The notes under the pieces: model-generated
The model's database searches: none
What the model saw: only the letters and a program-made list of their open reading frames with translations
Told to the model about the DNA's origin: nothing
Source of the DNA: Vermamoeba vermiformis
Taxonomy: Eukaryota
DNA length: 64,000 bases
Assembly (NCBI GenBank): GCA_045837725.1
Contig: JBEWZL010000300.1
Coordinates: 434,001-498,000 of the forward strand
Direction: 5' to 3'
Program-made: the position numbers and the translations under genes
Part shown: positions 1 through 64,000 of the stretch, in pieces
How the letters are laid out: each line of letters starts with the position of its first letter
How positions within the stretch are numbered: the stretch's first letter is position 1

Positions 1-794
1 GTGTCGTGGAGCGACATGTCAATCTTTACTAAGCTCACAACGCCCTTCCTCACTTCTGCGAGTAAGATCTTGACGCGTGCCATGAACAGTATTGACCTAG
101 CTATTATTACTAGTTGCTCGCTTCAACTGGCATCAAGCGTTCCATTCAGCTTCGTTCGACGAGTATCCGTTGGAGTACAACTACGGTGCCTTTGCACCCA
201 CGCACGGATTGAGATCGTGGAAGATGGTCATGAACGACGATCCTGCAACTGACGCGGGTGTTGCTAATCTAATTAACACCTACGAATCTGTGATTTCTCT
301 CTGGGGCGATGTAAGTGCCTGCGATTGGTACGTCAAGTAGAGTTAAATTAATCTCTGTGTCTATAGTACAACCAGACTTTCCCTGACTCCACCCCCACTC
401 CTTCTGCGTACCCTCCCTGGCGCGGGCCTTCCCATAGCCCGAGCTCATCCACTGAAGGTCCCTCCGGCTCCACTGGCACCACTTACGTCGCTCTTTGGGG
501 TACGAACAATTGTGACGTGATGTCTTGACAGGTGTCATTATCATCAAAAAGGTGTAAACACCTTGTCGCCGAATGATTTTGCGACTAACCTTAAAAGGAA
601 AAATTTATGACACGTGTCATTCGATATGAATTAACGTGTTACTAATACTGCTTATTTACACAGTCGTGGTACTCGTCGCTATCGCCGCGGTGATTGCATT
701 GATTATGGCTATTGTGTTCGGTGTCAAGTACGCACAAATGAAGAAGTTGGTTGGTGACGAGAGCAGAGCTCGCTTGCTTCCTTATGTTAATTAA
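1..794 (+). CDS. 3' part of a spliced type I membrane protein of unknown function (partial)
   Basis: Spliced exons read ...ARFNWHQAFHSASFDEYPLEYNYGAF...; a Ser/Thr/Pro stalk (STPTPSAYPP..SSSTEGPSGSTG); a TM helix VVVLVAIAAVIALIMAIVFGV; and the tail KYAQMKKLVGDESRARLLPYVN* ending at TAA 792-794. Confidence 0.65.
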
Positions 795-919
795 GACTTG
801 TCTCTTCAGGTGTGTTATTTTCATTATTGACTTTTGATAAACTTCAAAAATTTTAAACCCGAAGATTCGACTAGACTTTTTGATTTTACAACTGTACAAT
901 TTACTGGCAATCGATTATA

Positions 920-1440
920 TTACAATTTACGTTCGTAGTTTTCGCCATATAGAACGCTTGATACTCGAATTTTTGATGCTTCATTGCGTTCTCGTTGGAT
1001 GGATTTGCCAGTCGAACCTTTGTTTTTCTGAGTATGTGTTCTAACGCGAAAACTGCCAGTACCCGAAAAAAAAGTTCTTTTTTGGATTTTGTTGTGTTTT
1101 TCAGCGATATACTGGTTTGGGGGACTTGCCGATCGCTGAATCCAAGCTGGAAAACCGGTTGGATCAGGATTGACGCGTGGAATTTTAGAGTGCAATGTGT
1201 AGGTAGAGGAAATGTATGGCGTTCTATTAGAGGTGCTTCTATTGCTTAATATTTTTTTCGCGTGTTGGATTCTGCGCCCGGCCCTGTATGCAGCAATAAA
1301 TGAGTTTATTTTTCAATTAAATATTTCAATTAAACGATGTACCTTCCATTTTTCTTTTTCTTGTGGTCTTTCTTCATTATTATTGGTGTTTGCCATTTTA
1401 CTTTGCCCGCGCGAGCTAAGCGGCCCATTATCCACCTCAT
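920..1440 (-). CDS. Divergent ribosomal protein eS30-like protein with long C-terminal extension (copy 1)
   Basis: Two exons with intron 1284-1342 give MRWIMGRLARAGKVKWQTPIIMKKDHKKKKNGRAGRRIQHAKKIL.... This matches the eS30 pattern GSLARAGKVxxQTPKV..KKKK.GRAxRRxQY and continues open to ...LYGENYERKL*. Confidence 0.75.
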
Positions 1441-1710
1441 TTCGTTGAATGGGATTTAGTTTGTGGTTTTTTCTATCTACACTTGCACTAGAAATGATCT
1501 TTTTGCCCTTCTGATTTTTTACTCAGATCATCCGCGAGCAATTTTGTGACATGATGTCATGAATATTGGGTACGCACTAATGATTACTCTATGCTTATTG
1601 GTAGTTGGTAGTACAATGTTGAAGGAGAAAAAACTAGATCAACCGCGAGAATTCGCATTTACAGTTTATAATTTACATTAGTCCGAGTTCATAATCCTCA
1701 ACAAATAGCT

Positions 1711-2264
1711 TTACAGCTCTAGTTCGTAGTCTTCACCATATAGAGCAGCTGCGACTTTAATTCGTGAGGCTTGATTACGTTCTAGTTGGATGGATTTGCC
1801 AGTCGAACCTTTGTTCTTCTGGGTGTGCGTTCTGATGCGAAATCTATGCCCCGACGCGGTAGTAATAGCTTTTGTGATATATTTTGTCGTGCTTAATATC
1901 AGGAGTTTCGTTGGTTGGACCAGCCAATACCTGAATCCATTTTTTGTAACTGGTCACGTGGAGCCGGGCTCTATACTGTTTGCAATGAAGCGAGGATTTT
2001 TCCGATGCAAAGGATAGTCAATAGAGGTACTTTGGGTTCGATTGCACACCTCCGCGCCGTTTACAATCTTTTTGTTGAATTGATCTCGTTGTTTTGCCCT
2101 ACATCCAAAATTCCTTTTAGTTTCTCGCTCTTCATTTTTTTTAATAAGATAGATTTAATAGCGTACCTTCCGTATTTCTTCCTTTTGTCTTCTTTCTTGT
2201 GTACCTTTGGCGTTTGTAGTTTGACTTTGCCTGCATACCGTCTCGTAATGCAATGTCGGCACAT
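1711..2264 (-). CDS. Divergent eS30-like protein with C-terminal extension (copy 2); disrupted by apparent compensating frameshifts, possible pseudogene
   Basis: MCRHCITRRYAGKVKLQTPKVHKKEDKRKKYGR|AKQRDQFNKKIVN..., with the intron at the same position as in copy 1. The C-terminus FRIRTHTQKNKGSTGKSIQLERNQASRIKVAAALYGEDYELEL* is very similar to copy 1. The middle segment (WIQ...KHDKI) lies in another frame. Confidence 0.65.
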
Positions 2265-2507
2265 TTTACGCGAGATATGTATTGATTTGTTGTGCGTTAA
2301 TGATAGAGAATGGTTAACACGTTCGCTGATTTAAATTGGCGTCAGTTCTGACATTTTACTCAAATCCGTTTTTAGTCCCCGCTTCATACTCGGAATGCCG
2401 ACCGTTACAATGTAGTAATATTAACTTGTTATGCAAGTATTATGACAAGTCTAAAATGTTTGTCGCGGCTTTGTTGTGCTCGATCGAGTCATTTTTGGTT
2501 ATTGTAA

Positions 2508-3710
2508 ATGTCATCCAAGAAGAACTCCCACAAAAGAGCGCAAAATGGCAATAATAGGGACAAGACTACTAACATGATTAATGAAAGCGATATAATTGTT
2601 CGAGGAGTTAAACAAACGGACATTCCACAGATCAAGCAATTGCAGGTAAAATTCACGTTATTAAATGAGCCTCTAAATATTATAAAAAATTATAGAATAA
2701 TACGACAAACAATAATATAATATATTATGCGATTTTAATTGAATTTGGAGCCATTCTAAATTATTTCAGAATTTAAAATTAATTTTTGCCTGATCCAGGA
2801 TGTTCTATTCCCAATTAAGTACCAAGATAGATTTTACAAGCGATTATTATACCCCGATTGCCAGTGTGTCGTGGTCTTCAATGCCAACGAATCTGAATTA
2901 CTCGGTGTTGCTACCGCGAAGCCGATCCAAGACGATTTTAATCGAGTGTAAGGCCTAAAATATAATTACTATTTATTTTCCTATTTATTTATTAATTTTA
3001 AGGCATTTTTCGATCAAGGATCGGATCTGAATTAAGGCATTTCTTTTTAGGTGCTGGTCAGTTCTAAAGCGAAAATTTGTTAAGCGAGCGTGTATCCTTA
3101 TTAATATGTTGCTATTAATACTAATATAATGCTCCAATATAAATACAATGATCAGCTTGTGCCTCCTTGACTTTATTACTTTCAGATCTGATGACTTTTG
3201 GTGTCGCACCAAATGCACGAAAGCGAGGATTAGGCACATTTATATTATCTGTAAGTTATAATACTGATATATCATAATGATCTGTCGGTAACAGGATTTG
3301 ATTTAAAAAAATATTTTGAAACGATTTTTGGACCTGTATTTTAATTTGTTGATTTTTATTCGCAGAAAATTGAAGAAGAATTAAATGCGAAGAAATTTGA
3401 CGTGTTAAGTTTGCACGTTAAAACGGACAATATAGCAGCCATCAATTTTTACAAAAAGAACGGATTTTTTATCGTTAAGGAGTTGAAAGATTATTACGAG
3501 ATTGATGAAGAATTATATGACGCCTATATTATGAAAAAAAGACTAGAAAATTATACGAAAAAATATCGTGGCAATGTCGATGAAGAAAAAATGATGAAAA
3601 TTGGTGGCAAAAGCGACCGTATAGTAACATTAGTATTGTTATTATTATTTGTATTATTATGTGTTATAATAGTAGGGTATGGAATATACCTCGCTACAAA
3701 AGAAAGTTAA
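2508..3710 (+). CDS. GNAT N-acetyltransferase, NAA50/NAA60-like, with C-terminal transmembrane anchor
   Basis: Spliced motifs LQDVLFPIKYQDRFY, MTFGVAPNARKRGLG and LSLHVKTDNIAAINFYKKNGF..LKDYY; hydrophobic C-terminal helix IVTLVLLLLFVLLCVIIVGYGIYL. Confidence 0.8.
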
Positions 3711-3820
3711 TTTGTAAATAAAAAATATTCGGATCTGATCCAAAATGACAAAAAATTTTATTTTGTCGCGTGATTTTGATTGAATAAATAAGTGTTTGCA
3801 ACTATTCCAGAGCTATTTCC

Positions 3821-6800
3821 TTATATGGAATTACTTGTTGCGATGTTATCAGGCATCATCGAGTAATACGCATAATTCGGATTCTACCCAAAATTTAATC
3901 ATTAGTATTACTATTATAGACCTATAATAATATACTTACATATAAATTCTTCTGATTGAATTCAGCCGTTACAATTTTCAGCTTATCACGCAAAGTTGAA
4001 AATGAATCCAAGATCTGATCCAAAAAAATCGTTAGTCAGACACTAAGAGAAATTGAATTATATACCTTTGCATCAGTGAATTGAGTATTAACAAAGTTCC
4101 TTAATTGTCCGTTGCCGCTAACAGGTGCCGAATAAATGTTGGCCAATAACAGCTGCAAATAAGTTGTTTCTAGATCCGGTAATCTACGACACAAAATTAA
4201 CCATCGTATTATACTATACGTCTTAATTATTATACGTACGCCTTGGCGATGTCTTCGTCAGTCACGTGCTGCGTGTTCGAAGTCGGTGGAATGCCGTGCA
4301 GTGTCAGTGGCAGGTTGGGAATGAGCGACAAGTGCTCGTATCTGAAACTACGGTCAAAATCACATTCCACGCGAAATTAAATTCTAGAACAATAATAACG
4401 TATTATATATGATAATTTAAGCTTAAAAAGAGGGTAGGAGTATAAATAATGTACAAAATAAGGCAGGGTACCCTAAATAGTACAAGAGCTGTTGAACCCG
4501 AAAAAAATTCTATAAGTTCCGATAATTTCATTCGCAACACCACAATAATAATCGCCCATTGTACGGTTGCTTCGCTACGGAAAATTGCCCGTCCTGCTTA
4601 ATTTCGCAGGAGCAAGACCGGCGAATCCCTCTACGATGCGCAAGAAATACTCCCGCCTGTACAATCGCGAATTATTTCCAGCAACTTTGCACAAAGAGTT
4701 AGAGACCCAAATATTTTCTCCCGTTCCTTGGTGAATCCTCCCGCGTTTATTGGCAAGGAGGTACCAAAGCGAGTTGGGTTGTGTTGCTCATATTGCGGGA
4801 ATAAGAAAATGGAATTCACCGTACGGAAAAATTTAAATACTCCTACCCTCTTTTTAAATTTGAATGTTTAGGTCAAATTACCTTGTGAAATTTACAGCCG
4901 AATGTTGCACAGTTGTAATCCAAATAATCTAAGAAAAGATTAATATATAGCTTACTAATAATATTAATTATAGTGTTAAGGACGTACGTTGGTGCAAATT
5001 TCAGTCAATTCTTTGATCGATTTGACTTTTTCAGGCACACCGCGTAGTTTGCCCTCACTCGACAAGCTCTGGAAAAACGATTGCAAAACTAAGGTATTAC
5101 CATATTAGTACACGTGTCGGATACTATAAATAGCAAGTACTATTGGTCCGTACCTGCATCATGTTCGACCTCCTTATTGTCGTTATAAAGTACATCAAAA
5201 ATATTGGCCACCATGTCTTTAATTAGCCCGTGCAATCGTTTGCCGAAATCCCTAATAAGGAAGGTATTACTAAATAAGGCAAGTCGCATAAAATAGTTGC
5301 AAAGTTTCGTTATGATACCTGTACGGATAATACGGGAATTTTTTCACGTCGTCCACGGCTCTGATAGTCAATTCATTCAAGAAATATCCGCTCGTGAATT
5401 TGTGGTCGTTGAATGCTCTGTTGATCAACTTCAAGCCACCGTTCTCAGAGGCACTCAGCACTGTGGCGGTCGAGTACAGCGACGGTAGTAAATTCGATCG
5501 AACGAATTCCTGCGTGGCATTTGTGCCGTGGAAATGCGGCTTCAGCAATCTGTGAAATTTCACGTGTTAGATGCATCTCTATGTCCATATTTGGCAAGTA
5601 CAAGGGTGAATCCAAATTTTGCAGCCAGTTAAACGTTTTAACTGAATGAAAAATGGCAAAATGACAAGTTGTCTGGGATTTCCTTATTTGGTAAAAGGTC
5701 GCTACGTACTTGTAAATCGGGTGCGAAGAAGGCAAGTGGCGATTGAGACACGTGGCAATGACGTCAGCCACGATGTAATTGAGGGCCAAGTGACTGACGT
5801 ATTGGTGGTGATTAGCCTCGGCCATGCGGTACCTGCCAAGCCTCAGTCAGCCACACTTTCCAAATAAGGAAGTAATGCTTACCAAAGTTTGACCAAGAAC
5901 CACAACTTGGGGTTCTTCGTTTGATCTTCCGCGTAGAAAATTGGATTTTGTTCTGAGGTGTGATCGTCGCGCCAGTGCAGTTGAATGGCCACGGGCAACA
6001 GCTCGTTCTTTTCGTTCATTCTAAACAGACACGTGGGACGGATCATGTGTTGTAGGCGCGGACTGTTCGACGGTTCAATTTCTCGGAACGTCTCTCGGTA
6101 ATCGACCTGAAAAAAGATTTAAGTCTTAATTAGGCACACCGATCACATATTCTACTGCCGTTCATAGTCTAATTGACACGTGAAAAATATTTTTTTTGAC
6201 ACGTGTCAACGAGTGCTTTAACAGGCACGTGTCATTTTATCAGTTAAGTCTCGCTAATAATAACGCGTAGAGTTCTTTCGTAGCAGGTGACACGTGTCAT
6301 AATCATGGGTGCTTAGTACGTACCAAGAAAAATCTGTTCTCTTTGTCAGCTTCAACATCGAGTGTCTTGGCCAAGGAGATCTTCGTCTCGTCCAATTGAG
6401 CAAACACTTTGCGAATGACGACTGACGGCACGAGCAACAAGGTCGCGGGGTTCAATCCAATGACTTGTTCGCGACCGAATTCAATGTCTCGGTCCCACGC
6501 GTCATCGATGACACTTGTCGGGACTGGATGGTTAAATAACGATTTGAACGTGTCGTGGTCGTGAAATCTACGCAAAGATTAGCGGCACTGTTCGTTCATG
6601 AACAAAAATATCTTTTTCGTACCTCGCGAAAATTGTTGAGAAGGCCTTCACATTATGAATTTCTTTTTCTGTGAAAAATTATTTAGTACGGATACTATTA
6701 CCATAAAAGGAAATAAGCAGTCGTACCTGGGAGAGTTTTAATGGATTCAGCGGCGATTAATTTCAATAGTTGCAAAGTCAGTTCGGCCTTTCTGAACACT

Positions 6801-8400
6801 AATTGATCCTTTTCTTTGCTCAAATTTACCACTGGATGCGGTGGCAATAATGATTCATTGGCCCAAACAAATTTTTCTTTCCTTCGCTTCAATACTTCCT
6901 AAAAAGGAAAGTCTTAAGTATACCGTTTCAAAATATACGTTTAGTATGCGTACTTCTACGGGCTTTTTCTTCTCAGTATTTGCGCGTTTGATTAATATTT
7001 GCGATTCTTTAACTAGAATTTCTTGCAATAATTTGTAATATTTTTGAATGTCTTCGCGGATCTGCTCTTCGGTCATCAGCACAACTTCAAGGTCGAAATT
7101 AACTGTGCCCTTATTATTCAATAATGTTATAACTCCTCGTACGTTGATCTTTGCACCTGCTAAATGACCAAATTAGTAAATTCTTTCACGCGTCATGTCG
7201 AAGATATTTTTTTTGTCGCGTGAAATTTCACGAGTTTGTACCTGATTGGGAGTTGTAGCTTAATCGGGTAAATAAATGGTCCATGACAGTATTCAAAGTG
7301 ATCATATGACTTTCACCAATCTTTTCTTTGCGACCGTGCGGATCTTGCGTGAACAGATCCAACTTCCACGAGTCCTTATTAGCCTCGATTTGTGACTGTG
7401 AAATCAAGTAGTAAAAGTCGCCGTGAATGGTCAATTCTTTTACAGGAATTAAATTGACTTGTTTGCTGAAACTCAAAGCTAATAATAGGTCCGTTGAAGA
7501 ATGGTCGGGCAATGCTGTCAACATAATCTTATCGATTTTTAAAAATCTCGTGACGAGCTTCTCTTTTTCTCGAGACTCCTATAATAATATTAATAAATTA
7601 TTGCCTTAATTTAGAATAAAACTTCCACGCGAATCAAAAAATCAAATATTTTTCCGCTTTTTTAAACTTGTTGTAGTACAATATCTTGGGCATATTATAA
7701 TCTTAAAAATCATGTAACTATATATTAAAATTTTTAAAATACTTGCCCGCCAATAATCCAGGAGCGTGATCATTTCTAACGAGGACACTTTTTGCGGCAA
7801 TTTGTCTTGAAGATTTATCACGCGATTTTGACCCCATTCCTATAATATTATTAATATAGTCTATAGTATGACGTATTTCAACGTACCCAGCTGTATTCTT
7901 TCGTTTCTTCGATGAATAACACATATTTATAAATTAATGTCTCATATGTGCCTCTTGTGTTTGAAAATCGGGCTTCTCCTTCCCAAAATCCATCTAAAAT
8001 ATAATAAATTAATTATTTAAAATCATATTTGATATTGACCAACGGTAATTAGTTTTTACGAATTAAAATTATTTTTGACATCTGAATTGACGATTGAATT
8101 ATAATCATATTACCTTGCTGTTTATATTTTAATTGAACTCCTTGTTCTGGTTTCCACGCGCCCAATGGTGCATTTGCTCCAACAACGATGATCCGTTGTC
8201 CAGGCAAGGGTCTGAAATGGATTTTAAACCGCACGGTAGTTCTGTAGCCTGAAATAATATCCCATATAAATATTATCATCCATGATTATATTTATATATT
8301 TTTTCTAATTTAAAGCTGGATCTGATCAACGGCAAAACGAGATCGAGACCCGGCTCTCTCTAATTTTAATCGCTGAACTGGCTCTGTCATACTTACTCAT
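3821..8400 (-). CDS. Lipoxygenase with N-terminal CBM20 starch-binding domain
   Basis: N-terminus MSYRTTVRFKIHFRPLPGQRIIVVGANAPLGAWKPEQGVQL is CBM20-like. LOX motifs: WDRDIEFGREQVIGLNP, LLPVAIQL, HQYVSHL...LPSSHPIYKLLKPHF, QHSAVNF, and C-terminal SNSI*. Confidence 0.85.
4427..4853. mobile_element. Non-autonomous DNA transposon (MITE-like) in a lipoxygenase intron
   Basis: Perfect 17-bp terminal inverted repeats AAAGAGGGTAGGAGTAT (4427-4443) and ATACTCCTACCCTCTTT (4837-4853), each flanked by TTAA. The host intron is unusually long (~540 nt). Confidence 0.7.
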
Positions 8401-8631
8401 GCTTATATATGTACAAGTAAAGCTTTATTATAATTGGAGGTGTTGTGTATACCTCAATGTACGGAGATAAATGCGATAAAAAGCGCGCTAAAAATGAAAT
8501 CATGTGACAGCGATGATCTTGATCACATATAGGCGAAATAATAATGCAGCATGATACGTATAAGTAAGTTTTATTATAGGACTACGATAGATAAAGTAAA
8601 ACAAACGAAAAAGTTTTCAAGATCCAGGAAT

Positions 8632-9297
8632 CTAGAAGAGAAGTGCAACGAGGCCAGCGATAATAGCGGCGATGAATGACACGAAATGAACACCTATTGA
8701 AGTACTATTAGTTTCTGCTTTTCGTTCAAGATCTTTCCGGATGAAAGAATTGGAGCAATGTTTAGAGCTCCTTAGCGAGATTTGCCAACTTAAAAGCATT
8801 ACCTGCGTCAGACGACGACGGTGATTGTGCAGAGCATTGATTGCCTACATATATGACTCCAACCATGCCAGATGCGAAGTGGATATCGCAGTAGAACGGG
8901 AACACTCCTTCGTTATCGAACTTGACCGACAAGGTGCTGCCAGTAGCAGTGTTCGGGATAGAGCTATTGCTAGATGGCTGCTTTCCGGTGCTCGAGCCTT
9001 TGAAGTAAAGAATAAAAATTGTAGTCAGGCAAATCCAAGAAGTACAAACCACTTACTGTAGGTACCAGCGACAAGCGGGTGCTGTGAGAACGGGCCATTG
9101 TAGTTGATGGTAGCGCCTTTGTTGATGATTATGCACGAAGGCGAGTATCTAAAGTTGGATCCGGGAAAGGACACATCTACCGAGGAGTTTCCACGATGAT
9201 CGGTGGCAGAATTAAATGCGCAATTATTTACGTTGCAGTTCTGGCAATAAACCAGCGAAACGATGAGGCAAAAGATGAAAAGTAATCGAGCGAGCAT
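8632..9297 (-). CDS. Secreted, probably GPI-anchored plastocyanin-like blue copper protein (cupredoxin)
   Basis: Signal peptide MLARLLFIFCLIVSLVYC; type-1 Cu ligands QHPL...FYCDIHFASGMVG (His, Cys, His, Met); Ser-rich spacer and hydrophobic C-terminus VHFVSFIAAIIAGLVALLF*. Confidence 0.85.
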
Positions 9298-9919
9298 CTT
9301 GCGTTGTGTCTCAGATGGAGTAAAAATAATACTAAACAACGAAAGAAAATCTATTTAAGCCATTGAGATTATGCAATAAACGTCCGTGTTTACGGTGTCA
9401 TTGTGAATTTTGCCGGGTTCTATGAATGGTTTGGGATCTAGACGAAACAAAATTGCAATTTCGCTACAATAGATACTTGGAAAAATGTAACGATTAAAAT
9501 AGCCTATTTTAGCATTAGTTTATGGGATCGGTGATGTCCCGTAGTCTCAGGCGCAAATTTTTTGGTGTTTTTTGAGATTTGTCACGCGAAGTATCTCAAA
9601 GTGGCGTTTCCCATTTCAAAATCTTATAATTCCCGGTGCTAGATTTAGTATATGTCGAATTTATAGTAATTATTATTGCACTGGGCTTAAAGTCATCAAC
9701 TTACATCTTGGATTCTGCAGCCGTTTAAACTTTACGTCTAGCCATGAAAAGCATGATCTCTCTATTATTGTAATATAAATATGTTATTTAGACGAAAATG
9801 CGGTGATCTGTCGTTTGGCTGAGGCAAAACGGAAAGTTGAATTTTGCACGGAAAATTGTTTCGAGTGCTTGCCCGAATGCCACGATAGAATAGCACAATA
9901 TATATATTGGAGTTACTAG

Positions 9920-12447
9920 ATGCTATTTGCAAATATAAAGGGTTACTTGTTCTTGCTTGTAGCCCCTATTCTTGGGATTCCGATCCTGTTCTTGCCTGTC
10001 TCGGAGTTTCCCAAGGCACCACGAGCAGCCTATGCGTGTTTTATTATGGGTACGTAGTATAAGCAGATTTTCTTATGATCTTGATTACAGCTCTATTGAT
10101 TAATCGTTGCGATCTAAAATTAGTTCAAAATTGAAAATCAAATTTATTTTCGAGATTATAACCATATTAATATAGACCATTAATAGTAAATATATTCTAA
10201 TATTTTTTTATCTTTATCAGCATTTTACTGGATCACAGAAGCGTTGCCTCTCAGTGTAACTGCTTTATTGCCTTTAATCTTATTTCCAACGTTACAAGTG
10301 GCCACTGCGAATGAAGTAGCATCGGCATATTTCAATGATACAATTATCCTAATGTTTGGGTAAGTAGGAAGTAAATGAACAAATCCGCAAAAACTCGGGT
10401 TTACATTTCAGTCCAGAACTTGAAAATAATTAGAATTTAATATTGATTAAGTTATATGATGCATATATTAACATACAATATGTAGATCGTTTGTAATGGC
10501 GATGGCCCTCGAAAAATATAATTTGCATCAAAAAGTCGCGTTGAAATTGTTGCAATATATTGGTGCCAGACCCAAGATGTTAATGTTAGGATTCATGCTC
10601 ATTAGCTTTTTCATATCAATGTGGATATCCAATACCGCTACGACCTCACTCATGGTACCTAAGATCCCGATCGAATCCGAAAAATTCTTTTAAAGACTTA
10701 CAAATTCGATTATATAGGCTCCGCTCGCATTAGCCGTATTATCTCAATTACGAGATAGAAATACTGGCTCACACGTTGCTGAAGAAGAAATAGGAAGTAC
10801 TGCGCCTGTTACAGTCAGCGACAGGTACAAAAAAACTTTTAAAATACTAGCCATGGGCTAATATTGCGAAAATTTATTTAGCGTGGAACTCGAGTCGCCT
10901 CATTACGCTGAAGGAATCGATCAGAAAAAACAACGAGAAATTGAGCATGAAGTTTTAGTGGCAGGTACGGATTCAAACAAACATCCATAGTATTTGATTT
11001 TAATAAGGATATTGTTATTATAGATAATTCGGACGACAAAGAAGCCAATTATGAAATTAATCCTGAAATTCTTGAAGAGCTCGATAATTTCGGGAAGGGA
11101 ATTATGTTGTGTAAGTCGGTCACTTTTGAACATCATAATGACATTACTAAATATGGTAATTAGCTGTCGCTTACTCCTCGTCCATTGGAGGCACGGCTAC
11201 ATTGATTGGTGAGTAATTTCGATGGTTTATGATCATTTCCTAATTTGGCAATGTTACGTAAAGGCACTGGTTCGAATTTGATCTTGACGCAGCAATTGAA
11301 AATCCTGCATCCCACAGCCCCTGAAATTTCATTCGGCAAATGGTTTTTATTCGCCACACCCGCTGCAATGATCTTTGCAGTGTTCACGTGGGGATTTTTA
11401 TGCTTTTTGTACGCGAGAAAGACGAAGTTCAAAGTAAGTTAGTTGCCTTATTTGGAAACATCACGTGCCACGGCCTTATCGATTTTCTATTTTTAGATCA
11501 GCCGTGCTAGTCTGCAGCGCCAATACGAACTATTAGGTCCATTGACATTCCCGCAAATAGCTGTATTGATTGACTTTGGCATCATGATCTTATTGTGGTT
11601 CACGCGGTCCCTATGGGCCACTGCCTTATTTGGCTCATCGAAGATGGTCACCGACGGAACAATTTCAATCTTTGCAGCTCTAGCGCTGTTCTGCATTCCA
11701 AGTGCCCCGAAGCGTGTGATTGGTCGAGAGAAAATCAACTTGGCCAACAAAGAAAACTTCAAAGACAGAATTCTCGATGAAGAGGACATCAAGCGCGTGT
11801 CCTGGGACATTGTGCTCTTATTGGCTGGTACGCATGACTTGCCATATATGGTAATGACCCACGTGACTGATGTACTTGTCGGGTAGGTGGTATGGCCCTA
11901 GCCCTCGGCTTTTCCAAATCAGGCTTGTCGAGTTTGATCGGCAAACACTTGAACGTGTTGAGCACCATGCCGCTGTTCTTGCTCGTGGCACTCGTCAGTG
12001 TGTTCGTGTTGTTCACGACAGAACTCACTTCCAACATCGCTACTGCTACTGTCGTGCTGCCCATTTTGTCGGGTACGATACCTACTTTCCAAATATGGCA
12101 ACTATAATAATGAAATTTCATTAGCGATGGCTGTGTCGATCGGTCAAAACCCATTGTTACTGATGATTCCCGCGACTATTTGCAGGTTAGTATACCATTT
12201 CCTAATTAGGCAAGTATCTCACCGTGCTATTCACAGCTCATACGCGTTCATGTTGCCAGTCTCCACGCCACCGAATGCCATAGTCTTTGCGAGTAATTTG
12301 CTCAAAGTGTCAACCATGGCCAAGACCGGTTTGTTACTGAACATCTTAGGCGCGCTGTTTATCCCCGCAATTGTGATATTACTCGGTGGTCCTGTGTTTG
12401 ACATCGAAATTGACGAGGTGCCTGATTGGGCCAAACCACCGAGCTAA
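9920..12447 (+). CDS. SLC13/DASS family Na+-dependent dicarboxylate/sulfate transporter
   Basis: Motifs [45 protein letters not shown] and [17 protein letters not shown]. Confidence 0.9.
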
Positions 12448-12840
12448 AAATAGCATTACTAATAAAGTGTGAATTTTGTTAATAATAACTAACACTTCAA
12501 ATTGTAATAAAATAGAACTATAAAACAATACTTCTTTATTGACATGCTTGAAGCTTGTTTGGCTCTCAATCCAGCTTGACGTTATTAATTGCGCCACGTG
12601 CCTACGGTCGTATCGATCCCCTGCCACTGAGTGCTCGTCAGCGCTTCTTCGCTCTGCATCACACGAACGTTTTCTTATGCAAAAAAGGATATCATGCCGC
12701 CAAGACTGTCCAATCACGTTCACCGAGATGATGACAAGTGACTCATGACACTTAGACGGGGGGGGAGCCCGCGAAAGCGGGACCCCGGTAGTTGCGTGGA
12801 TTTCAAATTCTTCAATCCAAATAAACCCTAAAAAATTTGT

Positions 12841-15186
12841 TTATTTCTTCTGTAATTTGTTTTTTTCAAGCTTTGGTTGTGTAAGAAAATCTTTCAAATC
12901 GTAAAAATAAGTGGCAGATTCGTTCCAAGCAATCAAAGTCTTTTCATCGTCGCTCAGATCCAAACGATAATTTTTGAGCGCCTGATCTACGGCGCAAATG
13001 GTTGCAATATAAGCCCCAGTGACGGCAGAATATACTAATATGGAAGAGGTACTAGCATAGGGCACAGCTTGTGCAATGATCAGTAGTTGGCTGGATCTGG
13101 TTGCGTGCATTGCAAAAACTTCTTCTTTGTCATCATTCCAACGGTACGGACCTTTACGCAATTCGAATCTAGAAATGATTTTTTTCTGGTAAAAATCGAT
13201 GATTATAACCTCATTTTTTGCTGCCAGCGCGATATTGCCTAAAAAGGAAAAAACGTTAATTTTGTTCGGATCCAGACATTATTTTTTAATAATTGGTATT
13301 ATATATACTTACAAGTATTCGGAATCCATTTATGAACGGGCCAGCAATCAATCACGGCTGTCATTTTTTTGGTGGTCAGATCGTAAAATCGATGTTTCTT
13401 GTCCACGATGCAATGCACGATATGATGCAGTGTCCCGTCAATATCGATCTGTTGCTCTTCAATTACCGCTCGCAAATCACGTGTTTGGTAATCAGGACGA
13501 TGAGGTCTGAAATTGTGAGCAGGAAAACTAATTGTGCCATCGCTCCATTCAATAACAAAGTTATCGCCTTTTAAAGGCCGAATCACGTGCTGTATTTACC
13601 GTTCATGAATTAGAATTAAAATTAAACTTTTTTTTTTGACTTACGAGACTTCGGTGCTTAGGAATTAAAATCAACTTTTGATTGATCTGCGAGCAATAAC
13701 AATCTTCATAAAATTTTTCTTCTGGCTTATCCTCTAAGGTGCATATATAAGAGCATCTATACTCGGAATGTTAGCGTTCAGATCCGACCAAAAAAAATAA
13801 AATAATACTAACTCGTTACAAATTTCTTTTTTCTTGGTCGATCTTCTCCATAAAACTTCTTCAGTATGCTTGCATAATATATTTAAATTCCATACGGAGA
13901 ATTGTTCGGTCTTTTCGTCTTTCTGGTAAAAAATTAATTCTAGCGCTTGGAAGCCTCAAATCGGATCTGGACTTACTAATATAGCTAATGTCTTATTAAA
14001 CGACTTTAAGGTACTCTTAGTGCTCTCGAATAGCTTTTTATAGCTCAATCGAGATTTACCTAATATATCGTAAAAATGGTGGCATCCTTGTTGGTCTGGC
14101 TGGATCCGACCTGCGTATTCTCCTAATAATACAATTACAATGATGCGTCAAAAATATTATTAATACCTATTATATGAAATGCCTCCCACATCGGAGTGAA
14201 TGCGATTTTTTTTTGTTTTAGGCAAGATCTACATCTAGCGATTAGAAAAATTGTTGAGGCGTAATTGATTACGTACGGAATATCAAAAGGTGCATATCCA
14301 TTGACTAGTAGATTGTTATTAATCACCTTTAACGATTGAATTGGATGTTCAGCGTCGGCGCGTGCTAGCACCGGGCTTGGCGCCACTCGTCTGCAATAAA
14401 AATCTCGTCAATTTCACTAAAAAATTTAATTTTATGTAATCGTACTTTTTTCTTGCATGTCTTTTTATACGATTCATCTACGCTTAGAGTTAAACACAAT
14501 GGATGTCACACGCGAAATAAAAATTAAATTAATTACCTCCTCATTCCAGTCAATACTGTCGTCTACAAATTTAATTTTTTCTGTTGATGACTTGAACTGA
14601 TCGTTAAAAATCAATCGCAACGCCGTTGGATTATTTAACGAATTTTTGAATTTTTTGTTGATCTGCTTCAAGTTGGTTAAATCAACGCCACTTAAATGCA
14701 CTAATATAAGCTCGAATAATTCGGCGGGAATATTGCTCAGATAATCTAAACATCAACAGTCAAATAATATATTAATATCGGTGACACCAAGCAAATCCAT
14801 TTGTCTGTTACCTCGCATGTTGATATTAATAGCCAGTACTCTGTAGCAATTAAAATTGCCTAACAAAACTGTTTTTCGGGGCGGGGGGGGGGGGGGGGGG
14901 GGGAGGGGGGGGGCGGGGGGCAGGGCGGCGGCCCCGGGGGACCGGGAGACGGCAGCGCGAAGTATGGTCCCGTCCCCGGCAAAATTTGTTTGGTTCCCAT
15001 TAAATTTCAGAAATGGATCGGAAAGAGCCACAACGCCTGATCGAAAAAACCAAAACAATAATTGACCTGATCTCGCTTCAAGCACACAACGTCTTTTCTT
15101 ATCGTCGCTAAGATCTCAATGGCAGGCCTGCCAAACAGAGGGCTATTCACCGAAGTAGTACCATACTAACTTCTTATCGCTGTCAT
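12841..15186 (-). CDS. F-box protein with C-terminal beta-propeller-like region
   Basis: Spliced N-terminus MTAIRSYDDKKRRCVLEARS|DYLSNIPAELFELILVHLSGVDLTNLKQINKKF is F-box-like. The C-terminal exons are beta-strand rich (ILVYSAVTGAYIATI, LDLSDDEKTLIAW). Confidence 0.65.
14878..14980 (+). repeat. Poly-G / GC-rich tract inside an F-box gene intron
   Basis: About 60 nt of near-pure G runs followed by GGGACCGGGAGACGG...GGTCCCGTCCCCGG, in an AT-rich background. Confidence 0.8.
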
Positions 15187-15344
15187 TGGAAGTCACGTGA
15201 TTTATTTATTGAGCTGCAAATCAACGACTGCAACATCGAATCGATTTCTCTTGATGCTAATACGCAACCTATTCACACCTCCGCCTATGATCGGTCCTCA
15301 AATTCTGTGACTTGAGCAGTAGTCAATCAGTTAGTACTGCGCTA

Positions 15345-16010
15345 TTAATGCTTTTCTTCTGCCACAATCTCGTCGCGAATTTTCATCCAGATCTTGCCCA
15401 GTGCATTCTCGCCGTACCACTTGCCGCGCCACACTTTCATGTTCCAATACGGGTGACCTGGTGCTGGCTCATTTGCATCACTAATACAGGTGATTATGCA
15501 TATTTCCTTATAAGGCAAAGCAGTCACGTGCCGACTTACCGATGGCCTCCGCCGTCCTCAATAATTTGTTTGCCTTGCGTAAATTTCAACAGCTTTTTAA
15601 TGCCTGGATGACACTCGACTTTGGCTCGAACTCCTGAATTCGTTACCAAATTAGGAAATTGTCATGACATAAATGCAAAGACTCGTCACGTGGGTACCTT
15701 TTTCCATGACGTCAGTTTTGATGGATGAGAATGAGGGCTGTGTATCACCCCACAACTTGATAATTAATTCTGAATGCTTCTTATTGACTCGTTTAGCGGC
15801 AAATCCATCGGGCGCGGATAAAATCTCGTTAAATGCTTGCAAAGCTTCGTTGTTTTGTTGGATGTACGGCCGCAACGGTTCAGATTGAAAATAATGCTCG
15901 ACTGATGCATATTCGTGACCATTGTATGTGAATTTGATAGGAGACATGTTTGATAAGAACTGCCATTCGGGTAATAGCAGCTTTTTTTCGATCGCACCTT
16001 CTTTTGCCAC
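15345..16010 (-). CDS. NADAR (YbiA-like) family protein; start codon unresolved
   Basis: Motifs QFLSNMSP..YASVEHYFQS, KTDVMEKG, LLKFTQGKQIIE and YW...GENALGKIWMKIRDEI; two introns. Confidence 0.8.
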
Positions 16011-16142
16011 GTGTTCGCGGAGCGTTTAATTTTCCTACGTTAACTACAAAATGACACTAAAACGAGGCAGGCATTACAACATAAGTGCACTACTCTTCTT
16101 CATTAACAAAGATCTATTTACAAGTGTTGTGAGGAATAGTTT

Positions 16143-17713
16143 TTAAAACTTGACCTCAGCGTTGTTCTCAGGCAGGCCAGAGCTCCAAGTCTTGTTGTGC
16201 ACTGGCTTGACAAGCGCAGCAATGTCATCCAACACTCGCTGCTCGTACTTGATCTGCAACGCGTCAATGTTCGAGTTCAAAATGTCAGTGCTTTGAATGC
16301 CCACGAGTGTGGTGTGCACATCAGCGGTCTTGTGCACGGCGTAGTTGACTGCCAATTGCGACACATTGATCGCGTGTTTGGCACAGTACTCGGACACTTT
16401 TTTTGCCACTATCATACATAGAGTTAGATCTCTGCTATTGGAGCTCTCGTTTGAAGCAATAGTAGAGATTGTCTTACCTTCTTTGATGTCGTTGCTGGCA
16501 GGGTGCCACTCAGGAGGTCCTTGATGCGTTAACAGACCCATTGACAAGGCGCTAGCGTTGATAACTCCAACGTTCTTAGCTTTGAAGTATGGTAGTATGG
16601 CCTGACAGAGAACCGACGTGTCAATAAGCGATCAGGTAATGACACGCAATGACACGCGTCAACTTGAGGAGTGCAAGAAATAGCCACTTACCAATAAGGA
16701 GTCATCCAACAACGTGTGGTGGCAATACGACAGCACGACGTCAACGTCGTTAGTGCGATCCAGCACGTACTTGTAGATGTGAAGTGGCAGACCGGAAATA
16801 CCGATATACTTCAACTTGCCGTGGTCGCGCAACTTTTTCAAGGCAGGAATAGCCTCGTTGATGATTTGGTCTGAAAGTCAATCGATTAGAACAGGTAGGT
16901 AAAAATGTGCGGTACATGGTTTGAAGCCCTTACCTAACGAGACAAATTCGATGTCGTGACAAAAAACCAAATCCACGTGATCTACTCCGAGCCTACCTAA
17001 GCTCTATTACTTAATTAGTATCATAATTTGCGTGCATAGGCAATGGAGATCTCCGAAAGATGTCAAATCCAAAATTAAAAAATTGGTGAAATGCAGCGTT
17101 ATTTTTAGCTTTCAGTTAACTTACTTCGTGCAAGCTTTTCGTTACTCTTTCAGCGCTAAAATCAAATTCTTTGGGTCCGTATCGTCCCACTTTGGTTGAT
17201 AAAATGTATTTTTCTCGTGGAATGCCTTTAAGTGCTTTACCGAGCATAATTTCAGATTTTGTGATGCCATAATAAGGACTAGTATCGAAGAAATTAATGC
17301 CTTTCTGAAATTAAGAAGGATTAATATTTATTCGTTGCTGAAACTCGCCTCGAAATATTGCAACGCAAACTTTAACTCTATTTTGCTCATAAAAAATATA
17401 TTAAGGTATATTACAATATTAATATAACATAATCCTCTCGATTGATCATTTTCAAGCTGAAGCAAAGTGAATGAAAAATTTTTAAAAATAAATTGAAATT
17501 GACAGTCCTCGTTTCAAGGCTATTTGTCATATGTTCTTAATTATTTAGATATAAATTCTTGATAAAAATTCCAAATCTTACTTCTATAGCTTTATGGACC
17601 GAATCTATTGCTTCTTTTTCATCAATGTCACCAAATACACCGCCTAATGGCGAGCATCCAAATCCAATCGAAGAAACCTTCAAATTAGTTCTGCCGAGTG
17701 TCCTGTACTCCAT
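16143..17713 (-). CDS. Aldo-keto reductase, L-galactose / D-arabinose 1-dehydrogenase-like
   Basis: MEYRTLGRTNLKVSSIGFGCSPLGGVFG, GINFFDTSPYYG, STKVGRYG..FDFSAERV, CHDIEF.SLDQIINEAIPAL and NASALSMGLLTHQGPPEWHPA. Confidence 0.9.
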
Positions 17714-17887
17714 GCTGAATTTTTAAATTAAATAATTAAATTTCAAATTGCTGAATTTTCTCGTGCGTGCGTTAGGAAACCTCCTTACGGTCATAATAAT
17801 TTCAAGCTTTCTACTCAATTATTATACTTTATTAACAAGACGTGCTTGTGCCTCACTACTCAACAGATGTTTGTATAATCCAGATTC

Positions 17888-19815
17888 TCATTTTCGTTTC
17901 ATAATGATAAACACTACTACACCACTCATAATGGTTAATCCAGTGACTCCGGACATAACAATAGCTACTACAGCTATAAAAATCATTAGCGCATGCCAAC
18001 ACTCTTTTGAAATTAGATTTCACTTACCACCCGGAGAAAGTTCGTTGGCATGTTGACCGGTGCATTTATAGATATTGATGTATTTGGTTCACTAGATGCT
18101 ATAAGCGCAGCAGAAGGTGCAATGGACTGAGGTGTTGAAGGAGGGAAGAGAGCTTCGCAATATTGCAGATTCTACGAAGAATTTTCATTAGACTGGCTTG
18201 GTTATGTTAGGCCTTTATCGCTATTACTCACAAAATAATAACCGTTTTGAACATCGCTGCTCATATACTCCGCTTGCGCTGGTGAGAATGCCTTCACTTG
18301 TTTGCACGACAAATACTTGAATTGTTCGGTGGTCAAGACGGCAAGCTGCGACGGTGTCATGGCACTAATAGCACTTGGGGCTAGTCCTGAAAATGCAGCA
18401 TAACGTAGTGCGGTGATAGAATCAGCTGGGAAATACGCGAATTGCTCTGCAGAAAATGCGGCAACTGTCACGTTGGTGAGGTGTTTTGAGACGTTTGGAG
18501 TGAAGTAAATCATGTCTGAAGGCTGAATCAATTGCACGAGGTCCTTACGAAGACCTTTGAATGTTTCTGGAGCAAATTGAGCCAAGACGTTGCTGTCCAA
18601 AACAGGCTGCGGATCTGGCTTCACCAACGCGAGTTGCAACCACGTGATTTGCGAGATATTTTTCGATAAATCGTTCCACGACGTTATCATTTGTACCCGG
18701 CTCGGAATCAATTCCAAGAAATCTGTTTGAGAATAAAGCGTCAACCGCCAAGTTTGACACGTGTCACCACAACGCAGGGAACTTACTCGCAGTGAAGTGC
18801 TCGCCATAAAAAGCGACTTGATCGAGAGTCCAGCGATTGGCGATTGCGAGTTGGTATTGATTTATGAGATCTCCTAGAACTTCAGGGAACAAACTGACGA
18901 ATCCCATTTGAGTCAAGTACGACAGTTGCTCCACTGAAATTGCCATGACTGTACTTCGTGGCATCCAGTTAATTATAGAAGGACCAAATCCGGCGAATGA
19001 AGGCGCTGGAATGTTTTGGATCTGTTCGACAGTGATATTCGTAAACGCGAATGAATATAGAGAACTGATGCAGTCAGCTGTAAAGCCTTGGAATGTCGTC
19101 GCAGGCACGTCTTGAACGAATTCACTCTGAAGTCCAGTACACGCACCTCCCCAATTGGCCGTTGAGAAGTGCGCAAGACATTGCTTTGTGAGACCTGGCG
19201 CAGCGCTGTTAGGCAACGAGCGGATGTGGCCACTTCGGAATCCTGCGCAAGCTGTCGGGTCTAGCGCGGCAAGTTGTGTCGCATTAACGTACATCAACGT
19301 GTCTGTGCGGGTAGCATTGATACAATCACTCGTGAACCCGCGGAAAGATGGCGGATCCATTTGTGAAACCAACGAATAGATTAAGCCCGAGCAACCACTG
19401 CTATCACCTGTTGTTGTGAGGTTTGAAAGGCACGCAGCTGTCATGTGAATACGCAAAACAGACACTTGTGCAGCAGTGAATCCAGCACATGCCGAAGGAT
19501 TCAAACGCGAAAATTGTGCGTCGGAAACACTAGTGAATGACAGATAAGGCACTGCATTAATTTTCGCAGCAACAAAACCAGGGAATGCCTACATCCAACA
19601 GATTAGATCCTCGATAGCTATTGTTTGAGTAGTCTTACCTCAGGAGGGATAATCGACATTTGAAATGCAGATAAATCCTGAAAAGCGCTAATTGGCAAGT
19701 TGCTCAGCTCGGATGCGGTAATGTTTCCCCAGCTGACAGAATCAGCGTGGATCGAAGTAGCGAGGCACAATAGTACCAAAGTCGCTGCGAATACGCTCTT
19801 CATCGTTGCCTTCAT
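17888..19815 (-). CDS. Type I cell-surface protein with Cys-containing helical repeats
   Basis: Signal peptide MKATMKSVFAATLVLLCLATSIHA; repeats such as ACAGF..., F.GFT.DCI and T..QL..L; Ser/Pro stalk; TM helix AVVAIVMSGVTGLTIMSGVVVFII followed by MKRK*. Confidence 0.7.
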
Positions 19816-20171
19816 TGCGATTTGCGAGTATTAAGATTTGACGCATTTTTCGGAGTTAGCGACTTGGTACTCGGCGTGTGATTCGTGCGACAGTTGCGAA
19901 ACACGAAACGCAGTAATAGCTGTTACGAGCAATGTTAGTTCCATGTTGCAATGTCTCTTGTTCTACTTACGAATGACAAAGCTATTTGATCATGCTGAGA
20001 TGAAAGGATCGAGCTTGCGAAGGATATTTTTGTACGTGCCCTTTATTTCGAAAATAATAAAGGGGTGGTAAATAAATAAATTCGCAAATAGTATAGCGAT
20101 CTCATTGCACATCAAAGAATGCCAACAAAATTTTCTTTGACGCTGAGATCGCATCCAAAAAAATGATGAAG

Positions 20172-21598
20172 TCAATTCAATAACCGGGCCGTCTCTGTTT
20201 GCTGGTCACTGACAGGTCTCTTCAATAGGGCTATCAGCACATAGGTTGGAATCAGCTCGCAACCCAAGAACAACAGCAAACGAGTGATGATGCTAAACAC
20301 CAGATCTGAGTTACCCTTGAGAGGCATCCAAAGCATTGCCAACGACACAAATGTGATGATTGCTCTCAGACCGAAGGCTAAAGTGCAGACTAAGGTCAAG
20401 AAACCAATCTATTGCAAAACAACCGTCAGTACACACACAAAGTCGTAGATCTAAACACGTGTGGATTCAAAAAGACGGATCGTGTGATTCGGTGATACTA
20501 CGTATCTACAATACACCCTAATACGTACCTTTCGTGTCATTAATGCACGTCTTTGTGAGATGATCGGCAATCGACCAAGCTCGTTGTAGACTCTGCGGCC
20601 GTAGATGCTAAACACCAGAGCTGCTGCCAGAGATAAGAGACCACTGTAGAGTGCCTATTAATAAGTCCATTAGGTATTATTGCGATAGGGCAATGATAGT
20701 AAAACGGCAACAGGTAAATAACGATCCACGTCCCCAATACTTTCAGACTTGATTTGTTTCTGCCTAAATTCCTGAAATTACGTACCTCCAGCGGATGAAT
20801 TATATTGACCATAATTTGCGTTGAAAAAACAAAAATCAACACGAGGAATACGACGAGGATTATGTACACAAGCACGTTCACTATTAGATAGCCTCGTTGA
20901 ACGCGCTTGATGAATGTCGTGTTTAGGTCACGTGATCGGTAATACAAGATGACCCTAATTAGGAAAGTAATGCCGGTTAGTTAATTTTAACCGAGTTTTA
21001 TAAACGGACACTTTTAGACTGCCGTTCGTAAATAAATATCTGAGCGGGCATATAGAGGATTTCGATAATATAAGGTGATTTCTATGACTATTTAAGGCTG
21101 CTTTGTTGACATACCAAAACAAGACAAGCAAGATGTAGGCTGAAAAAAAGAAATAGCCTGGCAAGGCTCCAAAAGCAATAATTAACGGGTTGACTTGTTC
21201 CACAAAACTCTCTAGTAGATAAACATGACTGCCACCAAAGAAAATGCCAATTGTCATGTTTGCGATCCGTGCTGAAAATGGATTTATCAATAACGCCGAT
21301 AAAAAAATAAGCATTTTTATCGGGCGTTGCTTACCTAATAATGGCCACGGCAACAGCACTGCTCATTGCAAAAATAAAATATTAAAATCAATTGATTTAT
21401 GAAATGGATCAGATTGTAGATCTTACTGTAGATTGCTTTAACAAGACTCCAGTGATTTTTCGTGCTCGCCTTAGTTACACGAATCATATTTACAATCGAA
21501 ATTATAAATACAATCCCGTATAAAACCAAGAGAGAGTAAAATGTCGATTTTACGGCCAACAAAACAGATGGCGACGCTAATGGTTGATATTTGTCCAT
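20172..21598 (-). CDS. Seven-TM protein, THH1/TOM1/GPR137-like (DUF1084-type)
   Basis: Multiple TM helices with motifs ALPGYFFFSAYILLVLFW, CTLAFGLRAI and CELIPTYVL; dileucine tail ETARLLN*. Confidence 0.7.
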
Positions 21599-22701
21599 AA
21601 CTCGTATCTGTGTTCGTACTACCGTTTGAGAGCCATAATAATTTTGTGATTTGTGGTCTTGATACTGTTTGTTTAGCTTGAAAATGAGACTTTTACATTT
21701 TGCCGACTTTTCGACACATTGCAAACCAAAGAAAACGTGATTTCATCGGGATTGTGCCGTTCCCAGGCAGTCTTGACATGCAGTTAGACTAATGTACGCT
21801 GAGTCATGAGAAACTAAGCTTGCATGACCAGATCCGATCGCCCCAGGTGTACACGCGACAATCTTCCGAGCTATACAATGTAAAGCGCCATAATATTGTT
21901 CGTTAATTTATTGGTACCTTCTTGCGATTTTATAAATGATACGTAACTGCCTAACACAGCTGCTTCGGTGAATTTAGCGACTGATTTCACCGCGTGACAT
22001 GTCCGTTCCGATTTTAGCAATAGGTATATCATTTGCACATAGCGTGCAACTCAATCGGACCACTTTACTTTGGACTGAACTTCCTCTTGTTGGCCAGCAC
22101 GCAGTGACAAAGTTCAGCCTCCTTGCCCATCAGCGACCGGGGTTGTTCAAGAGAGCAGATGTGTTTCCTCCAAAGCTAGACTAGAGTACGAATGTAAATA
22201 AGGTTACCATGTACCTTTACTAGCACGAGCAAGATTTTCATTTGCGAGAACGAACGGGGTGCTAAGTTGTTGTCGGGTTGTTTTTCGTTCGTACATCTGC
22301 CTCGACTGTTCATGGCTTCCTTTAGAGTAGATTTCGCATTTATTACGTGCATAATATTGTTGCTAGTTAAGAGAAGATTAAGGCAACTCAGCAGTACGTG
22401 CGTATATGAATAATTATTCATAATTACAACGGTTACTTTTAATTTTGAAAATATCGTTGAAAAATGCAGAAAATTGTATCTACTTGCGAGAATAAATGCA
22501 CGTCATTGTATAGATATTATTGTGCTTGTTACCAAGTCGCAGCGAGCACTCAACCTGCTCGGCAACCCATCGGTTCCGACAAATCCGTCCTCGACACGGA
22601 GACTACCTACGCTAACGAGAGTAAAAGAAGTAATTATACGTGGTACTTGTAATTTGTGGTTGAAGTCTCGGGCGTAAAACTGAAAATCTCGTGACCCGAA
22701 A

Positions 22702-22927
22702 GGGAGGCGTATAACTTCCGTCGGTTTTGAAAAAAAACCTACATTATTTTTAAGACCTACGCCGCGTCGGTTTGTAGGTTTTTTAAATTTTGATCCAAGG
22801 CTCAGTAGCATCCCCATGGTCCATACGGCCTATTTCCGGTTTGGGTAAAACCTACAAACCGACCCGGCGTCGGTCCTCAAAATAATGTAGGTTTTTTTCT
22901 AAGACCGACGGAACTTATACGCCTCCC
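22702..22927. mobile_element. 226-bp MITE with long TIRs and 8-bp target site duplication
   Basis: About 80-bp imperfect TIRs beginning GGGAGGCGTATAA and ending TTATACGCCTCCC; direct repeat ACCCGAAA at 22694-22701 and 22928-22935. Confidence 0.9.
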
Positions 22928-23097
22928 ACCCGAAAGGTCGGCTAAAAAGTGTATTGATCCGAATTGATATTTTTGTCGATTGTCAATTGAAGTCGCAACA
23001 ACTTGTAAGGATTTATCGTATACAATATACATACTCGTATGTTGCTTGGTTGGAATTGTTTCTTATTGTTTTAATAACAGATCGGACAAACTTCACG

Positions 23098-26000
23098 ATG
23101 CAAAACCAACCTGGAAACCCCTTCGTTTATCCTAAGGATGTTGGTATTATTGCCATGGACATCTACTTCCCCTCGACCTGTGTGTCTCAAGAGGAATTAG
23201 GTAGGTCGGATTTCGGTGATCTCAAACTCGATCGAGCCGTTGGGAAGTTCCCGAAGGCTTATACATTTATTTGCGGCTTAAATTGCGAGAATTATAACGT
23301 GCACGAGGAATTCTAGTCCAAATATTCTTTTTAAGATGATAATTAACCAAACCCTCAGAAAAATTCGATCAAGTCCCTGCTGGCAAATACACCGTTGGTC
23401 TTGGTCAAAAGACTATGGCCTTCGTTGGAGACCGTGAAGATGTCAACTCAATCTGCCTTACTGGTAATTATTTAAGATTATTTATTAATTATTTTCGATT
23501 ATTGGCATTTTTCATCGGTTAATTGATTCTAAATGTTACAATTAGTTGTCAAGAACTTGTTCGAGAAGTACAATATCAACCCTAAGGATATTGGTCGTTT
23601 GGAAGTCGGTACTGAGACTATTCTCGACAAATCCAAGGCAATTAAGACCGTGCTCATGGATCTCTTCAAGGAGTCCGGCAACTTCAACGTTTTGGGTAAG
23701 AAGAATTAAATATTACCAAATATCGCATAAATATCGCGAAAACTAACCGACGCAATGTGTTCTTGCATGTCTAAATATGGATTCGATTCCTAGGTATTGA
23801 CAACAAGAACGCTTGCTACGGAGGTACTGCCGCCTTGTTCAACTCCATTGACTGGATGGAATCTTCTTACTGGGACGGTCGTTACGCCCTTGTTGTTGCC
23901 GCTGACGTTGCTGTCTACGAAAAGGGTACGCGATCTCTATAGTTAATAATTAGGCGCTAGTTATGCAAGGTGAAGCTAATGTATTGAATTATAGGCCCTG
24001 CCAGACCTACTGGTGGTTGCGGTTGCGCTGCCATGTTGATTGGCCCCAACGCTCCTCTTGTTTTCGAGCGCGGTACGCAAAATCAATACAAAGTTGAGGT
24101 CGTACATTGACAATAACATCCTTGCTACAGGCTTGAGAGCTGCTCACATGGAGCACGTCTACGACTTCTACAAGCCCTTGCCCACCTCTGAGTACCCCAC
24201 TGTTGACGGCAAGTTGTCTGTCAGCTGCTACTTGAGAGCTCTTGATAACTGCTTCCAAATCTATGCCAAGAAATTCTATGCTAAGGTACGTGTAGCATTC
24301 GAGAATAATACTCGGATGGAGAATAACTTGTTTCAATAGGAGGGTCACAAATACAGTTTGAACGACGCTGATTACTACGTCTTCCATGCTCCTTACAACA
24401 AGTTGGTTCAAAAGTCTTTCGGTCGCTTGGTACGCACGAGATATAAATTTGAGTCTGCAACGTGCTAACATGTTGTGACAGTTCTACAACGATTTCTTGC
24501 TCAACAAGAGCAACCTCGCTTACAAAGACGTTCAACACTTGGCTGACGTCCCCACCGAAAAGAGCTACGACAACCGCGAGATTGAAGAGACTTTCGTCAA
24601 GATGTCCAAGAACGCTTACAACACCAAGGTTCTTCCTTCAACTGTCGTCCCCACTCAAATTGGTAACACCTACACTGCTTCATTGTACTTCGGATTTGCC
24701 TCCCTGTTGGCAACTATTGGCAGCGCTGGTTTGGTAAGTCTTACAACCATTTTTCTTAAGATTACGACGAAATGAGGAAATTTTCAACCGGAGAGACATT
24801 AGCGTTTACTCTAGTGGTCGGGACACGGCTTTTTTTGAACGACCGAGCATCAAGCACCTATGGCCGAGTTGGTCTAAGGCGTTAGACTCAAGTTCTAATG
24901 GGGGTAACTCCGCGTGGGTTCGAATCCCACTGGGTGCAAGCAATTAATTTTTTTTTGCCTTCGCTACCTTCCTACTCTCTACTTGCGTGTCTTCTTGCGA
25001 TCCCACTATGCAAACAACAAATTTTTTTGCCTCCGCATGCTTTGTTTTATATGTTCCCTAATTACGGACCAGCAAGCGTCCGTTTTGGTTAGGCAATTAG
25101 CTCGATGCAGTTGCAACCGGAACATAATTTTTTGCTCCTCGCATTTGTCCGTTTGAGTTGGAGTTGCCTTCGCACGCGTTGTCCCGTGTCAACAAATTAT
25201 TTTGCAATATTCGTTTCTACGTATTTATGCCAATACTTTGCTGTGCTCTCATATTGGTATCAAACTGACTCGAGCTCGCACTCGCGCTTTACATTGATCG
25301 ATGTCAACTGTCTTGACTAACGAATGGGGTTCTCGCGACCTTTCCGACCCAACAACTCAAGACACCGTGGCCGAGTGGTTAAGGCGGCGGACTAGAAATC
25401 CTCTGGGCTCTGCCCGCGCAGGTTCGAATCCTGCCGGTGTCGACAAATTTTTTTGCTTCGGTACGCTGTGGTTGAGGAACATTAGACCTTGTTTTTTTTA
25501 TCACCGCTGAAATTGCACCAAAAATATTCGAGTTCCTTATGCTTTGAAGGACTCTGTTGAGTTCGCATGCCTCCCACTCCTGACAGTCAAGCATTTGTAG
25601 CGTATGGTCCTTTGGTGACCTGGTCACGTGCTCCTCGTGCACCTAATCAACCAACGGGTTCGTGGTGCACTTGGTAGCACGTCCGCTTAGCATGCGGGAG
25701 GTACGGGGATCGAAACCCTGCGAATCCAATTTCTTTTTTGCCGTCCCCGCTCTCTATGCTTTATTTTTGTCTTGCTATTCGTGGACCTTCTCGTCGTTGC
25801 CTTCCCCACCCTACTTTTGCTCGTTGATCTTTCAAACCTCGCTTCACACGACTTGTGTTACGGTTTCTCGCTCAACACTTTACGCTTTTACCGATGTTCT
25901 TCCTCTATTTATTTTATCGTTTGATTGATTACTAACATTTTTTTGCCAATAGCAAGGCAAACGCTTGATTATGTTCTCTTACGGATCTGGCTTGGCCTCT

Positions 26001-26597
26001 TCCATGTTCTCTATCAAGGTTCAAGGCAGCATCGACAACATCGTCACCAAGATGGACGTCAAGAACAGAATGGCCAAGCGCCAATTTGTTGACCCTGTCA
26101 AGTACACTCAAGTAAGTCGATCTGCTTTTTAGATCTTTTTTATAAGCTCCTCCGACAGAGCAGTAATACGTTATTCATTAACGACCATTATTGCTCGACG
26201 TATTGCATATTACGAGCTTGGGTTACAATCCCATAATAATTTTTCGTTCGTCGCGTTGTTACAGTCAAGTGTTTAGATCACATCCGTTATTTGTCGTAAT
26301 GGATTTATGATTGACAACGAGACAACCCTAATGTCTGGCTGATAGTGCACTACCTATTGCATCATTGGTTGAATCATTCGGGGATATTCTTTCTCTTACT
26401 TTTTTTTGCTCGTGGATTCGATCTGATCTCTTTTGTAGGTCCTCGATGAGAAGCAAAAGCGTTATACTTCTGCCGAAGAGTTCACTCCCACTGGCGCCGT
26501 CGAGGAGTTGTTCCCTGGTACCTTCTACTTGACCAAGATTGACAAGATGCACCGCAGACACTACGCCCGAAAGCCCGTCTTAGCTTCCAAGCTCTAA
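23098..26597 (+). CDS. HMGS: Hydroxymethylglutaryl-CoA synthase with C-terminal PTS1 (SKL)
   Basis: [31 protein letters not shown], catalytic [38 protein letters not shown] and [10 protein letters not shown]; ends LASKL*. Confidence 0.97.
24854..24938 (+). tRNA. tRNA-Leu(CAA), intronic
   Basis: Acceptor GCACCTA/TGGGTGC, anticodon arm TTAGA-CTCAAGT-TCTAA, long variable arm, T arm GTGGGTTCGAATCCCAC, T-run terminator downstream. Confidence 0.95.
25361..25442 (+). tRNA. tRNA-Ser(AGA), intronic
   Basis: Acceptor GACACCG/CGGTGTC, anticodon loop CTAGAAA, long variable arm GGGCTCTGCCC, T arm GCAGGTTCGAATCCTGC, downstream T-run. Confidence 0.95.
25656..25728 (+). tRNA. tRNA-Ala(AGC), intronic
   Basis: Acceptor GGGTTCG/CGAATCC with G3:U70, anticodon loop TTAGCAT, T loop GATCGAAAC, downstream T-run. 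Confidence 0.93.
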
Positions 26598-27077
26598 GTT
26601 AAGAATTTTGATAGTGCGACACGCAGTATATTAATTTGATTTGAATTAACTAAATTGAATTAATTCGGACTTCTCCCTTGAGTTTTTCGTGTTTAAAAAA
26701 AGTAATCGTTTTATTTAAAATATGAACGAATATCGTATTGAATGTACAAAAGCTTTAGCAAGATAATGGAAGTACGTTGCCCGATTATTTTAAGGAATTA
26801 ATCGCAAAAGAATTAAATACTTTTTCGTTGACTGAACGCTGTAATGAAATCGCATCCATTAAGTTACAGGACAAGACGTTCTGCTTTTAGCGCAGCGGTC
26901 TACTAACTTCATTTCAACGCGTTATGTCAGAAGAAAAATCGTAAAACCGCTGTTTTGTGATTGGTGGATTATTGAATTCTTTTTCTATTCTTTCGTTGAA
27001 AATTTTTGACTGTCCACAACGACAAATTTTAAATTGTCACTAGGCAGTATTATTTTATCCCTGCCCATAGAAGTACC

Positions 27078-27533
27078 ATGGCAGAAGAAGAAAGAGCGAA
27101 GCACTTTCGAGAGTTTGAAAAGAAAGCAGAACAAGTTGTGCAGTCTGATGCAAAATTCAATTCTTACATAGAAAGAGCAAAAAGCTTAGCCTCTAAGCTT
27201 TCTTCTTGCACCGACGAGTTCTTGGAGATTATCCAAATGGTTATCCTGCATCACGAGAAAAAGTACGAAATCCAACCTGAAACTTTTATTGCCTTTTTAG
27301 CTGCTATAATCTACGTCGTGTCTCCCTTTGACGCAATACCTGATTGGATTCCCTATTTGGGTTGGACGGACGATGTTCTCGTGCTCAAGTTCGTCTTTTC
27401 ATATTATAAATCCGAGATCCAGAGATTCAGAGCTTGGAAATCAAACGAGGAGAATCAGAAAACACTCGAAACAACGATGGATCACTATTCTAAGAAAACT
27501 CGAGCTATCTTTCGATGCTGCACTATTTTGTAA
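27078..27533 (+). CDS. YkvA/DUF1232 family protein with C-terminal CaaX motif
   Basis: Intronless ORF; motif AAIIYVVSPFDAIPDWIPYLGWTDDVLVL; ends RCCTIL*. Confidence 0.85.
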   Translation: MAEEERAKHFREFEKKAEQVVQSDAKFNSYIERAKSLASKLSSCTDEFLEIIQMVILHHEKKYEIQPETFIAFLAAIIYVVSPFDAIPDWIPYLGWTDDVLVLKFVFSYYKSEIQRFRAWKSNEENQKTLETTMDHYSKKTRAIFRCCTIL

Positions 27534-27905
27534 AATAAAACCCAAGTAAATCATTAATTCGCGCAACGCAGTGTCAATAGATATCTTCGAGTTGCCCTAT
27601 TATTTGATAATTATTAACCTGAACTAATAATCAGAGCAAACATAGTAACGTATTATTAGTGCTAGTTATTGACGGTGCACTGTGGGTACCCAAAACATGG
27701 TTTATTTCATGCCGCGGATCCAAAAATAGAAAATTTTAATCTCGTGAGCTTATTATTGCCTCAAATTTGTTATTCGTATAGAAGTTTTAAGAAAGTAGTA
27801 GAGATTTGCCTTAGTGACTATAATACATTATTTATTATTTCGATTTTGAGTAAGTTTTCAATTTGTTGTTGTTCGGATGCGTAATATTATAAACAAGTGC
27901 GGTCT

Positions 27906-30900
27906 TTAAAACGACAATTTCCAAACGGAAATGCTTCTGTCGTGAGATCCAACCCAAAGCATTTGTCCGTCAATGATTTGCATGCCTGCTATTAGGTCTT
28001 TATGAACAACGGGCAGTTCTTCGACGATTTCAGAGGTCTAATAATAAATAAGACGTTAATTAACATCCAAATATTACCAAGTTATATAAAATGCTCAAAT
28101 TATAACCACTTGTTAAAGAATATTCAAGATCCGTACTGCACGCATAATTTGGATCTTAATTAAAAAAATGTGGGTGGTCATATGGCTTACCTTTCTATTC
28201 CAAATCGTTATCGCAGAGTCTTCCGAGCCAGTAATAACAAAATTATCAATATAAGCGAATGAAGTTACGGGTAATGTTGTCGGCTTTGGATGGAACATTT
28301 TTTTCTCGCCGTCCTAGCGTCATATAAGATTAATATATGTAGTATAAGGTACATGTAAGTAATGAAGACGTACTTCGGTCCAAACACAAACAGATCCGTC
28401 CTTTGAAGCGGACCACATCGAGACCGTTGAACTGACGAACGTTTCAGAAACAGATCTGACTTCGTTCTTTAGCAGCGTGATCACTGCTTTAGTATGTTCG
28501 CGCGGTAGTGTATCGATCTTCCTCATAGTCTATAGCAGTCGTTAGCACTTGGTCAGTACAAAAAAAAATTGAATTTTTTCGTAGAATTTCAGCTGGAATT
28601 AAAAATGTACGTACATTAGAGTTATATCTTGATATAGAACCGTCGTAATGACCCATCCAAACGTCTGTTATGTTCTTAGTGAAGCACGTGACCGGTCGTT
28701 CGACGTTGATTTCTTTTTCGGCTTTTTTCTGTTGGATCCACGTTAGTCAATACCACTTCAACATCGTGTATAATAATATTAACTTACAGATGCCTTTTTG
28801 GCTAGTTTCATATTCCAAACTTTGACTTTTGGTTCTAATGTACAAGCGGCCCAAAGCGTTGAACTGTCCATTTTAATAAACGACGAGAAATTATCTTCAG
28901 GCGAGCCCAATGTCGTCAAGTACTTCAATTTCTATAAAATAAGAGGTCTTATAAGTATTTGCCGCCCGCTACGAACAAAAACGCTAACGGATCTAAATTT
29001 CGGTCTCCGACCGGCTAAATTTTTCAGTGAAAAGTAAATAACGCTCCAAAAATTCGCTAGTACGTTGAAAAATATAACCATGTTATATTACCTCGTAGTT
29101 CCAAAGATGAATTTGTCCGGACTCGTCCAAACAAGCCATTACATGCAACTCGATAAAATAATCGATTTGAATGACGGCAGAATTTTGTTGCTTGTGCTGC
29201 AGGGTCGTGGATAATTTGTAGTCGAGGGATTTCTATTTGAAAGAATTTCCGTTAGTAAACACGCGGATGAATCTCAGAGATTTTCCGCTTGAATCAAAAA
29301 ATCAAAAAATTTAGCCTGAAATGGTTACCTCAACAGTATAGACTTGAATTGAGCCATCAGATAGCCCAACAAACACGTTAATTATTCCGCCCATGCGCGG
29401 TAACTGGCTGACAGTACTAACTTTGAGCAAAGTCTGAAAAAAAAAATCTTTGTTAATCTCCGACGTTACGAGAGTTCACAAACATGTGTTTCTAATATCC
29501 ATAATACGCAATATACGCATAAATCAAATAAGAAAGACGTTATTGTGAATTATAATCTGGAGTGATCGAGATTTAGCCCGATAAAAAATCGGTTTTTGTG
29601 AGTCAAGTTGTACGTACTGGGAACACGGTGAGATATTCGACAGAGAGGCCTAACTTGTTGCTTAATAACGACTTTGGCTTTGTCGCTAAATTAGCACGAA
29701 TGTCGTCTTTCGTTTTGATTTTAGCCTTGCGCGGCGTATTCATCTTTCGCATGGCATCGGGACTCATAGTCGCATAGTCTTCGATACTACTCAGTCCTGC
29801 AACAGTAAGATTAGCTTAACGGTGCCGCCTACTACCATATTTAGTCATTTCTTAAACTATACCTTTTAGCCGAGCCTTCATTTTTTGATAGAGATCACTC
29901 TCCACAAAATTTGCAAAATTCTGCCGAAAATTTTTTGTTATTATCCGATCTTACTATACATTGTTTGAATATCACTATTACTTACAGATTTCATCAATTT
30001 ATAAGCTACTGTTGATGCGCTTTGGAACAGATCGCTCGGGGCTTCCTCGCATTTTGACAAAATATATTTCTAATTGGGAATTAAATTAGTATAGTCATTT
30101 TATATGGAATAATAGCGCTATTTGAATGTTAGATATGATCGGAGTAATTTCCGCCTGCATTAACATTGATTGCGCGGGATCCGTTAATTTAAAATCGTTC
30201 AAAAATATATAAATGTAGTAATATCACTAGATAATAATGCGTACCTTATCAGTATCACTAACGTGTATTTGTCTCTCAGCTCCGTCTTTGACATATTGTT
30301 GAATAATTTCTTGCGCGTATTTTTTTCTAACATTAATGTCCATAATCTTCTTATATTTCTCGTTCTCGAAATAAAATTGAATATTTTCTTCGCAAAATTG
30401 ACTTCGTAGGAATCGCTTAAAGTATTGACAGGTATAGACGTTGGCGATAATGAATTCTAAGGACAGTTCGAGCTTCGGTGGAGGTACGTCCGATAACTTC
30501 ATTAAATCTTCTGTTCGACAAACTAACTTTACTAGTTCCTGTTTCTCTCGTTTTTTGTGCTTCAATGCGCCTTTAGCTTTGTGCAGATCGAGCTTCATAA
30601 TCTATAATAAAAAATCAGTAAGAATAGCTCGTTTTCGATTCAAAATGGCTACAAATTAATATTTTAGTGATAATATATGTAGTATAATATTTTAAAGTTG
30701 ATTTAAGGATTAAATCTAAAAATAACACCGCGCGCATCCGGTGCGCGATAATGAAACGGAAAATACTCAGTTTGTAATTACATCTTATTAATTATGATGT
30801 GCTACTTACGGAGAATAATACAGGATCAAAGTGGTCCCATTTAACTTCGTTCCAGGTCTGCAGATCTTTGACAATTTTATCGTCCACAGGGCTGTCAGGT

Positions 30901-31579
30901 GTGTGCGTTGCAAGTTCAGCAATAGACTAATTAAGCTCAGTAAATATGCATATGAATAATAGTATTACCTTCATATTTTCGAAATCTGATTCGTATCGTT
31001 TTTGGGCTTCCCGCGAAGCTCGTTTTATCTCCGCGATCTGGTACGAGATCAAGTCAGATTTTTTGTTATTTACGGCGGAATAATGTCTATATGATCGATC
31101 ACATTATTTTATAAATATGAGGCGGTTCTTACTTGCTCTCCAACGTCGATCTGGACGCTATTTACAATTTCTAAATATTTTTTTGCTTTTTCGCCTAATA
31201 ATCCAGCATTTGGATCGGTATATAGTTTTTGTAGGCTGTCATTCAATGTCTTCCGAGCAGCTTTAAGTTCTACAAAGAAAAGGTTAGTGTCAACGAACGT
31301 AAAAACCGGATGGATTGGGCACAAAATGAGTTCATGAATCGAGTGAAGCCTTATAATAATAATATAATTGTAATATTTAAATTAGCATCAAATATTGGAA
31401 TAATAAATACACTCCGATTCAATTTTTTTGGCTTAGATCCAGATTGGATTTGCCGGCAAACGCAAAGAACGCTTGTAATTACCTTGCAATACAATAACGT
31501 ATGCACTAAGACATTCGAATGTATCTGATACTGTTTGCTCAAAGGCATTCAGCTTTGCTAGTTCTGAATCCAATGCCAT
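27906..31579 (-). CDS. Coiled-coil, RGS domain and WD40 repeat protein
   Basis: RGS segment YFKRFLRSQFCEENIQFY..YKK..AQEIIQQYVKDGAERQIHV; WD40 repeats MWSASKDGSVCVW, ITGSEDSAITIW and LWVGSHDRSISVW. Confidence 0.8.
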
Positions 31580-32169
31580 TAGGTGTTGTTACAAAGGCAA
31601 GCGGATCCGTTTCGAACGAGCAAAATGGTGTCTGTCTAATAATATTAAATATGTCTTTGCTCGTGCAACACTAACGCAAATAAAAATTATTTCATAAATC
31701 AAGAGCGTTCTCTATCAACGAAACATTTCCAAATTAGGGAATAGCACAGGCATCTATTCGGGCTATATTGTTACTGTGCATATGCGCTCCTAAAATTCTA
31801 TTTAATTACAAGCGTTCAGGCTTACATCAATAGCGGATCAACCTCAAACCCCAAAAAAAATTCAATTTTTTGGCCACGATTAGTTTTTAATACCACGGTA
31901 ATAAGGTAAAATTTGAGCGCACGATATTAGCAAAATATTGGCTATTCAATGCAAAGAGTACACACTTGCCATCCCATCATTGGAGATTTTGTGCTAGATC
32001 CCGTACAAGCATTTTACCCTAAGAGGAATTACTATTGACATTGTTTACTATGGGTTGTCATATAATATGATTGCGTATCAATAATCCAATTAACCGCACG
32101 ATAAAGAGATTTCGCTGGTTCGGGATGTGAGTTTTTTGGATCTACGTGCGTAATGAGCAAATACGCTAT

Positions 32170-33911
32170 TTATTTAGGCAAATTAATAGTGCCTTGTAAC
32201 ACAATAACAGCGGATCCGTTTAATAATACACGATTGTTAGACAACAGTTCTACGCCCATCGATCCAGTTCTCTCGCTCGCAATATAAGCCTTGAACTTAG
32301 ATTTGTTTAAAACGCGCTGATAATATACTGCCAATACCGTGTGGCCCGAACCTAATTCGGCAATAAGTCAGCCAACTAAAAATACGCGGTAATCGCATCC
32401 GTTGATACGGCTCGATAAACGAATTCAGTGAATGACGGACCGTGTGGCATAATAAAAGGCCCGCAGCAATGGCGAAATAAATCTTACCGTTTACTGGATC
32501 CTCATCGATGCCTACCCACGGATTGAAATAGCGAGAAACAAAGTCGTAGCTGCTGTACTGCGAGTTGGCGAGATTATGGCAAACTATTTTGACTCCCTTA
32601 ACTGGTACTGGGTAAGATACCTAAATTTAATAATGTCAATCGTCTTACGCAACACGAACGGCTTAGATCAATTCATCGTTCACTGAAACAGAATCAGATC
32701 TTTTACCTGCATCATTTTATGAGGCTCTAGCTTTGCATTTACGATACTTTCGACGCTGTTTAGCGTTACTACGAGCTTCTTAGTGCTAAATAATGTAAGT
32801 AAGCAAGGCAAAAATAAAATTACCAAATTAGGTCATAATTTCGGAAAGTTTAAATGCCTCACTAATGCTTACCTGTCGCAGAAGTTGACGTCGGTTATAT
32901 CTTTTGATTCAAAATGCAAGGATTCGGCAAGACCTCGCTTAGTTTCTTCACTGAACACAACGGGTTGTGGATTGCCCTGAAAAGCATCCGTAAACTAAAT
33001 TGAATCAAGGCAATGTATATTATATCGAATGTTATATAAATGTACGCGATACCAATTCTAAAGTCAGATTAAGCTCATACGAGTGGCTTAATCCGTAATT
33101 TCAAGTTTATAGGGTCTTTAAGTAAATCGACAGAGATTGCACGTCAATTTGCGCAAAAGATTTCGAAAAATCAACTTATATAGTAATATATATGCGCGTG
33201 GCATTAAATGGGATTCATTTTACGTTCTAATAATACTAGCAAATCGAGTTTAAGGAATCCGGAAAAGTTCTCGGCCGGATCACGAGGAAAAGTACTTACA
33301 GCAGGGAAATCCATCGAATAGCCATCACTAGTACGAGTTACTATCAAAAGGCCTGATTTAGTTATGAAACAGATTCGCTCGCCTGTCACTATCTCCTGTG
33401 TAAAGAGCACGTGTGCGGTTGCTAACGTAGCATGACCTGTATGACACCAATTAATACTATTTAAGATAATTTCGAGCAAGGAGCACGTGGTCAAAGCAAT
33501 ATTTGAGAATATTAAATGGCCTGGAAGATCCGGACGAAGATCCCCGGCATAATCTTGCTGAGCCATTTCAATTTTATTTTTAATAATTATCGTAACACAT
33601 GTGATATAACTTACCGCATAAATTGACCTCGACAAGAGGAGTAAACCAGCGCAAATTATACGTATAATAATTCGAAGCGAATAGATCGCGTTGTACGAAA
33701 GCAGTTTCAGAGTGGCGCATTTCTTCGTCATAATACTATTAATTAGGTAATTATAAAATTATCGGGAGGCAATTCTACCTTTTGCGATCAGCAACATCTG
33801 GTTCTCAGTCAGATGTAGCTGATCTGGAACCAAGCAGACAGCTGCCGGATTGCCAGCATACGGAGTAGATGTAAATGCATCCACAGTAAATATAGGTAGT
33901 GTTGTAGTCAT
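32170..33911 (-). CDS. PhzF/PBLD-like isomerase
   Basis: IFTVDAFTSTPYAGNPAAV, GHATLATAHVLF, FITKSGLL, YDFVSRYFNPWVGIDEDPV and ASERTGSM. Confidence 0.88.
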
Positions 33912-34070
33912 TGTGCTTTGATATTTTAGGGACCGTTTTATTTCGAGCGAACTTTCAAAACTCTAGAAAAGCTCCCTTTGAGATTAATCTTCGAACTATG
34001 ATCACAAATGACTGTAATATAATAGCGTAGACTAAAACAAACAAACTATACGCGATCAGGCCAAGATCAA

Positions 34071-37000
34071 ATGGACCAAACGAATCAAGGCGGGCATTTA
34101 ACACTTAATCATGTTATTGAGACCCGTAAGTGCAATACAAAAATTAAATTAATTATATACTGTAATAATCCGTGGCTTTTATGCACAGGTAATGACTCTA
34201 TGCTGAAAAAAATATTACGCCACGCAGATCCGTACAACGTTGTTTATATTGAAGTAGTTCGATATGGATCACTATTTTTGGATCGATTATTAAATGAAGG
34301 TAATTTAATTAGCGGAGATAAGGCTGTTAGGTCTGATCTATTTTCGTATTTTTTCGCCAAATTTCTTGCTTTCAATTACTAAATGTCCAATCATGGGCAT
34401 TATTAATCAAATTTCATATTTATTATTTAAGTAGCGGCAAGAATAATTCTTCTTTGTTCTTAGGCTGGATCAAGGGCGCGTTATTATTTCTGAAGCACTA
34501 CAACATCAACTTTGATTACCACATTAAATCGCGCTGTTTATTGCACAAAGCAGCTAGCGTCGTTCCAACCGATGAAGAAGAGGCTGCGGCATTGGGCAAA
34601 TGTATCAAAGTCATGTTGTCTAAAGGTACAAAAAAAACCACCTTAATGATTAATAGTCTAAATTAACAATAGTATAATCGATATATAATATATAGATAAT
34701 GAAATAGGATTTGGATTATTTAAGACTATGAGTAATTAATGTATATTTTTTTTAGGCTGGACAGTCGCAGACATAGATCCACAAGGTCACACAGCGTTAG
34801 TAATCTCATTCAAATCAAATAATGTCGTTGCATTTGCTGCTTTACTGGAAAAAGAGTCATTAGAGAACAACAAGTACGAGCATATCTTCATGTTGGATCA
34901 GATCTATAATTTTCGCCCAACTCGATGAATGAAACCATTATTAATACCATATATATTTAGGGAATTAGTAGAAAAATTAATAATACCGGTCATCATCAGT
35001 TTGAAAGATGACTACGCAACACATCTGAGCAGAAAATTATCGACGGCAAAATCAAAATCGAAAGAATCAGGTTTTATTACACTTTATAGAGGTATAGTAG
35101 TATTACCATATATAGTATATTTAATAATACGATTTTTAAGCCTACGAGAGTAAGCTGAGTATAGATCTGAAGAATCAAATTTTTTGGAGCGCAGTTACAC
35201 AAGGCAACAAAGATGTGCTGCAGTTTATGATCGAGCAATGTAATATAGACGTAGAGACTGGCGATGCAAATGAACGAACTGTCATTGAAGTCGCTGCCCA
35301 ATATGGTAATCGAAAAGAAATTTTTGCAAAGATTAATTTTCCGCTAACACTGGATCTAGGCCACGCAAATTGCGTATTGTACATATTCCAGAAGATACTA
35401 GAGCTCAACAGATCCATTAGCAAATATTCAATGTATAGCATAGTGCAACTGATGCTCAAATTTTGTCCGACCGAAAACGAAAAAGTTTTAACCTATCAAA
35501 AAGCCATTCAAGTCATTCTAAAAAACGTACAAGGTAAGTAATATATCTTTTAATGGTATGGAGATGTCTAACCTCATACGCCAACGTAGATCTAGTGACT
35601 TTAACGGATGCGCACGGAACCACCCTGTTACACATAGCTTGTGCTCACGCAAATTTTCCCGCCATTCAAGCACTATGCGCGAGCAAGGCTAGTTTTGCGA
35701 CTAAAGACAAGTACGTCAATAATAATTATGATGAGATAGTCCTATTTTTAACTCTCTACACAGAAATGGTGATAATCCGTTGCATATTTTATCAAGATTT
35801 ACGAACCCGAAAGTCATCGAGATATTCCGCTGGTTAGTGCTCAATAATCATTTGCACGGCGTTGTCAATGAGGTACGCATCGAAAACACGAACTGGATGT
35901 ACTAACGTTGGTTATAGAACATTAAGACCTCTGGTACTATGAGAAGCTCACAAATTTTGAGAATGATGCGCGGTAAGTATTTCCTAATAAGGAAATATCG
36001 TAAGTGTAACTGACGATTTGTACGAATAGAAATGAAAAGCAAATTGAATAACTGGGAACACGCGGATCTGCAACAACGATTCTGGCAGGGCGTGGTAGAT
36101 TATTTGACTATAAGCGATGCTCTTATATTGCAATACGTGAGCTCATTTTTCAAGTTGCTGATCCGGACTGACACCTGGAACAACATTATGAACAAAGTTG
36201 GTACTATGGTCTCAAAAGATCAACGTAAGTATATTATTACCATATTTGGTAATAACGAGTCCTAACAACTATTTTTAGATCTGTTACAAGACGCTAAGGA
36301 GGTTTTGACGAATGTTTTGAAATTTCGTAGTCAGCAAGTACTACGTGATAGGTATAATTTGAAAGCAATACCAGTAGTTACTACGCGGGCCATAGAAGCG
36401 GTATTAGTCACTTCGAATCAAAGGACGGGGATCAAATACGGCACTTATTTTTCGAAACTATTTGGTACTCCTACTACGAGCGAAATCGACGGTAAAATCT
36501 ACTCAACGTTTGTTGGTTATATGAACGGTGGAGAAATTCAGGGTATTAAGTTCAAATTGGTACGTAAATCGAAACGCATCCCGATCGGAAAACTGATCGG
36601 ATAAATTTAGACGGTAGTTCAGTACGACAAGGAGTTAAAATTATCGGATAAAAGGTAACATACATGAGGTATATATGTCTTAACATTCTATAGGCTGGTG
36701 GAAGATGCGCGGCTATTGCTTATAAATATGGATTGCTTTGAGATCCAGCCGCATTTTGAAACTTTTCGGCTTTTATGTCTACGAAGGCCATTCTTCCCTG
36801 TTACAACAGTAGTTTTGCACGGAAAGAAGCGGAAAGGAATGGAGACAGCGGTACGTTATTTTATCAATTTTATTATCGAATGAAATTACCTTATTTGGAA
36901 GCGGAGCGAGCGTTCGTACAAATTAGCGGAAATTAGTATTTTTCAATTAGCTTCCACTACAACCCAATAATGCAGACCATCGATCATACGTGTTATTCTT

Positions 37001-37225
37001 TATTGTACCTTTTAAGGTCAAAGCAACCGCTTCTCTAGTGTAGAGCGGATGCGATTTGTACCGACGCTGATCTGCACTATTTCGATGATCTAACGACTGT
37101 TTTTGCAGGAATTTGAGTTACTACCGCATATGTTGTGCTTTAAGACCTCACTACTAACATTTGAGAACATTTTTATGGCGATCTTGGCTGGTATAAAAGC
37201 GGATGTGAAAAGAGAAGCTAAGTAA
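34071..37225 (+). CDS. Ankyrin-repeat protein with F-box-like segment and degenerate small-GTPase-like C-terminus
   Basis: Ankyrin motifs DPQGHTAL, DANERTVIEVAAQYG, DAHGTTLLHIACAH and NGDNPLHI; F-box-like segment QRFWQGVVDYLTISDALILQYVSSFF; ends FKTSLLTFENIFMAILAGIKADVKREAK*. Confidence 0.6.
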
Positions 37226-37398
37226 CGCGGTCTAACCACGATTTTCCTGTTATTTATGGCAATTTCATGTTAATATAAATATTTCGGAATTATTGCGTGA
37301 ATGTCACGGTTTATTTCGTTCAATGAAAAATAAGATTTTTTTGAATTAACAAGTATTTTCAATCAAACTGCACGAGGAGGAATAGCGCACGTATAAAT

Positions 37399-40300
37399 AT
37401 GAGCCAGTCATTCCTTCGATGGTTCTTGTTTGCTACGGGCATATTAATAGAAGTAGAAGTGGAGAAGAAAGCCCCAAAAGGGTTTTTAGATTCGACACTT
37501 TCATTCTTCGGCGTTAAAGATAATACGCAGAAAATCATAGTACACAAGGTCATGATAAACACGTCCTCTCCTGCATTATATATATTATTATTTATTTTTA
37601 CAATTTTTGTGATTTATTTGGTGATCAAGATCAGGCAATTTCGCTCTAGAAGAACCAAAGCCGATCCAAATCCAGCACCCGTTGTTAAGAGCGATAAAAG
37701 AAAGAGTTGGTTATTCAATAGAGCTCCAGTCATGCCAGAGAATCAAAACGATACGAAATCTGAATCTAAAGTGGTTCAAGTTCAACCGTCGAAAGCTGAC
37801 ATCATAAGTATGTTCTCCATATATATATACAGTATAGCTAATAATTAAATAAGATCGATTCAATCAGCAAAAAGCGACGACAGCTCCCAGATCAAAAGTG
37901 ACACTCGATGAGCTTTTGCGACGGGACAGCGGATCTGATTCAAGTTCGACTAGGCCGTTGAGTCCCAGAGATAAAGGTACATATTAAATATTAATACAGC
38001 GAATCAAATTTAAATTGTGCACCACAAATTTCAATCGATAAAATCTTCGCTTTGATTTTTAAAACTTGAAAGCTTTAAAATACTTACTTAGCCTCGATAA
38101 TATTATCTATGTTATTGATACGTATATTTATATATGCTTATTGGTTTTAAGACCTGATTTAAGATGTCAAATTGACGTTACTTTTAAAGGCAACGAAGCG
38201 GATCAAAAGGCGAAAGAACGAGAAAAAGAACTGCAAAGACAAAAAGAGAAAGAAAAAGAATTACAACGCGAAAAAGAACGCGCAGAACAACGAGAAAAAG
38301 AGTTGCAAAGACAAAACGAGAAAGAAAAAGAACAGCAAAGACAACGCGAGCTCCAAGAACAGCGCGAAAAAGAGCGCAAAGAGCAAAAAGAACGGGAAGT
38401 TCAACGCGCAAAAGAATTGCAAAAAGAAAAAGAACTGCAAAGAGAAAAAGAAAAAGAGGCGCAAAAAGAAAAAGAACGACAGCGCGAGCGTGAAAAAGAA
38501 TTGCAAAAAGAAAAAGAAAAAGAATTACAGCGACAAAAAGAGTTGCAAAGACAAGCTGAAAAAGACGCGAAGACGGCTGATAGTCCAAAAAAGGAAATTT
38601 GGGTGTCAAAAGAAGAATCGCAGGCCGTGTCAAATTCACGTCCGTTAATTGACTTTGCCAATGACACTAATGTCGATTCATTATTCCAAAAATTCATCGA
38701 CACTGATGACTTTATGACCTCGCTGCAGATCCACGAAAAAATCAAAACCAGTACGTATACCTTATTTATATCCCTTTCAATAATCTTCATATAATTTTAT
38801 TAATATCATGATATATAGTCCTTAAAATCGGTGACGGCGATGAATTCTACGAACAAATGAAGGCCCGAACAGCGCGCAATGTGCTCATTAGTCCTTTATT
38901 CAAATTATTGGACAAAAAGAAAGCCATAGTAAGACTATACTATTATTCACTTACTATGATATATTCTAATTCATAATGCGTTATTAGTCGGATTACAAGT
39001 TGAACAGTGTTCACAAGCCGAAAGTGCTAGTTATCGGTGCTGGTGTTGCGGGCCTAAGAACAGCAATCGAGTTCTGTCTGCTTGGCGCTACAGTAGGTCC
39101 CGCCTACTTACTATATTAGGCAATTTTACTCACTTGGTATACTTAGGTCACTGTCCTCGAGAAGCGAAAGTCGTTCACTAGACATAACTTGCTGCACATT
39201 TGGGACTCTACTATTAGCGACTTAACGGTACGCAACTCCTCATTTGTATTAACGCCCATACTGACTTGCCTTATATAGACATGCGGAATCAAATTCTTCT
39301 ATCCCAAGTTCTGCACGGGTGGCATTCATCACGTGTCCATTAAACGATTGCAATTATTGCTCACGAAGATAGCACTATTGTGCGGCACTAATATCGTGCC
39401 TGGCTTCTCATTTGCAGGCATTGAAGAGGACCCGCTCATTGACGATCCTATTTACGGACCCTTATGGACTGCAAAGGTAAGTTAGTCCGCTCACTGAAAA
39501 ACGAAATTTCATCGTACTAACGGCCAATTAGATCTCTGAGACTGAGCCCTTGTTGCCTAAATCAGTGGTGCAATGCAACGTGTTGATCGGCGCGGACGGT
39601 CAAAACTCGAATGTGGCCAAACTATTCAATTTTGAGCGCAAAGTATTCAAAGGCTCTGAAGCGATTGGTATCACCGCCAACTTCCTCAACAAACAATCCA
39701 AAGCTGAAATTTCACTCAACGAATTCGGTCTCATGTCGGTCTACAACAAACCAGTGCGTGCAGGAAATGACATTTTTTTTTCCATTACTAACGTTTATTT
39801 TGCAGTTTTTCAACGAATTGAAAGACAAATACGACATTGATCTCGAGAACTTGGTGTATTACCGCGGTGAGACCCACTACTTTGTGATGACCGCCAAGCG
39901 TGACAGTCTATTGAAACGAGGTGTCATTAAGGTACAGTATTCACAATGCCAAGCATAGTCTGTTTTATTAATATTGATATCGCAGTCTAATACTGGAGAT
40001 ATTATGAACCCCGCGAACATTAACTACGACAAACTTAAAGAATATGTTAGAGTAAGTCACGCTAGTTTTTAACGCAAAAAAAATTGACACGTGTCAGATT
40101 GTTGCTTCGCACGTCAAGCTTCCCGATGACTTGCCTTTTATAGCCAATCACAAGTAAGTAGTATGTTCAGCTTGTCGAGTAGTACTTACCATATTAATAG
40201 GGGCGAACATGACGTTCAAATCTTTGACTTTTCATCGCGCCAAGAGAGCACTGAACCGTTCAAGTGGCTCAAGAACAAAGAGACCGGTCACGAACTGCCC

Positions 40301-40673
40301 GTCGCACTGGTTGGCGACGCACTTGTAGAACCTTTTTGGCCTCTAGGCACTGGTGCTAATCGAGCCGTATTATCATCTCTTGATACTACTTGGGCTATGA
40401 AAATATTTTTTGAGGTACGGTAACCGTCACCGGATCCAGCAAGTTTGATTAACTTTTTATTTGCAGAGTGGCAGGAAACAAACACAAACTCTACGTGATC
40501 ATCACAAGTACTTCAGGTACTATCATAATATAGTGGTGTTATTGTTCTCGTTATTAACTGTATTGTAATTCAGATTGCTTTTGAGCTCTAGTCCGAGTGA
40601 TTTGGCCCCGACTTTCAACAAGCACACGATCAATCCTGAAACACGCTACAAGAAGATTAGAGACAAATTTTAG
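37399..40673 (+). CDS. MICAL-like flavoprotein monooxygenase with N-terminal TM helix and charged coiled coil
   Basis: [77 protein letters not shown] and NPETRY; upstream [20 protein letters not shown] and EKELQR repeats. Confidence 0.88.
38200..38565 (+). repeat. Coding low-complexity repeat ([10 protein letters not shown]) forming a coiled coil
   Basis: Repeated GAAAAAGAA-YTGCAAA units within ORF 38066-38794. Confidence 0.8.
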
Positions 40674-40909
40674 TGCTTAAAGCACGTCATGTACAGTGCC
40701 CTTTGTTTGGCAAATAAAAACCAAACAGGACTTTTTTGTTGAAGCCAAGAATCATAGGATTATTCGCTGTTTGAGGCCAGGATGACGAACAAAAACTTTG
40801 GCAAGAGCAAGAAAATGACACTGAATTTGTCATATTTCTGCAAGCCAAAGTGAATAAGTTGACAGCTTACTTGATGGATTAACGAAACCTCGATCTGATC
40901 AGAAAACTG

Positions 40910-41630
40910 CTACTTGAAGCCTCGCTGTTGTTGCACAAAGAGTTGCTCGCGATGCGAGAGTTCAAATCGTGCTATGGCCTGTAATAACTCTTCTTTGTCT
41001 TCGTGCCACAGAATTGAACTGATCGTCCATTGCGTGATCACACGAGTACCTTTGCGCATCATATGCCACTTTGAATATAACATTAGAGCTGTCATTTATA
41101 TAATACCAACTTACGGTCGGCAAGTCCTCTCGTAATTCAAACTTTTCGACTTCGTACAAGTTCGTGGGCTCACGTGGTTGAATTGCCAAATTAGGCAAGA
41201 CGAAGTTTAAATTTAAGTTTGTAGCTGTTGGAAACCAATCAGATTCGATTTTAATATTATTAAGACGTTCTGTTGGTCTATAATGGTCCTTTTGAGGGTC
41301 TATGCATTCGAGATACGGATCTGCACAAGTTGAAAGTTGATCTGCCAATGATTTCAGTGTCTTTTGACCAAAATTCTTGGCTGTTAATTCTTCTGGTAAT
41401 ATTTTGCTTTGTATTATTGATTTGATCTTAATTATAGGCTCTTTATTGTTTTGGATCTGCTTCAGAGCGACGGATGCGAATAATGCCAGAGCATTCTTCC
41501 ATTTGAACGTAAATGTCTCATCATCAAAACAACTATCCTCAATATCATTATTAAATTGCTTTGGCATCAATGTTACTTTAATCTTCTTCGATCTATTTGA
41601 TCTCGTTCGTGAAAGCTGGCAAAAAAATTT
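40910..41630 (-). CDS. Hypothetical protein or fragment, possible OST-HTH/LOTUS-like motif
   Basis: Long AT-rich open frame (40962-41570). ELTAKNFGQKTLKSL resembles the LOTUS 'yGf.tl..L' motif. No clear ATG context. Confidence 0.35.
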
Positions 41631-41903
41631 AGGAAAATTTATAAATTGATTTCTATATCAAAATTGATATCGAAAGGATGTATTTTAATTTATTAATGCT
41701 CGGGCATAATTATAAAATCTTTCTGTGGCGGGTCAGAATTCGTCTAAAAATTCAAATACGATTTTTTACCTTAGGAGAGTGCTCCTCAAGAGATAATGTG
41801 GTTAAATAAATATCCTCTGCAATATCCATTTTATTTGTGGTATATTGTTCAGATTTTGCTTAATTAATTAGGCGCCAAAAATTGAGGCATTTATTCCCAC
41901 ACC

Positions 41904-42518
41904 ATGACAGATACAACACAAGCCCAAAATCCATTTTATTATATAAATAAATTTCGGAATACGAGCCTTGTATATATTACAAAGAATGAATGGCTCGTAC
42001 CTATATTCGCAAATTGGGAAAATATCCTCGAAGTTAATCCAACCAAGATGCAGGAGAACTTCCGCGTTGCACCAACTCTAGAACCATATAAAGGCATTGG
42101 ATTAATGGCTGTATCACATATAAAAGCTGGAACATGGATTGGAGAATATTGTGGCGAGATCGCGACGCACGAATATTTTAAGGAAAATAATTATCCTTCA
42201 ACGTACAATTTCGAACTTGACCATGGCTACTTTTTATCAGCACATAAGAAAGGAAGCATAATGCGATTTGCAAATCATTCTTGCGACCCAAATACAGCGT
42301 GCGATCTCTATTCATGGGATTCAGATTTTCATCTCGTGTTTATAGCCAATAGAGACGTACAAGCAGGGGAATATATTCATATAGATTATGGATTTGGCTC
42401 GCACGATAAAGAAAACTTCGATGGCTCCGAGATTTGTAGATGTGGCGCTGAAAACTGCTTTGACAGACAAAAGTTCCTGCAATGGCTCGCTGAATCTAAT
42501 CACACGAATAATATATAG
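41904..42518 (+). CDS. Stand-alone SET domain lysine methyltransferase with post-SET
   Basis: KGIGLMA..IKAGTWIGEYCGE, RFANHSCDPN, RDVQAGEYIHIDYG and post-SET CRCGAENC; intronless. Confidence 0.9.
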   Translation: MTDTTQAQNPFYYINKFRNTSLVYITKNEWLVPIFANWENILEVNPTKMQENFRVAPTLEPYKGIGLMAVSHIKAGTWIGEYCGEIATHEYFKENNYPSTYNFELDHGYFLSAHKKGSIMRFANHSCDPNTACDLYSWDSDFHLVFIANRDVQAGEYIHIDYGFGSHDKENFDGSEICRCGAENCFDRQKFLQWLAESNHTNNI

Positions 42519-42669
42519 AGGTATTATTTATTAAACATCCCTTTACCTTCCTTGCTAATATTTTTTAAAGTCATGACGAAATGGATGTACTTCAAATTTT
42601 GCGGATTTGTTCATATTTACAACATATATGTACAAGCAACCATATCTACATTAAGAAAAGCTTCACGGC

Positions 42670-44433
42670 CTATCGGATTATGCTCTTCTTGCTGACGGAT
42701 TTGATCACACCAACAGCCACTGTCCGTTGCAAGTCACGCACCACAATTCGACCAGCGGAGCAAATTCAGTGAACGGCTCAACGACCATGGGCTTGCTCGG
42801 CTCTAAACGGACCAATGCCCAGTCACCTTTCTGCAACGCATTGACATTTGGCGCAGACTCGACTACTTCGCCCGTGCGCGTGTCGTACTTGGCCAGCAAT
42901 TCAGTGAATTTGCATGTCACGTGACTCGAGTGACATTCGACCAATGGCGCGTAACCTTCGTGGATCTCACCTGGATGGTCCAAAACGACTAAATTAAACA
43001 ACTCATTAGTTTCATATAATACCGCGTACCTATATTTATATATATGTATTATAAGACTTACTAATTTGAGCGACAAAGTCAATGGCTTCAGAGGGAGGCT
43101 CGTTGTAGGTGTGACCGAAGACACATCCACGATGCATATCTTTCTTTGCAATTCCGCGGACGTTAACGCCGATGGTGTCACCGGGAATAGCTTCAACGAT
43201 GGTATTATGGAACTGTTCGATCCCTTTGACGTCACCAGTCACATTGCCAGGGACCACAGTGATTTTATCCCGCACTGTGAGCACACCTGTCTCGACACGA
43301 CACGCGGCTACAGTGCCAATGCCACCAATCCTGTACACGTCTTCAACACTCACGCGCAACGGAAGGTCTTTGAGATTGAGTTCTTTCAAGCTGTCAAGGG
43401 CTTCTATCAACGTAGGCCCGTTGTACCACGGAAAGTTGTCTGACTTTTTTGTCACATTCGCGCCTGTCAAGCCACTGACTGGCACAAAAGTAATCATCTC
43501 AGCCGCGTACCTAAAAATAGCACTGTAAGTACTTGACAACAAAAACAAAAATATGACACCTGTCACTGATATTTTTCACGTGTCACTGAACGCCAACGAT
43601 AATAATTATCAAAATATAATGTCACGATCAATATTGATGTTATAAATCCAATGGACAGTTGACACGTGTCACCAAAAACATGTTTTTGAACGGATCTTGC
43701 ATGCCACCAAAACTTACCCGACGTTGCTTAAGTAGGCAGAAATCTCATGCCGTATCTCTTCGTACCGCTCTTGGCCGTAGTTAGCCGTGTCCGAGTCCAT
43801 CTTATTGACCAACACGACCACTTGTCTGACGCCCAGAGTGTACGCCACCAACGCGTGTTCAAAAAATGTCTGGCCTTGCTCGGTGGTACCAGTCTCGAAC
43901 TCGCCCTTTGCAGCAGACACTACCAGCATTGCAACATCGGCTTGAAAAGTGCCTGCGATCATGTTCTTGATGGCGTCACTGTCGTCGATGATGATGAAAG
44001 AGCACTTGGACGAGTAAAATTTGTGCAGCGGAATGGTGTCGATAACTGCTCTACCGTGCTCACGATCAGGCTTGAGCTTGTCCATAACAAACGTGTATAA
44101 CGAAGATAATTTGTTCTGACGACGAGCTTCCTCTTCGAGTTCTATGAATTATTTAAAAGTTAGACAGTGTCATCCTACTATTTTAAATATATTTATAAAT
44201 TAAGGCGTTAGTTTTACAACATTACGGCCGTCATACATAGCGAAAATAATTTGTTGTATTTAAAAAAATAATTATTAAATTAAAAATCGGATCCGATTTT
44301 TTGACTTGCCAAATACACGCTCAGGTATTCCGCCGCACTTTATCAGCAAATGGCCGGCAATTGTTGATTTGCCTGCATTGCTATGTCCAAAGACGACAAT
44401 ATTCCAGTGAGGTTTATTATAAGGATACGCCAT
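42670..44433 (-). CDS. Divergent EF-1alpha (eEF1A)-like paralog with degenerate G3 and a 1-nt frameshift near the 3' end (possible pseudogene)
   Basis: [112 protein letters not shown]. Confidence 0.85.
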
Positions 44434-44889
44434 GGAGCTTATTTGCTCAAATATACCTTATCTACCTTTAAATGATGCTCATCATGATCGTAACTATTTA
44501 ACTGAAGACAAATTCTGCCGTATTTCTTGCGAATCATTCGAAAGCGGGAGGATCGTCTGAAATTTCTTTAGAGCGCGCTGTACTGGCACCACCATCGGAC
44601 TTAAACGCTAGACACCATTCCATTCCATCAATTGCGCTCACAATATCTCGTGTTGTTGCGGGTTGCAAGCAGAAAATTAATGTCTTAAATTGTGGCAGCT
44701 TGAACAACGTTAAATCTGACAACCAATAGCGTCATGTCTATGATATTGGGTGGATAATATTTAATTCCTACTAATTTTCGGGCAGGCAATTGAAGCACGT
44801 GGTTGATCGAGCTTCAACTCCGAGTTTTTTGTCTGAATTTTCTTTCAGCAAGGTCCAACCTCTGAATTTATTACACACATCAATAGCAC

Positions 44890-45993
44890 ATGAAGCACAC
44901 TTCGTTGCCTTATAAATATTTAGGCCGCTACGTCTCGCAGTTGCCACGGCTATCGATCCAGATAGTTGGCGTCGCAATTGTTCAACTTACAATATATGCT
45001 CTCGTATTCTTTTACTGCCCAAGAATACCACAAAATAATATAGCGGTGCACTTGCATGCCAAAGCTCATTCATTGTGGAGCGTGTCAAACATTTTGGATC
45101 TGATCTCAAATATTCCTTTATTTTTGGTGGCCGGAGCAGGTAAGACGACAAATTTACTCATACTAAATACAATGATTATATTAAATAATTTATTACAATA
45201 TTACGACGAATTTAATAAAATACAAAGATTGACAGATCGACTCTAACCAATTCATTTCATTCAATTCAGGCATTTTATTAACGAGATCGAATATAAATGC
45301 ATTCCACTCGAAAGTAGAACAAACTGTATGGATAAATATGTTCCTTTTCGTGGGCATGCTTGCCTTCAGCTCGATGGCGTTCGTGATCTCGCCAGACAAC
45401 CTGCATTTATTAATCGTACGCGGAAGTTTTATCGGAGCATCGAAGTGTGTAAGTAATAAATCCGATTATACTCAATCTAGATGGTATAAATTAAATTTAA
45501 CCTGATGAAAATTCGTTTATTTTGGATCGCCGTTAATTCAATTTCTTATCCTTATATTAATAATGCTCTGATATCATAGGCATTTGGCTTGGTCACGTAT
45601 CAATATTTAGGCTACGAACTCGTTTCAATTACATCACTTCCGATCATCCTCGAAGGGATGTCGAGTGTGCTCTACGCGTATTTTTTCAATGATTTGCGCT
45701 GGTTCTTAGCCGTACAAATCGTGTCAGTAGTGCTGCATTTAATTTTTACAATGGCAATGCCGGCTCTATATTCCAAATCAGAATGGCTGGCCGTCAGTTT
45801 GGCTTGTCATATCGCGGCGAGATCCGCTCAACTTTGCGACCAGTTTATTCATCAAAGTACTGATGGCTATATTACCGGCAATACCATGGCTAGTTTATTA
45901 ATGGCTAGTCAATTTTATTGCCTTTACGCTTGGCTGAGCACCAGATCCATCACGCGACAAATGACGCGAGCAGAGAATATTAGAACCAGATAA
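44890..45993 (+). CDS. Alkaline ceramidase-like (CREST-type) membrane protein, apparently degenerate
   Basis: RIPQ...LWSVSNILDLISNIPLFLV, DLRWFLAVQ, DQFIHQSTDGYITGNTM. Positions normally His (SxxYH, SGHTLKH) are substituted. Confidence 0.55.
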
Positions 45994-46274
45994 GAAATCA
46001 TTATTGTAATGTAATATTGTAGTTATTATTTGTTTTATATAACCCTATTGTAATTTGAAAAGCCACTTTATTCTAATTGAAAGTTGGTTTTGTAAATAGA
46101 ACATAAAGAATTTCTTTTTTTCTCATAGAATAGATAATAATATAATAATATTTATGCGTATTTAGCCTCGCCTTTGTTACTCGATGCGGAATGTCCTTCG
46201 CTGTACTGGAGCTCATCTTGCTCGGTGAACGAATGGTGGATCATTGGCGGCTCCGAGAACTGCATTGTTCGTAC

Positions 46275-46368
46275 CTTTAGGAGCAGGGACATAACCACCT
46301 TCACCTTGAACAGGTTCCACGAGAATAGCAGCAGTTTCGGAAGGAGCGGTTTGCATCTTGAGTAAGTT
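46275..46368 (-). pseudogene. Isolated exon fragment of a class III (GABA-type) aminotransferase
   Basis: Translates LLKMQTAPSETAAILVEPVQGEGGYVPAPK and is followed by a GTACG donor. No other exons of the gene are recognisable nearby. Confidence 0.75.
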
Positions 46369-47406
46369 CCCGATTCAATTGCTTTAGTCGTGGTCCGCTC
46401 AATTAAGCTGCAAGTATCGATGGATCCTGAATCGATACTACATTCACATCGTATTGGATAAAATAGATCCTTTCTATGCCCTCTGTTTACCCACTTATAG
46501 TCCGACAAATGTTGGATATCGGATCCAGTCCGAAAAGGTCCGACGCAAGCTTTTTGAAAAGGTATGATACGAAAGCCGCGAACATAGTAAGTGTTATGCT
46601 ACTACTTGGTAAGTTAATTGAACCTATTCCGCTTTTCCTGCTTGCAATTTTTGAGACCAAAAATTGGGACCTTTGGTTGGGAGTCACTTTCTCACCGAGA
46701 ACGCTTCGCGTGTGCTAGGAGCTTTCAGCACGACTTCACAAAGAATTAATTGTAAGTCACGCAGGTCTAGAGAATAGAGTATCATCTCTAACGCGTCATT
46801 TAGACCGGATTGGTAAATTGACTAAACCCAGTTCTGCCTGAAGTCACGGAGTTCGTGCCAAATGTAAAACCTATATGTGACTGCCTTGAATATCTTCGAA
46901 TGGCAGTCTAGTGCTCTACTTCAGTTTCAAAACATTGCTGGAGTTGGTACCAAGACTATTACGGAAATTTCAACTCTTTCTTTACGGACACTTTAGGCCT
47001 ATTCTAAGAGAACCACGACGATCGTGTCCTGCGTCAAGATTTAAATATCGCGCATATCGCTCAAAAGATCGAAATGCCAGTTTCACTCAACTTCGTTCAA
47101 GTCTGCTGGCCAGATTTACTCGTCAATCCGCAAAGAACCTCACAGTCCGAATGGATCCTTCAATACTACCATCTAATACCGTTCAAGTAATAGTCTTTTC
47201 ATCACATCGTCGTTGTTCCGGTCAGAAGAAAGTAAGAAAACCGAATTGAGCACAAGTTCCCAAATCAATCATACGAGGTACATCCTCAACTTATTAATAG
47301 ATAGAACCAGAAAAATGTGGGAAACTGCGTGACATAAATAGCGGTGACCGCTCTCGGTATCTTTCATTCAAAGTTCAAAAACGAAATTGAATACAACAAC
47401 CAAACC

Positions 47407-47921
47407 ATGGCTGATGCAAAGATCACCCTCGCTCACAAGAAGAACATTAAGGACAACGAGGCCAGCAAGAACGAACACCTCGCCAAGTTGAAGCAAATTA
47501 CTGGCGTCGACTACGAGTTTGTCACCGAGCTGCCTTTTGACGAACTTGTCCCCAAATTGATCAAGGCCGGCGATTCCTGGCACGCTAGCATTGGTAGCAC
47601 TCTCTACGGCAACGACAGTATCTTGAGTGCTATCGTCTATTTGTAAGCTCTTTATTTGATCCGCTCATTCTTGATCCTTGTCTAATCTGCTTTTATAAAA
47701 TCAGGTTCGAAAAAAGTTGCAAGGACGAATTGGTTAAGGAAGGTTTGCTCGACGCAACCAGCGCTCGCAAGATCGTTGTCGTCGCTCTTGATGACTGGCC
47801 TGACAAGAGCAAGTACATCGAGTTCAAGGACGGCAAGATGATCGTCAACACCGTCGCCAAAAATTTTGGAGGCATGGCTAGCTCCTGCTACGGCGGTTTC
47901 GATGTGGCCAAGGTGTTGTAA
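47407..47921 (+). CDS. Small hypothetical protein (~150 aa, one intron)
   Basis: MADAKITLAHKKNIKDNE...AIVYL|FEKSCKDELVKEGL...FDVAKVL*. Strong C-ending codon bias, as in HMGS, suggests high expression. Confidence 0.8.
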
Positions 47922-48024
47922 ATCCTTGTTCTAATTCTCAAACGCGCAATGTGCCCTATGAAATAAAGAATTGCGCTAGTCTGAAAATTTTTCAGCTTTG
48001 AGCAAGATTTACGTAGAAAATCAA

Positions 48025-48694
48025 TCATTTTTGTAGCAAAAATTGTTTTAAGACCGAAACTTTGACGACCAAGTGTTGCCTTGTCACTTTCAACTTTTTG
48101 TCCGAGCTCCGAAGACCAAGATAAGTAACGTTCCTTAACAAGTTGATTGAGAGTGCCATGGTTAGTAGGAAGTACCTCGAGGCGATTTCAATATCATGTT
48201 CGTAATCGTGGCAGAGTGTGGTGTGATTAGGCTCGATATTCAATTTGAATTTTTTTCCATTCGTTTTTTAATATTAAACCTTTATTATTAAATATATATC
48301 TCGTTTTTTCGTAGGTTCACGTGGCTTAGGTTCCCTCCTGCTCCAACGCCTCTGAAGGTGTGCCAGTAACAAACCTACGAAGATCCGCCGTTATTTTAGT
48401 CTACGGCTTTGGTAATGCTTGTAATATTTTCATGAAATGCTGGAACTATAGTACAGCACGAGGTAGTAGTAAAAATTGGCTCGATATGAGTTGTCCTAAT
48501 TTTTGTTGATTTTTTGTACTGGATAACAAATCCTTCATCTTCTTGCCCAAAATAATCTCTTCTGTATTGTAGTGCTTGAATGCAAGAACATTCTTCAAAG
48601 CAGGACCTTCCAACGGGACGCGGGTGGGAACCTTAGCGTCGTCGAAGTATGTGCCGACAGACGCGTGGTCAGTGAAGTTAGAAATAGCTGCCAT
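48025..48694 (-). pseudogene. Degraded coding fragment with weak HECT-like similarity
   Basis: Protein-like segments with splice sites but in-frame stops. LRRFVTG resembles HECT 'L.FVTG'. Confidence 0.25.
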
Positions 48695-49085
48695 TAGCCC
48701 TACTGTTGATGCGGTTTATAATGCTAGTAAAGGGCAAACATATTTCAATGCTTGCACGTGCTCAAAAAGCCTAATAATAATAAATTCGGCAATGCCGAAC
48801 GAAATACTTTTTCTTCGGCCGTAAAAATAACATTTGAACCTGCCAAAAATTCGTTGATTTTCTATAATAATAATTAAATTATTCAAGGAAGATTGCACTG
48901 TCTTCGGATTTCAGATTGCAACAAGCTCACGTCACGAACGCATTATCTATTACTTTGTCATCATGCCGCTCGTATATTATGCTCTTCTTCTTGTTGCAAT
49001 CTTGCTTTGAGGTCATTGTTCAAGCGATCTGAATTGAAAATGGCAGCGAAATATTCTCTCTAAGACCTATCAACAAGACACCACA

Positions 49086-50819
49086 ATGGGCAATTATCTC
49101 GGTGGTGGTGGAGCTCAAGGCACTTCGTTTAGGAAGTCAGAGCTATTGTTAAAACAAGATGGTGCTTTATTTGAAATTTGGAAAGGAGCCGAAGTGGATG
49201 TCAGCGGCCAAGAAAAGCCAGTGACAATATTTTATTTTGATGGTGCTCAAGCTACTCAAGAAAAGGTCGCCTTAGTAAAGAACGCCATTACTGTAAGCAT
49301 CATTTGCATCCAAGACAAAATCATTAATTTTATATTTTCTAAAATTATGTAGACCATATTAAGCAATATAATTGCGATATACATACATGTTTATAATTTC
49401 TACGCCTACTAATAATATTTTCTGGCAGCGTACAAAGCTGATCAGGATTCCTGAAACAATTACCTTTAAAAATGCCGACGAAATCAACGGTGCTTTAGTA
49501 ATTGCTACAGAATACGTAGAACCATTGTCAAAGAAACTATCGGAGCTATCAATTGACGAGAAGATTGCTGGCTTGCATAATATAGTGGTAAATAGAAATT
49601 GAATCGGATCTCAATTCATTTTGCGATTGATTCTGATTTGATTGTATTTAGAAAGCGTTAGATTTCGTACATACAAAGGCGAATCCTATTATTGAACACA
49701 GGAACGTTACCCTCAACTCCATATTTGTAAATCCGTCGGATTCCAGTACGTGCTCATTACTTCTCCGACAAAATCGACTAATAACCGTTAAATAGCTGAT
49801 TGGAAGCTCGGTGGATTTGAATTGGCTACTCCTGCAACTGAAAACGTCGGTGCAAGCGACATTAAGTACGTACAATAGTTGACTCGATCTCTGATCTCGC
49901 AGCTAATTCTTCAATAGACAATTGGCCGATCTTATTGAACAACTTGGCATTACTAAGGCCCAATCCAATTTATATGATCTCCCTGCATTCATTGCCAGCG
50001 CCAAGAGCTCTTCACCTCAATCCTGCGGTGCTTTCTTAAAGTCGAAATTCTTCAAAGAGAACAGCTTTGTCGGCATTATTTCGTACTTGAGAGATATGGT
50101 TAATAAGTCAAATGAAGAGAATACTCAATTCTTCCAGTAAGTCTCTCTAAGTACAAATGAACTTCCTGACTGATCTGATCTGTTCGCTAGTACTCTGCAA
50201 TCCAAACTTGCTGAAGTCCCGCGTGAACGACTTGTATCCAATATTTTGCCTCGTTTGAAGAAGTTCCACGTGCTAGTCGAGCCCAGCGCACAAGAATTCT
50301 TGCCTGCGTTCTTTTCAGTCCGTGGACAAGAAGCCGATGATTGTACGTGCACTCTATAAGCCCGTATATTTTTTCATGTCAACTAATCGTCAACTTTGCA
50401 GCCGTTACTGGTCTATGGACAGCAGAAGAGTTCCGAAAGTACATTGCAGAATTTGTGGCTTGGACGTTCTCACAAACCTCGCCAGAACTGAAGATCATAA
50501 TGCTGCGAAACATTCGACATTGCTTGCACACGTTCACTGCAAAGTCATTGGCTGATATTCTCAGCGAGGTAAGGAAGATCCAGCAAAACTTTCGTTCCTC
50601 TCTCCGTACCGTCCTGGACCCCAGTTTTTGCGCTCCCCGAAGCAACTGGAGGGTGCATGGTGCACTTGGTAGCACGTCCGCTTCGCATGCGGGAGGTACG
50701 GGGATCGAAGCCCTGTGCATCCAACATTTTTTTAATTTTTCTCGGTCGCCGTTTCGCTCATTTTGACGACCTGATTTGGTTCGGGCGTTCCATCAATCAA
50801 CAAAGCGAAGTGGCGCAGT

Positions 50820-50850
<31 letters not shown>

Positions 50851-52641
50851 CCAGGATCGAAACCTGGCTTCGCTAATCTTTTTTTTGCTTCCACGACCTT
50901 CTTGTCAGCTTGTTTGACCCTTTTTGTTTAGCTTGCCAACTCGCTGAGCACCTCAAGGCACAACGAGTTCGTAGACGAAGCAGCTGGTGCAATCAGTGCA
51001 ATTCTCAAACACGTTGCAGCGAACAATGGTACGTGTCACGACCGACTGTCTCCCACATATTCTTCTAACGCCCTTTTTTAGTTGTTATCGAGCCGAGGGA
51101 GACTATTAGACAAACACAATTGGCTATGATTATGTGCGCGAAAGATACCACCGATGACGACGTCAAAGCCAACATGTTACTACGCATCAGCGAGTTACTC
51201 GACAGTACTGTAAGTCACGCGTATTATTGCTATTGCTTCAGTCACTAACATCATTTCTTAGTGGCCTGAAGATAAATTGGCAGACTTGTTCTTCGCGTGC
51301 TCGTTGCCTGGCAAATCAGATCGAGTGCGCCAAGCTGGAGCTGCTTTCGCAGTCAATTTGGTCCGATCCGCTCGAGGCGAAGCGGTGTCAAAACTCTATC
51401 CAAACGTTGTGCGCACCCTCGGTTACATGATGGTTGACAAAGACAAGTATGTTTTCATCCCTTTTTACTGCTGGATTCTTACTTTGTATTCAGATCTGTG
51501 CGCGAGACCGCCTACCATTCATTGGTTCAATCTGCTAACTACGTGATGGAGCTTCTTGGTCATAACATTCAACTCCACTCTAGCAATGCTGGCGGTGATC
51601 TGTCGATAAAGAAGGTGAAACCTGCCACGAGATCATCACGCTCCTCAGTCGCGTCATCACCGCGTACTAGCGCTAGCTTTGACAAGCCCGTCGTACCTAC
51701 CAATTACACGAAATCAGTGCCAACTCAGCCTACTATTGTTAAAGAGGCACCGAAGGCTAGTTCAGCTGGTTGGGGTGACTTTGGAGGCTTCGATGAGGAT
51801 GACTTTGAGTCAAAGAAGGACAACAATGAAACAACACTTCCCGACCACTCGTTTGACTCGCAACAGTCGCTTGTCACTTCAACACCGATCAAAGTTAGCC
51901 CTGCCTACGATGAAATTCTCGTGCCGAGCAACCCACCGAAACAAGAGAAGAAGGAACCTGTTGTTGAAGAAGAAGACGAGTTCTCAATGTTCGGTTTGGC
52001 GCCTAAGATCAAAGCTGCTCCTACTCTTGTAGTCGAGAAGCCTATCTCCCCACCTCTCGCCACGAAGAAACCAGTCACTAAGGTCATTGAAGAAGAGCCA
52101 GTCCTGACGACAAGCACGAGACTGCATGGGTCTATTGTAGCTGATGAGGCTGACTTGGGGCTCGGCGAATCAGGTACGCAATCAAAGCTATTATCATCAT
52201 TGTCAGTTCTAACCTAATCTCGTAGCGTGGGGTGTTGACGACTCGATGTTGGACATTGATTTGCCAAATACTAACACTGCAACTGTCGAGTCTCCTGTCG
52301 ACACCACGAGCACTACAGCTTCTGAGACTACTCCTGCTGCCGTACCAGAGCCTACTCCTGTTGAAAGCGCTACACCTGAGCCAACTGTCGCATCTACGAA
52401 CGTGGATCCGACACCCGTTGTTGACACGCCCAAGGAGCCCGTCGTCGAACAACAAACTAGCTCGCCTGAACCTACCCGCGAACCTTCCCCACCAACGAGT
52501 GAAGCAACTTCTGAGCCCAAGACGAAAGAAACTCGACCCGCCAAAGGAAGAAAACCTGATGCAGGAAGCGCAAAGAAGAAGGCCACTAAAAAGCCTGAAG
52601 TCGCTAAGGTACAGTTGAACTTTGATTTTGATGACGAGTAA
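49086..52641 (+). CDS. SCY1-like pseudokinase with HEAT-like repeats and disordered Pro/Thr-rich tail
   Basis: N-terminal MG myristoylation-like start; KPVTIF, LVIATEYVEPL, HRNVTLNSIFV, WKLGGFELA, VRTLGYMMVDKD and GWGDF motifs. Confidence 0.8.
50651..50723 (+). tRNA. tRNA-Ala(CGC), intronic
   Basis: Acceptor GGGTGCA/TGCATCC with G3:U70, anticodon loop TTCGCAT; body nearly identical to the tRNA-Ala(AGC) at 25656. Confidence 0.93.
50804..50875 (+). tRNA. Initiator tRNA-Met(CAT), intronic
   Basis: A1:U72 pair, GGG/CCC anticodon stem, loop CCCATAA, T loop GATCGAAAC (A54/A60), downstream T-run. Confidence 0.95.
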
Positions 52642-53002
52642 GCGAGTTAATTGCATCATAGCTTGTAAATAAAGTTTCAAGATTTAGAAAAACAAAATTA
52701 AATAATTCAGCCTGCAATGTGGGAACGGCTATAATCATCGTAAATTTTCATGCGTTGAACTCGTATATAATAATATCGTACTATTAATTGGGCTATTGCT
52801 GTAATAGTTTGGTACATCCGCGTTCAGGTCTTAAACTTGCCATCGTCTACCCTTGCCATAAGATCCTTACGTGCAGGAATTAAATATTGTGTTGCGTGTT
52901 GCTAGATTAAATAATTTAGTGAAATTCAAGTTTTTCGAAACGGTCAAATTTTCGGGAGTTTTGCAACGTTTATTTTAAATTCAAACGCGAACAAGTGACA
53001 AT

Positions 53003-55307
53003 ATGAGCGACCAACCGCCAGCCGGTCCTGTCAAGGACGATAAAAAGCGCATTAAACGTGCCTCATTGAAAGTAAGAGAGTGTTTCTTGAAGCTTCTTGG
53101 TCCGATCGCAATAATAATTAATTTTACAGCAAGAAGCCTTTCAAGCAGCAATTTTGCAGGAAAAAAAGAATGGCATGACGAGACCACAAAGCGCTAGATT
53201 TTCTAATAAACCTACCGAAAGCAAGAGTGGAACATTTTCAAAAAAACAACTCAAGATCTTTACGTTGCACTACAAAGGCAAAACCTCGACTGAATCAAAG
53301 TTCTTTCAAGCTGTCGTTAAAGGAAAAATCGAAAAGGTCCAATCTGTGATTAAGGGCAATAAGGTAATCTATTTCAGCCCAATAATTTTCTGCTTCGAGA
53401 TTTCTAACGCGATCTCGCAGGTTGATATTAGCTGCAGAGATATAGACACGCACGAAACGCCACTACACGTAGCAGCATTCATCGGTCATCGAGAATTATT
53501 GGATATATTGATTCGTAAGTCTATCGAGATTTTGTAACGGTAACTTAATTTTGGAACGGTAACTTTTGATCTGATCAATCTGTCTCAGAAAGTGGAGCCG
53601 ACTTGGATGCTCGTGACTTGCTCGGCCACACAGCATTACATAAAGCAGTGATTATCGGACAAATAGAATCCATTCAGGTACGTGTTTCGTCGTTTGACAA
53701 GCGCGATCCGCATTTTTAGCCAAATATAGGCAAAAAACAGATTACTTACTTAATTATTTTGGGTTGCAATTTATTAACGTTATTTTTAGTGCCTCATTGC
53801 ACGAGGAGCCAATCCGAATGTTGTTGATAAAGAACAAAGAACGCCCGCCCATTACGCGATCAAGCACCACTTGGATGAGATCTTCAAAGATTTCGTAAGT
53901 GTCAAAATCCAATGACGTGTGATGGGACATGAAATTATAGGATGATCTTCGTTGTCCCATCTGTAAGAACAAAGACTAAATCTGATCGTAACCTAGCTAT
54001 TGAACGGCCTTGACATCAAATACACGACTGAGAACGGTAATTCTTATTTGCACGAGGCTGCTCTGTACAACAACGCTGCCGCCGCTAGCATGTTGTTGAA
54101 AGGTATGTTAAAAGGCAAATGCCGGTATTAATAGTTTGACTAACGTCATGTCAGCAGCGGGTGTGGCTATAAACCACGCTAACAATATGGGCAACACGCC
54201 CCTGCACATTGCAGCGATGTCCGGATCAGAAGAAGTTGCTGTGTTGCTTGCTGAGAGCGGAGGATTCCTTGGCATCGCTAACCGAACCGGATTCACTCGT
54301 AAGTGGCACGCGATCGAAATCTTTGATTGACGTTGGATTCTTGGCACCTATTTCTGGTTGCTAACAATTAATCTTTAGCTATCCAATTGGCCTTGAGTGC
54401 TGGCTACTCAGATCTTGTGTTCAAGCTGAAAAAGCAAGGTACGGGATCCCGAACTGTGCGAATCTTCAAAGCCAAAACTAACATTATCAGTATAGACAAG
54501 CCCACAGGTTTACGAAAGAGCAATAGAAGCAGAGAAGGGTCACCAGCAGCGAGTCCAATCGGTAAGGAAACAAGCAAAAAAGAGTTTGGCGCAAGTGATG
54601 GGGTTTCGCAGGGGTCAAGTACCCAACATGAAAAAATCCGATATGGTGTAGGCGGTTAACATTTCTGGTTTTCACCCAGGGGCCCCGGGTTCGACTCCCG
54701 GTATCGGAATTCATTTTTTGTTTTTTTTTTGCTCATCTGTTATCCTTTTGCAAAGCTGATTTGACTATGCATAACTGACCTTTTTATGTCCAGAACGACC
54801 AGATGCCATTTCGAAGTCTCGATCATCAGCTGCACTTCGTAGCCAGATCGCGTCACCAACAAAGTTCATTCACCCACCTGAACAACAGGCCTCAAACTTC
54901 CCCACACCTAATCCACAAGGCTTTAAAACACCGGAGCCAGTTAGTATGGAAGTTCGATCCAGCCGAGCCAAATCCACTTTGGATCGACCTCACAATGCAG
55001 TACAGTTATCCAACCACTCGCCGAAGCAACAACGTCGAGGCAATGATGAAGGTATGCACTATTATGACGATCATTCATTCTTATTAATAATAACCATTTT
55101 ATAGTTCCTCGTGCGCGATCCGATACGTCTGTAAACATTCCTCTGCCTGTTAACTTACCACCTCCTCCTCCTACGACTCCTCGCGGCACGCAAACAGCAC
55201 GTGCTCGCATTGAATCGGCTGCTGATTTACCTACAATGTTGCCTATGCAAGTGGTGAGCCCCCTCAGTCCAACGAATCTGCCACCACCTCCACCTCCCAT
55301 CTGTTAA
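53003..55307 (+). CDS. Ankyrin-repeat protein with proline-rich C-terminus
   Basis: ETPLHVAAFIGH, GHTALHKAV, GNSYLHEAA and GNTPLHIAAMSG; ends NLPPPPPPIC*. Confidence 0.85.
54637..54709 (+). tRNA. tRNA-Glu(TTC), intronic
   Basis: Acceptor TCCGATA/TATCGGA, anticodon arm TCTGG-TTTTCAC-CCAGG, T arm CCGGGTTCGACTCCCGG, T-run downstream; lies within intron 54562-54793. Confidence 0.95.
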
Positions 55308-55520
55308 TAATCGGACTATAATGACGACGTACAACAATTTTAATTGACTGTTGGTACGATATTTGTAGTCTTGTATTTATCTGTAATATATAGTTTATGA
55401 GCGATTTTGTTACGTAGCGGATCTTGCTTTCTTCATTATCGATTCAAATTCTTTATTTAATACAAATAATACACTATATAAGGTGTATGATAACGCGAAA
55501 GCGCGTTAGAATTGAAGTTG

Positions 55521-56226
55521 TTAATCGCCAGAGCAGCATCCAGTGCAACCGCAGCTGATGCACTCAACGACCTTGCCTTCAGAGCGCTCAGTCTTAGGAA
55601 CTCGACATACGCATGCAGTACCGAAGTTAGTGTTCTTTGGTTGAATGCATTGCAAGCAGCAGAGCTTTTCAAATCCAGGCTGGAACGAGTTTGCGTTAGA
55701 TCAGAAAAATCATAGCATAGACGATATTATTTAATATTCTAATGTTATTTGTGGATAATTACCTTCTTCCATTTTGCAATTAAATTAGCGTCTGCGATTT
55801 TTTCAGCCAAGCAGTACTCGTAAAGTTCTTTCGAGATGGCCTTCTTTTTATAATACATGTCGTAGACGTAACGACTGCGTTGATGGTGGATTCTAATAAT
55901 AGGCCATGTAGACTCATTACGGCGCTTGCCTTCATGTGGCTCGTTTTCAGCTGAACCCAAGAAAAGGTTTTTAGATTTCAGCTCGCAAGATCTATTTTTA
56001 AAAAAACTAGGCTTAACAAATATCCATGGGACACGGCACAATAAAATAGTATATGTATTATACCAATTTAATTAATTATTATTAAAATGATAGCTGCTGG
56101 ATTTGGAAAAACTTATAAACATGAGAGCTTACCATCACGCATTTTCTTATCCAATTCGTCAATAGTAGGAGCAATTAATTCCCATCCCTCTGGTGGGGTC
56201 TTCTTAGTACGACGTACTTTGGGCAT
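55521..56226 (-). CDS. BUD31: Pre-mRNA splicing factor BUD31 (G10)
   Basis: [61 protein letters not shown] and [21 protein letters not shown]. Confidence 0.97.
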
Positions 56227-56397
56227 TGTGTTGCTCGTTGTAAGGTTTATAAAATTAATCGCGCCATCTGCACGACCTGAAGCTGACAAAGTTCATTCAG
56301 GAATTGATAAGAACGAGATAATAAATCGAATGATTATCGTTATTCATGTTTCGCTGTGTTTTATTGACAGTTGTATGTACATAATTTAAATCGGATG

Positions 56398-58704
56398 TTA
56401 ATCCATTTTCTTTATGAGATCTGCCGCAATTTTTATAGCAGTGGCGATATCCGGGGCGTAGTATGCATCGAGCATTGCATCAGTACACTCAGGAATGAAC
56501 TGAGAGAGCGAAGATCTGACGCGCGAAGTTTTTCTGTAGGTGTTGTCTACGTACACAACCGGCCGACCAATCAGCGTGGCCATAATACTCGCGTGCAATC
56601 GATCAGCAATAACCACGCGACCGCGACTCAACATCATGTTGCCGATCTGCGTCCTGTACCACGTAATAGCCTCTGTTGACGGCACGAATTTGTGATACTG
56701 CAAGCGTCCAGGGTAAATATAGCCCATGTCTTGAATGACCGTCTTGTTCTTGTGCTCGAGCAATGGGAACGAGTGAATAGGAAAGTCCCACACTTCCGCA
56801 GACAGGCCGTACTTCTGCGCCAGTGCCTTGGGACTGTTTTCCGTATAATTGATCGCTACTTCACCGTCCGTGCGGAGCAAGTACAATATGTCCACGACAG
56901 GGTCTGTGTTGGGCAGTTGAGGTCCGAGCATGAAGGCCGAGTCAGGCACGAACGGAGCACGTGCGTACGTGAAATTTCCCTGCACGTACTTCTGCGATTC
57001 AAAGTCGCGAACCATCATAGTCAAGTCTTTGTGTTTGTACGCCTTCACCATCCTCGCAAGTCTGTTCGGGTCATTGTAATGCACGGACTGTGGCAGCATG
57101 ACTATAGTCGTGTCTTTGAGCGTGGCAGTAACGCGCGTTCGATAATTGTCTGAGCTGAGATAGATGTCACCAAAATTACCGCCGCCGTGCAAAAATACCA
57201 CGCCACCATCGCCCTGTCAATGACGCGTGTCAATACTAATCCATTGGCAATAAACGCAAAAATCAAAGTATCGTGTGTTAGTTATAAATTTAACTTTGTA
57301 GATCTTGTTCAAATTTGTGTGCTATGCGGATCGATTTCAGATCACTTTTTAAATCAAAGTCGTGTGCGGAGAGGGACTTACATTAGGCACATTATGCAGT
57401 GCAGAGTGCGGCAGTGGAGGTCGCCGTGGCACTTGACCATACACGCTGAACATGAGGCTTTGTCCGACGTAAATGAATGCATCGCCCAAGTTCCAGTGAT
57501 TCGGGAAGTCCAATATAGTAAAGTTTTTACCGCGATGGAAGTGCGGCATAACGAGCTCGATGTACGCAGATCTGGTCTTCTGCAAGCACTGCAGTCGATA
57601 CATATTGCGTTGAGCAGCGGGCATGTTGCGGTCATTGAAGTCTACTGTCATGTTCTTGAACGGTTTCGGTGGTTTAAAGTCACGTGCGTTGAACCAAGTC
57701 ACGTGGACGGACAAGATCAGCGTGGATGCGATCACCACCAAAGCAATGGTCCAATATGAAACAGCACTATTATGTTGTTTTTCCTTATTTGGCAAGTTCT
57801 CTGTAACGGCTAATTGATCGTCAGTTTGGCTCTTAATAGAACAATAGGCAGCCATTAATAGCACTGAAGTTGACACCAGTGTTGCGATCAGATGCGTGCC
57901 AACGAGTGTTACGAGTGCGACTGTAATAGCAGTGATAGTATGTATAATCATCTCTGTGAACTGCGTAGTAGTTTGCCGATCAGTTCTCTTGCAAATCCAC
58001 TGCGATAATGTAGCGAGGGCCCAGAACGCCAACAAAGAGTTGTCAGGAGTCACATTTTGCTTGAATAATTGCCTTTCATCTGCTGAAGTCAACATAGTAA
58101 GACAGATAACTAGGACTGCATAGCCAAATTCGGTTAAGTCGGGATTGTTTGCCGGATTTTGCTGGTTGGTACGAGTGGACAAATTCCGGGTCTCATGAGC
58201 TATAAGGACTGACGTAGCAGCTATAATGATTTCTGCGATTGATATTTGTGCGCCAAAGCTGAAGATCATGGTGCCGATAATGCCGAAAAGTAACGCTCCG
58301 AGCCGACTTCGGGATCTCGAGGAGATTACGTTTGTGATACTAAATAGTATGAGCTGTACGATATATTAGTAAGCTTGTCTCGTAAAAAATGTAATTAATT
58401 AAATGATTAAAATTAAATTATGAATTTAACTCCTTACCGTAATAACTGCGTATGAGGCCGGATTCACCTTCGAGATTGACACGTAGAACATAATTACGTC
58501 TATGGCATGGAACAATATCAATTCAAGTGACGCAGTTTGTTGTCCTTCGCCCGTCCATAGTTTGACGCCGGATGTAATAAGAGTTACGATAGAGAACGAG
58601 AGCGCCAATAACAGGGGCGTGTACGATAAATGCACGACGTAATAAATAAATAATAGGCGGCCAATATTGGCGCCCAGAAGAGCTGTTAATTTTACCGCAG
58701 GCAT
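56398..58704 (-). CDS. Polysaccharide pyruvyltransferase (Pvg1/EpsO-like) fused to an N-terminal multi-pass membrane domain
   Basis: LDFPNHWNLGDAFI, FLHGGGNFGDIY, LPQSVHY, MVRDFES, PDSAFMLG, LLRTDGE, RVVIADRLHASI and DNTYRK; ~270 aa of TM helices upstream, continuous within ORF 57349-58269. Confidence 0.85.
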
Positions 58705-58955
58705 CTGGCACAGATTCGACCTGAAAGTGTAAAATTAACCAGACAAGAACTAAATGAAGGTCTTGTGCTTCTCCTCTCGCAAATAAATATGAAAAGAGTT
58801 AATATTTAATTTTAAACGACGTCAATCACGCCAAATTTAGTCAAACGGCGGTCTGACTGAAAATTAACTTTATAAATTTAGATCTCGGCTCAGTGAACAA
58901 CAACGAGCAAAATCTAACAGAAAAGCATATATATTTCTATATGTAATACCAAAAG

Positions 58956-60876
58956 ATGTTTTCGTTTATCAAGCGAGCATGGTCCACGAGACCAAACAAA
59001 GATCAAAGCGAGAAAGAACCGAACGCGATCAGGATCGGCATTTTAGGTGCAGGTATGAGCACAAAATATATATATTAATAAGAAAGAGATTATGTTATGC
59101 TTTGAGCGAGTGTCAAAAGCAATTTAGATATTAATTTTTTTCTAGCATACCGGGAAACAGCAAACACAAATAATATTTAAAATTCATTATAATATTCAAA
59201 ATAATTAATAAATGTTTAGCGCGTATTGCGCCCAGTGCACTGATATTTCCTGCGAGATTGAATAAAGACGTAAAAATTGTCGCTGTGGCTGCAAGAGACG
59301 AACAAAAAGCTAAGAGCTTTGCAAAGAAGCATAAGTCAGTATCCCTATCATATACAATTTCGTATTTTCGAAATTAAGTAGCAGCTCTGACCTCGTCTAT
59401 TTTTTTTTTCTAGTATCCCAAAGGTCCATACTTCATATGACGATCTTATTAATGACCCAGAGGTCGATGCTATATATAATCCATTGCCTAATGGTCTGCA
59501 TTTTGAATGGACGATGAAAGCACTGGATGCGGGCAAGCACATTTTGTGCGAGAAGCCAATAGCCTCTAATGAACATGAGGCAAAACAAATGGCTGAAAAA
59601 GTATGTACCCGACAAGCACATATATGTAATTTAATATGAGTGTTTATAGTTAATTACAATAGGCTACCGAGAAGCGCAAAGTGTTGATGGAAGCGTTCCA
59701 TTACAAATACCATCCTGCAGTACAATACGTCAAGAATTTAATTGAATCCGGTCATATCGGTACGTGCGATAATAATCACGTGATTTATTGGCCCAATTTG
59801 AAATTGACACGTGTCAAACTTTGGATCCCGCAGAAATTGAATCGCGTACTATTTCGCTTACTCTGACATTAGGGACTATATTATAATGATGTTTGTTATA
59901 GGTGCTGTTAAATCTATTAGTGCCTCAATGAAATTGCCCTTGTGGCTCTACAAAGTTGAGTTTGGACCAAACGATATTCGATTCAATTACGATCTCGCTG
60001 GTATTAATACGACTAAAAAATATCTAAATTTTATCAATTTTATTCAATTGAGATATTTTTAGGCGGTATTACGATGGACGGTGGTTGTTACACGATCAAT
60101 GTGATGAGGTAACTTTGCAACGATTTATTTTAATTGAATGGACGATCTAATCAATATGTCATATTAAGATATATGATGGGCAAGGAGCCTATAGTCACTG
60201 AAGCTAAGCCAGGGCTATTAAAGCCTCAAGTCGATTACAAAATGGATTACAAACTCGACTTTGACGGTGTTGAAGGAGACGGTCACGTGGACTTTAAAGC
60301 CAATAGGTAAGACTATATATCTATCATACCTGATATACATTTACTGTATTAAGGATAATCTTTCATCGGCGACTAAATTGCAGATCCAGCGTTTAAGTCA
60401 AATTAATTTTTCCGGCCAGAAAATCATTTATTAAATACAAAATTGCCATATAATTCACTAAGCAACTTTTTTATTCGTATTTTATGGTTAACAATTGCTT
60501 AGATTGATGCCACAGCTGGATCTGGATGTGTTTGGTTCGGAAGGAAAAATCAACTTGAGCAACTTCGTCTTGCCACAAATGATGCACTCGATTACAATTA
60601 AAACTAATAGTGGTACCGAGACCAAGTCTATTTACGGCAACAACGACACTTCTTATGGCAACCAATTGAAGGCTTTTGTAAACGAGATCCGTAAAAGTGA
60701 AAAACAGCCTTATAATGAAGAGCTTAAGGTATAATAAGATATTATACATATGCTAGTACTATTATTGATATTCTTCGTAGAATTTGAGCAGTGCTGAAGA
60801 CGCTGTAAAGAACATGAAAGTGATCGACGATATTTACACTAAAGCTGGCCTGAAATTGCGAGGATTTAAAGAATAA
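58956..60876 (+). CDS. Gfo/Idh/MocA family oxidoreductase (dihydrodiol / D-xylose dehydrogenase-like)
   Basis: IRIGILGAARIA, DPEVDAIYNPLPNGLHFEW, GKHILCEKPIA, MEAFHYKYHP and GGITMDGGCY. Confidence 0.92.
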
Positions 60877-61170
60877 TTTTAATTAGACGTGCATTTTATC
60901 GGCTAATAGAAGTAATTATACCGGATCTAGGTTCGATGCAATCGAATTTTAAGGACCGTAAACTGTACTGGCAGAGATCTCTGCGTTGATAAAAACTATT
61001 ATAGAATGGTCTGGTAGATATAATATAATATTATACAGCTCTTTAGTACTACACGCAGCAATTACCTTTGACGTAATCGTAACGATGGACTTTTAATCGA
61101 TTTAATAGAGGACTAATACTATATTACAAAGCTGCAACTAATTCTCTGCGAACTATCATGAAGAGCCTAA

Positions 61171-61727
61171 TTACAATTGATTGTTGCTTTCTACCGTACT
61201 TTCTGCTTGTTGCGCGTCTGTTTCCTTGTCTTGTTGCAACAACTGTTCAGAATGATCCGCCTGAAAAAAGATCAGGTTAGAGAATTAACATCCACCATGA
61301 TATATTAAAGACTAGTAAGGTCAAATTATATAAAATAACAAAATATTTTCATTTACAACTGAAATTGAATTTCTTACCGCGGATTGACAAACTTCGTTAT
61401 CGCCGTCGACATATTCTTCGCTACTACTCTCATCTTCGACTTGTTTTTTCCTTCGCTCTTCGAAGAAATTAAATTTATTGTGCTTGTCTGGATTCGCCGC
61501 TGGTCGAAATCCGCTTCGTCCTTTTTTCGGTGCTTTTCCTCCGGCAAAATGATAATGACTCTAATAAATATTAAATTAATTATTATTAATATTTTAAATA
61601 ATTAAAATCTTACGCTAATTTGTTGTCGTCGGAGTTGATTCTTAGATGGCTTTCGCGGCGAAGTGGTCGAATAATTCATCTGTTTAACACTAGGGCTATA
61701 GCCCCAAAAATCTATTCCTTCTTGCAT
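61171..61727 (-). CDS. Small hypothetical disordered protein (3 exons)
   Basis: Canonical splicing gives an open frame MQEGIDFWGYSPSVK...GGKAPKKGRSGFRP...ESNNQL*. Confidence 0.5.
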
Positions 61728-61884
61728 TGTGACAGTTACGTATTATTCGTTAGTTCAACTAGTTGAACTAGTATTATTACAATACGGTCGTAGAAAAATC
61801 TGAGAATAAATATTATCAAGGCTGAAATAAAATTGATAAAATATCACGTGGTCGTTCTTTGTAAGTTCGATGCGTCACAACGGC

Positions 61885-61949
61885 TTCCGAGTCGAACCCG
61901 GGGCCCCTGGGTGAAAACCAGAAATGTTAACCGCCTACACCATATCGGA
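61885..61949 (-). pseudogene. tRNA-Glu(TTC) pseudogene
   Basis: Identical to the tRNA at 54637 except for loss of CCGGTATC, which removes most of the 3' T-stem and part of the acceptor stem; no T-run terminator follows. Confidence 0.88.
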
Positions 61950-62076
61950 TTTTTTCATGTTGGGTACTTGACCCCTGCGAAGTCCCATCACTTGCGTCAA
62001 ACTCTTATTTGCTTGTTTGCTTACCGATTGGACTTGCTGCTGGTGATCCTTCTCTGCTTCTATTGCTCTTTCGTAA
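61885..62076 (-). repeat. Inverted duplicate of 54510-54709 (ankyrin exon end, intron start and tRNA-Glu)
   Basis: The reverse complement aligns to 54510-54709 with 7 substitutions and one 8-nt deletion. Confidence 0.95.
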
Positions 62077-62258
62077 CTATTTGAGGTCCCAATAGGATTA
62101 TTTTCGTGACCCTAAAATTCCAAGTGGATCCAACACCAAAGACGTATGGTGTTAGTTTTAAAGGCACAATGATAGGGCTAGTATAGAAAATATAATATTG
62201 TTATTACGATGGGTACAGTTATACTATGACCCAATTATTATAAGTATAAGTAAAGTTG

Positions 62259-64000
62259 TTATTTCGTCTTCTTGGCAGTGTCCCATTCATTCGTGAAAAT
62301 ATCTTCGATGTTGCGTGTCGTACGCATGCTGTTGAGCAGTTGCGAGGCCGACAACTGCGTCGTGAACAAAATGCCTTTGCTGCCACCACTGCCGTAGTAC
62401 ACGACCTTGATCAAGAACTGCGGGTCACCGTAGTTGATCAGTCGTCTTAAATTGGCACGCAAAGTATTGTGGGAAAGTCGTTGTTCGCCTTTTTTGCCCG
62501 TGCCGAGCTGGATGTAACCCTTGACTCTTGTTTGACCTTTGACAATAGCTGAAGGATTCATTCTATCACAACATTAGTATAATGGTATAAGCATAGTGTA
62601 TGTCGTACCTCTTGCCAACGACAATCTTCAACGGGTACATGGCTAACTTCACAGTGGTCAAAACAGCGGATCCGAACATGGAGTCAAGAGCGTTCCAGAA
62701 CTCCCTGCTTTCGATATGAATATAAACGCTATTGACCGTGAAATCAGCAGGCTTCGTGCCCTCAAACTCCAACACTAAGCCGTGTTGATCAGTATCTTGT
62801 GGCAATAACACATTGAACGCCTTGAGGTTGATCTTGGGTGGCAAGTTTGCATCGATCTATTGAACCATGATTAGATACATTGATTATTACTACAATATAG
62901 GTACTTACTACTTCCTCTTTCAATAACTTTGCAATGTACTCGACACCAATGTTCCATAAAATAATGACCAAAAGAATGTACGGCACGAGGGTCAATGGCG
63001 TAGAATAGAACTGTCGTATATTAAGTACCATAACGATAGTATTATAAGAGTATTTAGTACTTACCGGGAGGACCTTAAGGAAGTCAACTTGGCTCGTGAT
63101 CGATTTGAACATGAATGCTGGCCATGCGCTGTAACTGAGGTACCAACGCACTCGTTCACCAATGTAACCACCACCGGTAGGCAGGTAAACGGACAAATCA
63201 GGTGGCATTTGCATCTATTTGGCAAGTGTTAGGCATTGTGTTAATAACATAGATATTGATGACTTACATCCTCGTAGCCAGGAGGCAACAAGACCGACAT
63301 GAGACCGGTACGAATGACACCTTGGTACTTCTGGTATTGAATGCCAGCCATGATGACTCCAACACCAATGCCCATCATAACAAACGGGAACAAAAGCGAG
63401 TTCTAAAAATGAATTGTAAAGTCAGTTTACGTATTGAAATTTCACGGCGAGAAACTCACTTTGAACACGGTGGAAGAGATGTGAGCGAGCCATAAAAACA
63501 AGCAGCCACCGCCGAGCACGATCAACAAACGACTGTCCAATACGATGGCGAGGAAGATAGTGACCGTAGCAATAGGCACCAAGTATCTTAACGACGGTTA
63601 GCTTAAACTATAGTGATGACAAGTCAAATAAGTCATGCACGTACATTCCTTTACGCAACAATCGGCCTAGAATGGTACTCAAGAAACCAAATCCCACGAA
63701 GAAGCCAACGCGAGATTGGAACATGACGGAGATGATAAGTACGAGCCACGTGTAGATCGCGTTAGGCCACAATTTGTCAAAGTGACGGTAGTAGTCGTAT
63801 TTGTAGCCCTAGCAATCGTTAGTGATTGATGACGAGTATGAGTAGGACGTACCACCGTGAGGAAGATGTGGAAGAGAATCGAACTCAAGCCTGTCAAGAC
63901 GAACAAATGGGTCTTGAAAGCGATGGCCAAAGCGATTTGAATGAGTGCAAAAATGAATCTGTAGACGTAGTACCACGTGCGATTGCCGCAAACTTCGACT
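62259..64000 (-). CDS. 3' part of a multi-pass membrane protein (DUF2157-associated-like) with soluble C-terminal domain (partial)
   Basis: TM segments LIVLGGGCLFLWLAHISSTVFKNSLLFPFVMMGIGVGVIMAGIQYQKY; spliced C-terminal exons end WDTAKKTK*. Confidence 0.6.

Follow-up and report, generated by a model that had tools for sequence, protein, structure and literature searches.

Diverged tandem eS30-like genes of Vermamoeba vermiformis and their conserved C-terminal module

The ribosomal protein eS30 (RPS30) is in its canonical form a small protein of about 60 residues, alone or with an added N-terminal ubiquitin-like domain, that is highly conserved both between and within genomes and is located next to where mRNA enters and is decoded on the 40S subunit. 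Where it is made as a FUBI-eS30 fusion (FAU), FUBI is cleaved off before the fusion protein functions. The mRNA channel of the 40S subunit is also occupied by free hibernation factors of the Stm1/SERBP1 type, and the Lso2/CCDC124 type comprises further hibernation or ribosome-silencing factors. PMC7780240 places eS30 beside uS12 at the h17-h18 junction, where it has contact with eIF3j, a factor with a tail that extends into the mRNA entry. Ribosomal-protein paralogues that mark specialised ribosomes are represented by eRpL22 and eRpL22-like in Drosophila (PMC6743460).

Two tandem eS30-like genes, here called A and B, were found on the minus strand of the window analysed (a 64,000-nt stretch of V. 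vermiformis DNA), with coding regions at 920-1440 and 1711-2264, respectively. Judged by homology, they are two members of a small, lineage-restricted eS30 paralogue family with a new C-terminal module. Their likeness to canonical eS30 lies in the N-terminal ~45 residues, which match Pfam Ribosomal_S30 (PF04758) and bring up only eS30 chains as credible hits among the solved structures listed, and in their very basic composition. They differ in size (153-158 residues compared with ~60), in leaving profile positions 44-58 unmatched whilst carrying a ~100-residue extension with conserved motifs of its own, and in a much faster divergence (57 % identity between neighbouring copies). As in FAU, eS30 is fused to a second module, and the 130-133-residue FUBI-eS30 chains were among the structural matches; the extra part here is, however, C-terminal and not ubiquitin-like. 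No ubiquitin-family Pfam match was obtained on any piece or relative scanned, the eS30 core begins at most 10 residues from the start codon, and in gene A an in-frame stop six codons 5' of the ATG leaves no room for an N-terminal domain. The genes share with the eRpL22 pair the character of a duplicated, diverged ribosomal protein copy that might equip a subset of ribosomes, but the whole fold is kept there, whereas here one-third has been replaced and a new conserved module added. Any likeness to Stm1/SERBP1 is speculative and concerns the proposed mode only, a basic disordered polypeptide in the mRNA path or close to it; the sequences are not alike, and the segment would here be anchored to the core of a ribosomal protein instead of acting as a free factor. 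No description of an eS30 copy with a conserved extra C-terminal domain was found in the literature searched.

The DNA of A and B could be aligned end to end, exon ends included, with a mean column identity of 76 %, and the sole long direct repeat of the region (135 nt, 79 % identical) lies at the 3' ends of both genes. Neither a third copy nor a canonical RPS30 was found within the 64-kb window by tblastn. The first-pass annotation had proposed that the eS30 homology spans an intron at the same site in both genes, and this was borne out: the two introns (Table 1) interrupt the same codon in the same phase, the Arg codon of the GR/A motif of gene A being split after its second base. When spliced, gene A forms a clean open frame of 153 codons and encodes a very basic protein (pI 11.6; 36 K+R and 7 D+E in 153 residues), to which relatives P0001-P0016 could be aligned along the length of exon 2. 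The claim that each copy continues for about 100 residues past the eS30 core holds for gene A but not for gene B as it stands in the window, where the frame is broken by a TGA and shifted codons.

Table 1. Positions of the parts of genes A and B in the window (X4, sequencing run described in the text)
Feature	Positions	Strand	Description
Gene A coding exon 1	1343-1440	-	ATG at 1438-1440; N-terminal two-thirds of the diverged eS30 core; Pfam match
Gene A intron	1284-1342	-	59 nt, GT..AG, phase 2
Gene A exon 2	920-1283	-	End of eS30 core, family-specific linker and C-terminal module; TAA stop at 920-922
Gene A C-terminal module	923-1051	-	43 codons: basic stretch (SHxQKxKGSTGK type), predicted helix, acidic end
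Gene B 5'UTR exon	2353-2472	-	Joint 2294->2353 in X4 record 4
Gene B 5'UTR intron	2295-2352	-	58 nt; acceptor in the window CG, not AG
Gene B coding exon 1	2167-2264	-	ATG at 2262-2264; diverged eS30 core; Pfam match; transcript exon reaches 2294
Gene B intron	2099-2166	-	68 nt, GT..AG; codon and phase as in gene A
Gene B last exon	1711-2098	-	TAA stop at 1711-1713; broken in this assembly
Gene B C-terminal module	1714-1842	-	43 codons, intact, in frame with exon 2

Elsewhere in the window, a single-exon gene for a polysaccharide pyruvyl transferase (56401-57216, minus strand; Pfam PS_pyruv_trans, E 3.8e-21), whose nearest Atlas clusters are 99-100 % bacterial, may have been acquired from bacteria. 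Rfam models detected only six tRNAs in the whole window, including a cluster at 24854-25728 (Leu-CAA, Ser-AGA and Ala-AGC) and another at 50651-50875 (Ala-CGC and Met-CAT); the two tRNA-Ala genes with their flanks form a 97-nt repeat of 85 % identity. At 38205-38565 (plus strand) lies an open frame with much Lys, Glu, Gln and Arg; it is made up of degenerate repeats whose register follows multiples of 6 nt (eight copies of a 121-nt unit at 62-70 % identity) and has the appearance of a charged coiled-coil segment. ALTTAQ repeats (Pfam PF20080, E 9.9e-8) occur in long open frames at 18205-19588 on the minus strand; no mention of this repeat name was found in the literature search.

Evidence for joined forms came from run X4, which is labelled as another organism and whose RNA nature is only guessed. 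It gave four contigs on this region, at a low mean word depth (4-6), depth being a poor measure of expression. A 553-nt contig led from the 5'UTR exon of gene B, across a skipped intron of 58 nt, into the B eS30 exon (record 4, 2166-2294) and, across a further skipped intron of 68 nt, on to position 1786 in the tail module. The second of these joints (2097->2166) omits 68 letters, reads CT..AC on the plus strand and has 129 letters on its shorter side. Since the contig spans both, the eS30 part and the tail are on one molecule, and the possibility of an mRNA ending directly after the eS30 part, raised in the first-pass annotation, found no support. For gene A, record 2 spans 1342-1476, which takes the 5'UTR to at least 1476, and 16 further letters of it fit 1267-1282 and thereby give the canonical junction. 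Record 1 spans 995-1282 and carries the joint 1346->1282, with 63 letters omitted and four fewer exon letters, which breaks the gene A frame; this shorter junction could reflect a GA donor or an allele four letters shorter. The absence of three introns from the X4 contigs is best read as processed transcripts; given the uncertain nature of X4, an origin of the joined forms from DNA retrocopies is conceivable but less likely. The splicing at both coding introns that had been anticipated was thus seen, in contigs of presumed RNA with another organism's label. Three RNA runs bearing the species label of the window yielded 2, 0 and 2 partial reads on 500-2700 and are uninformative, the flanking genes being equally near-empty.

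Gene B is broken in the assembly, yet intact in a nearly identical X4 contig. In the window an in-frame TGA (1954-1956) lies 3' of the eS30 part, and from about 1957 to 1868 some 30 codons are read in a frame that differs from that of the gene A homologue, because B carries 20 and 4 letters more than A in the DNA alignment; gene B as assembled is therefore not a whole gene. The X4 contig is shorter by 8 letters at about 1957 and by 1 at 1868, and otherwise matches the window exactly over 1786-2097. Removal of these 8 + 1 letters gives an intact frame of 158 codons that is colinear with the family and has all the family motifs. The window may here show a null allele or a difference between strains, or the assembly may be in error. 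Other ways of rescuing the frame were rejected: an 8-letter GT..AG at ~1957-1950 is far too short for an intron beside the 55-68-nt introns found here, an 89-nt intron from GT(1957) to AG(1869) meets a stop after nine codons, and recoding of TGA has no support, as TAA is the stop codon of both genes and nothing else pointed to recoding. Both genes have variants with a broken frame (for B the window sequence, for A one of two X4 junction contigs), which suggests that the genes are dispensable. The 5'UTR exon of gene B shows five letter differences and three gaps to X4 over 120 bases, far above the coding part; an out-of-frame ATG there (2385-2387) is present in the window but not in the X4 contig (T>G at 2387).

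Membership of the core in the eS30 family was assessed with Ribosomal_S30, a profile of 58 positions with a gathering cut-off of 27 bits. Exon 1 of gene A on its own (33 residues) scored 35.6 bits (E 1.1e-8) and exon 1 of gene B 29.6 bits (E 7.9e-7), so that in the profile check suggested by the first-pass annotation both copies lie above the curated cut-off; the matches cover positions 4-31. These were the only two of five pieces scanned that exceeded it. The remaining three (A exon 2, and B exon 2 before and after the stop) gave no Pfam family above threshold, the B tail piece returning two chance-level rows only (TAF10, E 0.089; DUF4785_3rd, E 0.13). Among the relatives, the full-length P0007 scored 36.1 bits over positions 9-43, and P0010, which begins inside the core, scored 21.1 bits, under the cut-off. 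Positions 44-58 were unmatched in all pieces and relatives scanned, none of which covers the whole domain. When P0007 was compared with solved structures, eS30 or FUBI-eS30 chains made up 59 of the 60 best rows (best E 2e-5), the odd row being noise (E 0.62); the solved eS30 chains are mostly of 41-67 residues, or 130-133 as fusions, with single chains of 98 and 176. The eS30 core residues G, V, K, Q, K, K, G and R were invariant in all four exon-1 sequences, whilst in the core of the metagenome gene L002 the QTPKV stretch has disappeared and an insert of nine residues is present. On this evidence the first ~45 residues keep an eS30 core (about positions 4-43), and the extension occupies the place of the last third of eS30. 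As the profile score lies above the cut-off but domain coverage, size and conservation depart from those of eS30, the genes were filed as an eS30-derived paralogue family and not as eS30 proper.

The extension of about 100 residues is very basic and, by prediction, mostly disordered, with several family motifs. Those of the linker are LHxKxPRF, a conserved Trp and NENI. The tail has 11 invariant columns in an alignment of nine sequences, with a motif of the type SHxQKxKGSTGKxIQ followed by conserved helix positions and, in most members, an acidic end. The 43-residue module is predicted to run from a basic stretch through a single amphipathic helix to an acidic end. An AlphaFold2 model of A exon 2, built on the nine-sequence alignment, was poor (mean pLDDT 60, pTM 0.24), and only the helix at residues 91-112 of the exon reached a pLDDT of about 80. 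The extension had no Pfam family at E <= 10 on gene A or at E <= 1 on six relatives, a family profile of eight sequences gave no match at E <= 10 among 177,635 distinct PDB sequences, and the tail had no usable match among Atlas clusters. No described family in these three collections, hibernation and silencing factors included, covers the extension, and the module remains as unrecognised as it had first seemed. The tail was also considered as an RNA element and rejected, with no Rfam match at E <= 1 on 1-5000 and a codon pattern of protein constraint. An origin as an internal duplicate of the eS30 core, hinted at by a MAFFT misalignment, was likewise discarded after hhalign gave only a trivial 9-column overlap (probability 16 %).

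Relatives were sought in several ways. A word-indexed search with A exon 2 recovered one, P0001, and 1.84 billion cluster representatives, searched exhaustively with a profile, gave six proteins at E <= 1e-3, of which five belong to the family. P0005, a bacterial-type repeat protein of 1339 residues matched in nine stretches, was dropped as compositional. A second profile search added P0016, and a search seeded with the extension of the most distant member returned itself only. None of the 14 cluster members listed had an NCBI or UniRef source; among those listed, the name 'hypothetical protein' is borne by three and 'ribosomal protein S30' by two. The database entries are for the most part exon-2 fragments, but P0007 (153 residues) and P0010 (130 residues) unite the eS30 part and the tail in one protein. 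Full genes are also present on the metagenome contigs L001 and L002, with introns of 56 and 55 nt, and the intron lies in the same codon and phase in all four genes examined (A, B, L001 and L002). The first-pass proposal of a family of eS30-derived proteins with a conserved C-terminal module is upheld by this shared architecture and intron. Within the reach of these homology searches the family is real but tiny and lineage-restricted. None of 102 pattern matches in viral contigs and none of 48 in prokaryotic genomes could be confirmed, and viral and prokaryotic origins were rejected. Small shares of the words of the region occur in water, soil and drinking-water metagenomes, an observation of no evidential weight.

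A multi-exon membrane-protein gene on L001 (1443-2241) has about 80 % protein identity to window positions 20202-21016, 19 kb from the eS30-like genes, and by this gene content L001 is in loose synteny with the window and derives from a related organism. The eS30-like protein of L001 shares only 76 of 147 residues with A and 75 of 151 with B, about half, against the ~80 % of the neighbouring gene; the family therefore evolves fast.

Selection was examined by Nei-Gojobori counts between A and the intact (X4-form) B. The eS30 core has 21 of 37 residues identical (57 %), with pN 0.29 and pS 0.77 (saturated), the linker 22 of 65, with dN 0.61 and dS 1.9, and the tail 32 of 43 (74 %), with dN 0.145, dS 0.70 and a ratio of about 0.2, which supplies the dN/dS comparison between copies that had been suggested at the outset. 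In all three regions amino-acid-changing differences are fewer than silent ones. In DNA the identity over the last 43 codons is 79 %, with 9, 6 and 12 differences at first, second and third codon positions, and 1, 0 and 5 in the first 19 codons, in keeping with the many third-position changes noticed initially. The tail is indeed the best-kept part, although the first-pass wording, 'far more conserved' than the core, overstated a difference of 74 % against 57 % identity. Between A and L001, which come from different organisms, the tail dN is similarly low (0.158). Synonymous codons vary across the four genes in both the invariant motif and the core motif, and the constraint therefore acts on the protein. 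Silent-site difference in the tail, over 43 codons only, is lower (pS 0.46) than elsewhere (0.69-0.77). The family is thus expressed (in X4, presumed RNA), under purifying selection and intron-conserved.

Binding at the site of eS30 has most probably been preserved, given that the protein retains the conserved part of the eS30 core. In a subset of ribosomes or pre-ribosomes, this core would stand in for eS30 on the small subunit, where the 40S body (h17-h18) meets the head next to the mRNA entry side. From there the extension would bring its conserved module close to the mRNA channel or to the factor-binding face, and translation by such subunits would be altered or silenced. We give this reading, binding at the eS30 site with the module placed nearby and translation changed or blocked on a subset of subunits, a probability of roughly 0.45. 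The fast divergence of the core for a ribosomal protein, with 21 of 37 residues identical between tandem copies, counts against it, as do the altered core of L002, the frame-breaking variants, the poor structure model and the uncertain nature of X4.

The main rival, doubtful but the one to be taken most seriously, is a new role off the mature ribosome, in which a basic, disordered product would bind nucleic acids, reside in the nucleolus or act as a decoy for eS30 assembly partners, and the core would serve as a generic RNA-binding or nuclear-import segment. Such a role would fit a core that diverges fast and has lost its last third, the Pfam matches ending at position 43 of 58, as well as a structure model that is mostly disordered, a best-kept part that is the new tail and not the core, and the tolerance of frame-breaking variants. 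It accords less well with a core that still exceeds the Pfam cut-off, keeps the most conserved eS30 residues in all four exon-1 sequences and is itself under purifying selection (pN 0.29, pS 0.77).

It is highly improbable that A and B are simply the ordinary eS30 of this lineage, with a C-terminal extension gained and no separate canonical gene. One relative is called 'ribosomal protein S30' by its source, and canonical RPS30 is absent from the window, a statement that concerns the 64 kb only. Against this stand tandem cores that are only 57 % identical, an L001 protein far more diverged than its neighbouring gene, low X4 coverage (itself a poor guide to expression) and a copy B that is broken in the window; fast divergence and the broken copy together make this explanation unlikely. 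Least probable of those considered is that the genes are decaying RPS30 duplicates without present function, their tail conservation due to recent gene conversion or chance: the stop and frameshifted stretch of B, the one out-of-frame gene A contig of X4 and the lower tail pS, which tandem gene conversion could produce, point that way, but A has a clean open frame, B is intact in X4, and pure decay is unlikely because the tail is conserved across organisms, recurring with synonymous variation in five other protein clusters and two metagenome loci and with a similarly low dN between A and L001.

Returning to the reading in which the core binds the eS30 site, a more specific form of it, unlikely as it stands, is that the paralogue is a built-in silencing or tuning element. 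With the core at the eS30 site and the tethered, conserved basic-helical tail in the mRNA entry channel or at the A-site factor face, it would be a cis-attached counterpart of free hibernation factors and would mark dormant or specialised 40S subunits in a little-sampled lineage.

Short, intron-split genes such as those of this family escape annotation. Fusions and paralogues of ribosomal proteins are among the few routes to new built-in ribosome functions. If the products of A and B are on ribosomes, they would represent a natural ribosome variant defined by one swapped protein; if they are not, a ribosomal protein core would have been re-used for another job.
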